Origin: a virus
Taxonomy: Duplodnaviria; Heunggongvirae; Uroviricota; Caudoviricetes
Virus record (IMG/VR): IMGVR_UViG_2687453454_000002
Direction: 5' to 3' (one strand)
Length of the DNA stretch: 51,775 nucleotides
Every line of letters begins with the position of its first letter. Within the stretch, counting starts at the first letter, position 1. The position numbers and the translations under genes are program-made. The notes under the pieces are model-generated. The model was not told the origin of the DNA. It ran no database searches and saw only the letters and a program-made list of their open reading frames with translations. Positions 1-51,775 of this stretch are shown here, in pieces.

Positions 1-19
1 CTATTTGATAAATATTAAA

Positions 20-1315
20 TTAATTTTTCATTGCTTCGTTATGGGGCATGGTTGGGGCAAACTCGCTTAACTGTGTATTTAACAAAGCTACCTGTGCATT
101 ATTGTTTTCAGACATCCATTTTCCGTATACCTGAAATACCATTTGCGCATCTGCATGGCCCATCTGGTTTGCTATAAATGCCGGGTTAGCACCAGCTGTC
201 AGCGACCAGCAGGCATAAGTATGTCTCGACTGATATGATTTTCGATGGCGGAGTCCGGCACGTTTTATCGCTGCGTCCCACATCTGCCTTATTGAGTCAA
301 CGGTAAAATGGTCACCATAATTTTTTACTCTCGCTGACACTTCAGGTTGAAAAACAAAGGTGCATTTTTGTTTTTCTGTTCTGCCATACTCTCTGAGGTG
401 AACATCAATGATATGCTCTTTGCTCAGTCTCGTTAATGTCATCTGACTCCGGAGAGCGTCGATTGCTGGCTTAATAAGATGAATGACCCGATTGGTTCCC
501 GCCTGTGTTTTTGGTACCGTGAAACGGTCTTTTGCTAAATTTCTCCTGATCATCATTGTTCCATTTTTCAGATCTATGTCCTCCCATCCAAGTGCACACA
601 GCTCACCAGGGCGAACTCCAGTATAAACAGAAACACACCATAAATTTTTTGCTTGCTGATTTCTGCACGCATCGATAAGACGGATAAATTCTTCCCGCGA
701 AAGAGGATCCGGAATGGTTCTTGATTCCTTTAATGGCGAGATCCCCTTAAACGGATTATCTGCCAGGTAACCGTTATCAACACCAAACTGGAACACGGCG
801 TTAAGATTTGTCATGTAATTATTTACAGTTACAGCCGATCTCCCTGGTTGTGTAACAATATAGTTACTTTTGGGGATCTGGTATCCAGTCAGTAACTCTT
901 TACGAACCTCCAGTAATTTTTCTTTATTAATCGATGAGGCAAGATTTTTTTCACCGATTATGCTCAGGATATTTTTGATGACGGCACGGTATGTGTTGAG
1001 TGATGTTTTGGCGACTTCAGTTTCTTTCAGTGCCAGAAATTTTTCAGCCAGTTCTTTTATGGTTAAATCTTGTCGGGCCTCACCAAATTTTTCCAGATTG
1101 CGTGAGGAGGGAAACTGTTTTGCATAGTCGAAAACACCAGTTTTTATTGCGTAACAAACAGAGGAGCGTAGTTCACCTGCAACGCGCCTGTTTTTTGCTG
1201 TGTCAGGAACCCCCAGATTTTCCCTGACTCTTACGTCTTTATAAACAAACCAGATACGTAATTTCCCTCCATGGTTTTCCACGCCTGTCGGATATTTCAT
1301 TTCAACTTCTCTCAT
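20..1315 (-). CDS. int: Phage integrase, tyrosine recombinase family
   Basis: 431-aa ORF; C-terminal R..HxxR..Y catalytic signature (RHTYACW ... VYGKW); sits at the prophage end next to an excisionase-like gene. The true start may be the internal Met (MKYPTG). Confidence 0.85.
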   Translation of the reverse strand: MREVEMKYPTGVENHGGKLRIWFVYKDVRVRENLGVPDTAKNRRVAGELRSSVCYAIKTGVFDYAKQFPSSRNLEKFGEARQDLTIKELAEKFLALKETEVAKTSLNTYRAVIKNILSIIGEKNLASSINKEKLLEVRKELLTGYQIPKSNYIVTQPGRSAVTVNNYMTNLNAVFQFGVDNGYLADNPFKGISPLKESRTIPDPLSREEFIRLIDACRNQQAKNLWCVSVYTGVRPGELCALGWEDIDLKNGTMMIRRNLAKDRFTVPKTQAGTNRVIHLIKPAIDALRSQMTLTRLSKEHIIDVHLREYGRTEKQKCTFVFQPEVSARVKNYGDHFTVDSIRQMWDAAIKRAGLRHRKSYQSRHTYACWSLTAGANPAFIANQMGHADAQMVFQVYGKWMSENNNAQVALLNTQLSEFAPTMPHNEAMKN

Positions 1316-1334
1316 TAGTTAGTGTGGCTTTTAG

Positions 1335-1586
1335 TCAAGTAAGATGACGTCTTGGTCTCGCTGATGCCTGGCGCTCAATCCAGCGATCAATTTCTTCCAG
1401 GTTGTAAAAGCATGGACTGTTATCCCATGGCATACCGTCATGAGCGACATGCTTATATTCCCTTCCTTCCATAAACGATTTTTCCCGGGCCTTTTTTAAC
1501 GTACCTTTTTTTATTCCTTTCAGCGCAATTAACTGCTCTTCGGATACCCATTTGCCGGGAGAGACAATCATGATTACTTCGCTCAT
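1335..1586 (-). CDS. xis: Excisionase-like small DNA-binding protein
   Basis: 83-aa ORF immediately upstream of int on the same strand; identity assigned from position and size, not motif. Confidence 0.6.
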   Translation of the reverse strand: MSEVIMIVSPGKWVSEEQLIALKGIKKGTLKKAREKSFMEGREYKHVAHDGMPWDNSPCFYNLEEIDRWIERQASARPRRHLT

Positions 1587-1658
1587 CGATTTCTTTATCT
1601 CTTACATCAGACGAGCGCCGGTTGCAGAATACCAGTCACAACCGGCGACAGTTGAACA

Positions 1659-2738
1659 TTAAGAATCAGCCTGACTCGGGATCAGTTTTTGCCAGATAAC
1701 TGAAACGTATTTTGCCTGGTAACGGGCGTCATCAAGTGCATTATGGCGCTCACCTTCGAATGGAATAGCCGTTCTGGCATCGAAGTCTATGGCTTTCCCC
1801 AGCTCAACGATTGTGCGTACATCGCGATCGTTGTAGTAACGCCACGGGCAGGGGATCCCCTGCCGTTCGTATGAACGGCGCAAAATCGTGTTGTCGAAGT
1901 TGGCTCCATTTCCCCAAACCTGAACAAAAAATTCACCGGAGTTTTCGTCGATAAATTCTCGCAATTGTAACAGTGCATCATCTAACGGGATTTCATCGGT
2001 CATAATGGCAGATTGCGCTTCGCGTGATTGCTTAAGCCACCATTTAATGGTGTCCCGATCAATGACTCCGCCAGCAGTTTCCAGATCGATAGTCTTACTA
2101 AATTCCGGTCCCATATCTCCGGTTTGCGGATCGAAAAATATTGCACCTATTGAGATGATCGGGGCATCAGGATTTTTTCCCATGGTTTCAAGGTCGATCA
2201 TTAGATGGTCACACGTCCTGCTGGTGGATGTGATTTCGTGATGACCGTTCACCTTAATTGGGTGATCTGCCGTCTCGCCAGTTTCATTATCGCTATTGTG
2301 ATGCTGATTGCCGCCAGTGTTCTCCTTGTGTGGATGTTCAGCGCCTTCCATTTCCTCCGGATCATCTTCCTGAACTTCAACCTGATACTCTTCATCGAAT
2401 GTTTCTTGGTATGTTGCGTCGCCCATCACCGCGCCACAATCAGGGCAGTTGCCGCCGCCGGTCTGACCGCAGGCGGTGCAGACTTTTTCCACTTCCTGTT
2501 GCGCTACTGGTTCAGGCTGTTTCGTTTCTGGCTCGTTTTGTAACGCATTTGGACTGTTTTGTTCCGCTTTTTGGTAGTTCCGTTCCGATTCATGCTGGTT
2601 CTGGTTCACAGAATCGCGGGTCTGGAGCCCCTTAACCCATTTCGGATCATTCGGGTCACTAATCCCTTCAACAAATTCACCACGTGATGCAGCAAGCAAC
2701 TTATCGGCGTCAGGCTGGCTGATATTGGCTGCCTGCAT
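1659..2738 (-). CDS. DnaQ-like (DEDDh) 3'-5' exonuclease with N-terminal Zn-ribbon and acidic linker
   Basis: C-terminal half carries Exo I (LMIDLETMG), Exo II ([11 protein letters not shown]) and Exo III (HNALDDARY) motifs; N-terminal CTACG..CPDCG ribbon followed by an acidic low-complexity stretch. Confidence 0.7.
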
Positions 2739-2987
2739 AATTTTGTTTACTTCGTCAGCGGTAACTTTTATCGGCTCTGGTTGTTCTGAATCTTCAGCGG
2801 TATCTACATTTTGCGGTAAGCCCGTGTATGTGCCATTTTTTCGGGCAAAATATTCTTCTTTTGTGATTTCAGTGGCGCCAGCAGCCAGTGCCTTATCCAG
2901 ACCAGAGAGTTTGTTTGCGCGACCGTATTTTTCTCCGTCCTTATCTGCGAAGAGGAAATAGAACGGCCCCTCACGCTCTACAGATGG

Positions 2988-4130
2988 TTAAGCTTCCGGC
3001 GCGGTTTCATTTTTTGGGATATCAGATACCTCAGTTTCCACTGCATCAGTTTGTGTTTCTGATGACTGGAGAACATCAACAGTGCCCAGGTCTGTTTCTT
3101 CATTCTCAAACACGCCCTTTGTCGTCAGGTATTCGCAGATATATTTGTTCAGTGCTACGGGATCTTTGTGAATGTCGATCGGACGCTCACGGACAAGGCC
3201 AAAAATAGTTTGGCGGTCGTAGCGAAGGGCATCAGGCTGTTTGCGCATTGATGCCGAGATACGCTTCCAGTCTTCGCGGTCGTTGTCGATAACTTCTTTT
3301 TTTGCCCAGCGATGGATGCTGCCGTCAATGTTTCCGGCATCCACATCACTAGGCCAGAGAGCGTAGGCCAGTTCGTCATCCAGTGTTTTCCATGTCTGCT
3401 TGTATTCGCGATGAATGGCAGCAATGACCGGGCTGATTTTTCCTGTTGAATTTTCAGTGTACTGTTGATTGGCTCTGGCGCGGGCGAGATCAACAACAGA
3501 CGTGTATTTTCCGGTTTCCTTGCGTTCACCTTCGCGACGTTTTTTCCAGATGCGCATCTCTGCCTGAATTTCGGGCCATTTAGCACCAGGAATACATTTA
3601 TGCTTAACCCACCCAATGGCGTGCAACTTAAGCTCCGGATACATGGCGTTAACTTCTGGCATTTTCATCAACGCTTCAACGATATGTCCGTCGAATGTTG
3701 CCATGTCTTCCTGCAACAATTCCTGTGCGCTAATAACCATATCAACGGTGATGTTTTCACATGTGTCGAACTTAACCATGACAGCGTTCTGTACTTCAGG
3801 GGCCAGCTTGTCAAAAGTGACGTTCATCGGATCGGATTCAGTCTCAACCGGGACAAAAGAAGCAGACTCCTCATCCCAGCGGTTTTCCTGCATATATTCA
3901 GCATCCCATGAATCGAGGGCAGGGCGGGGTATGCCAGGTTTATCCTCGCAGACAATAAATTTATAAGCGCAGTCCTGAGCAGCCGGATAATGTTCCAGGA
4001 ATTGCCAGTGAAATTTTGCTCGAGCACGGCGTTCGTCGCCAGCTTCAATGGCTGTGGCTACAGCCACAGCGCCTTCTTCCCTTGTTGCCAGTTCGTCAGG
4101 AATAGCGGCGCAAATAAAGACTTTACTCAT
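2988..4130 (-). CDS. ydfE: YdfE-like early-region protein of unknown function (full length)
   Basis: ORF-track entry 2988..4166 begins with TTG; the ATG at 4130 has a GAGG Shine-Dalgarno about 10 nt upstream. Position matches ydfE downstream of ydfD in Qin (recalled gene order). Confidence 0.6.
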   Translation of the reverse strand: MSKVFICAAIPDELATREEGAVAVATAIEAGDERRARAKFHWQFLEHYPAAQDCAYKFIVCEDKPGIPRPALDSWDAEYMQENRWDEESASFVPVETESDPMNVTFDKLAPEVQNAVMVKFDTCENITVDMVISAQELLQEDMATFDGHIVEALMKMPEVNAMYPELKLHAIGWVKHKCIPGAKWPEIQAEMRIWKKRREGERKETGKYTSVVDLARARANQQYTENSTGKISPVIAAIHREYKQTWKTLDDELAYALWPSDVDAGNIDGSIHRWAKKEVIDNDREDWKRISASMRKQPDALRYDRQTIFGLVRERPIDIHKDPVALNKYICEYLTTKGVFENEETDLGTVDVLQSSETQTDAVETEVSDIPKNETAPEA

Positions 4131-4222
4131 TTGTTTTAACCTCATGACAGATTTAAGGATGAACAAATCCCTGCCATTGCTGGCATATAAGAATGAAACC
4201 GGATATTTATTACGGAACTGTT

Positions 4223-4414
4223 TTAAAGACCTGCCGGGATTTCGATATTATCCTGGTGAATAACTTTATCGACCGGGTAACAGTTACCGGGAATTTTCTG
4301 TTCGGTTGCTGCAGTCATACACTCCTGCATTGTCCTGTGAACACTGACTGCAATATCAACTGGCTCTCCGGAAACAAGAAAAACTGTCAGAACAAGCACA
4401 AATGCTGAATTCAT
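4223..4414 (-). CDS. ydfD: YdfD (63 aa), small membrane/lysis-associated protein
   Basis: Internal Met of ORF 4223..4468 gives MNSAFVLVLTVFLVSGEP..., matching K-12 YdfD from memory; ATGA overlap with the dicB stop. Confidence 0.8.
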   Translation of the reverse strand: MNSAFVLVLTVFLVSGEPVDIAVSVHRTMQECMTAATEQKIPGNCYPVDKVIHQDNIEIPAGL

Positions 4415-4599
4415 TGTGCACATCCTTTTGGCATCAGACGTAAACGAGCCAGCATTGAAACAATGCATATTTTATTTAATAGCTCCCGTTCTTGTTTTCT
4501 CTTGTTAATGGCATCTTCAGTAAATACTGGGTTACTGATAGTGACACCAATTTCAAAACAACCTTCAGACGTATTAACGTTTGGTAATAACGTTTTCAT
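4411..4599 (-). CDS. dicB: DicB cell-division inhibitor (62 aa)
   Basis: 62-aa ORF MKTLLPNVNTSEGCFEIGVTISNPVF... matches K-12 DicB as recalled. Confidence 0.9.
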   Translation of the reverse strand: MKTLLPNVNTSEGCFEIGVTISNPVFTEDAINKRKQERELLNKICIVSMLARLRLMPKGCAQ

Positions 4600-4768
4600 T
4601 ATCGCGTCCTCAACAATGAATTTTGTGATGCAGTGCCTGGTGCCTCCAGGTGACGTTAACTAGTTAACAATTAACGCCGGATACAGAGAATCCACCCATA
4701 ACACTGTTTTTGGTTTTAACTGTTCCGCGTGCGCTCAGCCGCATTCACCACATCACAAAATTCACTTT

Positions 4769-4826
4769 AAAAAGGGCGGCAGAGCAGTCACGGAGTAAAA
4801 CTGATACCGCCAAACGTCACCAGAAA
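4769..4826 (-). ncRNA. dicF: DicF small RNA (ftsZ-targeting sRNA) with its intrinsic terminator
   Basis: Reverse complement reads TTTCTGGTGACGTTTGGCGGTATCAGTTTTACTCCGTGACTGCTCTGCCGCCCTTTTT, matching the DicF sequence from memory, including the GC-stem/T-tract end; lies between ydfC and dicB. Confidence 0.85.
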
Positions 4827-5166
4827 ATTGATAACAGAGGGCGTTGCAGCGGGGTTGTCACTTAAGCGTATGGTCAACCTGACAACCCGGTGTCCTCAAC
4901 GGGGAAGGAATAACCCCGCCATACTTACCGCCGCGCCATTTCGCGGGTTGCCACAACCGGAAGCGCACGGTCGACGAAAATTTAACGACAGGCTATCTAT
5001 GAACCAGCTACCTCGCCGTGCGCTTTCGCGTTATGGTCTGACTTTTCAGGGAAATATCCTTTCAGTAAACTGTCAGTTCCGGATGCGCACCCGTGTCCGG
5101 CGCACGCACTCCACCTCACCCGTGGAGAACTCCTTAATTACTAACCTTAGCTTTGTTGATTAGCTA

Positions 5167-5385
5167 CTAACGCGGGTATGTAATCATTCTGGCAATGCTT
5201 AATGCCGCTGCTTTTTCCAGATTGGTGATATCCTGCTCCAGAGCGGACAGATTTTCAGCCTGCTTAGCCCTGGCTTCATTAGCCCATTTCAGATCCTGCG
5301 CTGCATTAATTTTCTGGCGCATCCACTCATAAAGTTCATCATCGGTATAGTCTGGCGCGATGATGACGGGTTCTCGTTTCTGCAT
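5167..5385 (-). CDS. ydfC: YdfC (72 aa)
   Basis: 72-aa ORF MQKREPVIIAPDYTDDELYEWMRQKINAAQDLKWANEARAKQ... matches K-12 YdfC as recalled; position in the dicB operon. Confidence 0.8.
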   Translation of the reverse strand: MQKREPVIIAPDYTDDELYEWMRQKINAAQDLKWANEARAKQAENLSALEQDITNLEKAAALSIARMITYPR

Positions 5386-5414
5386 ACTGATTCCTCGCGG
5401 TGCTGTTTCGCTTA

Positions 5415-5543
5415 TCAGCCGTTAGATTTTGCCGAACTGGAAAGCGCCTGTTTAAACTCACTGAAGCTGAGAGCTTCTTCGCCTTCGGCAAGGCCTTCGA
5501 AGTATTCTTCGTAAGCCTTTTCCATGATTGTGTCGAAATCCAT
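5415..5543 (-). CDS. ydfB: YdfB (42 aa)
   Basis: Hand translation of the minus strand: MDFDTIMEKAYEEYFEGLAEGEEALSFSEFKQALSSSAKSNG*; GGTGAG-type Shine-Dalgarno upstream; below the ORF-track size cut-off. Confidence 0.75.
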   Translation of the reverse strand: MDFDTIMEKAYEEYFEGLAEGEEALSFSEFKQALSSSAKSNG

Positions 5544-5544
5544 A

Positions 5545-5700
5545 TCACTCACCTGAGTTTCTTTCCAGCCAGCGACGGGCACCATTTTCGGTTTTAAACG
5601 TTTTGCTTTTGGTATACGTCATTGCGGTGAACGTGCCGTCCTGGTTTGGAAACACGCCGTACACCAGAGATTCGTTGTTGCCAAGATCGATAGTATCCAT
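5545..5700 (-). CDS. ydfA: YdfA (51 aa)
   Basis: Internal Met of ORF 5545..5778 gives MDTIDLGNNESLVYGVFPNQDGTFTAMTYTKSKTFKTENGARRWLERNSGE; first gene of the dicB operon. Confidence 0.75.
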   Translation of the reverse strand: MDTIDLGNNESLVYGVFPNQDGTFTAMTYTKSKTFKTENGARRWLERNSGE

Positions 5701-5780
5701 GCTGACCTCATTTCCCCTTAACGCTGGGGTAGCGGAACTGTTTGCTGAGAACACCGTGCGGTGTGTTGATGCAAACAAGA

Positions 5781-5794
5781 TTAGCCATGACTAA
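5781..5794. promoter_or_regulatory. Putative DicA operator in the dicB-operon promoter region
   Basis: Imperfect palindrome TTAGCCATGACTAA related to the operator at 6324..6343; on the minus strand it sits between a TTGACC (-35-like) and TAATCT (-10-like) pair upstream of ydfA. Confidence 0.5.
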
Positions 5795-5866
5795 CATATC
5801 GGTCAAGTGATTTTGTATGCTATAGCTAACATAATTGATGTGGTAAAAGATAACTCATTGATGATG

Positions 5867-6274
5867 TTATCTTTTATTTGTCCGCTGACGGGCTTTTAGT
5901 AATTCTTCAAAGAGTTTATTGAAGTTTTTTACTCGAGCTCGCATTTCGGCGAGCTGGGTATCCTGTTCTGATTCTGGCAGTGCATTAAACAGCTCAAGGA
6001 GCTCTAGTTCTTTGGGGGATAAGGCAACTGGCTTCTCAACAGGTGGTGTTGGTTGCTTGTCTTCATCGCCAAATAGAATCCATGTTGGTGAGCATTGCAA
6101 TACTTTGCTGAGGGCAAAAAGGTTCTTCCCTGTAGGTTCACTATCACCCCGTTCCCATTGTGATACAGACACATGGGAGATTTTCAGGGCTTTAGCAAGA
6201 GACCTTTGGGTGTGTTTGAGGTTTTTCCGACGATACCTGATGCGTTCGCCGATAGTTAAATTTTTTGTTTCCAT
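5867..6274 (-). CDS. dicA: DicA repressor (HTH_XRE, 135 aa)
   Basis: 135-aa ORF METKNLTIGERIRYRRKNLKHTQRSLAKALKISHVSVSQWERG... matches K-12 DicA as recalled. Confidence 0.9.
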   Translation of the reverse strand: METKNLTIGERIRYRRKNLKHTQRSLAKALKISHVSVSQWERGDSEPTGKNLFALSKVLQCSPTWILFGDEDKQPTPPVEKPVALSPKELELLELFNALPESEQDTQLAEMRARVKNFNKLFEELLKARQRTNKR

Positions 6275-6323
6275 AGTTAGCTAATGCTAAATCGTATTGA
6301 CTATGTTTTTGTTAACATCTATC

Positions 6324-6343
6324 TTGTTAGTTATGACTAACAA
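6324..6343. promoter_or_regulatory. Putative DicA/DicC operator in the divergent dicA-dicC intergenic region
   Basis: 20-bp near-perfect inverted repeat TTGTTAGTTA/TGACTAACAA (9 of 10 positions paired), 15 bp upstream of the dicC start. Confidence 0.55.
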
Positions 6344-6357
6344 TAAAGGTGTTTTAA

Positions 6358-6588
6358 ATGCTTAAAACTGACGCTCTTTTGTATTTCGGTTCAAAAACAA
6401 AACTTGCACAAGCAGCAGGTATTCGTTTGGCTTCGCTTTATAGCTGGAAAGGGGATTTAGTTCCCGAAGGTCGCGCGATGCGTCTACAGGAGGCATCTGG
6501 CGGGGAGCTTCAGTATGATCCCAAAGTTTATGATGAATATCGTAAGACGAAGCGGGCGGGGCGGTTGAACAATGAAAATCACTCCTGA
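6358..6588 (+). CDS. dicC: DicC (Cro-like regulator, 76 aa)
   Basis: 76-aa ORF MLKTDALLYFGSKTKLAQAAGIRLASLYSWKGDL... matches K-12 DicC as recalled; divergent from dicA. Confidence 0.9.
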   Translation: MLKTDALLYFGSKTKLAQAAGIRLASLYSWKGDLVPEGRAMRLQEASGGELQYDPKVYDEYRKTKRAGRLNNENHS

Positions 6589-7093
6589 ACAGGCTCGTGA
6601 GGCTCTGGATGCCTGGATATGTCGACCAGGAATGACACAGGAGCAGGCGACGATATTAATCACTGAAGCATTCTGGGCTTTGAAAGAGCGCCCGAACATC
6701 GATGTTCAGCGTGTCACATATGAAGGTGGCGCGATTGATCAGCGAGCGCTTGGCGTTAATCGAGTGAAGATATTTGAACGCTGGAAGGCTATCGACACCA
6801 GGGATAAGCGTGAAAAGTTCACGGCGCTAGTGCCTGCAATTATGGAGGCTATCCGGATTAATGATTTCAGGTTGTATCGTGAAATTACTGACGGAAAAAG
6901 CATCACGTGCATGATCGCCGGGTTAAACAAAGAATATGGCGATGTGGTGGAGTCCGGACTGCTTTTTGCTGATCCTGCCGTAGTGGATCGTGAAACTGAC
7001 GAACTTATAGAAAAAGCAATTGCTTTCAAACTTGCGTATCGACAGCAATACCAACAAAAAGCTGGATGGAATTATGAGCCTTCTTTTTGCTGA
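6572..7093 (+). CDS. Hypothetical early-region protein (173 aa)
   Basis: ORF starting at the dicC stop overlap; no motif I can name. The corresponding position in K-12 Qin holds degraded ydfX/ydfW fragments (recalled). Confidence 0.5.
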   Translation: MKITPEQAREALDAWICRPGMTQEQATILITEAFWALKERPNIDVQRVTYEGGAIDQRALGVNRVKIFERWKAIDTRDKREKFTALVPAIMEAIRINDFRLYREITDGKSITCMIAGLNKEYGDVVESGLLFADPAVVDRETDELIEKAIAFKLAYRQQYQQKAGWNYEPSFC

Positions 7094-8039
7094 ACGTCCA
7101 CTGGTTATAAACACGCAGCTGGCAATGAAAATTGGCTTAAACGAAGCCATTGTTTTGCAACAACTGCACTACTGGTTGAGAGATACCAACTCCGGCATGG
7201 AATGTGATGGTGTTCGCTGGATTTATAACACAACGGAACAATGGCTGGAACAGTTCCCATTCTGGTCAGAGTCAACGTTAAAGCGCGCGTTTGCAAGTCT
7301 GAAAACGCTGGGGCTTTTGCGTTGTGAAAAGCTCAATAAATCAAAGCGCGATATGACCAATTTCTACACGATCAACTATGGGAGCGAGCTTTTAGATGGT
7401 GGCAAATTGAGCGAATCCATCGGTTCAAAATGCGCCGCTCCATCAGGTCAAAATGACACGATGGAAGAGGTCAAAATGAAACGCTCCATTGGTTCAAAAC
7501 GACCCAATGTCATCGGGTCAAAATGGCCTGATGATCTTACAGAGAATACAACAGAGATTACTACAGAGAATAAAAACACTTTTCGTCCGGAAGCTTCGCA
7601 ACCGGACCCGCAGACGACTGAACAGGATTTTTTAACCCGGAACTCCGACGCGGTTGTGTTTAGTGCGAAAAAACGCCAGTGGGGTAGCAGGGAGGATTTG
7701 GCGTGTGCGCAGTGGATCTGGGGGCGGATCGTGGGTCTCTACGAACAGGCAGCCAGTGATGATGGCGAGATCATGCGACCAAAAGAGCCTAACTGGACTG
7801 CCTGGGCCAATGACGTGCGCACAATGCGGATGCTGGATGGCAGAAGCCACAGACAAATTTGCGAAATGTTTGGTCGGGTTCAGCGAGATCCATTCTGGGT
7901 AAAAAACATCATGAGCCCGTCAAAGCTCCGCGAAAAATGGGACGAACTGGTCATCCGCCTGGGACGTTCACCTGTACAGCGTTGTGTTAATCATATTTCT
8001 GAACCGGATACAGAAATTCCGCCTGGTTTCAGAGGATAA
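7074..8039 (+). CDS. Putative phage replication-initiation / replisome-organiser protein (HTH N-terminal domain)
   Basis: N-terminus LVINTQLAMKIGLNEAIVLQQLHYWL... resembles phage replication-initiator HTH domains; an iteron array lies inside the gene as in lambda O. The ATG at 7074 is chosen over the overlapping ORF-track start at 7020. Confidence 0.5.
   Translation: MSLLFAERPLVINTQLAMKIGLNEAIVLQQLHYWLRDTNSGMECDGVRWIYNTTEQWLEQFPFWSESTLKRAFASLKTLGLLRCEKLNKSKRDMTNFYTINYGSELLDGGKLSESIGSKCAAPSGQNDTMEEVKMKRSIGSKRPNVIGSKWPDDLTENTTEITTENKNTFRPEASQPDPQTTEQDFLTRNSDAVVFSAKKRQWGSREDLACAQWIWGRIVGLYEQAASDDGEIMRPKEPNWTAWANDVRTMRMLDGRSHRQICEMFGRVQRDPFWVKNIMSPSKLREKWDELVIRLGRSPVQRCVNHISEPDTEIPPGFRG
7416..7525. 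repeat. Iteron array (candidate phage replication origin) inside the initiator-like gene
   Basis: Five copies of CATCGGTTCAAAATG-like 15-18-bp repeats at exact 23-bp spacing (7416, 7439, 7462 degenerate, 7485, 7508), followed by an A/T-rich ACAGAGA(A/T)TA-repeat stretch at 7540..7590. Confidence 0.65.
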
Positions 8040-8079
8040 GTGTTGATTTCAGGTCATGAGGTAATTTTAAGGGGGACTT

Positions 8080-8502
8080 GTGGCAAAAGTTTTTACACAA
8101 GAAGAGCGGGAAAAAATTAAATGGCAGGTGGTGGAACTCGTGCGCCAGAGCGGCCGTGAGACGTTACGGCAACTGGAAGCTAAAACAGGTGCGACTAGAT
8201 ATCTGATGAGCGTTCTTGCCAGAGAGCTGGTAGCCAGTGGCGATGTATACAACTCCGGCTACGGGTTATTCCCCTCTGAACAGGCGCGTAAGGACTGGCA
8301 AAACGCCCGCAAAAAACTCTCGAGGGCAAAGGTGAAGAAACCTGCTGTGGTTGATCCGGACCTTATCTGGTCATCACCTGACGGAGAAATACGTCGCTAC
8401 GACAGTCGCCTAAACATAATCTGTCGCGAGTGCCGGAAGAGCGAAGTTATGCAGCGCATACTGGCTTTCTATCAGGGTAATTTTCAGGACGTGGCGCAGT
8501 GA
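8080..8502 (+). CDS. Hypothetical protein (140 aa) with C-terminal CxxC pair
   Basis: ORF with start overlap to the following methyltransferase-like ORF; function unknown. Confidence 0.5.
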   Translation: MAKVFTQEEREKIKWQVVELVRQSGRETLRQLEAKTGATRYLMSVLARELVASGDVYNSGYGLFPSEQARKDWQNARKKLSRAKVKKPAVVDPDLIWSSPDGEIRRYDSRLNIICRECRKSEVMQRILAFYQGNFQDVAQ

Positions 8503-8855
8503 GTGCACCGGCAACCATTCTTGATATGTGCTGTGGCAGCCGCATGTTCTGGTTCGATAAGTCTGACGAACGGGCGATATTCAGCGATATCAGAAAAGAA
8601 GGATACACATTACGCAATGGGAGACGCTTGATTATCAGCCCTGACATTATCGCAGATTTTCGTGCATTATCATTTGCAGACGCATCTTTTTCGATGGTTG
8701 TATTAGACCCTCCGCATCTTGAGAGTGTTGGTGATAACGCCTGGATGGGAAAGAAATATGGACGGCTGAATAAAGATGCCTGGCGTGATGATTCGCGACA
8801 GAGATTTAAAGAAGCCTTTCGGGTGTTGAGGCCGCACGGCGTTCTGATTTTTTAA
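8499..8855 (+). pseudogene. DNA methyltransferase catalytic-domain fragment (motif I and DPPH motif IV), probably truncated
   Basis: GTG-start 118-aa ORF with LDMCCGS (SAM-binding motif I), VVLDPPH (motif IV) and RVLRPHGVLIF, but it ends with no target-recognition domain and no in-frame continuation downstream. Confidence 0.5.
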
Positions 8856-9374
8856 TGGAATGAAACGCAAATACCGGTAAGCCAGATTCTGGCACTGACA
8901 GACAGAAAACCTGTTATCTGTCAACGAACAGGGAAAAAACGATAAAACCCACTGGATTATTTTTATGAAAGAGGCATCCAGTGAGTAGATTCGTAAGGCT
9001 ACAGATACGTATATCTGAATAATTAAATTCAGTTCTGTAAATAAAATTTAATCCTTAACCGGATGGATTTCTGCACCCTCAGAACATCAGGAGGCCGCCC
9101 GAAAGGGCGGTAGTGAAATGCGAAAGTTCAAAATTATTATTGAAACGGGAATAGCTGGTGGAGATTTTGAGGATGTATTCGAAGTGGACGATGACGCAAC
9201 ACCTGAGGAAATTCATGACGGAGCATAAGAAATTTTCTTTAACTACTGCAATTACTCATACCACGAAATAAAAGACGATGAGGAAGAACAAAGTGGCTGA
9301 TTTTTGTTCAGCTAAATATAACATCAGTTTTGAGTAAGCGTGCAGCAAGAACCGTATTGACGGGGATGTGTTAT

Positions 9375-10910
9375 TCAGTCGGCAGTGCTACGCGCCAGGG
9401 GGAGCAGTTCGCCGACCCGGTTTATCGGCCAGTCGGCTATGACGTCAAGGACATAGCGGAGGTAGCTTTCTGGCTCCACTCCGTTCAGTTTGCACGTCCC
9501 GATCAGGCTGTACAGCAGCGCTCCCCGCTCTCCTCCATGATCCGAACCGAAGAACAGGTAGTTTTTGCGGCCCAGACTGACCATCCGCAACGCATTTTCA
9601 GCGATGTTATTGTCCGCCTCAGCCCAGCCATCATCTGCATAGTACGTCAGCGCCGGCCACTGGTTCAGGGCGTATGCGAACGCTTTCGCCAGTTCTGAGT
9701 GTCGCGACAGGGTTTTCATCTTTTCACGCAGCCAGCTTTCCAGGGATTTCAGCAGCGGTTTCGTTTTCAACTGACGTTCGGCAAGGCGCTGCTCCGCCGT
9801 CATTCCCCTTATCTCTGCCTCGATGGCGTACAGTTCGCCGATCCGTTTCAGCGCTTCCTCCGTCAGGGCTGACGGGGTGCGAACGTGCACATCGTGGATT
9901 TTACGGCGGGCGTGAGCCCAACAGGCGGCTTCCGTTATCCGGCCATCCCGGTACAGCTCGTTGAACCCGGCGTATGCATCCGCCTGCAGTACACCACTGA
10001 ACCCCGCAAGATGGGTCTGCGGATGGATGCCTTTTCTGTCCGGGCTGTAAGCGAACCACACCGCCGGCGCCAGCGTTGACCCGGCGTTACGGTCGTCACG
10101 AACGTAGGTCCATAACCGCCCGGTCTTCGTTTTCTTATTGCCTGGCAACAGCACCGGGACAGGCGTGTCATCAGCATGGAGCTTACCGTCAGTCAGCACA
10201 TAGTCCTGAAGCGCTTCTTCCAGCGGTGACAGTAGCCGGCAGCATGCATCCACCCAGCCCGACAGCAGTGAACGACTCAGCTCCACGCCCTGGCGGCCGT
10301 ACATTTCAGACTGGCGGTACAGCGGGGTGTGCTCTGCATACTTTGAGATCAGCACGCGGGCCAGCAGCCCCGGTCCTGCGATACCCCGCTCGATGGGCCG
10401 TGAAGGCGCGGGGGCCTGCACGATGGCATCGCACTGAGTACAGGCATGCTTTTCACGTACAGTCCGGATAACCCGGAAGGCGCTGCGCATCAGCTCCAGC
10501 TGTTCGGCGGCATCCTCACCCAGATAGCTCAGCGAGCCTCCACATTCCGGGCAGCATGACGCTGCCGGCAGCAGCCGTTTTTCATCGCGGGGGAGTGATT
10601 CGGGGAACGGTTTGCGGGTGCGGGTTTGACGCAGCGGGCGCTGCACGGCCGGGTCGTCAACCCGACCGGTAAGGGTATCACTTTCTTTCTGAAGTGCCTT
10701 CAGGTCAGCTTCCATCTGTGCGATACGACGGGAGACTTTTTCCGAGCGGCTGCCGAAGTTCATCCGGCGCAGCTTATCCAGCTGTGCCTGCAGATGGTCT
10801 ATTTCGCGTTCACGCTCGTTCAGCTTTTCCTGCAGGGCACGGTTCAGCGCCTCCTGTTCGGCAAGGAGACGTTTCAGTGCATTGATATCGTCAGGAAGTG
10901 AGCTGCTCAT
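9375..10910 (-). CDS. tnpC: IS66-family transposase TnpC (511 aa)
   Basis: 511-aa ORF with the leucine-zipper-like N-terminus and overall architecture typical of IS66 TnpC. Confidence 0.85.
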
Positions 10911-10958
10911 ACCGGGTATATTACCAGGCTCATTCAGCGTCGACCAGGATAAAGAGGC

Positions 10959-11306
10959 TTACAACATAGTCAGGGACGTAAGCAGTCTTTTAGGCTGCCG
11001 CCAGTCGATACCTTCCAGCAGCATCGCCAGCTGTGCCGGTGTGAGGAACACTTTGCCATCCCGGGCTGACGGCCAGGCGAAGCGGCCGCGCTCCAGCCGT
11101 TTGGTCAGCAGACACAGTCCATCGCCGGTAGACCAGAGGAGCTTTACCTGACTGCCATTACGCCCACGGAAGATAAAAACGTGACCTGACATCGGATCGT
11201 CTTTCAGCGTCGTCTGCACCTTTGCCGCCAGGCCGTTGAAGCCGTTTCTCATATCGGTGATGCCAGCGACCAGCCAGATCTTTGTCCCTGATGGTAATGG
11301 GATCAA
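10959..11306 (-). CDS. tnpB: IS66-family TnpB (115 aa)
   Basis: 115-aa ORF directly upstream of tnpC, overlapping tnpA by 4 bp; IS66 Orf2 size. Confidence 0.8.
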   Translation of the reverse strand: MIPLPSGTKIWLVAGITDMRNGFNGLAAKVQTTLKDDPMSGHVFIFRGRNGSQVKLLWSTGDGLCLLTKRLERGRFAWPSARDGKVFLTPAQLAMLLEGIDWRQPKRLLTSLTML

Positions 11307-11707
11307 CGTTTGAGCTCCCGTATCAGCAGGTTCAGGATATTTTCGCTGATGGCACCATTCAGACGGAGTGATCCGTGCCGGAACGTCACTTCACAGCTGA
11401 TATTGAGTGATTCAGGTGTCGCAGCAGCTACAGGTTGTGACCGGGGGGAGGTTGTAGGGACAACATCTTCGGCATCAAGTGTTATCGGGAGCAGCTCAGG
11501 CACGTTGTTTTCTGTTGTTGAAGGAGGACGTAGTTTTCCTTCGCGCCAGTACTGGCGCCACTTGAACAGCAAATTATCGTTGATCCCATGCTCACGAGCG
11601 AGTTGCGCTACGGAGATCTCTGGTCGATGCGAGAGTTCAACCATTTTGATTTTGAACTCAACGGGATAATTAGGGCTTTTTTTACGCACTGCGGTTAATG
11701 ATTTCAT
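11303..11707 (-). CDS. tnpA: IS66-family TnpA (134 aa, HTH)
   Basis: 134-aa ORF with HTH-like VAQLAREHGINDNLLFKWRQ; first gene of the IS66 operon. Confidence 0.8.
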   Translation of the reverse strand: MKSLTAVRKKSPNYPVEFKIKMVELSHRPEISVAQLAREHGINDNLLFKWRQYWREGKLRPPSTTENNVPELLPITLDAEDVVPTTSPRSQPVAAATPESLNISCEVTFRHGSLRLNGAISENILNLLIRELKR

Positions 11708-11928
11708 GGATTGCGTCCACCATATTTGGTGTCCACTATTCTCTCAGGAATTTCAGGATCTGCCAGACGGTGCTGAGACGACGCTTACAGTTTTGAAGAG
11801 CGGGATGAACTATTAATGGACTATGGTGAGTTACGCGGTGGAAGTGCTGCTGATGTCGAATCCTAGCGTGATGACTATGAAGCGGGAAAAACTCCGGTCG
11901 AAGCATATTGTGATGAGTGGGGCGATGA

Positions 11929-12216
11929 ATGAGCGAGATTAATTATCAGGAAGGGCATGAAACGGCGGGGCAAGCAAAACCAGTGGCATGGCGATATCGC
12001 TACGTGAAAAAAGGCGTTACGGACTTTCAGGGGAAGTAGTGGTCTGGTGACTGGAAATATGTACCGAAAAAAGAGGATTGTAACGACAGGCCGAACTATC
12101 AAATTCAGGCCTTATTCACTGCCTCACCAGTCCCAGTTACATCAGAAGAACTGGTTAAAGCTGTGCACTTTTATGAACAACTAAAACGCGAAAATCCACC
12201 AACATCCGGCAACTAG
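11929..12216 (+). pseudogene. Hypothetical ORF interrupted by an in-frame amber codon
   Basis: Hand translation: MSEINYQEGHETAGQAKPVAWRYRYVKKGVTDFQGK-TAG(12037..12039)-WSGDWKYVPKKEDCNDRPNYQIQALFTASPVPVTSEELVKAVHFYEQLKRENPPTSGN*; no frame change across the stop. Confidence 0.4.
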
Positions 12217-12470
12217 ATTAATGGATTAACTATGTCGGTTAAACGACCAGCCAACTGAAAAAGCGGAAACCTGATTACAGGTTGCCAGATAAGGCAATGA
12301 GCTACCTGGCGCGGAACGGACTGATAAGTATGGGGAATGTTTTACGATGAACCTTTAGACTAAAGAGTTTGTAACGCTATGTAAGTGATTTTTTCTGGTT
12401 TAGATATTTATATGTCCGGCCAAATTGAGGTGTGTTTAAATGTAATTGCACATTGATTGTAGGAGGAATA

Positions 12471-12650
12471 ATGAAAAACGCATTGCAGTTTTTGTTTGTT
12501 GCGTTCTGGTTGTTCGCATCATGTATGCCCATCATCTTCACAGCAAGGTATATGGAAAAAGTTGATGTTTTGATATTAATATTTGGATATATAAATGCCC
12601 TTTTTTTAGGGGTGTTCATGGCGGTCATGTGCATTGAATACTGGCGGTAA
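12471..12650 (+). CDS. Small hydrophobic membrane protein (59 aa), function unknown
   Basis: ATG preceded by a perfect AGGAGG Shine-Dalgarno (12461..12466); product MKNALQFLFVAFWLFASCMPIIF...LGVFMAVMCIEYWR predicts two transmembrane helices. Confidence 0.5.
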   Translation: MKNALQFLFVAFWLFASCMPIIFTARYMEKVDVLILIFGYINALFLGVFMAVMCIEYWR

Positions 12651-12984
12651 ATACAGCGAACTCCATTGGTTTAGTTGGATATTTACTGTGCTGGACAAAA
12701 ACGGTTTGCGGGGAAATCTTAGTTAAGTAGAATGACTGCGGGTGCTTGAGGCTATCTGCCTCGGGCATGGACACCAACGGCAGATAGAGAAAAGCCCCAG
12801 TTAACATTACGCGTCCTGCAAGACGCTTAACATTAATCTGAGGCCAATTTCATGCTAGACACATGTAGGTTAGCCTCTTACGTGCCGAAAGGCACGGAGA
12901 AGCAGGCTATTGTTAACACCAAGCTGTAATGTCCCCTTTGAACCATTCTAAAATGTCCCCAGACAATTCTCTGGGGGATTTTTC

Positions 12985-14298
12985 ATGATCAAAGAGACTG
13001 TTACGATGAGTCATAAGGAACTCCACCGACTTCAGATTATTCAGGAACAAGCTGCGGCACGCATTGGCATTTCTATTCGGCAGGTTAAACGTCTGGTGCA
13101 ACGGTATAGAAATGAAGGGCCTTCTGGTCTGGTTTCCCACCGACGTGGAAAGCGTCCTAATAATTCCTTTTCTACTGAATTCAGAGCAACAGTAATTTCA
13201 CTCCTCAAAGGCCGTTACGCTGATTTTGGACCTACGTTTGCGTGCGAAAAATTGCGCGAGATACACGGTTTATCTTTATCCGTTGAAACTCTCAGAAAGT
13301 GGATGATAGAAGAGGGGTTATGGCGTGAACGCCGTCGTAAAATTGCCCGTATATATCAACGCCGCATGCGACGACCATCTTACGGTGAACTGATCCAGAT
13401 TGATGGCTCACCTCATGACTGGTTTGAAAATCGAGGCCCCAGATGTACACTGATCGTTTTCATTGATGATGCCACCAGTGCGTTGATGGCGTTGCGTTTT
13501 GTGCCTGCTGAAACAACCCGGGCTTACATGGAAACCCTCCGGGGTTACCTTAATGATCATGGCGTACCGCTCGCTCTCTACTCTGATAGACACAGTATAT
13601 TCAGGGTAAATAACCCAGAGCGGGAAGGTGAGCTGACCCAGTTCACTCGTGCGATAAAGACACTGGGCATCGAGCCAATCCATGCCAACAGCCCGCAGGC
13701 AAAAGGGCGGGTAGAGCGCGCCAATCAGACACTACAGGACAGGCTGGTCAAAGAAATGCGGCTTCAGAATATCAGTGATATTGAAACAGCAAATGCATGG
13801 TTGCCGACCTTTATTGAAGCCTATAACAACCGGTTCGCTACGTCGCCTCGTACTACTGATAATGCTCATCTTGATGTGCACCATTCTGAAGAGGAACTGG
13901 GTTATATCTTCAGCCTACAGGCGAAGCGCGTTCTGTCTAAAAATCTCACTTTCCAGTACAAAAGCAGTGCGTTTCAGGTACGCAGTGAGGGCCGGGGATA
14001 TCGACTTAGGCATTCGGTTGTTACTGTATGCGAGAACTTTGACGGTGAAATTAACGTTCTGTATGACGGGAAAGCGCTGGGCTGGGAAAAGTATGTTGAT
14101 GGCCCGGAGCCTATACCACTGGATGATGAAAAGAGTGTCCATGAACGAGTGGATAATGCCCGTATTGATTTACGCTCAAAATACTATGTTAAACCTAAAG
14201 CTGACCATCCCTGGCTTACGCGCCGAACGCAAAGTCATCAGCAAGTTAAGCCCCCGAAGTTACCTAAAAAGAAGCCTGATCCCGATAAAAAAGATTGA
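12985..14298 (+). CDS. DDE transposase with rve integrase core (IS481/ISNCY-like), 437 aa
   Basis: N-terminal HTH, then DDE-type core motifs (IQIDGSPHDW, LYSDRHSIF, QAKGRVERANQTLQDRL); no IstB-like partner; terminal inverted repeats not resolved. Confidence 0.75.
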   Translation: MIKETVTMSHKELHRLQIIQEQAAARIGISIRQVKRLVQRYRNEGPSGLVSHRRGKRPNNSFSTEFRATVISLLKGRYADFGPTFACEKLREIHGLSLSVETLRKWMIEEGLWRERRRKIARIYQRRMRRPSYGELIQIDGSPHDWFENRGPRCTLIVFIDDATSALMALRFVPAETTRAYMETLRGYLNDHGVPLALYSDRHSIFRVNNPEREGELTQFTRAIKTLGIEPIHANSPQAKGRVERANQTLQDRLVKEMRLQNISDIETANAWLPTFIEAYNNRFATSPRTTDNAHLDVHHSEEELGYIFSLQAKRVLSKNLTFQYKSSAFQVRSEGRGYRLRHSVVTVCENFDGEINVLYDGKALGWEKYVDGPEPIPLDDEKSVHERVDNARIDLRSKYYVKPKADHPWLTRRTQSHQQVKPPKLPKKKPDPDKKD

Positions 14299-14734
14299 AA
14301 CCAAGATCGATTCGGTTGAGTGCATATCCATTCATAGGGTAGATTCTTAAGTCGCGTTTCTGGTGTTCATTTTCGGGTGGTTTGTTACTTGTTTTACCGG
14401 GGATATGCCAGAAACGCGCTGAGTCAGTCTGGGCGGTGCGCGTAATGAGGCGTTATGGTAAATAGCCTATGCTAATGTCCGCTAAGAGCAAGAAGCGGAA
14501 GTTGGCAGTTTTGTGGACTGTCCCCACAAAAGTGACTACAGAAATAGTTGCAATTCATAATTGATCATGGGTTGTCAGTTAAACTCGTGGCGATTTAAAT
14601 AGACTAATTGGGAGTGCGTCCATTACTTATATCTTGTAATGTTAACTATCAGAAATGATACAAAGATAATATGTCTTTAAAGAAAAGGCTGATGGCGAAA
14701 AGTGGCCCGATGAGGGCCACAATACGGCTGTCAC

Positions 14735-15067
14735 TTAGACGTAAATATCAATGGTGCCAGCGGTATTTGTATCGTCTTTTTTCTCTTCTTTTTTATCAGG
14801 CTGAACTGTCGCGTCTTCATTCTTTTTCTCTGCCTGCTGCCTTAACAACTGCTCCAGTTGAGCCCAGAGGCTTTCAATTTGCTTCTGTACCAATGCAGCC
14901 ATTTCTTTTTTCTGCTGTGTCGTCATCCCCTCTTCCGATGAGATTTTCCCAAGCTTTTCAGTCAGCACCTGAATTTGTCTTGTGATTTTGGCTATTTCTG
15001 ATGTTCCTTCCGGGGCGGAGTTGTTTGAAATAACGGTTGAGGTATTTCCCTGAATTGTGACAGACAT
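14735..15067 (-). CDS. flxA: FlxA (110 aa)
   Basis: 110-aa ORF MSVTIQGNTSTVISNNSAPEGTSEIAKITRQIQVLTEKL... matches K-12 FlxA as recalled. Confidence 0.85.
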   Translation of the reverse strand: MSVTIQGNTSTVISNNSAPEGTSEIAKITRQIQVLTEKLGKISSEEGMTTQQKKEMAALVQKQIESLWAQLEQLLRQQAEKKNEDATVQPDKKEEKKDDTNTAGTIDIYV

Positions 15068-15269
15068 AGATTTCTCCTTTTAAAAAAGCACTATCGGCAT
15101 GCACAAAAAAATCTTTAATCGTATTTCTTGTGTCATTAATTGTTTGATGTTCAGATTGTTTTCCTCGCGGGCTGGCGCGCCTCAGAAAGTAAAGCTTGTT
15201 GACAGGGGTAAACGTTCGGCAATAATTTTCTGCCGCATGCGGGTGTTGCATAAAACGTGTTACGTTCCT

Positions 15270-15575
15270 TTATCGACAGGTCAGGTCACCGCTCACCCGC
15301 CGACGAGAAAGCAACACTGACATGCTAAAGCAAAAAATAGATGAATAAGTTGAGTTGTGCATATGTAGCCTGACCGTCACAAAGTATATGGTGTCTGTAC
15401 CAGTAAGATGATGGCCGGACTCTTTAAAAACGAGCTGACCTGCACAATACAGGATGGACTTAGCAATGGCTGCTCCTGGCACAAAGCGGACAGTGATCAC
15501 CGTTCTTACGACTACTTTCTGACTTCCTTCGTGACTTGCCCTAAGCATGTTGTAGTGCGATACTTGTAATGACAT
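15270..15575 (-). CDS. ydfV: YdfV-like protein (101 aa)
   Basis: 101-aa ORF between flxA and relB, the position of ydfV in Qin; name assigned from size and position only. Confidence 0.5.
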   Translation of the reverse strand: MSLQVSHYNMLRASHEGSQKVVVRTVITVRFVPGAAIAKSILYCAGQLVFKESGHHLTGTDTIYFVTVRLHMHNSTYSSIFCFSMSVLLSRRRVSGDLTCR

Positions 15576-15588
15576 TTGTAATTACAAG
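15563..15588. promoter_or_regulatory. relBE operator (relO) inverted repeat
   Basis: CTTGTAATGACATTTGTAATTACAAG palindrome immediately upstream of the relB Shine-Dalgarno and start. Confidence 0.7.
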
Positions 15589-15599
15589 AGGTGTAAGAC

Positions 15600-15839
15600 A
15601 TGGGTAGCATTAACCTGCGTATTGACGATGAACTTAAAGCGCGTTCTTACGCCGCGCTTGAAAAAATGGGTGTAACTCCTTCTGAAGCGCTTCGTCTCAT
15701 GCTCGAGTATATCGCTGACAATGAACGCTTGCCGTTCAAACAGACACTCCTGAGTGATGAAGATGCTGAACTTGTGGAGATAGTGAAAGAACGGCTTCGT
15801 AATCCTAAGCCAGTACGTGTGACGCTGGATGAACTCTGA
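15600..15839 (+). CDS. relB: RelB antitoxin (79 aa)
   Basis: 79-aa ORF MGSINLRIDDELKARSYAALEKMGVTPSEALRLMLEYIADNERLPF... matches K-12 RelB as recalled. Confidence 0.9.
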   Translation: MGSINLRIDDELKARSYAALEKMGVTPSEALRLMLEYIADNERLPFKQTLLSDEDAELVEIVKERLRNPKPVRVTLDEL

Positions 15840-16126
15840 TGGCGTATTTTCTGGATTTTGACGAGCGGGCACTAAAGGAATGGCGAAAGCTGGGCTCGAC
15901 GGTACGTGAACAGTTGAAAAAGAAGCTGGTTGAAGTACTTGAGTCACCCCGGATTGAAGCAAACAAGCTCCGTGGTATGCCTGATTGTTACAAGATTAAG
16001 CTCCGGTCTTCAGGCTATCGCCTTGTATACCAGGTTATAGACGAGAAAGTTGTCGTTTTCGTGATTTCTGTTGGGAAAAGAGAACGCTCGGAAGTATATA
16101 GCGAGGCGGTCAAACGCATTCTCTGA
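15839..16126 (+). CDS. relE: RelE mRNA interferase toxin (95 aa)
   Basis: 95-aa ORF MAYFLDFDERALKEWRKLGSTVREQLKKKLVEVLESPRIEANKLRGMPDCYKIKLRSSGYRLVYQV... matches K-12 RelE; start overlaps the relB stop. Confidence 0.9.
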   Translation: MAYFLDFDERALKEWRKLGSTVREQLKKKLVEVLESPRIEANKLRGMPDCYKIKLRSSGYRLVYQVIDEKVVVFVISVGKRERSEVYSEAVKRIL

Positions 16127-16197
16127 ACCAAAGCATGACATCTCTGTTTCGCACCGAAGGTGACACTTCTGCTTTGCGTTGACAGGAGAAGCAGGCT

Positions 16198-16353
16198 ATG
16201 AAGCAGCAAAAGGCGATGTTAATCGCCCTGATCGTCATCTGTTTAACCGTCATAGTGACGGCACTGGTAACGAGGAAAGACCTCTGCGAGGTACGAATCC
16301 GAACCGGCCAGACGGAGGTCGCTGTCTTCACAGCTTACGAACCTGAGGAGTAA
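16198..16353 (+). CDS. hokD: HokD (RelF) Hok-family membrane toxin (51 aa)
   Basis: Hand translation: MKQQKAMLIALIVICLTVIVTALVTRKDLCEVRIRTGQTEVAVFTAYEPEE*; below the ORF-track size cut-off. Confidence 0.85.
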   Translation: MKQQKAMLIALIVICLTVIVTALVTRKDLCEVRIRTGQTEVAVFTAYEPEE

Positions 16354-16422
16354 GAGACCCGGCGGGGGAGAAATCCCTCGCCACCTCTGATGTGGCAGGC
16401 ATCCTCAACGCACCCGCACTTA

Positions 16423-16447
16423 ACCCGCTTCGGCGGGTTTTTGTTTT
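16423..16447 (+). terminator. Intrinsic terminator after relBE-hokD
   Basis: GC stem CCCGC-TTCG-GCGGG followed by a T-tract (TTTTTGTTTTT). Confidence 0.6.
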
Positions 16448-16569
16448 TATTTTCAACGCGTTTGAAGTTCTGGACGGTGCCGGAATAGAATCAAAAATAC
16501 TTAAGTAGCGCGCAGGGATAAGAGGGATGGTCCCTTAAAGGGGAGAGCTAATTATCCGGAAGGATTCTG

Positions 16570-16821
16570 ATGATGAACATCGAAGAACTGCGTAAAATTT
16601 TTTGTGAAGATGGCCTCTATGCTGTGTGCGTTGAAAATGGAAATCTTGTTAGTCATTACCGCATTATGTGTTTGCGAAAGAATGGGGCTGCGTTAATTAA
16701 TTTTGTGGATGCTCGGGTCACGGACGGATTTATCTTGCGCGAAGGTGAGTTTGTCACTTCATTACAGGCATTGAAAGAGATCGGAATAAAAGCTGGCTTT
16801 TCTGCTTTTTCAGGAGAATAA
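16570..16821 (+). CDS. rem: Rem-like protein (83 aa)
   Basis: 83-aa ORF at the position and size of K-12 rem, downstream of hokD. Confidence 0.6.
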   Translation: MMNIEELRKIFCEDGLYAVCVENGNLVSHYRIMCLRKNGAALINFVDARVTDGFILREGEFVTSLQALKEIGIKAGFSAFSGE

Positions 16822-16887
16822 ACTCATCTACAATCTTGCGCGGGGCTGAACTCCCGCTGAGTAACACCGTGCCACCGGAGAAAACCG

Positions 16888-17166
16888 ATGGCACGCAACG
16901 CAAAATATTACAATTCTGATAATTCGCCCGTTCTTGCCTGCACGCACGGGCGGTATTCTCACGCATTCAAGTCTGAATGGTTCCAGCACCCTCCATGCAC
17001 TGCAGAACAGGCCGAATGGCTGATTCATTCTTACCGCAGGCGCGGGTTCGAGGTTAAGAAAGCTCTCAGTCTCGACTATCGGCACTGGATAATCTCTGTC
17101 AGGCTGCCTTATTCCGAACGCCCACCACGTGCGTCCCGCACTTTCCAGCAACGGATCTGGAGGTAA
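16888..17166 (+). CDS. Hypothetical protein (92 aa)
   Basis: ORF with GGAG about 7 nt upstream of the ATG; its stop abuts the ydfU Shine-Dalgarno and start. Not a gene I recognise. Confidence 0.35.
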   Translation: MARNAKYYNSDNSPVLACTHGRYSHAFKSEWFQHPPCTAEQAEWLIHSYRRRGFEVKKALSLDYRHWIISVRLPYSERPPRASRTFQQRIWR

Positions 17167-17167
17167 C

Positions 17168-18217
17168 GTGCGGGTATTACTTAGACCTGTTCTGGTGCCT
17201 GAGCTTGGGCTGGTGGTCCTTAAGCCGGGCCGTGAATCCATACAGATATTTCATAATCCTCGAGTGCTGGTGGAACCGGAACCAAAAAGCATGCGTAATC
17301 TGCCATCCGGAGTCGTTCCTGCCGTTCGCCAGCCGCTGGCGGAAGACAAAACATTGCTGCCGTTTTTTAGTAACGAACGGGTGATTCGTGCTGCTGGCGG
17401 CGTTGGCGCATTGTCCGACTGGCTATTACGTCATGTTACATCCTGCCAGTGGCCTAATGGCGATTACCATCACACTGAAACAGTCATTCACCGTTATGGT
17501 ACCGGCGCAATGGTGTTGTGCTGGCACTGCGACAACCAACTGCGTGACCAGACATCGGAATCACTGGAGCTGCTTGCTCAACAAAATCTGACAGCATGGG
17601 TGATTGACGTCATCCGTCACGCAATAAGCGGTACGCAGGAGCGGGAATTATCTTTGGCTGAATTATCCTGGTGGGCGGTCTGCAATCAGGTGGTGGATGC
17701 ACTACCTGAGGCTGTATCGCGTCGTTCGCTGGGATTACCAGCGGAAAAAATCTGCTCGGTGTACCGCGAAAGCGACATCGTACCGGGAGAGCAGACCGCC
17801 ACCAGCATATTGAAACAACGCACAAAAAATCTTGCACCGTTGCCTTACGCCCACCAGCAACAAAAATCACCACAGGAAAAGACGGTGGTAAGCATCACCG
17901 TTGATCCAGAGTCTCCGGAATCTTTCATGAAGCTGCCTAAACGTCGCCGCTGGGTTAAGGAGAAATACACACGTTGGGTTAAGACACAGCCGTGTGCTTG
18001 CTGCGGTATGCCAGCCGACGATCCGCATCATCTGATTGGTCACGGGCAGGGCGGAATGGGAACAAAAGCACATGATCTCTTTGTGTTGCCTTTGTGCAGA
18101 AAGCATCACAACGAGCTGCATACGGATACAGTGGCATTTGAAGATAAGTATGGCTCCCAACTGGAGCTGATATTTCGTTTTATCGATCGCGCGCTGACAA
18201 TTGGCGTACTGGCGTAA
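17168..18217 (+). CDS. ydfU: YdfU-like protein (349 aa) with C-terminal Cys/His-rich HNH-like motif
   Basis: GTG start preceded by GGAGG (17157..17161); C-terminus CACCG..HHLIGH..LCRKHHNELH; position and length match K-12 ydfU as recalled. Confidence 0.6.
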   Translation: MRVLLRPVLVPELGLVVLKPGRESIQIFHNPRVLVEPEPKSMRNLPSGVVPAVRQPLAEDKTLLPFFSNERVIRAAGGVGALSDWLLRHVTSCQWPNGDYHHTETVIHRYGTGAMVLCWHCDNQLRDQTSESLELLAQQNLTAWVIDVIRHAISGTQERELSLAELSWWAVCNQVVDALPEAVSRRSLGLPAEKICSVYRESDIVPGEQTATSILKQRTKNLAPLPYAHQQQKSPQEKTVVSITVDPESPESFMKLPKRRRWVKEKYTRWVKTQPCACCGMPADDPHHLIGHGQGGMGTKAHDLFVLPLCRKHHNELHTDTVAFEDKYGSQLELIFRFIDRALTIGVLA

Positions 18218-18230
18218 GTGGAGAACGAGC

Positions 18231-18700
18231 ATGAACCTTGAAGCCTTACCAAAATATTACTCCCCAAAATCTCCAAAATTGAGCGATGACGCTCCAGCGA
18301 CAGGCACCGGTTGTTTAACAATTACGGATGTAATGGCAGCGCAGGGGATGGTGCAGTCGAAAGCACCACTTGGGTTGGCCTTATTTCTGGCAAAAGTTGG
18401 TGTTCAGGACCCTCAGTTTGCGATTGAAGGCCTGCTAAATTACGCGATGGCACTGGATAACCCGACATTGAACAAATTGAGTGAAGAAATCCGGTTACAG
18501 ATTATTCCTTACCTCGTGAGTTTTGCCTTTGCTGATTACTCCAGGTCTGCGGCAAGTAAGGCTCGCTGTGAGCATTGTTCAGGTACGGGATTTTATAATG
18601 TATTGCGCGAAGTGGTGAAACACTACAGACGCGGGGAATCTGTAATCAAGGAAGAATGGGTGAAGGAACTATGTCAGCATTGCCATGGTAAGGGCGAAGC
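18231..18700 (+). pseudogene. quuQ: Q-family late antiterminator, 3'-truncated by IS1
   Basis: ATG at 18231 with GGAGA upstream; Zn-finger-like CEHCSGTG...CQHCHGKG. The reading frame runs into IS1 at 18701 (last residues and the stop at 18720..18722 are IS1 sequence); K-12 QuuQ is recalled as about 250 aa. Confidence 0.7.
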
Positions 18701-18755
18701 GGTAATGCTGCCAACTTACTGATTTAGTGTATGATGGTGATTTTAAGGTGCTTGC

Positions 18756-19031
18756 GTGGCTTCCATTTCCATCAGATGTCCTTCCTGCTCCGCTACTGAA
18801 GGCGTGGTGCGTAACGGCAAAAGCACTGCCGGACATCAGCGCTATCTCTGCTCTCATTGCCGTAAAACATGGCAACTACAGTTCACTTACACCGCCTCTC
18901 AGCCCGGTACGCACCAGAAAATCATTGATATGGCTATGAATGGCGTCGGATGTCGCGCCAGTGCACGCATTATGGGCGTTGGCCTCAACACGGTTTTACG
19001 TCACTTAAAAAACTCAGGCCGCAGTTGGTAA
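18756..19031 (+). CDS. insA: IS1 InsA (91 aa)
   Basis: [51 protein letters not shown]... is IS1 InsA. Confidence 0.9.
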
Positions 19032-19453
19032 CCTCGCGCATACAACCGGGCAGTGATGTGATTGTCTGCGCTGAAATGGATGAACAGTGGGGCTACGTCG
19101 GTGCTAAATCACGTCAGCGCTGGCTGTTTTACGCGTATGACAGGATACGGAGGACGGTTGTGGCGCACGTCTTCGGTGAACGCACTCTGGCCACACTGGA
19201 GCGTCTTCTGAGCCTGCTGTCGGCCTTTGAGGTCGTGGTATGGATGACGGATGGCTGGCCGCTGTATGAATCACGCCTGAAGGGAAAGCTGCACGTTATC
19301 AGCAAGCGTTACACTCAGCGCATTGAGCGACATAATCTGAATCTGAGACAACATCTGGCAAGGCTGGGACGGAAGTCACTGTCGTTCTCAAAATCGGTGG
19401 AGCTGCATGACAAGGTCATCGGGCATTATCTGAACATAAAACACTATCAGTAA
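18950..19453 (+). CDS. insB: IS1 InsB' reading frame (expressed as InsAB' by -1 frameshift)
   Basis: 167-aa ORF in the -1 frame overlapping the insA 3' end; typical IS1 layout. Confidence 0.85.
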
Positions 19454-19790
19454 GTTGGAGTCATTACCTTTGTACTCTTGAAAAACTGTGTTCTGACTCT
19501 TGGGTGCAGTTTGGGCAGGAACATTTAACGAGATAATTACGGCGTGATTTTGAGTTTTTACGTTCTGACATAGGCTTTTCCTGTATAAATGGCCGTATAC
19601 AGTACACTAAATATGAAAACATTTCTCGTATTATTATTTTATATATGACTTTCTTTCAAAATAATTACCCACATTTTTAATGTGTATGTTTTTTTAGCGC
19701 CGTTGAGAACAACGTGTGCTGTCAAAACTACCCCGTAGACTCCGATCTTTTCAAACATATTGCACCATCCGTGTACATCGGGGTGAGGAT

Positions 19791-20006
19791 ATGAAATCAA
19801 TGGATAAGTTAACAACAGGTGTTGCCTATGGCACATCGGCGGGTAATGCTGGTTTCTGGGCATTGCAGTTACTCGATAAAGTAACTCCGTCACAGTGGGC
19901 TGCAATCGGTGTGCTGGGTAGCCTGGTTTTTGGCCTGCTGACGTATCTGACAAATCTTTATTTCAAGATTAAAGAAGACAGGCGTAAGGCTGCGAGAGGA
20001 GAGTAA
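19791..20006 (+). CDS. essQ: Holin (71 aa) with dual-start motif
   Basis: [71 protein letters not shown]; GGTGAGG Shine-Dalgarno upstream; first gene of the lysis cassette. Confidence 0.8.
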
Positions 20007-20010
20007 TCCA

Positions 20011-20318
20011 ATGACTCAAGACTATGAACTGGTTGTGAAAGGAGTCCGTAATTTTGAGAATAAAGTTACGGTAACTGTAGCCTTACAGGACAAAGAACGC
20101 TTTGACGGTGAAATTTTTGACCTGGATGTCGCCATGGACCGTGTTGAAGGAGCTGCGCTGGAGTTTTATGAGGCAGCAGCCAGAAGGAGCGTCCGGCAAG
20201 TCTTCCTGGAAGTAGCAGAAAAATTGTCAGAAAAAGTTGAGTCTTATCTGCAGCATCAGTACTCCTTTAAGATTGAAAATCCTGCCAATAAGCACGAGCG
20301 TCCTCATCATAAATATCT

Positions 20319-20322
<4 letters not shown>
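20011..20322 (+). CDS. ydfR: YdfR-like protein (103 aa)
   Basis: 103-aa ORF between holin and lysozyme, the position of ydfR in Qin. Confidence 0.65.
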
Positions 20323-21346
<1,024 letters not shown>

Positions 21347-21708
21347 GGTAATATTAAATCGGAACATTTACATCGCGGAATGTAAAATTTAAATAAAAAG
21401 GACTCTTCCATGAGCCAAAATTCCTGAAATCTTAAGGGTAAGATAAAAGGTCTTAATCAGAATGACACGTTTTATTAATAAATAAAGCTATTCTTTCATT
21501 GCTGTGTTTTTCTTTACAAAAGTAATCCTTGCTATGGGTGGTTAATCATGCGTTAATGGTGTTCTGGTTTGTTACAAATTTATCTGAAGCAGTCATTGTT
21601 ATAATTTTATTATTTGTACCTCTTGAGATTTCCTTGTTGGTTTTTCTCTCTGATATTTTTTTTCGGACCATTCTGCCCAAGGGCTAATTTCTTCAAAAGG
21701 TAATAATT

Positions 21709-21921
21709 ATGTCTAACAAAATGACTGGTTTAGTGAAATGGTTTAACCCTGAAAAAGGTTTTGGTTTCATCACGCCGAAAGATGGCAGCAAAGATGTGTT
21801 TGTCCATTTCTCAGCAATTCAGAGCAACGATTTCAAAACATTAACTGAGAATCAGGAAGTTGAATTTGGTATTGAGAACGGACCTAAAGGTCCTGCCGCT
21901 GTTCATGTAGTGGCGCTTTGA
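21709..21921 (+). CDS. cspI: Cold-shock protein CspI (70 aa)
   Basis: [54 protein letters not shown]... cold-shock domain with RNP motifs; long A/T-rich 5' leader upstream. Confidence 0.9.
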
Positions 21922-22124
21922 GGTAGACAATATTACAAACCATATTCACTTTAGATGCCCGTGTTGTCATGGTTCCCAGTATAGAACATCATCTTTTGAT
22001 GTTTCTGACATGAATCCTTTCGGGGCAAAATGTATCTTTTGTAAATCAATGATGATTACATTTGATAATATTTCACAATACTTAAATGCCAGCCGTCTGT
22101 CGTTGGATTTAAAAAAGTGAAAAT

Positions 22125-22149
22125 GAAGGCTCCTTCGGGAGCTTTTTTG
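22125..22149 (+). terminator. Intrinsic terminator
   Basis: GAAGGCTCC-TTCG-GGAGCTTTTTTG: stem-loop plus T-tract. Confidence 0.65.
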
Positions 22150-22192
22150 CTTGGTGTCTATTCGATGGATACTCACATACTACGGTAACATC

Positions 22193-22423
22193 ATGAAAAA
22201 AATCATAGTTTTTTTTAACTCTGAACCAGCAGTGGTAGTGCCAGCGATGACTGGAGTTAACACCATCATGCGTGAATATCCAAATGGCGAAAAAACACAC
22301 CTTACTGTAATGGCCGCAGGGTTTCCATCTCTGACCGGAGATCATAAAGTCATTTATGTAGCCGCGGATCGACATGTTACTTCAGAAGAAATTCTGGAAG
22401 CAGCAATAAGGCTCTTGAGTTGA
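22193..22423 (+). CDS. Hypothetical small protein (76 aa)
   Basis: Internal ATG of ORF 22151..22423; no motif recognised. Confidence 0.4.
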   Translation: MKKIIVFFNSEPAVVVPAMTGVNTIMREYPNGEKTHLTVMAAGFPSLTGDHKVIYVAADRHVTSEEILEAAIRLLS

Positions 22424-22591
22424 TTTGATGCTATTGCATTGATAATTCAGGAAAATTCTCTTTGTCTGTTTGTGTAAAATTTAGACTATCGTATGTTGAT
22501 TATTGCGATGTTTCATCTTATCTTTTACACGTTTGCACCATATAATCGACTTACTGTGTAACTGGAAAGTCATAACAGACTAAAAGAGGAA

Positions 22592-22768
22592 ATGATGAAT
22601 ATTGAAAACTTAAAAACAAAAGCAGAAGCAGATATTTCTGAATATATAACAAAAAAAATTATTGAACTTAAGAAAAAGACCGGGAAAGAAGTTACCAGTA
22701 TTCAGTTTACCGCACGGGAAAAAATGACGGGTCTTGAAAGCTATGATGTCAAGATTAATTTAATCTGA
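22592..22768 (+). CDS. gnsB: GnsB-like protein (58 aa)
   Basis: Hand translation: MMNIENLKTKAEADISEYITKKIIELKKKTGKEVTSIQFTAREKMTGLESYDVKINLI*; Gns-family pattern; AGAGGA Shine-Dalgarno upstream. Confidence 0.75.
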   Translation: MMNIENLKTKAEADISEYITKKIIELKKKTGKEVTSIQFTAREKMTGLESYDVKINLI

Positions 22769-22919
22769 TGTATTCAATAATAAAATTTATCCATAAACCT
22801 CGTTTTTACGGGGTTTTGTTATATTTGAATGGTTCCGAATATCTAAATCACAATTGTTGATGGTTTTTATTAAACCAATGCAGTCCGGCTCAGGAGTGAG
22901 AGAAGCCGGACGTTATGGT

Positions 22920-23345
22920 TTAGCGTGGTAAGATCTGTGTAGTTTTCTGGATGCTTTCAGTAAATAGTAATGAATTATCAAAGGTATAGTAATATCTTTT
23001 TTGTTCGTGGATATTTGTAACCCACCGAAAAACTCCTGCTTTAGCAAGGTTTCTTCTGTATTCCTGAAATGTGATCTCTCTGGATTTCAGCTTATTAGAG
23101 GTCGTTTCTATAAGATGCCTATCCTTTGAAAATTTGACAGACACAATGTTTTTTAGGCCCTTTAATAACACTGTATTATCATTTTTTAATACAATATGAA
23201 CATTCTCTGTGGCTAAATAGTAAATGTAATGTGAGACATTGTGACGTTTTAGCTCAGAATAAAACCATTGATAGTTTAAATCGTTTCGAACTTTATCAAA
23301 TATTTGTTTAAAAATGACTACCTGATCCATAGATAAACCTTCCAT
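22920..23345 (-). CDS. ydfO: YdfO-like protein (141 aa)
   Basis: 141-aa ORF at the position of ydfO between gnsB and the Nu1 homologue in the recalled Qin gene order. Confidence 0.55.
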
Positions 23346-23387
23346 GTGATATGAGGGGGCGTAGTCTGCACGATTATCTAAATTGCT

Positions 23388-23621
23388 TCAATCTGGTCTG
23401 ACCTGTTTTCTGAGCAATTCAGTAATGTCACTCTTTTCTTTGTTTGCTTCAGAAGAAACTCTTTTTTCTGAGCACAGTCTCCGGCGGCAGGCTTCAATGA
23501 CCCAGGCTGAGAAATTCCCGGACCCTTTTTGCTCAAGAGCGATGTTAATTTGTTCAATCATTTGGTTAGGAAAGCGGATGTTGCGGGTTGTTGTTCTGCG
23601 GGTTCTGTTCTTCGTTGACAT
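23388..23621 (-). CDS. ynfO: Small RHH-like (Arc/CopG-type) protein, YnfO-like (77 aa)
   Basis: Basic N-terminus (TRRTTTRNIRFP) followed by helix-rich NQMIEQINIALEQKGSGNFSAWVIEACRRRL, compatible with a ribbon-helix-helix fold; co-directional with and just upstream of ydfO. Confidence 0.5.
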   Translation of the reverse strand: MSTKNRTRRTTTRNIRFPNQMIEQINIALEQKGSGNFSAWVIEACRRRLCSEKRVSSEANKEKSDITELLRKQVRPD

Positions 23622-23820
23622 GAGGTTGCCCCGTATTCAGTGTCGCTGATTTGTATTGTCTGAAGTTGTTTTTACGTTAAGTTGATGCAGATCAATTAAT
23701 ATGATACCTGCGTCATAATTGATTATTTGACGTGGTTTGATGGCGTAGATGCACGTTGTGACATGCAGATGATAATTATTATCATTTTGCGGGTCCTTTC
23801 CGGCGATCCGACAGGTTACG

Positions 23821-23832
23821 GGGCGGCGACCT
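23821..23832 (+). other. cosN cohesive-end site (lambda-type 12-nt overhang GGGCGGCGACCT), with cosQ upstream and cosB downstream
   Basis: Exact GGGCGGCGACCT followed by CGCGGGTTTTCGCTATTTATGAAAATTTTCCGG..., matching the lambda left end as recalled; ...GACAGGTTACG precedes it as at the lambda right end. Confidence 0.9.
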
Positions 23833-24009
23833 CGCGGGTTTTCGCTATTTATGAAAATTTTCCGGTTTAAGGCATTTCCGTTCTTCTTCGTCGTAACTTA
23901 ATGTTTTTATTTAAAATACCCCCTGAAAAGAAAGGAAACGACAGGTGCTGAAAACGAGCTTTTGGGCCTCTGTCGTTTCCTTTCTCTGTTTTTGGCCGTG
24001 GAATGAACA

Positions 24010-24529
24010 ATGGAAGTCAACAAAAAGCAGCTGGCTGACATTTTCGGTGCGAGTATCCGTACCATTCAGAACTGGCAGGAACAGGGAATGCCCGTTCTGC
24101 GAGGCGGTGGCAAGGGTAATGAGGTGCTTTATGACTCTGCCGCCGTTATAAGATGGTATGCCGAAAGGGATGCTGAAATTGAGAACGAAAAGCTGCGCCG
24201 GGAAGTTGAAGAACTGCGGCAGGCCAGCGAGACAGATCTCCAGCCAGGGACTATTGAGTACGAACGCCATCGACTTACGCGTGCGCAGGCCGACGCACAG
24301 GAGCTGAAAAATGCCAGAGACTCCGCTGAAGTGGTGGAAACCGCATTCTGTACTTTCGTGCTGTCGCGGATCGCAGGTGAAATTGCCAGTATTCTCGACG
24401 GGATCCCCCTGTCGGTGCAGCGGCGTTTTCCGGAACTGGAAAACCGACATGTTGATTTCCTGAAACGGGATATCATCAAAGCCATGAACAAAGCAGCCGC
24501 GCTGGATGAACTGATACCGGGGTTGCTGA

Positions 24530-24555
<26 letters not shown>
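24010..24555 (+). CDS. nu1: Terminase small subunit Nu1 (181 aa)
   Basis: MEVNKKQLADIFGASIRTIQNWQEQGMPVLRGGGKGNEVLYDSAAVI... matches lambda Nu1 from memory. Confidence 0.95.
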
Positions 24556-28236
<3,681 letters not shown>

Positions 28237-28256
<20 letters not shown>

Positions 28257-29556
28257 TCTCCCGCATATTGCCAGCATGGCTTTTAATGAGCCGCTGATGC
28301 TTGAACCCGCCTATGCGCGGGTTTTCTTTTGTGCGCTTGCAGGCCAGCTTGGGATCAGCCGCCTGATGGATGCGGTGTCCGGCGACAGCCTGACTGCCCA
28401 GGAGGCACTCGCGACGCTGGCATTATCCGGTGATGATGACGGACCACGACAGGCCCGCAGTTATCAGGTCATGAACGGCATCGCCGTGCTGCCGGTGTCC
28501 GGCACGCTGGTCAGCCGGACGCGGGCGCTGCAGCCGTACTCGGGGATGACCGGTTACAACGGCATTATCGCCCGTCTGCAACAGGCTGCCAGCGATCCGA
28601 TGGTGGACGGCATTCTGCTCGATATGGACACGCCCGGCGGGATGGTGGCGGGGGCATTTGACTGCGCTGACATCATCGCCCGTGTGCGTGACATAAAACC
28701 GGTATGGGCGCTGGCCAACGACATGAACTGCAGTGCAGGTCAGCTGCTTGCCAGTGCCGCCTCCCGGCGTCTGGTCACGCAGACCGCCCGGACAGGCTCC
28801 ATCGGCGTCATGATGGCTCACAGTAATTACGGTGCTGCGCTGGAGAAACAGGGTGTGGAAATCACTCTGATTTACAGCGGCAGCCATAAGGTGGATGGCA
28901 ACCCCTACAGCCATCTTCCGGATGACGTCCGGGAGACACTGCAGTCCCGGATGGACGCAACCCGCCAGATGTTTGCGCAGAAGGTGTCGGCATATACCGG
29001 CCTGTCCGTGCAGGCTGTGCTGGATACCGAGGCTGCAGTGTACAGCGGTCAGGAGGCCATTGATGCCGGACTGGCTGATGAACTTGTTAACAGCACCGAT
29101 GCGATCACCGTCATGCGTGATGCACTGGATGCACGTAAATCCCGTCTCTCAGGAGGGCGAATGACCAAAGAGACTCAATCAACAACTGTTTCAGCCACTG
29201 CTTCGCAGGCTGACGTTACTGACGTGGTGCCAGCGACGGAGGGCGAAAACGCCAGCGCGGCGCAGCCGGACGTGAACGCGCAGATCACCGCAGCGGTTGC
29301 GGCAGAAAACAGCCGCATTATGGGGATCCTCAACTGTGAGGAGGCTCACGGACGCGAAGAACAGGCACGCGTGCTGGCAGAAACCCCCGGTATGACCGTG
29401 GAAACGGCCCGCCGCATTCTGGCCGCAGCACCACAGAGTGCACAGGCGCGCAGTGACACTGCGCTGGATCGTCTGATGCAGGGGGCACCGGCACCGCTGG
29501 CTGCAGGTAACCCGGCATCTGATGCCGTTAACGATTTGCTGAACACACCAGTGTAA
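28237..29556 (+). CDS. C: Capsid assembly protease C (439 aa, GTG start)
   Basis: GTG at 28237 preceded by AGGAGG; product VTAELRNLPHIASMAFNEPLMLEPAYARVFF... matches lambda C; overlaps the B 3' end. Confidence 0.9.
29161..29556 (+). CDS. nu3: Scaffolding protein Nu3, nested in-frame in the C 3' end
   Basis: In-frame internal ATG with strong AGGAGG Shine-Dalgarno (29151..29156); product MTKETQSTTVSATASQADVTDV.... A second in-frame ATG at 28951 corresponds to the older, longer Nu3 annotation. Confidence 0.75.
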   Translation: MTKETQSTTVSATASQADVTDVVPATEGENASAAQPDVNAQITAAVAAENSRIMGILNCEEAHGREEQARVLAETPGMTVETARRILAAAPQSAQARSDTALDRLMQGAPAPLAAGNPASDAVNDLLNTPV

Positions 29557-29565
29557 GGGATGTTT

Positions 29566-29898
29566 ATGACGAGCAAAGAAACCTTTACCCATTACCAGCC
29601 GCTGGGCAACAGTGACCCGGCTCATACCGCAACCGCGCCCGGCGGATTGAGTGCGAAAGCGCCTGCAATGACCCCGCTGATGCTGGACACCTCCAGCCGT
29701 AAGCTGGTTGCGTGGGATGGCACCACCGACGGTGCTGCCGTTGGCATTCTTGCGGTTGCTGCTGACCAGACCAGCACCACGCTGACGTTCTACAAGTCCG
29801 GCACGTTCCGTTATGAGGATGTGCTCTGGCCGGAGGCTGCCAGCGACGAGACGAAAAAACGGACCGCGTTTGCCGGAACGGCAATCAGCATCGTTTAA
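29566..29898 (+). CDS. D: Capsid decoration protein D (110 aa)
   Basis: [60 protein letters not shown]... matches lambda D. Confidence 0.95.
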
Positions 29899-29917
29899 CT
29901 TTACCCTTCATCACTAA

Positions 29918-29942
29918 AGGCCGCCTGTGCGGCTTTTTTTTA
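29918..29942 (+). terminator. Intrinsic-terminator-like hairpin between D and E
   Basis: AAAGGCCGC-CTGT-GCGGCTTTTTTTTAC: GC stem plus T-tract. Confidence 0.5.
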
Positions 29943-29954
29943 CGGGATTTTTTT

Positions 29955-30980
29955 ATGTCGATGTACACAACCGCCCAACTGCTGGCGGCAAATGAGCAGA
30001 AATTTAAGTTTGATCCGCTGTTTCTGCGTCTCTTTTTCCGTGAGAGCTATCCCTTCACCACGGAGAAAGTCTATCTCTCACAAATTCCGGGACTGGTAAA
30101 CATGGCGCTGTACGTTTCGCCGATTGTTTCCGGTGAGGTTATCCGTTCCCGTGGCGGCTCCACCTCTGAATTTACGCCGGGATATGTCAAGCCGAAGCAT
30201 GAAGTGAATCCGCAGATGACCCTGCGTCGCCTGCCGGATGAAGATCCGCAGAATCTGGCGGACCCGGCTTACCGCCGCCGTCGCATCATCATGCAGAACA
30301 TGCGTGACGAAGAGCTGGCCATTGCTCAGGTCGAAGAGATGCAGGCAGTTTCTGCCGTGCTTAAGGGCAAATACACCATGACCGGTGAAGCCTTCGATCC
30401 GGTTGAGGTGGATATGGGCCGCAGTGAGGAGAATAACATCACGCAGTCCGGCGGCACGGAGTGGAGCAAGCGTGACAAGTCCACGTATGACCCGACCGAC
30501 GATATCGAAGCCTACGCGCTGAACGCCAGCGGTGTGGTGAATATCATCGTGTTCGATCCGAAAGGCTGGGCGCTGTTCCGTTCCTTCAAAGCCGTCAAGG
30601 AGAAGCTGGATACCCGTCGTGGCTCTCATTCCGAGCTGGAGACAGCGGTGAAAGACCTGGGCAAAGCGGTGTCCTATAAGGGGATGTATGGCGATGTGGC
30701 CATCGTCGTGTATTCCGGACAGTACGTGGAAAACGGCGTCAAAAAGAACTTCCTGCCGGACAACACGATGGTGCTGGGGAACACTCAGGCACGCGGTCTG
30801 CGCACCTATGGCTGCATTCAGGATGCGGACGCACAGCGCGAAGGCATTAACGCCTCTGCCCGTTACCCGAAAAACTGGGTGACCACCGGCGATCCGGCGC
30901 GTGAGTTCACCATGATTCAGTCAGCACCGCTGATGCTGCTGGCTGACCCTGATGAGTTCGTGTCCGTACAACTGGCGTAA
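29955..30980 (+). CDS. E: Major capsid protein E (341 aa)
   Basis: MSMYTTAQLLAANEQKFKFDPLFLRLFFRESYPFTTEKVYLSQIPGLVNMALYVSPIVSGEVIRSRGG... matches lambda E. Confidence 0.95.
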   Translation: MSMYTTAQLLAANEQKFKFDPLFLRLFFRESYPFTTEKVYLSQIPGLVNMALYVSPIVSGEVIRSRGGSTSEFTPGYVKPKHEVNPQMTLRRLPDEDPQNLADPAYRRRRIIMQNMRDEELAIAQVEEMQAVSAVLKGKYTMTGEAFDPVEVDMGRSEENNITQSGGTEWSKRDKSTYDPTDDIEAYALNASGVVNIIVFDPKGWALFRSFKAVKEKLDTRRGSHSELETAVKDLGKAVSYKGMYGDVAIVVYSGQYVENGVKKNFLPDNTMVLGNTQARGLRTYGCIQDADAQREGINASARYPKNWVTTGDPAREFTMIQSAPLMLLADPDEFVSVQLA

Positions 30981-31021
30981 TCATGGCCCTTCGGGGCCAT
31001 TGTTTCTCTGTGGAGGAGTCC

Positions 31022-31420
31022 ATGACGAAAGATGAACTGATTGCCCGTCTCCGCTCGCTGGGTGAACAACTGAACCGTGATGTCAGCCTGACGGGGACGA
31101 AAGAAGAACTGGCGCTCCGTGTGGCAGAGCTGGAAGAGGAGCTTGATGACACGGATGAAACTGCCGGTCAGGACACCCCTCTCAGCCGGGAAAATGTGCT
31201 GACCGGACATGAAAATGAGGTGGGATCAGCGCAGCCGGATACCGTGATTCTGGATACGTCTGAACTGGTCACGGTCGTGGCACTGGTGAAGCTGCATACT
31301 GATGCACTTCACGCCACGCGGGATGAACCTGTGGCATTTGTGCTGCCGGGAACGGCGTTTCGTGTCTCTGCCGGTGTGGCAGCCGAAATGACAGAGCGCG
31401 GCCTGGCCAGAATGCAATAA
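31022..31420 (+). CDS. FI: Head completion / DNA packaging protein FI (132 aa)
   Basis: MTKDELIARLRSLGEQLNRDVSLTGTKEELALRVAELEEELDDTDETAGQ... matches lambda FI. Confidence 0.9.
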   Translation: MTKDELIARLRSLGEQLNRDVSLTGTKEELALRVAELEEELDDTDETAGQDTPLSRENVLTGHENEVGSAQPDTVILDTSELVTVVALVKLHTDALHATRDEPVAFVLPGTAFRVSAGVAAEMTERGLARMQ

Positions 31421-31431
31421 CGGGAGGCGCT

Positions 31432-31785
31432 GTGGCTGATTTCGATAACCTGTTCGATGCTGCCATTGCCCGCGCCGATGAAACGATACGCGGGTACATG
31501 GGAACGTCAGCCACCATGACATCCGGTGAGCAGTCAGGTGCGGTGATACGTGGTGTTTTTGATGACCCTGAAAATATCAGCTATGCCGGACAGGGCGTGC
31601 GCGTTGAAGGCTCCAGCCCGTCCCTGTTTGTCCGGACTGATGAGGTGCGGCAGCTGCGGCGTGGAGACACGCTGACCATCGGTGAGGAAAATTTCTGGGT
31701 AGATCGGGTTTCGCCGGATGATGGCGGAAGTTGTCATCTCTGGCTTGGACGGGGCGTACCGCCTGCCGTTAACCGTCGCCGCTGA
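31432..31785 (+). CDS. FII: Head-tail joining protein FII (117 aa)
   Basis: MADFDNLFDAAIARADETIRGYMGTSATMTSGEQSGAVIRGVFDDPENISYAGQGVRVEG... matches lambda FII. Confidence 0.9.
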   Translation: MADFDNLFDAAIARADETIRGYMGTSATMTSGEQSGAVIRGVFDDPENISYAGQGVRVEGSSPSLFVRTDEVRQLRRGDTLTIGEENFWVDRVSPDDGGSCHLWLGRGVPPAVNRRR

Positions 31786-31796
31786 AAGGGGGATGT

Positions 31797-32375
31797 ATGG
31801 CCATAAAAGGTCTTGAGCAGGCCGTTGAAAACCTCAGCCGTATCAGCAAAACGGCGGTGCCTGGTGCCGCCGCAATGGCCATTAACCGCGTTGCTTCATC
31901 CGCGATATCGCAGTCGGCGTCACAAGTTGCCCGTGAGACAAAGGTACGCCGGAAACTGGTAAAGGAAAGGGCCAGGCTGAAAAGGGCCACGGTCAAAAAT
32001 CCGCAGGCCAGAATCAAAGTTAACCGGGGGGATTTGCCCGTAATCAAGCTGGGTAATGCGCGGGTTGTCCTTTCGCGCCGCAGGCGTCGTAAAAAGGGGC
32101 AGCGTTCATCCCTGAAAGGTGGCGGCAGCGTGCTTGTGGTGGGTAACCGTCGTATTCCCGGCGCGTTTATTCAGCAACTGAAAAATGGCCGGTGGCATGT
32201 CATGCAGCGTGTGGCCGGGAAAAACCGTTACCCCATTGATGTGGTGAAAATCCCGATGGCGGTGCCGCTGACCACGGCGTTTAAACAGAATATTGAGCGG
32301 ATACGGCGTGAACGTCTTCCGAAAGAGCTGGGCTATGCGCTGCAGCATCAACTGAGGATGGTAATAAAGCGATGA
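31797..32375 (+). CDS. Z: Tail completion protein Z (192 aa)
   Basis: Size and position collinear with lambda Z. Confidence 0.9.
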   Translation: MAIKGLEQAVENLSRISKTAVPGAAAMAINRVASSAISQSASQVARETKVRRKLVKERARLKRATVKNPQARIKVNRGDLPVIKLGNARVVLSRRRRRKKGQRSSLKGGGSVLVVGNRRIPGAFIQQLKNGRWHVMQRVAGKNRYPIDVVKIPMAVPLTTAFKQNIERIRRERLPKELGYALQHQLRMVIKR

Positions 32376-32767
32376 AACATACTGAACTCCGTGCAGCCGT
32401 ACTGGATGCACTGGAGAAGCATGACACCGGGGCGACGTTTTTTGATGGTCGCCCCGCTGTTTTTGATGAGGCGGATTTTCCGGCAGTTGCCGTTTATCTC
32501 ACCGGCGCTGAATACACGGGCGAAGAGCTGGACAGCGATACCTGGCAGGCGGAGCTGCATATCGAAGTTTTCCTGCCTGCTCAGGTGCCGGATTCAGAGC
32601 TGGATGCGTGGATGGAGTCCCGGATTTATCCGGTGATGAGCGATATCCCGGCACTGTCAGATTTGATCACCAGTATGGTGGCCAGCGGCTATGACTACCG
32701 GCGCGACGATGATGCGGGCCTGTGGAGTTCAGCCGATCTGACTTATGTCATTACCTATGAAATGTGA
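32372..32767 (+). CDS. U: Tail terminator protein U (131 aa)
   Basis: Size and position collinear with lambda U. Confidence 0.9.
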
Positions 32768-32774
32768 GGACGCT

Positions 32775-33515
32775 ATGCCTGTACCAAATCCTACAATGCC
32801 GGTGAAAGGTGCCGGGACCACCCTGTGGGTTTATAAGGGGAGCGGTGACCCTTATGCGAATCCGCTTTCAGACGTTGACTGGTCGCGTCTGGCAAAAGTT
32901 AAAGACCTGACGCCCGGCGAACTGACCGCTGAGTCCTATGACGACAGCTATCTCGATGATGAAGATGCAGACTGGACTGCGACCGGGCAGGGGCAGAAAT
33001 CTGCCGGAGATACCAGCTTCACGCTGGCGTGGATGCCCGGAGAGCAGGGGCAGCAGGCGCTGCTGGCGTGGTTTAATGAAGGCGATACCCGTGCCTATAA
33101 AATCCGCTTCCCGAACGGCACGGTCGATGTGTTCCGTGGCTGGGTCAGCAGTATCGGTAAGGCGGTGACGGCGAAGGAAGTGATCACCCGCACGGTGAAA
33201 GTCACCAATGTGGGACGTCCGTCGATGGCAGAAGATCGCAGCACGGTAACAGCGGCAACCGGCATGACCGTGACGCCTGCCAGCACCTCGGTGGTGAAAG
33301 GGCAGAGCACCACGCTGACCGTGGCCTTCCAGCCGGAGGGCGTAACCGACAAGAGCTTTCGTGCGGTGTCTGCGGATAAAACAAAAGCCACCGTGTCGGT
33401 CAGTGGTATGACCATCACCGTGAACGGCGTTGCTGCAGGCAAGGTCAACATTCCGGTTGTATCCGGTAATGGTGAGTTTGCTGCGGTTGCAGAAATCACC
33501 GTCACCGCCAGTTAA
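32775..33515 (+). CDS. V: Major tail tube protein V (246 aa)
   Basis: [57 protein letters not shown]... matches lambda V; C-terminal Ig-like domain. Confidence 0.95.
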
Positions 33516-33530
33516 TCCGGGGAGTCAGAG

Positions 33531-33953
33531 ATGTTCCTGAAAACCGAATCATTTGAACATAACGGTGTGACCGTCACGCTTTCTGAACTGTCAGCCCTGC
33601 AGCGTATTGAGCATCTCGCCCTGATGAAACGGCAGGCAGAACAGGCGGAGTCAGACAGCAACCGGAAGTTTACTGTGGAAGACGCCATCAGAACCGGCGC
33701 GTTTCTGGTGGCGATGTCCCTGTGGCATAACCATCCGAAGAAGACAAAGCTGCCTTCCATGAATGAAGCCGTTAAACAGATTGAGCAGGAAGTGCTTACC
33801 ACCTGGCCCACGGAGGCAATTTCTCATGCTGAAAACGTGGTGTACCGGCTGTCCGGTATGTATGAGTTTGTGGTGAATGATGCTCCTGAACAGACAGAGG
33901 ACGCCGGGCCTGCAGAGCCTGTTTCTGCGGGAAAGTGTTCGATGGTGAGCTGA
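33531..33953 (+). CDS. G: Tail assembly chaperone G (140 aa)
   Basis: Size and position as lambda G; slippery heptamer near the 3' end. Confidence 0.9.
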   Translation: MFLKTESFEHNGVTVTLSELSALQRIEHLALMKRQAEQAESDSNRKFTVEDAIRTGAFLVAMSLWHNHPKKTKLPSMNEAVKQIEQEVLTTWPTEAISHAENVVYRLSGMYEFVVNDAPEQTEDAGPAEPVSAGKCSMVS

Positions 33954-34369
33954 GTTTTGCCCTGAAACTGGCGCGAGAGATGGGGCGACCCGACTGGCGT
34001 GCCATGCTTGCCGGGATGTCATCCACGGAGTATGCCGACTGGCACCGCTTTTACAGTACCCATTATTTTCATGATGTTCTGCTGGATATGCACTTTTCCG
34101 GGCTGACGTACACCGTGCTCAGCCTGTTTTTCAGCGATCCGGATATGCATCCGCTGGATTTCAGTCTGCTGAACCGGCGTGAGGCTGACGAAGAGCCTGA
34201 AGATGATGTGCTGATGCAGAAAGCGGCAGGGCTTGCCGGAGGCGTCCGCTTTGGCCCGGAAGGGAATGAAGTTATCCCCGCTTCCCCGGATGTGGCGGAC
34301 ATGACGGAGGATGACGTAATGCTGATGACAGTATCAGAAGGGATCGCAGGAGGAGTCCGGTATGGCTGA
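33531..34369 (+). CDS. T: Tail assembly chaperone G-T fusion (programmed -1 ribosomal frameshift)
   Basis: Slippery sequence G GGA AAG at 33929..33935 in the G frame; the -1 frame continues open to 34369 (T portion, ORF 33935..34369). Confidence 0.85.
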
Positions 34370-36923
34370 ACCGGTAGGCGATCTGGTCGTTGATTTAAGT
34401 CTGGATGCGGCCAGATTTGACGAGCAGATGGCCAGAGTCAGGCGTCATTTTTCCGGTACGGAAACTGATGCGAAAAAAACAGCGGCAGTCGTTGAACAGT
34501 CGCTGAGCCGACAGGCGCTGGCTGCACAGAAAGCGGGGATTTCCGTCGGGCAGTATAAAGCCGCCATGCGTATGCTGCCTGCACAGTTCACCGACGTGGC
34601 CACGCAGCTTGCAGGCGGGCAAAGTCCGTGGCTGATCCTGCTGCAACAGGGGGGTCAGGTGAAGGACTCCTTCGGCGGGATGATCCCCATGTTCCGGGGG
34701 CTTGCCGGTGCGATCACCCTGCCGATGGTGGGGGCTACCTCGCTGGCGGTGGCGACCGGAGCGCTGGCGTATGCCTGGTATCAGGGCAACTCAACCCTGT
34801 CCGATTTCAACAAAACGCTGGTCCTTTCCGGCAATCAGGCGGGACTGACGGCAGATCGTATGCTGGTCCTGTCCAGAGCCGGGCAGGCGGCAGGGCTGAC
34901 GTTTAACCAGACCAGCGAGTCACTCAGCGCACTGGTTAAGGCGGGGGTAAGCGGTGAGGCTCAGATTGCGTCCATCAGCCAGAGTGTGGCGCGTTTCTCC
35001 TCTGCATCCGGCGTGGAGGTGGACAAGGTCGCTGAAGCCTTCGGGAAGCTGACCACAGACCCGACGTCGGGGCTGACGGCGATGGCACGCCAGTTCCATA
35101 ACGTGACGGCGGAGCAGATTGCGTATGTTGCTCAGTTGCAGCGTTCCGGCGATGAAGCCGGGGCATTGCAGGCGGCGAACGAGGCCGCAACGAAAGGGTT
35201 TGATGACCAGACCCGCCGCCTGAAAGAGAACATGGGCACGCTGGAAACCTGGGCAGACAGGACAGCACGGGCATTCAAATCCATGTGGGATGCGGTGCTG
35301 GATATTGGTCGTCCTGATACCGCGCAGGAGATGCTGATTAAGGCAGAGGCCGCGTTTAAGAAAGCGGACGATATCTGGAATCTGCGCAAGGATGATTATT
35401 TTGTTAACGATGAAGCGCGGGCGCGTTACTGGGATGATCGTGAAAAGGCCCGTCTTGCGCTTGAAGCCGCCCGAAAGAAGGCTGAGCAGCAGAGTCAACA
35501 GGACAAAAATGCGCAGCAGCAGAGCGATACCGAAGCGTCACGGCTGAAATATACCGAAGAGGCGCAGAAGGCTTATGAACGCCTGCAGACGCCGCTGGAG
35601 AAATATACCGCCCGTCAGGAAGAACTGAACAAGGCACTGAAAGACGGGAAAATCCTGCAGGCGGATTACAACACGCTGATGGCGGCGGCGAAAAAGGATT
35701 ATGAAGCGACGCTGAAAAAGCCGAAACAGTCCGGCGTGAAGGTGTCTGCGGGCGATCGTCAGGAAGACAGTGCTCATGCTGCCCTGCTGACGCTTCAGGC
35801 AGAACTCCGGACGCTGGAGAAGCATGCCGGAGCAAATGAGAAAATCAGCCAGCAGCGCCGGGATTTGTGGAAGGCGGAGAGTCAGTTCGCGGTACTGGAG
35901 GAGGCGGCGCAACGTCGCCAGCTGTCTGCACAGGAGAAATCCCTGCTGGCGCATAAAGATGAGACGCTGGAGTACAAACGCCAGCTGGCTGCACTTGGCG
36001 ACAAGGTTACGTATCAGGAGCGCCTGAACGCGCTGGCGCAGCAGGCGGATAAATTCGCACAGCAGCAACGGGCAAAACGGGCCGCCATTGATGCGAAAAG
36101 CCGGGGGCTGACTGACCGGCAGGCAGAACGGGAAGCCACGGAACAGCGCCTGAAGGAACAGTATGGCGATAATCCGCTGGCGCTGAATAACGTCATGTCA
36201 GAGCAGAAAAAGACCTGGGCGGCTGAAGACCAGCTTCGCGGGAGCTGGATGGCAGGCCTGAAGTCCGGCTGGAGTGAGTGGGAAGAGAGCGCCACGGACA
36301 GTATGTCGCAGGTAAAAAGTGCAGCCACGCAGACCTTTGATGGTATTGCACAGAATATGGCGGCGATGCTGACCGGCAGTGAGCAGAACTGGCGCAGCTT
36401 CACCCGTTCCGTGCTGTCCATGATGACAGAAATTCTGCTTAAGCAGGCAATGGTGGGGATTGTCGGGAGTATCGGCAGCGCCATTGGCGGGGCTGTTGGT
36501 GGCGGCGCATCCGCGTCAGGCGGTACAGCCATTCAGGCCGCTGCGGCGAAATTCCATTTTGCAACCGGAGGATTTACGGGAACCGGCGGCAAATATGAGC
36601 CAGCGGGGATTGTTCACCGTGGTGAATTTGTCTTCACGAAGGAGGCAACCAGCCGGATTGGCGTGGGGAATCTTTACCGGCTGATGCGCGGCTATGCCAC
36701 CGGCGGTTATGTCGGTACACCGGGCAGCATGGCAGACAGCCGGTCGCAGGCGTCCGGGACGTTTGAGCAGAATAACCATGTGGTGATTAACAACGACGGC
36801 ACGAACGGGCAGATAGGTCCGGCTGCTCTGAAGGCGGTGTATGACATGGCCCGCAAGGGTGCCCGTGATGAAATTCAGACACAGATGCGTGATGGTGGCC
36901 TGTTCTCCGGAGGTGGACGATGA
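34362..36923 (+). CDS. H: Tail tape measure protein H (853 aa)
   Basis: 853 aa, identical in length to lambda H; coiled-coil-rich sequence. Confidence 0.95.
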   Translation: MAEPVGDLVVDLSLDAARFDEQMARVRRHFSGTETDAKKTAAVVEQSLSRQALAAQKAGISVGQYKAAMRMLPAQFTDVATQLAGGQSPWLILLQQGGQVKDSFGGMIPMFRGLAGAITLPMVGATSLAVATGALAYAWYQGNSTLSDFNKTLVLSGNQAGLTADRMLVLSRAGQAAGLTFNQTSESLSALVKAGVSGEAQIASISQSVARFSSASGVEVDKVAEAFGKLTTDPTSGLTAMARQFHNVTAEQIAYVAQLQRSGDEAGALQAANEAATKGFDDQTRRLKENMGTLETWADRTARAFKSMWDAVLDIGRPDTAQEMLIKAEAAFKKADDIWNLRKDDYFVNDEARARYWDDREKARLALEAARKKAEQQSQQDKNAQQQSDTEASRLKYTEEAQKAYERLQTPLEKYTARQEELNKALKDGKILQADYNTLMAAAKKDYEATLKKPKQSGVKVSAGDRQEDSAHAALLTLQAELRTLEKHAGANEKISQQRRDLWKAESQFAVLEEAAQRRQLSAQEKSLLAHKDETLEYKRQLAALGDKVTYQERLNALAQQADKFAQQQRAKRAAIDAKSRGLTDRQAEREATEQRLKEQYGDNPLALNNVMSEQKKTWAAEDQLRGSWMAGLKSGWSEWEESATDSMSQVKSAATQTFDGIAQNMAAMLTGSEQNWRSFTRSVLSMMTEILLKQAMVGIVGSIGSAIGGAVGGGASASGGTAIQAAAAKFHFATGGFTGTGGKYEPAGIVHRGEFVFTKEATSRIGVGNLYRLMRGYATGGYVGTPGSMADSRSQASGTFEQNNHVVINNDGTNGQIGPAALKAVYDMARKGARDEIQTQMRDGGLFSGGGR

Positions 36924-37249
36924 AGACCTTCCGCTGGAAAGTGAAACCCGGTATGGATGTGGCTTCGGTCCCTTCTGTAAGAAAGGTGCGCTTTGGTGAT
37001 GGCTATTCTCAGCGAGCGCCTGCCGGGCTGAATGCCAACCTGAAAACGTACAGCGTGACGCTTTCTGTCCCCCGTGAGGAGGCCACGGTACTGGAGTCGT
37101 TTCTGGAAGAGCACGGGGGCTGGAAATCCTTTCTGTGGACGCCGCCTTATGAGTGGCGGCAGATAAAGGTGACCTGCGCAAAATGGTCGTCGCGGGTCAG
37201 TATGTTGCGTGTTGAGTTCAGCGCAGAGTTTGAACAGGTGGTGAACTGA
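36920..37249 (+). CDS. M: Tail tip protein M (109 aa)
   Basis: Size and position as lambda M. Confidence 0.9.
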   Translation: MKTFRWKVKPGMDVASVPSVRKVRFGDGYSQRAPAGLNANLKTYSVTLSVPREEATVLESFLEEHGGWKSFLWTPPYEWRQIKVTCAKWSSRVSMLRVEFSAEFEQVVN

Positions 37250-37947
37250 TGCAGGATATCCGGCAGGAAACACTGAATGAATGCACCCGTGCGGAGCAGT
37301 CGGCCAGCGTGGTGCTCTGGGAAATCGACCTGACAGAGGTCGGTGGAGAACGTTATTTTTTCTGTAATGAGCAGAACGAAAAAGGTGAGCCGGTCACCTG
37401 GCAGGGGCGACAGTATCAGCCGTATCCCATTCAGGGGAGCGGTTTTGAACTGAATGGCAAAGGCACCAGTACGCGCCCCACGCTGACGGTTTCTAACCTG
37501 TACGGTATGGTCACCGGGATGGCGGAAGATATGCAGAGTCTGGTCGGCGGAACGGTGGTCCGGCGTAAGGTTTACGCCCGTTTTCTGGATGCGGTGAACT
37601 TCGTCAACGGAAACAGTTACGCCGATCCGGAGCAGGAGGTGATCAGCCGCTGGCGCATTGAGCAGTGCAGCGAACTGAGCGCGGTGAGTGCCTCCTTTGT
37701 ACTGTCCACGCCGACGGAAACGGATGGCGCTGTTTTTCCGGGACGTATCATGCTGGCCAACACCTGCACCTGGACCTATCGCGGCGATGAGTGCGGTTAT
37801 AGCGGTCCGGCGGTCGCGGATGAATATGACCAGCCGACGTCCGATATCACGAAGGATAAATGCAGCAAATGCCTGAGTGGCTGTAAGTTTCGCAATAATG
37901 TCGGCAACTTTGGCAGCTTCCTTTCCATTAACAAACTTTCGCAGTAA
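37249..37947 (+). CDS. L: Tail tip protein L (232 aa)
   Basis: Size and position as lambda L; C-terminal Cys cluster. Confidence 0.9.
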   Translation: MQDIRQETLNECTRAEQSASVVLWEIDLTEVGGERYFFCNEQNEKGEPVTWQGRQYQPYPIQGSGFELNGKGTSTRPTLTVSNLYGMVTGMAEDMQSLVGGTVVRRKVYARFLDAVNFVNGNSYADPEQEVISRWRIEQCSELSAVSASFVLSTPTETDGAVFPGRIMLANTCTWTYRGDECGYSGPAVADEYDQPTSDITKDKCSKCLSGCKFRNNVGNFGSFLSINKLSQ

Positions 37948-37952
37948 ATCCC

Positions 37953-38696
37953 ATGACACAGACAGAATCAGCGATTCTGGCGCACGCCCGGCGATGTGCG
38001 CCAGCGGAGTCGTGCGGCTTCGTGGTAAGCACGCCGGAGGGGGAAAGATATTTTCCCTGCGTGAATATCTCCGGTGAGCCGGAGGCGTATTTCCGTATGT
38101 CGCCGGAAGACTGGCTGCAGGCAGAAATGCAGGGTGAGATTGTGGCGCTGGTCCACAGCCACCCCGGTGGTCTGCCCTGGCTGAGTGAGGCCGACCGGCG
38201 GCTGCAGGTGCAGAGTGATTTGCCGTGGTGGCTGGTCTGCCGGGGGACGATTCATAAGTTCCGCTGTGTGCCGCATCTCACCGGGCGGCGCTTTGAGCAC
38301 GGTGTGACGGACTGTTACACACTGTTCCGGGATGCTTATCATCTGGCGGGGATTGAGATGCCGGACTTTTATCGTGAGGATGACTGGTGGCGTAACGGCC
38401 AGAATCTCTATCTGGATAATCTGGAGGCGACGGGGCTGTATCAGGTGCCGTTGTCAGCGGCACAGCCGGGCGATGTGCTGCTGTGCTGTTTTGGTTCATC
38501 AGTGCCGAATCACGCCGCAATTTACTGCGGCGACGGCGAGCTGCTGCACCATATTCCTGAACAACTGAGCAAACGAGAGAGGTACACCGACAAATGGCAG
38601 CGACGCACACACTCCCTCTGGCGTCACCGGGCATGGCGCGCATCTGCCTTTACGGGGATTTACAACGATTTGGTCGCCGCATCGACCTTCGTGTGA
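37953..38696 (+). CDS. K: Tail tip assembly protein K (extended 247-aa reading frame)
   Basis: Long ORF includes an HSHPGG motif (JAB/MPN-like) in the N-terminal part; the classical 199-aa lambda K start corresponds to the internal Met near 38097; overlaps the I start. Confidence 0.85.
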   Translation: MTQTESAILAHARRCAPAESCGFVVSTPEGERYFPCVNISGEPEAYFRMSPEDWLQAEMQGEIVALVHSHPGGLPWLSEADRRLQVQSDLPWWLVCRGTIHKFRCVPHLTGRRFEHGVTDCYTLFRDAYHLAGIEMPDFYREDDWWRNGQNLYLDNLEATGLYQVPLSAAQPGDVLLCCFGSSVPNHAAIYCGDGELLHHIPEQLSKRERYTDKWQRRTHSLWRHRAWRASAFTGIYNDLVAASTFV

Positions 38697-39265
38697 AAAC
38701 GGGGGCTGAAGCCATCCGGGCACTGGCCACACAGCTCCCGGCGTTTCGTCAGAAACTGAGCGACGGCTGGTATCAGGTACGGATTGCCGGGCGGGACGTC
38801 AGCACGTCCGGGTTAACGGCGCAGTTACATGAGACTCTGCCTGATGGCGCTGTGATTCATATTGTTCCCAGAGTCGCCGGGGCCAAGTCAGGTGGCGTAT
38901 TCCAGATTGTCCTGGGGGCTGCCGCCATTGCCGGATCATTCTTTACCGCCGGAGCCACCCTTGCAGCATGGGGGGCAGCCATTGGGACCGGTGGTATGAC
39001 CGGCATCCTGTTTTCTCTCGGTGCCAGTATGGTGCTCGGTGGTGTGGCGCAGATGCTGGCACCGAAAGCCAGAACTCCCCGTACACAGACAACGGATAAC
39101 GGTAAGCAGAACACCTATTTCTCCTCACTGGATAACATGGTTGCCCAGGGCAATGTTCTGCCTGTTCTGTACGGGGAAATGCGCGTGGGGTCTCGCGTGG
39201 TTTCTCAGGAGATCAGCACGGCAGACGAAGGGGACGGTGGTCAGGTTGTGGTGATTGGTCGCTGA
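38594..39265 (+). CDS. I: Tail tip assembly protein I (223 aa)
   Basis: Size and position as lambda I. Confidence 0.9.
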   Translation: MAATHTLPLASPGMARICLYGDLQRFGRRIDLRVKTGAEAIRALATQLPAFRQKLSDGWYQVRIAGRDVSTSGLTAQLHETLPDGAVIHIVPRVAGAKSGGVFQIVLGAAAIAGSFFTAGATLAAWGAAIGTGGMTGILFSLGASMVLGGVAQMLAPKARTPRTQTTDNGKQNTYFSSLDNMVAQGNVLPVLYGEMRVGSRVVSQEISTADEGDGGQVVVIGR

Positions 39266-39283
39266 TGCAAAATGTTTTATGTG

Positions 39284-39305
39284 AAACCGCCTGCGGGCGG
39301 TTTTG
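39284..39305 (+). terminator. Hairpin plus T-tract between I and J
   Basis: AAACCGCC-TGCG-GGCGGTTTTG. Confidence 0.45.
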
Positions 39306-39325
39306 TCATTTATGGAGCGTGAGGA

Positions 39326-42300
39326 ATGGGTAAAGGCAGCAGTAAGGGGCATACCCCGCGCGAAGCGAAGGACAACCTGAAGTCCACGCAGCTGCTGAGT
39401 GTGATCGATGCCATCAGCGAAGGGCCGGTTGAAGGTCCGGTGGATGGATTAAAAAGCGTGCTGCTGAACAGTACGCCGGTGCTGGACACTGAGGGGAATA
39501 CCAACATCTCCGGTGTCACGGTGGTGTTCCGTGCCGGTGAGCAGGAGCAGACACCGCCGGAGGGGTTTGAATCCTCCGGCTCCGAGACGGTGCTGGGTAC
39601 GGAAGTGAAATATGACACGCCGATCACCCGCACCATTACGTCTGCAAACATCGACCGTCTGCGCTTTACCTTCGGCGTGCAGGCACTGGTGGAAACCACC
39701 TCAAAGGGGGACCGGAATCCGTCGGAAGTCCGCCTGCTGGTTCAGATCCAGCGTAATGGTGGCTGGGTGACGGAAAAAGACATCACCATTAAGGGCAAAA
39801 CCACCTCGCAGTATCTGGCCTCGGTGGTGGTGGGTAACCTGCCGCCGCGCCCGTTCAATATACGGATGCGCAGGATGACGCCGGACAGCACCACAGACCA
39901 GCTGCAGAACAAAACGCTCTGGTCGTCATACACCGAAATCATCGATGTGAAACAGTGCTACCCGAACACGGCACTGGTCGGCGTGCAGGTGGATTCGGAG
40001 CAGTTCGGCAGCCAGCAGGTGAGCCGTAATTATCATCTGCGCGGGCGCATTCTGCAGGTGCCGTCGAACTATAACCCGCAGACGCGGCAATACAGCGGTA
40101 TCTGGGACGGAACGTTTAAGCCAGCATACAGCAACAACATGGCCTGGTGTCTGTGGGATATGCTGACCCATCCGCGCTACGGCATGGGGAAACGTCTTGG
40201 TGCGGCGGATGTGGACAAATGGGCGCTGTATGTCATCGGCCAGCATTGCGATCAGTCGGTGCCGGACGGTTTTGGCGGCACAGAGCCGCGCATCACCTGT
40301 AATGCGTACCTGACCACACAGCGCAAGGCGTGGGATGTGCTCAGTGATTTCTGCTCTGCGATGCGCTGTATGCCGGTATGGAACGGGCAGACGCTGACGT
40401 TCGTGCAGGACCGACCGTCGGATAAGGTGTGGACCTATAACCGCAGTAATGTGGTGATGCCGGATGATGGTGCGCCGTTCCGCTACAGCTTCAGCGCCCT
40501 GAAGGACCGCCATAATGCCGTTGAGGTGAACTGGATTGACCCGAATAACGGCTGGGAGACGGCGACAGAGCTTGTGGAGGACACGCAGGCCATTGCCCGT
40601 TACGGTCGTAACGTCACGAAGATGGATGCTTTTGGCTGTACCAGCCGGGGGCAGGCACACCGCGCCGGGCTGTGGCTGATTAAAACAGAACTGCTGGAAA
40701 CGCAGACCGTGGACTTCAGCGTGGGTGCCGAAGGGCTTCGCCATGTACCGGGCGATGTCATTGAAATCTGCGATGATGACTATGCCGGTATCCGCACCGG
40801 CGGGCGCGTGCTGGCGGTAAACAGCCAGACCCGGACGCTGACGCTCGACCGTGAAATCACGCTGCCATCTTCCGGCACCACGCTGATAAGCCTGGTTGAC
40901 GGGCAGGGGAGTCCGGTCAGCGTGGAGGTTCAGTCCGTCACCGACGGCGTGAAGGTGAAAGTGAGCCGTGTTCCTGACGGCGTTGCTGAATACAGCGTAT
41001 GGGGGCTGAAGCTGTCGACGTTGCGCCAGCGCCTGTTCCGCTGCGTGAGTATCCGTGAGAACGACGACGGCACGTATGCCATCACCGCCGTGCAGCATGT
41101 ACCGGAAAAAGAGGCCATCGTGGATAACGGGGCGCACTTTGACGGCGACCAGAGCGGCACGGTAAATGGTGTCACGCCGCCAGCGGTGCAGCACCTGACC
41201 GCAGAAGTCACCGCAGACAGCGGGGAATACCAGGTGCTGGCGCGCTGGGACACGCCGAAGGTGGTGAAGGGCGTGAGCTTCCTGCTTCGCCTGACCGTGG
41301 CAGCGGATGACGGCCGTGAGCGGCTGGTCAGCACGGCCCGGACGACGGAAACCACTTACCGCTTCACACAACTGGCTCTGGGGAACTACAGGCTGACAGT
41401 CCGGGCAGTAAATGCGTGGGGGCAGCAGGGCGATCCGGCGTCGGTATCGTTCCGGATTGCCGCACCGGCAGCGCCGTCGCGGATTGAGCTGACGCCGGGC
41501 TATTTTCAGATAACCGCCACGCCGCATCTTGCGGTTTATGACCCGACGGTACAGTTTGAGTTCTGGTTCTCGGAAAAACGGATTGCGGATATCAGGCAGG
41601 TTGAAACCAGCGCGCGTTATCTTGGTACGGCACTGTACTGGATAGCCGCCAGTATCAATATCAAACCGGGCCATGATTATTATTTTTACGTTCGCAGTGT
41701 GAACACCGTTGGCAAATCGGCATTCGTGGAGGCTGTCGGTCAGCCGAGTGATGATGCATCAGGCTATCTGGATTTTTTCAAAGGCGAGATAGGGAAAACC
41801 CATCTGGCTCAGGAGCTGTGGACGCAGATTGATAACGGTCAGCTTGCGCCTGACCTGACTGAAATCAGGACGTCCATAACGGATGTCAGCAATGAAATAA
41901 CACAGACCGTCAATAAGAAACTGGAAGACCAGAGTGCGGCAATCCAGCAGATACAGAAGGTTCAGGTTGATACAAATAATAACCTGAACAGCATGTGGGC
42001 AGTGAAGCTGCAGCAGATGCAGGACGGACGCCTTTATATTGCGGGTATCGGTGCCGGTATTGAGAACACCCCTGACGGCATGCAGAGTCAGGTGCTGCTG
42101 GCAGCAGACAGGATTGCGATGATTAATCCTGCGAATGGCAACACAAAGCCGATGTTTGTTGGTCAGGGCGATCAGATATTCATGAATGAAGTGTTCCTGA
42201 AACGCCTGACGGCCCCCACCATTACCAGCGGTGGCAGTCCTCCGGTATTTTCCCTGACATCAGACGGAAAGCTGACCGCTAAAAATGCGGATATCAGTGG

Positions 42301-42823
42301 TAGTGTGAATGCGAACTCAGGAACGCTCAACAATGTCACGATTAACCAGAACTGTACGATTAAGGGCATGCTGGAGGCGACCCAGGTCAGAGGGGATTTC
42401 GTTAAAGCTGTATCAAAAGCCTTCCCGAAAAAAGTCGGTACGTGGGGTAACACGGAAACACCAAACGGTACGGTTACAGTCACCATCAGCGATGATCATA
42501 ACTTTGACCGCCAGATTATTATTCCGCCCATTATTTTTAACGGTATAGCGTATGACGATCCGGGGAGCGGAAATAACCCAGGAGGCACGCGATACACGGG
42601 TTATGGTTTTGAAGTTCGCAAAAACGGCGTATTAATCGCATCCAGAGAAACTAAAGGGGCCATTCCCGGTAGTTACAGTGCAGTTATTGATATGCCTAGT
42701 GGTGGTGGTAGCGTCACTCTGGAGTTTAAGATTTTCCAGAAAGGCAATCAGGGGGCAGGCAATATCACCGACTGTACGGTGATTGTGACCAAAAAAGCCG
42801 CTTCCGGCATCAGTATTCGTTGA
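39326..42823 (+). CDS. J: Central tail fibre / host specificity protein J (1165 aa)
   Basis: Lambda J-like N-terminal and central regions (fibronectin-type repeats); 33 aa longer than lambda J (1132 aa), so the C-terminal receptor-binding region probably differs. Confidence 0.9.
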
Positions 42824-42844
42824 AATTGTTATAACCCATATAAG

Positions 42845-42868
42845 GGCACCAGAAATGGTGCCTTTTTT
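42845..42868 (+). terminator. Intrinsic terminator after J
   Basis: GGCACC-AGAAAT-GGTGCC followed by TTTTTT. Confidence 0.7.
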
Positions 42869-42892
42869 ATTGCAGAAAAGCGAGAGGTAATT

Positions 42893-43492
42893 ATGCGTAA
42901 ACTTTATGCCGCCATTTTGTCCGCAGCCATTTGTCTGGCCGTATCCGGTGCGCCTGCATGGGCATCTGAACATCAGTCCACGCTGAGCGCGGGGTATCTT
43001 CATGCCTCGACGAACGTTCCCGGCAGCGATGATCTTAACGGGATTAACGTGAAATACCGTTATGAGTTTACGGACACACTGGGGCTGGTGACGTCATTCA
43101 GCTATGCAGGAGACAAGAATCGCCAGCTTACCCGTTACAGCGATACCCGCTGGCATGAAGATTCCGTGCGTAACCGCTGGTTCAGCGTGATGGTGGGGCC
43201 GTCTGTGCGCGTGAATGAATGGTTCAGCGCGTATGCGATGGCGGGTATGGCTTACAGCCGTGTGTCGACTTTCTCCGGGGATTATCTCCGCGTAACTGAC
43301 AACAAGGGGAAAACGCACGACGTGCTGACCGGAAGTGATGACGGTCGCCACAGCAACACGTCTCTGGCGTGGGGAGCTGGCGTGCAGTTTAACCCGACCG
43401 AATCCGTGGCCATTGATATTGCTTATGAAGGCTCCGGCAGTGGCGACTGGCGCACTGACGGTTTCATCGTGGGTGTCGGTTATAAGTTCTGA
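42893..43492 (+). CDS. lom: Lom outer-membrane protein (Ail/Lom family, 199 aa)
   Basis: Signal peptide [24 protein letters not shown] and beta-barrel pattern ending ...GVGYKF; at the lambda lom position after J. Confidence 0.9.
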
Positions 43493-43518
43493 TTAGCCAG
43501 GTAACACAGTGTTATGAC

Positions 43519-43545
43519 AGCCCGCCTGTTCAGGCGGGCTTTTTT
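43519..43545 (+). terminator. Intrinsic terminator after lom
   Basis: AGCCCGCC-TGTTC-AGGCGGGCT followed by TTTTT. Confidence 0.7.
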
Positions 43546-43556
43546 GTGGGGTGAAT

Positions 43557-45731
43557 ATGGCAGTAAAGATTTCAGGTGTACTGAAAGACGGCACAGGAAA
43601 ACCGGTACAGAACTGCACAATCCAGCTGAAAGCAAAACGTAACAGCACCGCGGTGGTGGTGAACACGCTGGCCTCAGAAAATCCGGATGAAGCCGGGCGT
43701 TACAGCATGGACGTTGAGTACGGTCAGTACAGCGTTATTCTGTTGGTGGAAGGATTCCCGCCGTCACATGCCGGGACCATCACCGTGTATGAAGATTCCC
43801 GACCCGGTACGCTGAATGATTTTCTCGGTGCCATGACGGAGGATGATGCCCGTCCGGAGGCTCTGCGCCGTTTTGAACTGATGGTGGAAGAGGTGGCGCG
43901 TAACGCGTCCGCGGTGGCACAGAACACGGCAGCCGCGAAGAAGTCAGCCGGCGATGCCGGCACATCTGCCCGTGAGGCGGCAACCCATGCGACTGATGCT
44001 GCAGGCTCAGCACGCGCAGCCAGCACGTCAGCCGGACAGGCCGCTTCGTCGGCTCAGTCAGCGTCTTCCAGCGCAGGAACGGCATCAACAAAGGCCACTG
44101 AAGCATCAAAAAGTGCTGCCGCTGCAGAGTCCTCAAAAAGCGCGGCAGCTACCAGTGCCAGTGCCGCGAAAACGTCAGAAACGAATGCTGCAGCGTCACA
44201 ACAATCAGCAGCCACTTCTGCATCCACCGCGACCACGAAAGCGTCAGAAGCTGCCACCTCAGCCCGGGATGCGTCGGCTTCAAAAGAGGCGGCAAAATCA
44301 TCAGAAACGAACGCATCCTCGAGCGCCAGTAGCGCAGCTTCCTCGGCAACAGCGGCAGGAAATTCCGCGAAGGCGGCAAAAACGTCAGAGACGAACGCCA
44401 GGTCTTCTGAAACGGCAGCGGGACAGAGCGCCTCGGCTGCGGCAGGCTCAAAAACAGCGGCTGCGTCGTCTGCCAGTGCAGCGTCAACAAGTGCCGGGCA
44501 GGCCTCAGCCAGTGCCACCGCCGCCGGAAAATCGGCAGAAAGCGCCGCATCGTCTGCTTCAACAGCCACAACGAAGGCTGGCGAAGCCACTGAACAGGCC
44601 AGCGCAGCAGCGAGGTCTGCTTCCGCAGCGAAGACATCCGAAACGAACGCGAAAGCGTCGGAAACCAGCGCAGAATCCTCAAAAACGGCTGCCGCATCGT
44701 CAGCCAGTTCGGCGGCGTCATCGGCATCATCGGCGTCTGCTTCAAAAGATGAGGCGACCAGACAAGCGTCAGCAGCGAAGAGCAGCGCCACGACGGCATC
44801 CACGAAGGCGACAGAGGCTGCTGGCAGTGCGACGGCGGCAGCTCAGAGCAAAAGTACGGCAGAATCCGCAGCAACGCGCGCCGAGACAGCAGCAAAACGG
44901 GCAGAGGATATTGCATCCGCCGTGGCGCTTGAGGATGCGAGCACGACGAAAAAGGGGATAGTACAGCTCAGTAGTGCGACTAACAGCACTTCCGAGTCAC
45001 TGGCGGCAACACCAAAAGCCGTTAAGGCCGCGTATGACCTGGCTAACGGGAAATACACCGCACAGGATGCAACGACAGCACAGAAAGGGATAATCCAGCT
45101 AAGCAGCGCGACCAACAGCACGTCTGAAACGCTTGCCGCGACACCAAAGGCAGTAAAAGCAGCCAATGACAATGCTGAGAAACGTCTGCAGAAAGATCAG
45201 AACGGTGCGGATATCCCTGGCAAAGATACCTTTACGAAAAATATTGGTGCCTGCCGTGCCTTCGGTGGGTCAGTAAGCACAACAACAGGAAACTGGACGA
45301 CTGCACAGTTTATCGAGTGGCTGGATTCTCAGGGAGCATTTAACCATCCATACTGGATGTGCAAGGGTTCCTGGTCTTATGGCAATAATAAAATCATTAC
45401 TGATACTGACTGCGGTAATATTCATCTCGCCGGAGCTGTCATTGAAGTAATGGGGATAAAGTCAGCGATGACGATCCGCATTACCACACCGACCACCTCC
45501 ACTGGTGGTGGAACAACTAACGCCCAGTTTACCTATATTAATCACGGAACAGATTATTCACCTGGCTGGCGAAGGGACTATAACTCCAGAAATAAGCCAA
45601 CGGCATCAGAGATCGGGGCGTTACCGTCAGGTGGAACAGCAGTATCATCAGTTAATCTGGCTTCAAAAGGTCGGGTAACCGCGCTGACAGACAATACGCA
45701 GGGGGCAGCAGGTCTTGAGTTATACGAGGTG
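43557..45731 (+). pseudogene. stf: Side tail fibre Stf, 5' part (interrupted by IS3 at 45732)
   Basis: MAVKISGVLKDGTGKPVQNCTIQL... lambda Stf-type N-terminus, long Ala/Ser-rich repeat region, conserved KGI(V/I)QLSSATNSTSE(S/T)LAATPKAVKAA repeats; the stop codon TGA is the first three bases of IS3. Confidence 0.9.
43920..44940 (+). repeat. Ala/Ser-rich tandem-repeat region within stf
   Basis: Imperfect nucleotide and peptide repeats (for example KTSETNA appears four times; ...SAxxSAxxAA...), producing long spurious ORFs in other frames and on the opposite strand. Boundaries are approximate. Confidence 0.6.
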
Positions 45732-45761
45732 TGATCCTACCCACGTAATATGGACACAGGC

Positions 45762-46628
45762 CTAAGCGAGGTTCTTGTTTTCAAATTGTTCCGGACTGAG
45801 GCCGCCACACCAACTGTGCCGCCGCCACCGATTGTAATCACATTCGATATAATTAAACACCGTTGCCCGCATTATTTCCCGGCTGATAAAGTGTTCTCCA
45901 TGGATACATTCCACTTTCAGCGAATGAAAGAAGCTTTCCACGCAGGCATTATCGTAGCAGCAACCTTTTGCGCTCATACTTCCACGCAGATTATGCCGCT
46001 TCAGTTGCGCCTGATAATCTGCTGAACAGTACTGGCCTCCACGGTCCGTGTGAACGATAACGTTCCGGGGCCTCTTACGCCGCCACAGCGCCATCTGCAG
46101 GGCATCGCAGGCCAGTTGCGCCGTCATGCGTGGCGACATTGACCAGCCAATAACGGCACGTGACCACAGGTCAATGACCACTGCCAGATACAGCCAGCCT
46201 TCATCTGTACGTAAGTACGTGATGTCTCCTGCCCACTTCTGGTTCGGGCCACTGGCGTAAAAATCCTGCTCCAACAGATTTTCTGACACAGGCAGGCCGT
46301 GTGCGCGGTAGCTGACCGGGCTGAACTTCCGGGAGGCCTTTGCCCTCAGTCCCTGACGGCGCAGGCTTGCCGCCACGGTTTTTACGTTAAAGGGGTAACC
46401 CTGAGCACGCAGTTCATCCGTCAGGCGTGGGGCACCGTAACGCTGTTTTGACCGGGTAAAAGCCGCGAGGACAACGCTGTCGCAGTGTTGGCGGAACTGC
46501 TGACGCGTGCTTATCCTTGTCCGCCGCTGACACCACGTATACCAGCCGCTGCGGGCCACCCGGAGCACGCGGCACATTGCTTTGATGCTGAACTCAGCCT
46601 GATGTTTTTCAATAAAGACATACTTCAT
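45762..46628 (-). CDS. insF: IS3 transposase OrfB / InsF (288 aa, DDE)
   Basis: [36 protein letters not shown]... is IS3 InsF. Confidence 0.9.
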
Positions 46629-46924
46629 TTCAGGCGCTTCGCGAAGTATGTCGCGGCCTTTTGGAGGATAGCCAGCTCTTCATCCCGTTCTGCCAGCTGG
46701 CGTTTGAGACGTGCAATCTCGGTAGACATCTCCAGTTCACGTTCAGAAGACGTCTGCTGATTTTGCTGTTTACTGCGCCAGTTGTAGAGTTGTGATTCAT
46801 ACAGGCTGAGTTCACGGGCTGCGGCAGTAACACCGATGCGTTCAGCAAGCTTCAGGGCTTCACTGCGAAATTCAGGCGAATGCTGTTTACGGGGTTTTTT
46901 ACTGGTTGATACTGTTTTTGTCAT
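46625..46924 (-). CDS. insE: IS3 OrfA / InsE (99 aa)
   Basis: [54 protein letters not shown]... is IS3 InsE; overlaps insF in the frameshift arrangement. Confidence 0.9.
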
Positions 46925-46989
46925 GTGAGTCACCTCTGACTGAGAGTTTACTCACTTAGCCGCGTGTCCACTATTGCTGGGTAAGATCA

Positions 46990-47892
46990 GTGTATAACAA
47001 CGGATATCCAACAGCGTATGGAAATATCATTCACCTGAAAGGGATGACAGCCGTTGGCGAAGGTGAGTTACTCATCGGCTGGAGTGGTACAAGCGGTGCT
47101 CATGCTCCGGCATTTATTCGTTCACGACGGGATACGACCGACGCAAACTGGTCGCCGTGGGCGCAGCTTTACACCTCGGCTCATCCTCCTGCAGAGTTTT
47201 ATCCAGTCGGTGCACCAATCCCGTGGCCATCAGATACCGTTCCGTCTGGTTATGCCCTGATGCAGGGGCAGACTTTTGACAAATCTGCATACCCGAAACT
47301 TGCAGTTGCTTATCCGTCAGGCGTGATCCCTGATATGCGTGGCTGGACGATTAAGGGCAAGCCCGCCAGTGGTCGGGCCGTATTATCTCAGGAACAGGAC
47401 GGCATTAAATCGCACACCCACAGCGCCAGCGCATCCAGTACGGATTTGGGGACGAAAACCACATCGTCGTTTGATTACGGAACCAAATCCACGAATAACA
47501 CCGGGGCGCATACCCATAGTATTAGCGGGACCGCAAATAGTGCCGGTGCGCACCAACACAAGAGTTCCGGTGCATTTGGTGGCACGAACACGAGCATTTT
47601 CCCTAATGGTTATACCGCGATTTCAAATCTAAGCGCGGGGATTATGAGCACAACAAGCGGTAGTGGCCAGACTCGTAATGCAGGGAAGACATCATCAGAT
47701 GGTGCTCATACCCACTCGCTGTCCGGCACTGCTGCAAGCGCAGGCGCACATGCACATACTGTCGGTATTGGTGCTCATACGCACTCCGTTGCGATTGGTT
47801 CACATGGACACACCATCACCGTTAACGCTGCTGGTAACGCGGAAAACACCGTCAAAAACATCGCATTTAACTATATTGTGAGGCTTGCATAA
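46990..47892 (+). pseudogene. stf: Side tail fibre Stf, 3' part (C-terminal 299 codons downstream of IS3)
   Basis: In frame with the 5' part once IS3 and one GTG copy are removed (...[23 protein letters not shown]...); His/Gly/Ala-rich distal region GAHTHS...GAHAHT...GSHGHT. Confidence 0.85.
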
Positions 47893-48467
47893 TGGCATTC
47901 AGAATGAGTGAACAACCACGGACCATAAAAATTTATAATCTGCTGGCCGGAACTAATGAATTTATTGGTGAAGGTGATGCATATATTCCGCCTCATACAG
48001 GTCTGCCAGCAAACAGTACCGATATTGCACCGCCAGATATTCCGGCTGGCTTCGTGGCTGTTTTCAACAGTGATGAGTCATCGTGGCATCTCGTTGAAGA
48101 TCATCGGGGTAAAACGGTTTATGACGTGGCTTCCGGCGACGCGTTATTTATTTCTGAACTCGGTCCGTTACCGGAAAATGTTACCTGGTTATCGCCGGAA
48201 GGGGAGTTTCAGAAGTGGAACGGCACAGCCTGGGTGAAGGATACGGAAGCAGAAAAACTGTTCCGGATCCGGGAGGCGGAAGAAACAAAAAACAACCTGA
48301 TGCAGGTAGCCAGTGAGCATATTGCGCCGCTTCAGGATGCTGCAGATCTGGAAATTGCAACGGAGGAAGAAATCTCGTTGCTGGAAGCATGGAAAAAGTA
48401 TCGGGTATTGCTGAACCGTGTTGATACGTCAACTGCACAGGATATTGAATGGCCAGCACTGCCGTAG
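47892..48467 (+). CDS. tfa: Tail fibre assembly protein Tfa (191 aa)
   Basis: 191-aa ORF immediately after stf with start/stop overlap; Tfa-type sequence ([43 protein letters not shown]...). Confidence 0.85.
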
Positions 48468-48564
48468 GGTAAAACATATAAATTCTATAATTAGATGTAT
48501 CTTTCCATTTACGGCAAGGAAGGGGGCTTGGAAGACGTAAAGCATCTCACACCGAGATTATTTT

Positions 48565-49155
48565 TTATATGTCAGGTGTCTGAAGTTTTGCTTTGGCTCT
48601 TAAAATGGTTTGCCGCGAGGTTTTGAATTCCCGGGCAATGGCACTTATACTTACACCTGACTTAATTCGTTCGAATACCGCCTGTTTCTGTTCTTCATTT
48701 AACACAGGTGGTCGACCAAAACGTTTCCCTGCGCCGCGGGCTCTTACTATCCCGGAATGAGTGCGTTCAAGTAAAAGGTCTCGTTCAAATTCAGCGACTG
48801 CTGAAATTACTTGCATCATCATTTTTCCTGTTGGACTGGTCAGGTCAATGCCCCCCAATGCTAAGCAATGCACTCTGATACCTGTTTCGGTCAGTTGTTC
48901 CACTGTTTTCCTGATATCCATTGCATTACAACCAAGGCGATCCAGTTTTGTCACAATCAATTGATCACCACATTTCAGGCGAGCAAGCAACCGGTTAAAA
49001 CCAGGACGCTCACTGGTTGCTGCTGAGCCGCTAATGTGTTCTTCGATTATTTGCTGAGGTTTGATTTTAAAACCTGCACTTTCGATTTCCCGGCGTTGAT
49101 TTTCGGTGGTCTGATCCAGCGTTGATATCCGACAGTAAGCAAAAATTTGAGACAT
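48565..49155 (-). CDS. pin: Pin-family serine DNA invertase (196 aa)
   Basis: [60 protein letters not shown]... with resolvase/invertase catalytic Ser region and C-terminal HTH; convergent with tfa. Confidence 0.9.
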
Positions 49156-49471
49156 AGTGAGACTCTATACGAAATTGGTGTTCATATCATAATGCATCTC
49201 AGAAAATAATTATGATTATTTTTGTGCATATTTGTATGTACACGTTCGAAAATAAACGAATGCGTATGCAACCCCGTAATTTTGGTGAGACCCAAAATCG
49301 ATTTTGTGAAAAATGGCTTTAACTCGGTTTGTTTTTCGAGTTCCGGGCGGACTCAAGGAAGAAGAATAGTGTTGCGTGTTATTTTAACCAGATTTCAAGT
49401 TGTTTGGTCGTGGAAAAGTGGAGCAAAATGTTGTTAAAGTGGAAAAATGATAAAAAAGTAAGTTTATTATA

Positions 49472-49705
49472 TTACATTTTACCATTTAAATTTTGGTTGT
49501 CTTTAAGAACTGATATCGCTGTTTGTAATAATTCTTTGTTATCCAGCCATGATTTTTTCTTTATGTTTCCTTCAATGTAATCAAGCAATGTTCTGGTATT
49601 GATAGGTCTTCCCTGTTTTGCTACTTCCACTACAGCATCCCCTAGGATAATTCTTACTTCAGGAAGCTGCGCAGGGAACCACTTTAGGGTGTCTTTTGAT
49701 TTCAT
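49472..49705 (-). CDS. ydfK: YdfK (77 aa)
   Basis: Internal Met of ORF 49472..49738 gives MKSKDTLKWFPAQLPEVRIILGDAVVEVAKQGRPINTRTLLDYIEGNIKKK..., matching K-12 YdfK as recalled; AAGGAA Shine-Dalgarno upstream. Confidence 0.8.
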   Translation of the reverse strand: MKSKDTLKWFPAQLPEVRIILGDAVVEVAKQGRPINTRTLLDYIEGNIKKKSWLDNKELLQTAISVLKDNQNLNGKM

Positions 49706-50491
49706 GAAGATATTCCTTAAAATATTATTGATTTTCATTGCGATATTGTATGTCTGATTCAGGATATGTTGACTTATACATCGGTTTTGTCTGGGTTATT
49801 GGATATGCCAATCCCTAATTTTATTAGGGCATGACTAAAAATGCTGAATATGATAAGGAGAGATGTGATTATCAGTATGCTGTTCATATAGCCTCGAATT
49901 AGTAATGTGTTATATATGATATAGTTGACAATTTTTATCTTGGGTGTTCTTAAAGTTCGTAGATAAACATTGTCGTTTCAGGTATACAGGAATGCTAACA
50001 GGTGGCAGCAAAAATCAGGCGGTTTATGGCGCAAGCTGAAGCGGCAACTGCAAACTATCTTATGCAGAGACTCTACACGGATTGGGTTTAAAAGTATACA
50101 TAGATAACAGTTTTTATCTGAAAAAGAAAAATATCAAGGTGATATAGCCTATATGCCTTTGATGCGGAGGAATGAATGTGATGGGAGTGATGTATCTGAA
50201 TAGTTGAAAAACCGCAGACACGCCTTATGCAAGAACGTGCTGCGATTGGCTGGTAAATTTTTCGATAGTGTGAGTATTGAGTGATTTCCAGCCGTTCTTG
50301 ATTTTACGCATAAATCCATGAAAAAACTACTTATCTGTTGGGGAGTTTTTTTGGGGCATATATGGGACAGAAATAGGCCCCAGATAGACACTGAGATCGA
50401 ACTTAGGATGCTTTTTAAAAAAATGCAACTATCTGAAAAAACCTAGAAAACGCCAAGGAAACCACAGGATGGGAAAAAACACCTGTGAATT

Positions 50492-51775
50492 ATGGATTTC
50501 CAGTTATATTCGCTCGGCGCAGCGTTAGTGTTTCATGAAATATTTTTTCCTGAATCATCAACGGCAATGGCGTTAATTCTGGCAATGGGAACCTACGGTG
50601 CAGGTTATGTGGCGCGTATTGTCGGAGCATTTATTTTCGGCAAAATGGGCGACAGAATAGGGCGTAAAAAAGTGCTCTTTATTACCATCACCATGATGGG
50701 GATCTGTACCACCTTAATTGGTGTGTTACCGACCTATGCACAGATTGGTGTTTTTGCACCCATCTTGCTGGTGACGTTGCGTATTATTCAGGGGTTGGGT
50801 GCAGGTGCGGAAATTTCCGGTGCCGGTACGATGCTGGCGGAATATGCGCCAAAAGGTAAGCGCGGAATTATCTCCTCATTTGTGGCTATGGGAACTAACT
50901 GCGGAACCTTGAGCGCAACGGCAATCTGGGCCTTTATGTTCTTCATTCTCAGTAAAGAGGAACTGCTGGCGTGGGGATGGCGTATACCGTTCCTGGCGAG
51001 TGTTGTCGTGATGGTCTTTGCTATCTGGTTGCGTATGAATCTGAAAGAAAGCCCGGTCTTTGAGAAGGTTAACGACAGTAACCAACCGACAGCAAAACCT
51101 GCACCTGCTGGTAGCATGTTCCAGAGCAAATCCTTCTGGCTGGCAACAGGGCTGCGTTTTGGTCAGGCGGGTAACTCCGGGTTAATTCAGACTTTCCTTG
51201 CAGGCTATTTAGTGCAGACGTTATTGTTTAACAAAGCAATTCCAACAGATGCATTGATGATCAGTTCGATTCTCGGCTTTATGACCATTCCGTTCCTTGG
51301 TTGGTTATCCGATAAAATTGGTCGCCGGATCCCGTATATTATTATGAATACCTCCGCGATTGTGCTGGCATGGCCAATGCTTTCTATCATTGTAGATAAA
51401 AGCTATGCCCCGAGCACCATTATGGTTGCACTGATTGTGATTCATAACTGTGCGGTGCTGGGATTATTTGCTCTGGAAAACATTACCATGGCAGAAATGT
51501 TCGGCTGTAAAAACCGCTTTACCCGGATGGCTATTTCTAAAGAAATTGGTGGTCTTATCGCTTCCGGTTTTGGTCCTATCCTGGCGGGTATTTTCTGCAC
51601 CATGACGGAATCCTGGTATCCGATCGCCATTATGATCATGGCATATTCAGTGATTGGTTTAATCTCTGCGCTGAAAATGCCAGAGGTGAAAGACCGTGAT
51701 TTAAGTGCGCTGGAAGACGCTGCGGAAGATCAACCGCGTGTTGTAAGAGCTGCGCAACCTTCCAGAAGTCTGTAA
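50492..51775 (+). CDS. ydfJ: MFS transporter YdfJ (host gene, apparently 5'-truncated at the prophage junction)
   Basis: 427-aa ORF with 10 or more predicted transmembrane segments; begins inside the conserved MFS TM2-loop motif (GKMGDRIGRKK about 45 residues from the start); an in-frame TGA lies 2 codons upstream of the ATG. Confidence 0.85.
   Translation: MDFQLYSLGAALVFHEIFFPESSTAMALILAMGTYGAGYVARIVGAFIFGKMGDRIGRKKVLFITITMMGICTTLIGVLPTYAQIGVFAPILLVTLRIIQGLGAGAEISGAGTMLAEYAPKGKRGIISSFVAMGTNCGTLSATAIWAFMFFILSKEELLAWGWRIPFLASVVVMVFAIWLRMNLKESPVFEKVNDSNQPTAKPAPAGSMFQSKSFWLATGLRFGQAGNSGLIQTFLAGYLVQTLLFNKAIPTDALMISSILGFMTIPFLGWLSDKIGRRIPYIIMNTSAIVLAWPMLSIIVDKSYAPSTIMVALIVIHNCAVLGLFALENITMAEMFGCKNRFTRMAISKEIGGLIASGFGPILAGIFCTMTESWYPIAIMIMAYSVIGLISALKMPEVKDRDLSALEDAAEDQPRVVRAAQPSRSL

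Follow-up and report, generated by a model that had tools for sequence, protein, structure and literature searches.

The genes pinQ and pinR of the cryptic prophages Qin and Rac of Escherichia coli K-12 are the closest described counterparts of the locus analysed here. The locus has its neighbours (tfaQ, ydfK, ynfT and a truncated ydfJ) in common with them, and also the promoter hexamers TGTACA-16-AATAAT, which are given for pinQ and pinR alike among the constitutive RpoD promoters identified by genomic SELEX (PMC3946193). That no invertible segment adjoins pinQ is already explicit in the literature. One paper treats PinQ as an active invertase and reports that its overproduction brought inversion of the P segment of e14 to 88%, against 30% in the wild type (PMC12529663).

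Two other groups of recombinases offer a comparison, i.e. the DNA invertases and the resolvases of Tn3-family transposons. The invertases Hin, Gin, Cin and PinE have the superfamily fold and the domain order (Resolvase followed by HTH_7) in common with PinQ, lie next to tail fibre genes as pinQ does, and recognise half-sites whose A-tract is broadly similar to that of the PinQ family; they differ from PinQ, however, in indels that it does not share, and in the 26-bp crossover sites and the invertible segment that it lacks. For a resolvase to act, the same DNA molecule must carry a pair of directly repeated res sites. Among the tnpR-res modules of the Tn3, γδ and Tn21 type, the closest to our locus belong to a ~3.8-kb transposon of pECOED and pRM10386-2 and to a copy on a Vibrio furnissii plasmid. 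Ahead of the gene these modules have a res region made up of subsites I, II and III, to which the locus studied here has positional homologues, and in both a -10-like hexamer stands between subsites II and III.

The window, that is, the whole stretch of 51,775 nucleotides that was analysed, ends with the right end of a Qin-type lambdoid prophage, in the order stf (split by an IS3 element), tfaQ, pinQ, ydfK, ynfT and ydfJ'. Its relevant features are the following.

43551 to 45731, plus strand: N-terminal part of stf, side tail fibre, cut by IS3 (Pfam phage_tail_N and Phage_fiber_2)
45732 to 46989, minus strand: IS3 insertion, 1258 bp, target duplication GTG (RefSeq, IS3-like element IS3 family transposase)
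46990 to 47892, plus strand: distal (C-terminal) part of stf (Pfam Collar and Phage_fiber)
47892 to 48467, plus strand: tfaQ, tail fibre assembly (Pfam Caudo_TAP, 3.6e-43; RefSeq name tfaQ)
48522 to 48556, minus strand: putative decayed terminal inverted repeat (IR) of a Tn3-family transposon, tnpR-proximal end (position and contiguous homology)
48565 to 49155, minus strand: pinQ, 196 aa, small serine recombinase assigned to the Tn3-family TnpR clade (Pfam Resolvase and HTH_7)
48928 to 48930, minus strand: codon 76 of pinQ, TGT (Cys), at the position of the catalytic Arg (R71 of Tn3/γδ; protein alignment)
49166 to 49184, minus strand: homologue of res subsite III (multiple alignment)
49197 to 49228, minus strand: homologue of res subsite II, 9+14+9, eroded (multiple alignment)
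49215 to 49242, minus strand: pinQ promoter, TGTACA-16-AATAAT (consensus scan)
49243 to 49268, minus strand: homologue of res subsite I, 12-2-12, at the crossover-site position, eroded (multiple alignment)
49280 to 49297, no strand: inverted repeat TTTTGG-TGAGAC-CCAAAA, overlapping the next feature (read from the sequence)
49293 to 49306, no strand: perfect 14-bp palindrome CAAAATCGATTTTG (read from the sequence)
49472 to 49705, minus strand: ydfK, cold shock protein YdfK (annotated in an identical RefSeq genome, coordinates mapped)
49774 to 49887, minus strand: ynfT, small protein of the YnaM/YnfT family (RefSeq annotation)
50492 to 51775, plus strand: ydfJ', host MFS transporter gene without its N-terminus (RefSeq annotation)

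The locus corresponds to a region already described, that of pinQ in Qin. The segment from tfaQ through pinQ, ydfK and ynfT to ydfJ' is 100% identical in DNA over 3.6 kb to annotated RefSeq genomes, pinQ itself is 100% identical to RefSeq pinQ, and the protein is 99-100% identical to PinQ and PinR of K-12, with which it also shares the tfa/pin/ydfK(ynaE) context. At least 80% of positions 46900-50500 are present in 1718 of 5426 complete genomes, about one third of complete E. coli, and the pinQ module is carried by sequenced temperate phages as well. Where a strain has a Rac-type and a Qin-type copy together, the two are inverted relative to each other and separated by ~200 kb (loci L008 and L012). 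Whereas Qin and Rac of K-12 are short remnants, here the prophage is long (in a window of 51.8 kb) and bears IS3 inside stf; the ends of IS3 and the GTG duplication were taken directly from the window sequence, and in genomes free of this IS3 the match begins at query base 91. The identical RefSeq genome labels the N-terminal part of stf 'prophage tail fiber N-terminal domain-containing protein', and ydfJ' appears in RefSeq as 'MHS family MFS transporter YdfJ, incomplete, missing N-terminus'. Ahead of this truncated gene is the right junction between prophage and host. An earlier note on this DNA had described a single distal stf domain and a single tfa, convergent with pin, with no inverted alternative tfa'/stf' set, and this description was borne out when Tfa, the C-terminal part of Stf, and TfaP, TfaE, StfP and StfE of e14 were compared by tblastn with all six frames of the window: one tfa and one stf distal part were found, no second copy of either, all remaining matches having E > 0.1, and no alternative gene parts in opposite orientation within a segment. 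This arrangement is an ordinary one, since the region is the known pinQ region and its missing invertible segment has been described before.

Judged by its sequence, PinQ is a member of the Tn3-family resolvase clade and not of the invertase clade. It is 35-38% identical to PinE, Gin, Cin and the invertase of mEp237, 56% to the TnpR copy of Shinella, 78% to TnpR of V. furnissii, and 84% to the TnpR copies of pECOED and pRM10386-2. These 84%-identical relatives are resolvases on E. coli IncI/K/FIB plasmids, and close relatives of PinQ are linked to a transposase within terminal inverted repeats; in V. furnissii and Shinella the resolvase gene is divergent from a Tn3-family transposase gene ~160 bp away. 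Three indels, of four, two and one amino acids, place PinQ with the TnpR-like proteins and against PinE, Gin and Cin, so that on protein grouping it falls outside the Hin/Gin/Cin/PinE invertases. The best sequence match of PinQ in the PDB is Gin (E = 1.6e-29), with γδ resolvase slightly behind (8.9e-23), and NCBIfam holds no specific model for the PinQ clade, every match being far under its cut-off. Identity to the annotated recombinational enhancer of Cin is 55/72 in gin and 57/72 in pinE, as against 40/72 in pinQ and 39/72 in the pECOED resolvase gene; the pinQ value lies at coding-homology background and gives no sign that the enhancer is conserved, but Fis sites are degenerate.

Sites of the invertase type were likewise missing. 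A half-site matrix for gix, cix and pix found no such site across the window, the best 26-mer scoring 12.0, level with the shuffle maximum of 12.8 +/- 2.3, while the genuine sites reach 29-33; two inverted 26-bp crossover sites (12-2-12) were thus not seen in the window. Partners for the repeats, for invertase-type sites or for the dyads of the family were not found in the window either. The window holds neither e14 sequence nor a pix-like site.

The homology to Tn3-family transposons extends over both flanks of pinQ, as the window matches pECOED from 48526 to 49211 by blastn and on through subsite I in the multiple alignment. The pECOED and pRM10386-2 copies include tnpA and are bounded by 36-bp inverted repeats, and the candidate IR relic in the window begins 11 nt past the pinQ stop, at an offset matching that of the IR in pECOED (L023) and pRM10386-2 (L024). 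Comparison by blastn-short plus global alignment, of which the former alone misses the relic, sets GGGG, a gap of three positions and GCTTGGAAGACGTAAAGCATCTCACACCGAG against GGGGTCCGCTTGGAAAACGGAATATCCCACGCTAAG, at ~70% identity with gaps. Compared with the Tn3-family modules, the window lacks tnpA and the second IR, its half-sites are eroded and the catalytic Arg has become Cys; an intact transposon with a transposase gene and both IRs is absent, a single decayed IR being present. No similarity to TnpA was found in the window, including the region upstream of pinQ (best E = 3.6), and a tnpA remnant at that position was rejected accordingly. The ~40 bp that carry the two inverted repeats stand where Tn3-family relatives have the tnpA leader distal to subsite I.

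Upstream of pinQ, 130 bp align with the three-subsite res arrays of Tn3-family relatives in a multiple alignment of 12 loci, in which dyads I (12-2-12), II (9+14+9) and III are conserved and the half-sites change in concert by lineage, e.g. CTAAA in 5/5 half-sites of Y. pestis. A subsite III half-site, TATACGAAAT, is the top match of the whole window to the family half-site (12.7 bits). The dyad scores are low in subsite I (11.8, against 27-28 in the relatives) and subsite II (8.8, against 25-30), both below the shuffle maximum of 16.3 +/- 2.0, and the half-sites of the window, with 34/45 consensus matches and a mean pairwise identity of 0.54, rank lowest of the 12 loci. Since those of Parasedimentitalea, a functional-looking relative, are nearly as mixed (36/45 and 0.59), 'eroded' is meant here in a relative sense and is no proof of loss. 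The upstream region thus appears homologous to res, but its function as such is doubtful. A family dyad scan found no second res-like array in the window; with only one array, no rearrangement is expected within it.

The protein has changed as well. From the catalytic set of Tn3 resolvase (Y6, R8, S10, D36, R68 and R71), PinQ keeps Y7, R9, S11 and R73, and has Glu39 at the position of D36, as does most of the clade; the set is incomplete at R71, where PinQ has Cys76. Each of the 15 other proteins in the alignment, invertases as well as relatives, has Arg here, while Cys76 is found in 13/13 sampled members of the PinQ/PinR cluster, the codon having changed from CGT in the relatives to TGT in pinQ. 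In Tn3 resolvase, R71A and R71K abolished recombination and slowed cleavage ~1000-fold (PMC2794168). Because R71 mutants were described as 'not inert' and no Cys variant was among them (PMC2794168), residual activity of PinQ is possible. The PinQ branch has 18 substitutions, the Arg-to-Cys change among them, versus 5 in the plasmid sister lineage. The overall dN/dS between pinQ and the plasmid allele is 0.15, and an undamaged pinQ occurs in live phages as well as in thousands of genomes; intactness and dN/dS together argue for some kept function. Inside the prophage lineage dN/dS has no power, because the two upstream alleles go with almost the same coding sequence (dS 0.0075).

The explanation that we consider likely is that pinQ is what remains, at the tnpR end, of a Tn3-family transposon, and that the right arm of the window is a standard Qin-type prophage end. 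Such a transposon would once have resided in the accessory region of the phage and would have left three remnants, the decayed IR (48522-48556), pinQ itself on the minus strand (48565-49155) and the res region (49166-49268), which would double as the carrier of the pinQ promoter, while tnpA and the opposite end of the element would have been lost. The module seems worn, having the most divergent res half-sites of the 12 loci and Cys in place of the catalytic Arg. PinQ today would be mainly a DNA-binding protein that by itself exchanges strands hardly or not at all, and is predicted probably to repress its own promoter through the remaining subsites.

How this bears on e14 is less certain. At somewhat less than an even chance, we would put forward that PinQ and PinR are no invertases but catalytically crippled descendants of a Tn3-family resolvase (Arg to Cys at R71, eroded res), kept by Rac/Qin-type phages as DNA-binding proteins, and that e14 inversion is carried out by PinE. 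If so, PinQ would act indirectly, e.g. via binding to pix-like half-sites, mixed complexes or selection of inverted cells, and the palindromes upstream of pinQ could be lineage-specific PinQ operators. The competing explanation is that PinQ is a fully active invertase which by design lacks a local segment and inverts the 1.8-kb P segment of e14 in trans. The results reported for PinQ speak in its favour: surviving colonies had an inverted P segment, overproduction had the effect on inversion given above, and deletion of stfP, stfE or e14 ended the effect of PinQ (PMC12529663). The family half-site, TATCCGAAA / TGTCCGAAA, moreover resembles gix/pix half-sites such as TTATCCAAAACC, which makes binding of PinQ to pix conceivable. 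On the other hand, Table S4 of the same paper gives inversion of 1.5% in a pinE deletion with pinQ and pinR intact, and of 22% in a pinQ deletion, as compared with 30% in the wild type, values by which PinE is required and PinQ nearly dispensable, and the part of the supplement consulted has no entry for PinQ in a pinE deletion (PMC12529663). The 88% inverted may also fit selection or biasing better than a reversible invertase alone, and PinQ belongs to the resolvase clade, lacks the R71-equivalent arginine and resembles the Cin enhancer at background level. We regard this explanation, in which an invertase acting in trans switches stfE/stfP chimeras that block adsorption of phage T2, as rather unlikely.

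Both inverted repeats pointed out upstream of pinQ are present at 49280-49306. The suggestion that they might be regulatory or relict recombination sites holds in so far as relict res-like subsites do exist at 49166-49268; the repeats themselves, however, fall a little beyond the res-homologous block, directly next to subsite I on its distal side and ~50 bp upstream of the pinQ promoter, their centres ~80 and ~90 bp upstream of the transcription start estimated from the -10 hexamer. Being upstream of the genomic-SELEX promoter (49242-49215), they are not the known promoter hexamers. Six perfect palindromes of at least 14 bp occur in the window, against 3.4 +/- 1.9 in doublet-preserving shuffles, 95% of which contain at least one; the 14-bp palindrome is thus real, but by itself unremarkable, this being the chance expectation at the scale of the window. 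In the 316-nt pin-ydfK spacer alone (34% GC) the chance of such a palindrome is ~0.04. Further copies of the two repeats were not found in the window, even with up to three mismatches allowed. Compensatory evolution was considered and set aside: it is suggested by the two main alleles, as in the commonest alternative one a C-to-A change is mirrored by G-to-T and 14 bp stay palindromic, and is weak since pair 7 is broken in two rarer alleles. Both repeats are conserved within a narrow Escherichia prophage lineage.

That these palindromes are functional protein-binding sites, whether extra PinQ subsites, a new lineage-specific crossover site or the operator of another regulator, we consider unlikely. 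In register, the palindrome can be read as a 12-2-12 dyad, TTTTCACAAAAT CG ATTTTGGGTCTC; three half-sites of the CCAAAA/CACAAAA type resemble the subsite II half-site of the window, TGCACAAAA; the 12-bp core AAAATCGATTTT is unchanged in all four IMG/VR alleles seen, in addition to the palindrome kept by the commonest alternative; and 6-bp inverted repeats are enriched in the spacer (5 observed versus 0.86 expected, P ~0.01). Against this, the repeats reach at most 3.6 bits with the family half-site matrix, where real half-sites reach 10-15, and at most 1.6 with the invertase-site matrix, where real sites reach 29-33, and their half-sites lie 2 bp nearer the centre than in family subsite I. The broken pair in the rarer alleles, the chance expectation and the missing partner in the window weigh in the same direction, and conservation has little power, as only two deep alleles exist. 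Specific identities fared no better. As a hix/gix/pix-type site, the palindrome agrees with pixR by eye at 15/26 positions, yet ranks 61st or lower in the window by a matrix built from six real sites, and local alignments to the upstream regions of the Mu, e14 and P1 invertase genes were at noise level, so this identity was rejected. As a homologue of res subsite I it was rejected because the true homologue lies 25 bp nearer the gene (49243-49268) and because of the same low half-site scores. An RNA hairpin, attenuator or terminator formed by the overlapping repeats was rejected too, with fold z of -0.27 and +1.04 and no terminator-like site found. The palindromes fit none of the known site types, nor any known function.

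The suggestion of the earlier note that the locus is a degenerate Pin shufflon, i.e. a tail-fibre shufflon of the P1/Mu/e14 type that lost its alternative tfa'/stf' and kept invertase and relict crossover sites, is already contradicted and in our view very improbable: the order stf, tfa and convergent pin does recall the other strand of P1 (S, U, U', Sv', cixL, cin), with its cin likewise convergent with S/U, and the Tfa and Stf distal part of the window are related to TfaE and StfE of e14, but PinQ falls outside the invertase clade, no gix/cix/pix-type site occurs in the window, pinQ and both its flanks are homologous to a Tn3-family transposon, the 97-bp tfa-pin spacer contains the IR relic and no tfa' debris, no relative of the module in the collections searched adjoins an invertible segment, and Qin/Rac inversions were not found across database genomes (PMC12529663).

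The gene name, together with database labels of the kind 'DNA invertase from lambdoid prophage Rac', has by now spread to true transposon resolvases, and the 'recombinase-activated phage defence' of the 2025 paper presupposes that PinQ works as an invertase (PMC12529663). What is added here is the apparent descent of PinQ from a Tn3-type resolvase, its own worn res site and transposon end, and the missing catalytic arginine; resolvase descent, worn res and lost arginine make an alternative to the active-invertase view directly testable. On this account, pinQ would show clearly how a transposon relic can become fixed in the accessory region of phages that belong to a widespread family.

The locus belongs to a Qin-type lambdoid prophage integrated in ydfJ, of which it forms the right end, and the pin invertase gene of the earlier note is pinQ. 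Positions 46900-50500 of the window are 100% identical to many RefSeq E. coli chromosomes, where they are annotated as phage tail protein, tfaQ, pinQ, ydfK, ynfT and a 5'-truncated ydfJ, and at least 80% of this segment is present in 1718 of 5426 complete genomes. The features considered here, including the terminal inverted repeats (IRs) of two plasmid transposons, are as follows.

Features of the pinQ region and of two related plasmid transposons
45732-46989, IS3 in stf, complete (1258 bp), transposase on minus strand, GTG target duplication
47892-48467, tfa (tfaQ), convergent with pinQ, Caudo_TAP
48522-48556, decayed terminal repeat, 11 nt after the pinQ stop, GGGGGCTTGGAAGACGTAAAGCATCTCACACCGAG in the window versus GGGGTCCGCTTGGAAAACGGAATATCCCACGCTAAG
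48565-49155, minus strand, pinQ ORF, 196 aa, Pfam Resolvase and HTH_7
49166-49184, res-like subsite III, from the window aligned with the 12-locus set
49197-49228, res-like subsite II, same alignment
49243-49268, res-like subsite I, same alignment
49242-49215, minus strand, pinQ promoter TGTACA-16-AATAAT, from a consensus scan
560-593 and 5600-5635 of L023 (plasmid pECOED), transposon IR pair
1824-1861 and 5600-5637 of L024 (plasmid pRM10386-2), transposon IR pair

The tfa-pin-ydfK module is also found in sequenced temperate phages (PhiR34_1, 2H10, mEp460, Tritos and others), adjoining the attachment/integrase region. In phage PhiR63_1 (L157), hypothetical genes rather than tfa precede the PinQ-type gene, so the association of the pin-ydfK module with tail-fibre genes is not strict. 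Of the 5426 genomes, 2800 contain the pin-ydfK spacer, mostly as a single copy and at times as two or three, the additional copies presumably being Rac-type pinR-ynaE loci; E. coli ECDA1023, for instance, carries Rac-type and Qin-type pin loci (L008, L012) in inverted orientation with ~200 kb between them, both having the same res-like array and palindromes. The IS3 copy interrupting the side tail fibre gene stf is absent from many otherwise identical genomes, whose matches begin at query base 91. Contigs 99% or fully identical to E. coli pinQ but filed under GTDB Draconibacterium, Caldithrix and Alistipes MAGs (L004, L005, L007) are almost certainly E. coli contamination of the bins.

The locus had been read as a degenerate Pin shufflon, with only one stf distal part and one tfa, convergent with pin, and no inverted alternative tfa'/stf' set. 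Six-frame tblastn of the window with its own Tfa and Stf distal part and e14 TfaP, TfaE, StfP and StfE as queries bore out this gene content: no second tfa/stf distal copy was found in the window, all other hits having E > 0.1. The shufflon reading itself is not supported; from its sequence, the locus is best interpreted as the fossil tnpR-res-IR end of a Tn3-family transposon. A 12-2-12 matrix built from the real gix, cix and pix crossover sites of Mu, P1 and e14, which score 29-33, detected no such site in the window (best 26-mer 12.0, the same as shuffles, 12.8 ± 2.3), and in the region equivalent to the Cin enhancer pinQ and the plasmid resolvase match at 40/72 and 39/72 positions, versus 55-57/72 for gin and pinE. 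Since the prophage has one res-like array, no rearrangement is possible inside the window.

By its sequence PinQ is placed outside the invertase clade. In comparison with phage genomes, it shares 36.1% identity with Mu Gin, 35.7% with P1 Cin and 35-38% with further tail-fibre invertases, and is about equally distant from Gin (E = 1.6e-29) and gamma-delta resolvase (8.9e-23) among PDB sequences; in a 17-protein alignment its indels are common to TnpR-like proteins and not to PinE, Gin and Cin. Much closer relatives occur on plasmids, with 248 records between 80 and 90% identity and 1513 between 60 and 80%, including an 84%-identical protein encoded on E. coli IncI/K/FIB plasmids; some databases label this type of resolvase 'putative DNA-invertase from lambdoid prophage Rac', a name carried over from PinR. 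The relatives in Vibrio furnissii (78% identical) and Shinella (56%) are each divergent from a Tn3-family transposase gene ~160 bp off, tnpA-res-tnpR being the classical layout. The pECOED and pRM10386-2 copies adjoin tnpA (88-92% identical to Vibrio TnpA) and are bounded by a pair of 36-bp terminal inverted repeats, and therefore constitute a minimal Tn3-family transposon of ~3.8 kb (IR, tnpA, res, tnpR, IR), which we take to resemble the cryptic transposon Tn5403. The elements span 560-5635 and 1824-5637 of their loci, the pECOED copy being interrupted by IS600.

By blastn, the window and pECOED are homologous over 48526-49211 (82.8% identity), a stretch that extends past both ends of pinQ, and the decayed repeat lies at the exact position of the plasmid transposon's terminal repeat. 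These alignments show gene, res region and IR to be homologous, at the sequence level, to a Tn3-family transposon. No tnpA remnant was found in the window (best tblastn E = 3.6). At the Qin position of E. coli 64A:C, a mosaic pinQ allele (L032, 4001-4591; protein 84.7% identical to the window's) combines plasmid-type residues and better II-L and III-L half-sites with the palindromes and Cys76 of the window, a pattern suggesting that plasmid transposon copies and prophage copies have recombined.

Upstream alignment of 12 loci from Gamma-, Beta- and Alphaproteobacteria (56-84% protein identity) revealed three conserved dyads made of the half-site TGTMCGAAA, with subsite I arranged as 12-2-12, subsite II as 9+14+9 and subsite III compact, and a TATAAT-like hexamer between subsites II and III. 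The half-sites change in concert within lineages (e.g. CTAAA in 5/5 Yersinia pestis half-sites), as expected of sites that track their binding protein. In the window they are eroded relative to the relatives: with a dyad matrix trained on ten non-Escherichia-prophage loci, subsites I and II score 11.8 and 8.8 versus 25-30 bits in relatives, below the best dyad of shuffled windows (16.3 ± 2.0). The five half-sites match 34 of 45 consensus positions, and their mean identity to one another (0.54) is the lowest of the 12 loci (others 0.59-0.89); III-R, I-R and II-L are still good matches. The second-best family half-site match in the whole window, TGACCGAAAC (48884-48893, minus strand, 11.9 bits), falls within pinQ in the codons for LTET and probably coincides with coding by chance.

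The protein has changed as well. Parsimony with three outgroups assigned 18 substitutions to the PinQ branch versus 5 to the pECOED branch, and of the 18, six affect the 75 columns invariant among 11 relatives. One replaces Arg with Cys at residue 76 (CGT to TGT, 48928-48930), the position of R71 in the DRLGR motif of Tn3/gamma-delta resolvase, which is Arg in 15/15 other aligned proteins, invertases included, and Cys in 13/13 sampled members of the 2148-member PinQ/PinR cluster. The other key residues (Y7, R9, S11, Q15, Q20, R50, D72, R73) are kept, and overall dN/dS between PinQ and the plasmid allele is 0.15; the protein is therefore not merely drifting. The R71A and R71K mutants of Tn3 resolvase have been reported to lack resolution in vivo and detectable recombination in vitro, cleaving about 1000-fold more slowly while retaining site I binding (PMC2794168).

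A Pin without a local invertible segment is already known, having been described in a 2025 NAR paper, in which PinQ, a small serine recombinase with 38% identity to PinE that had not been characterised before, is said to invert the 1797-bp e14 P segment in trans and not the DNA beside pinQ, and no inversions were found in Qin or Rac of database genomes (PMC12529663). According to its Supplementary Table S4, the inverted fraction of P segments is 30% in the wild type, 22% when pinQ is deleted and 1.5% when pinE is deleted and pinQ and pinR are intact (PMC12529663); on these figures PinE is the required catalyst at native levels. Among the supplementary data covered here, no test of PinQ in a pinE deletion is listed. 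Table S4 together with Cys76 favours an indirect role of PinQ, and residual activity of the overproduced protein is possible, since the R71 mutants are 'not inert' (PMC2794168).

Both repeats flagged upstream of pinQ are present, the perfect 14-bp palindrome CAAAATCGATTTTG at 49293-49306 and, overlapping it, the inverted repeat TTTTGG-TGAGAC-CCAAAA at 49280-49297; allowing up to 3 mismatches, no further copy of either was found in the window. At the scale of the whole window the palindrome does not stand out (6 perfect palindromes of at least 14 bp versus 3.4 ± 1.9 in shuffles), its probability within the 316-nt, 34% GC pin-ydfK spacer is about 0.04, and short inverted repeats are enriched in that spacer (5 observed versus 0.86 expected). 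Tried as an invertase-type crossover site, it scored 1.6 or less versus 29-33 for real sites. Nor are the repeats known pin promoter elements, because the promoter that genomic SELEX reports for both pinQ and pinR (PMC3946193) has its -35 hexamer about 50 bp downstream of them. They may, at low probability, serve as an additional site bound by PinQ or by some other regulator. They are directly distal to subsite I, and their half-sites CACAAAAT, CCCAAAAT and ACCAAAAT loosely resemble the window's subsite II half-site; they also lie outside the block aligning with the transposon res, score 3.6 bits or less on the family matrix and stand 2 bp nearer the dyad centre than those of subsite I. Only two deep alleles of the region exist; across four IMG/VR variants the 12-bp core AAAATCGATTTT is constant, at a diversity too low to judge selection, and the outer pair shows a mirrored change in the commonest alternative allele and is broken in two rarer ones. 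No RNA-structure signal was found at the palindromes on either strand. Longer perfect palindromes occur elsewhere in the prophage (GGCAGGGGATCCCCTGCC, 18 bp, 1847-1864; GCGCCAGTACTGGCGC, 16 bp, 11543-11558). The window also has a 17-nt perfect inverted repeat, CAGCGTCTTCCAGCGCA / TGCGCTGGAAGACGCTG, at 44059-44075 and 51706-51722, 7.6 kb apart, with one copy in the Ala/Ser-rich repeats of stf and the other at the 3' end of ydfJ; it exceeds chance length by a simple uniform-base estimate, but both copies are GC-rich coding sequence.

We infer that an ancestral Rac/Qin-type phage acquired a Tn3-family transposon downstream of tfa, that the element later lost tnpA and its far end, and that the remaining tnpR persists, its promoter sitting between subsites I and II. 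Resolvases repress themselves, and PinQ has probably kept its binding to some subsites (III-R, I-R and II-L being the good matches left) and represses itself, with presumably little strand-exchange activity. The pinQ region is already known, and our literature search found no paper linking PinQ/PinR to resolvase or res or noting the Cys; the putative resolvase origin and Cys76 are a modest, testable refinement, not a new kind of system.
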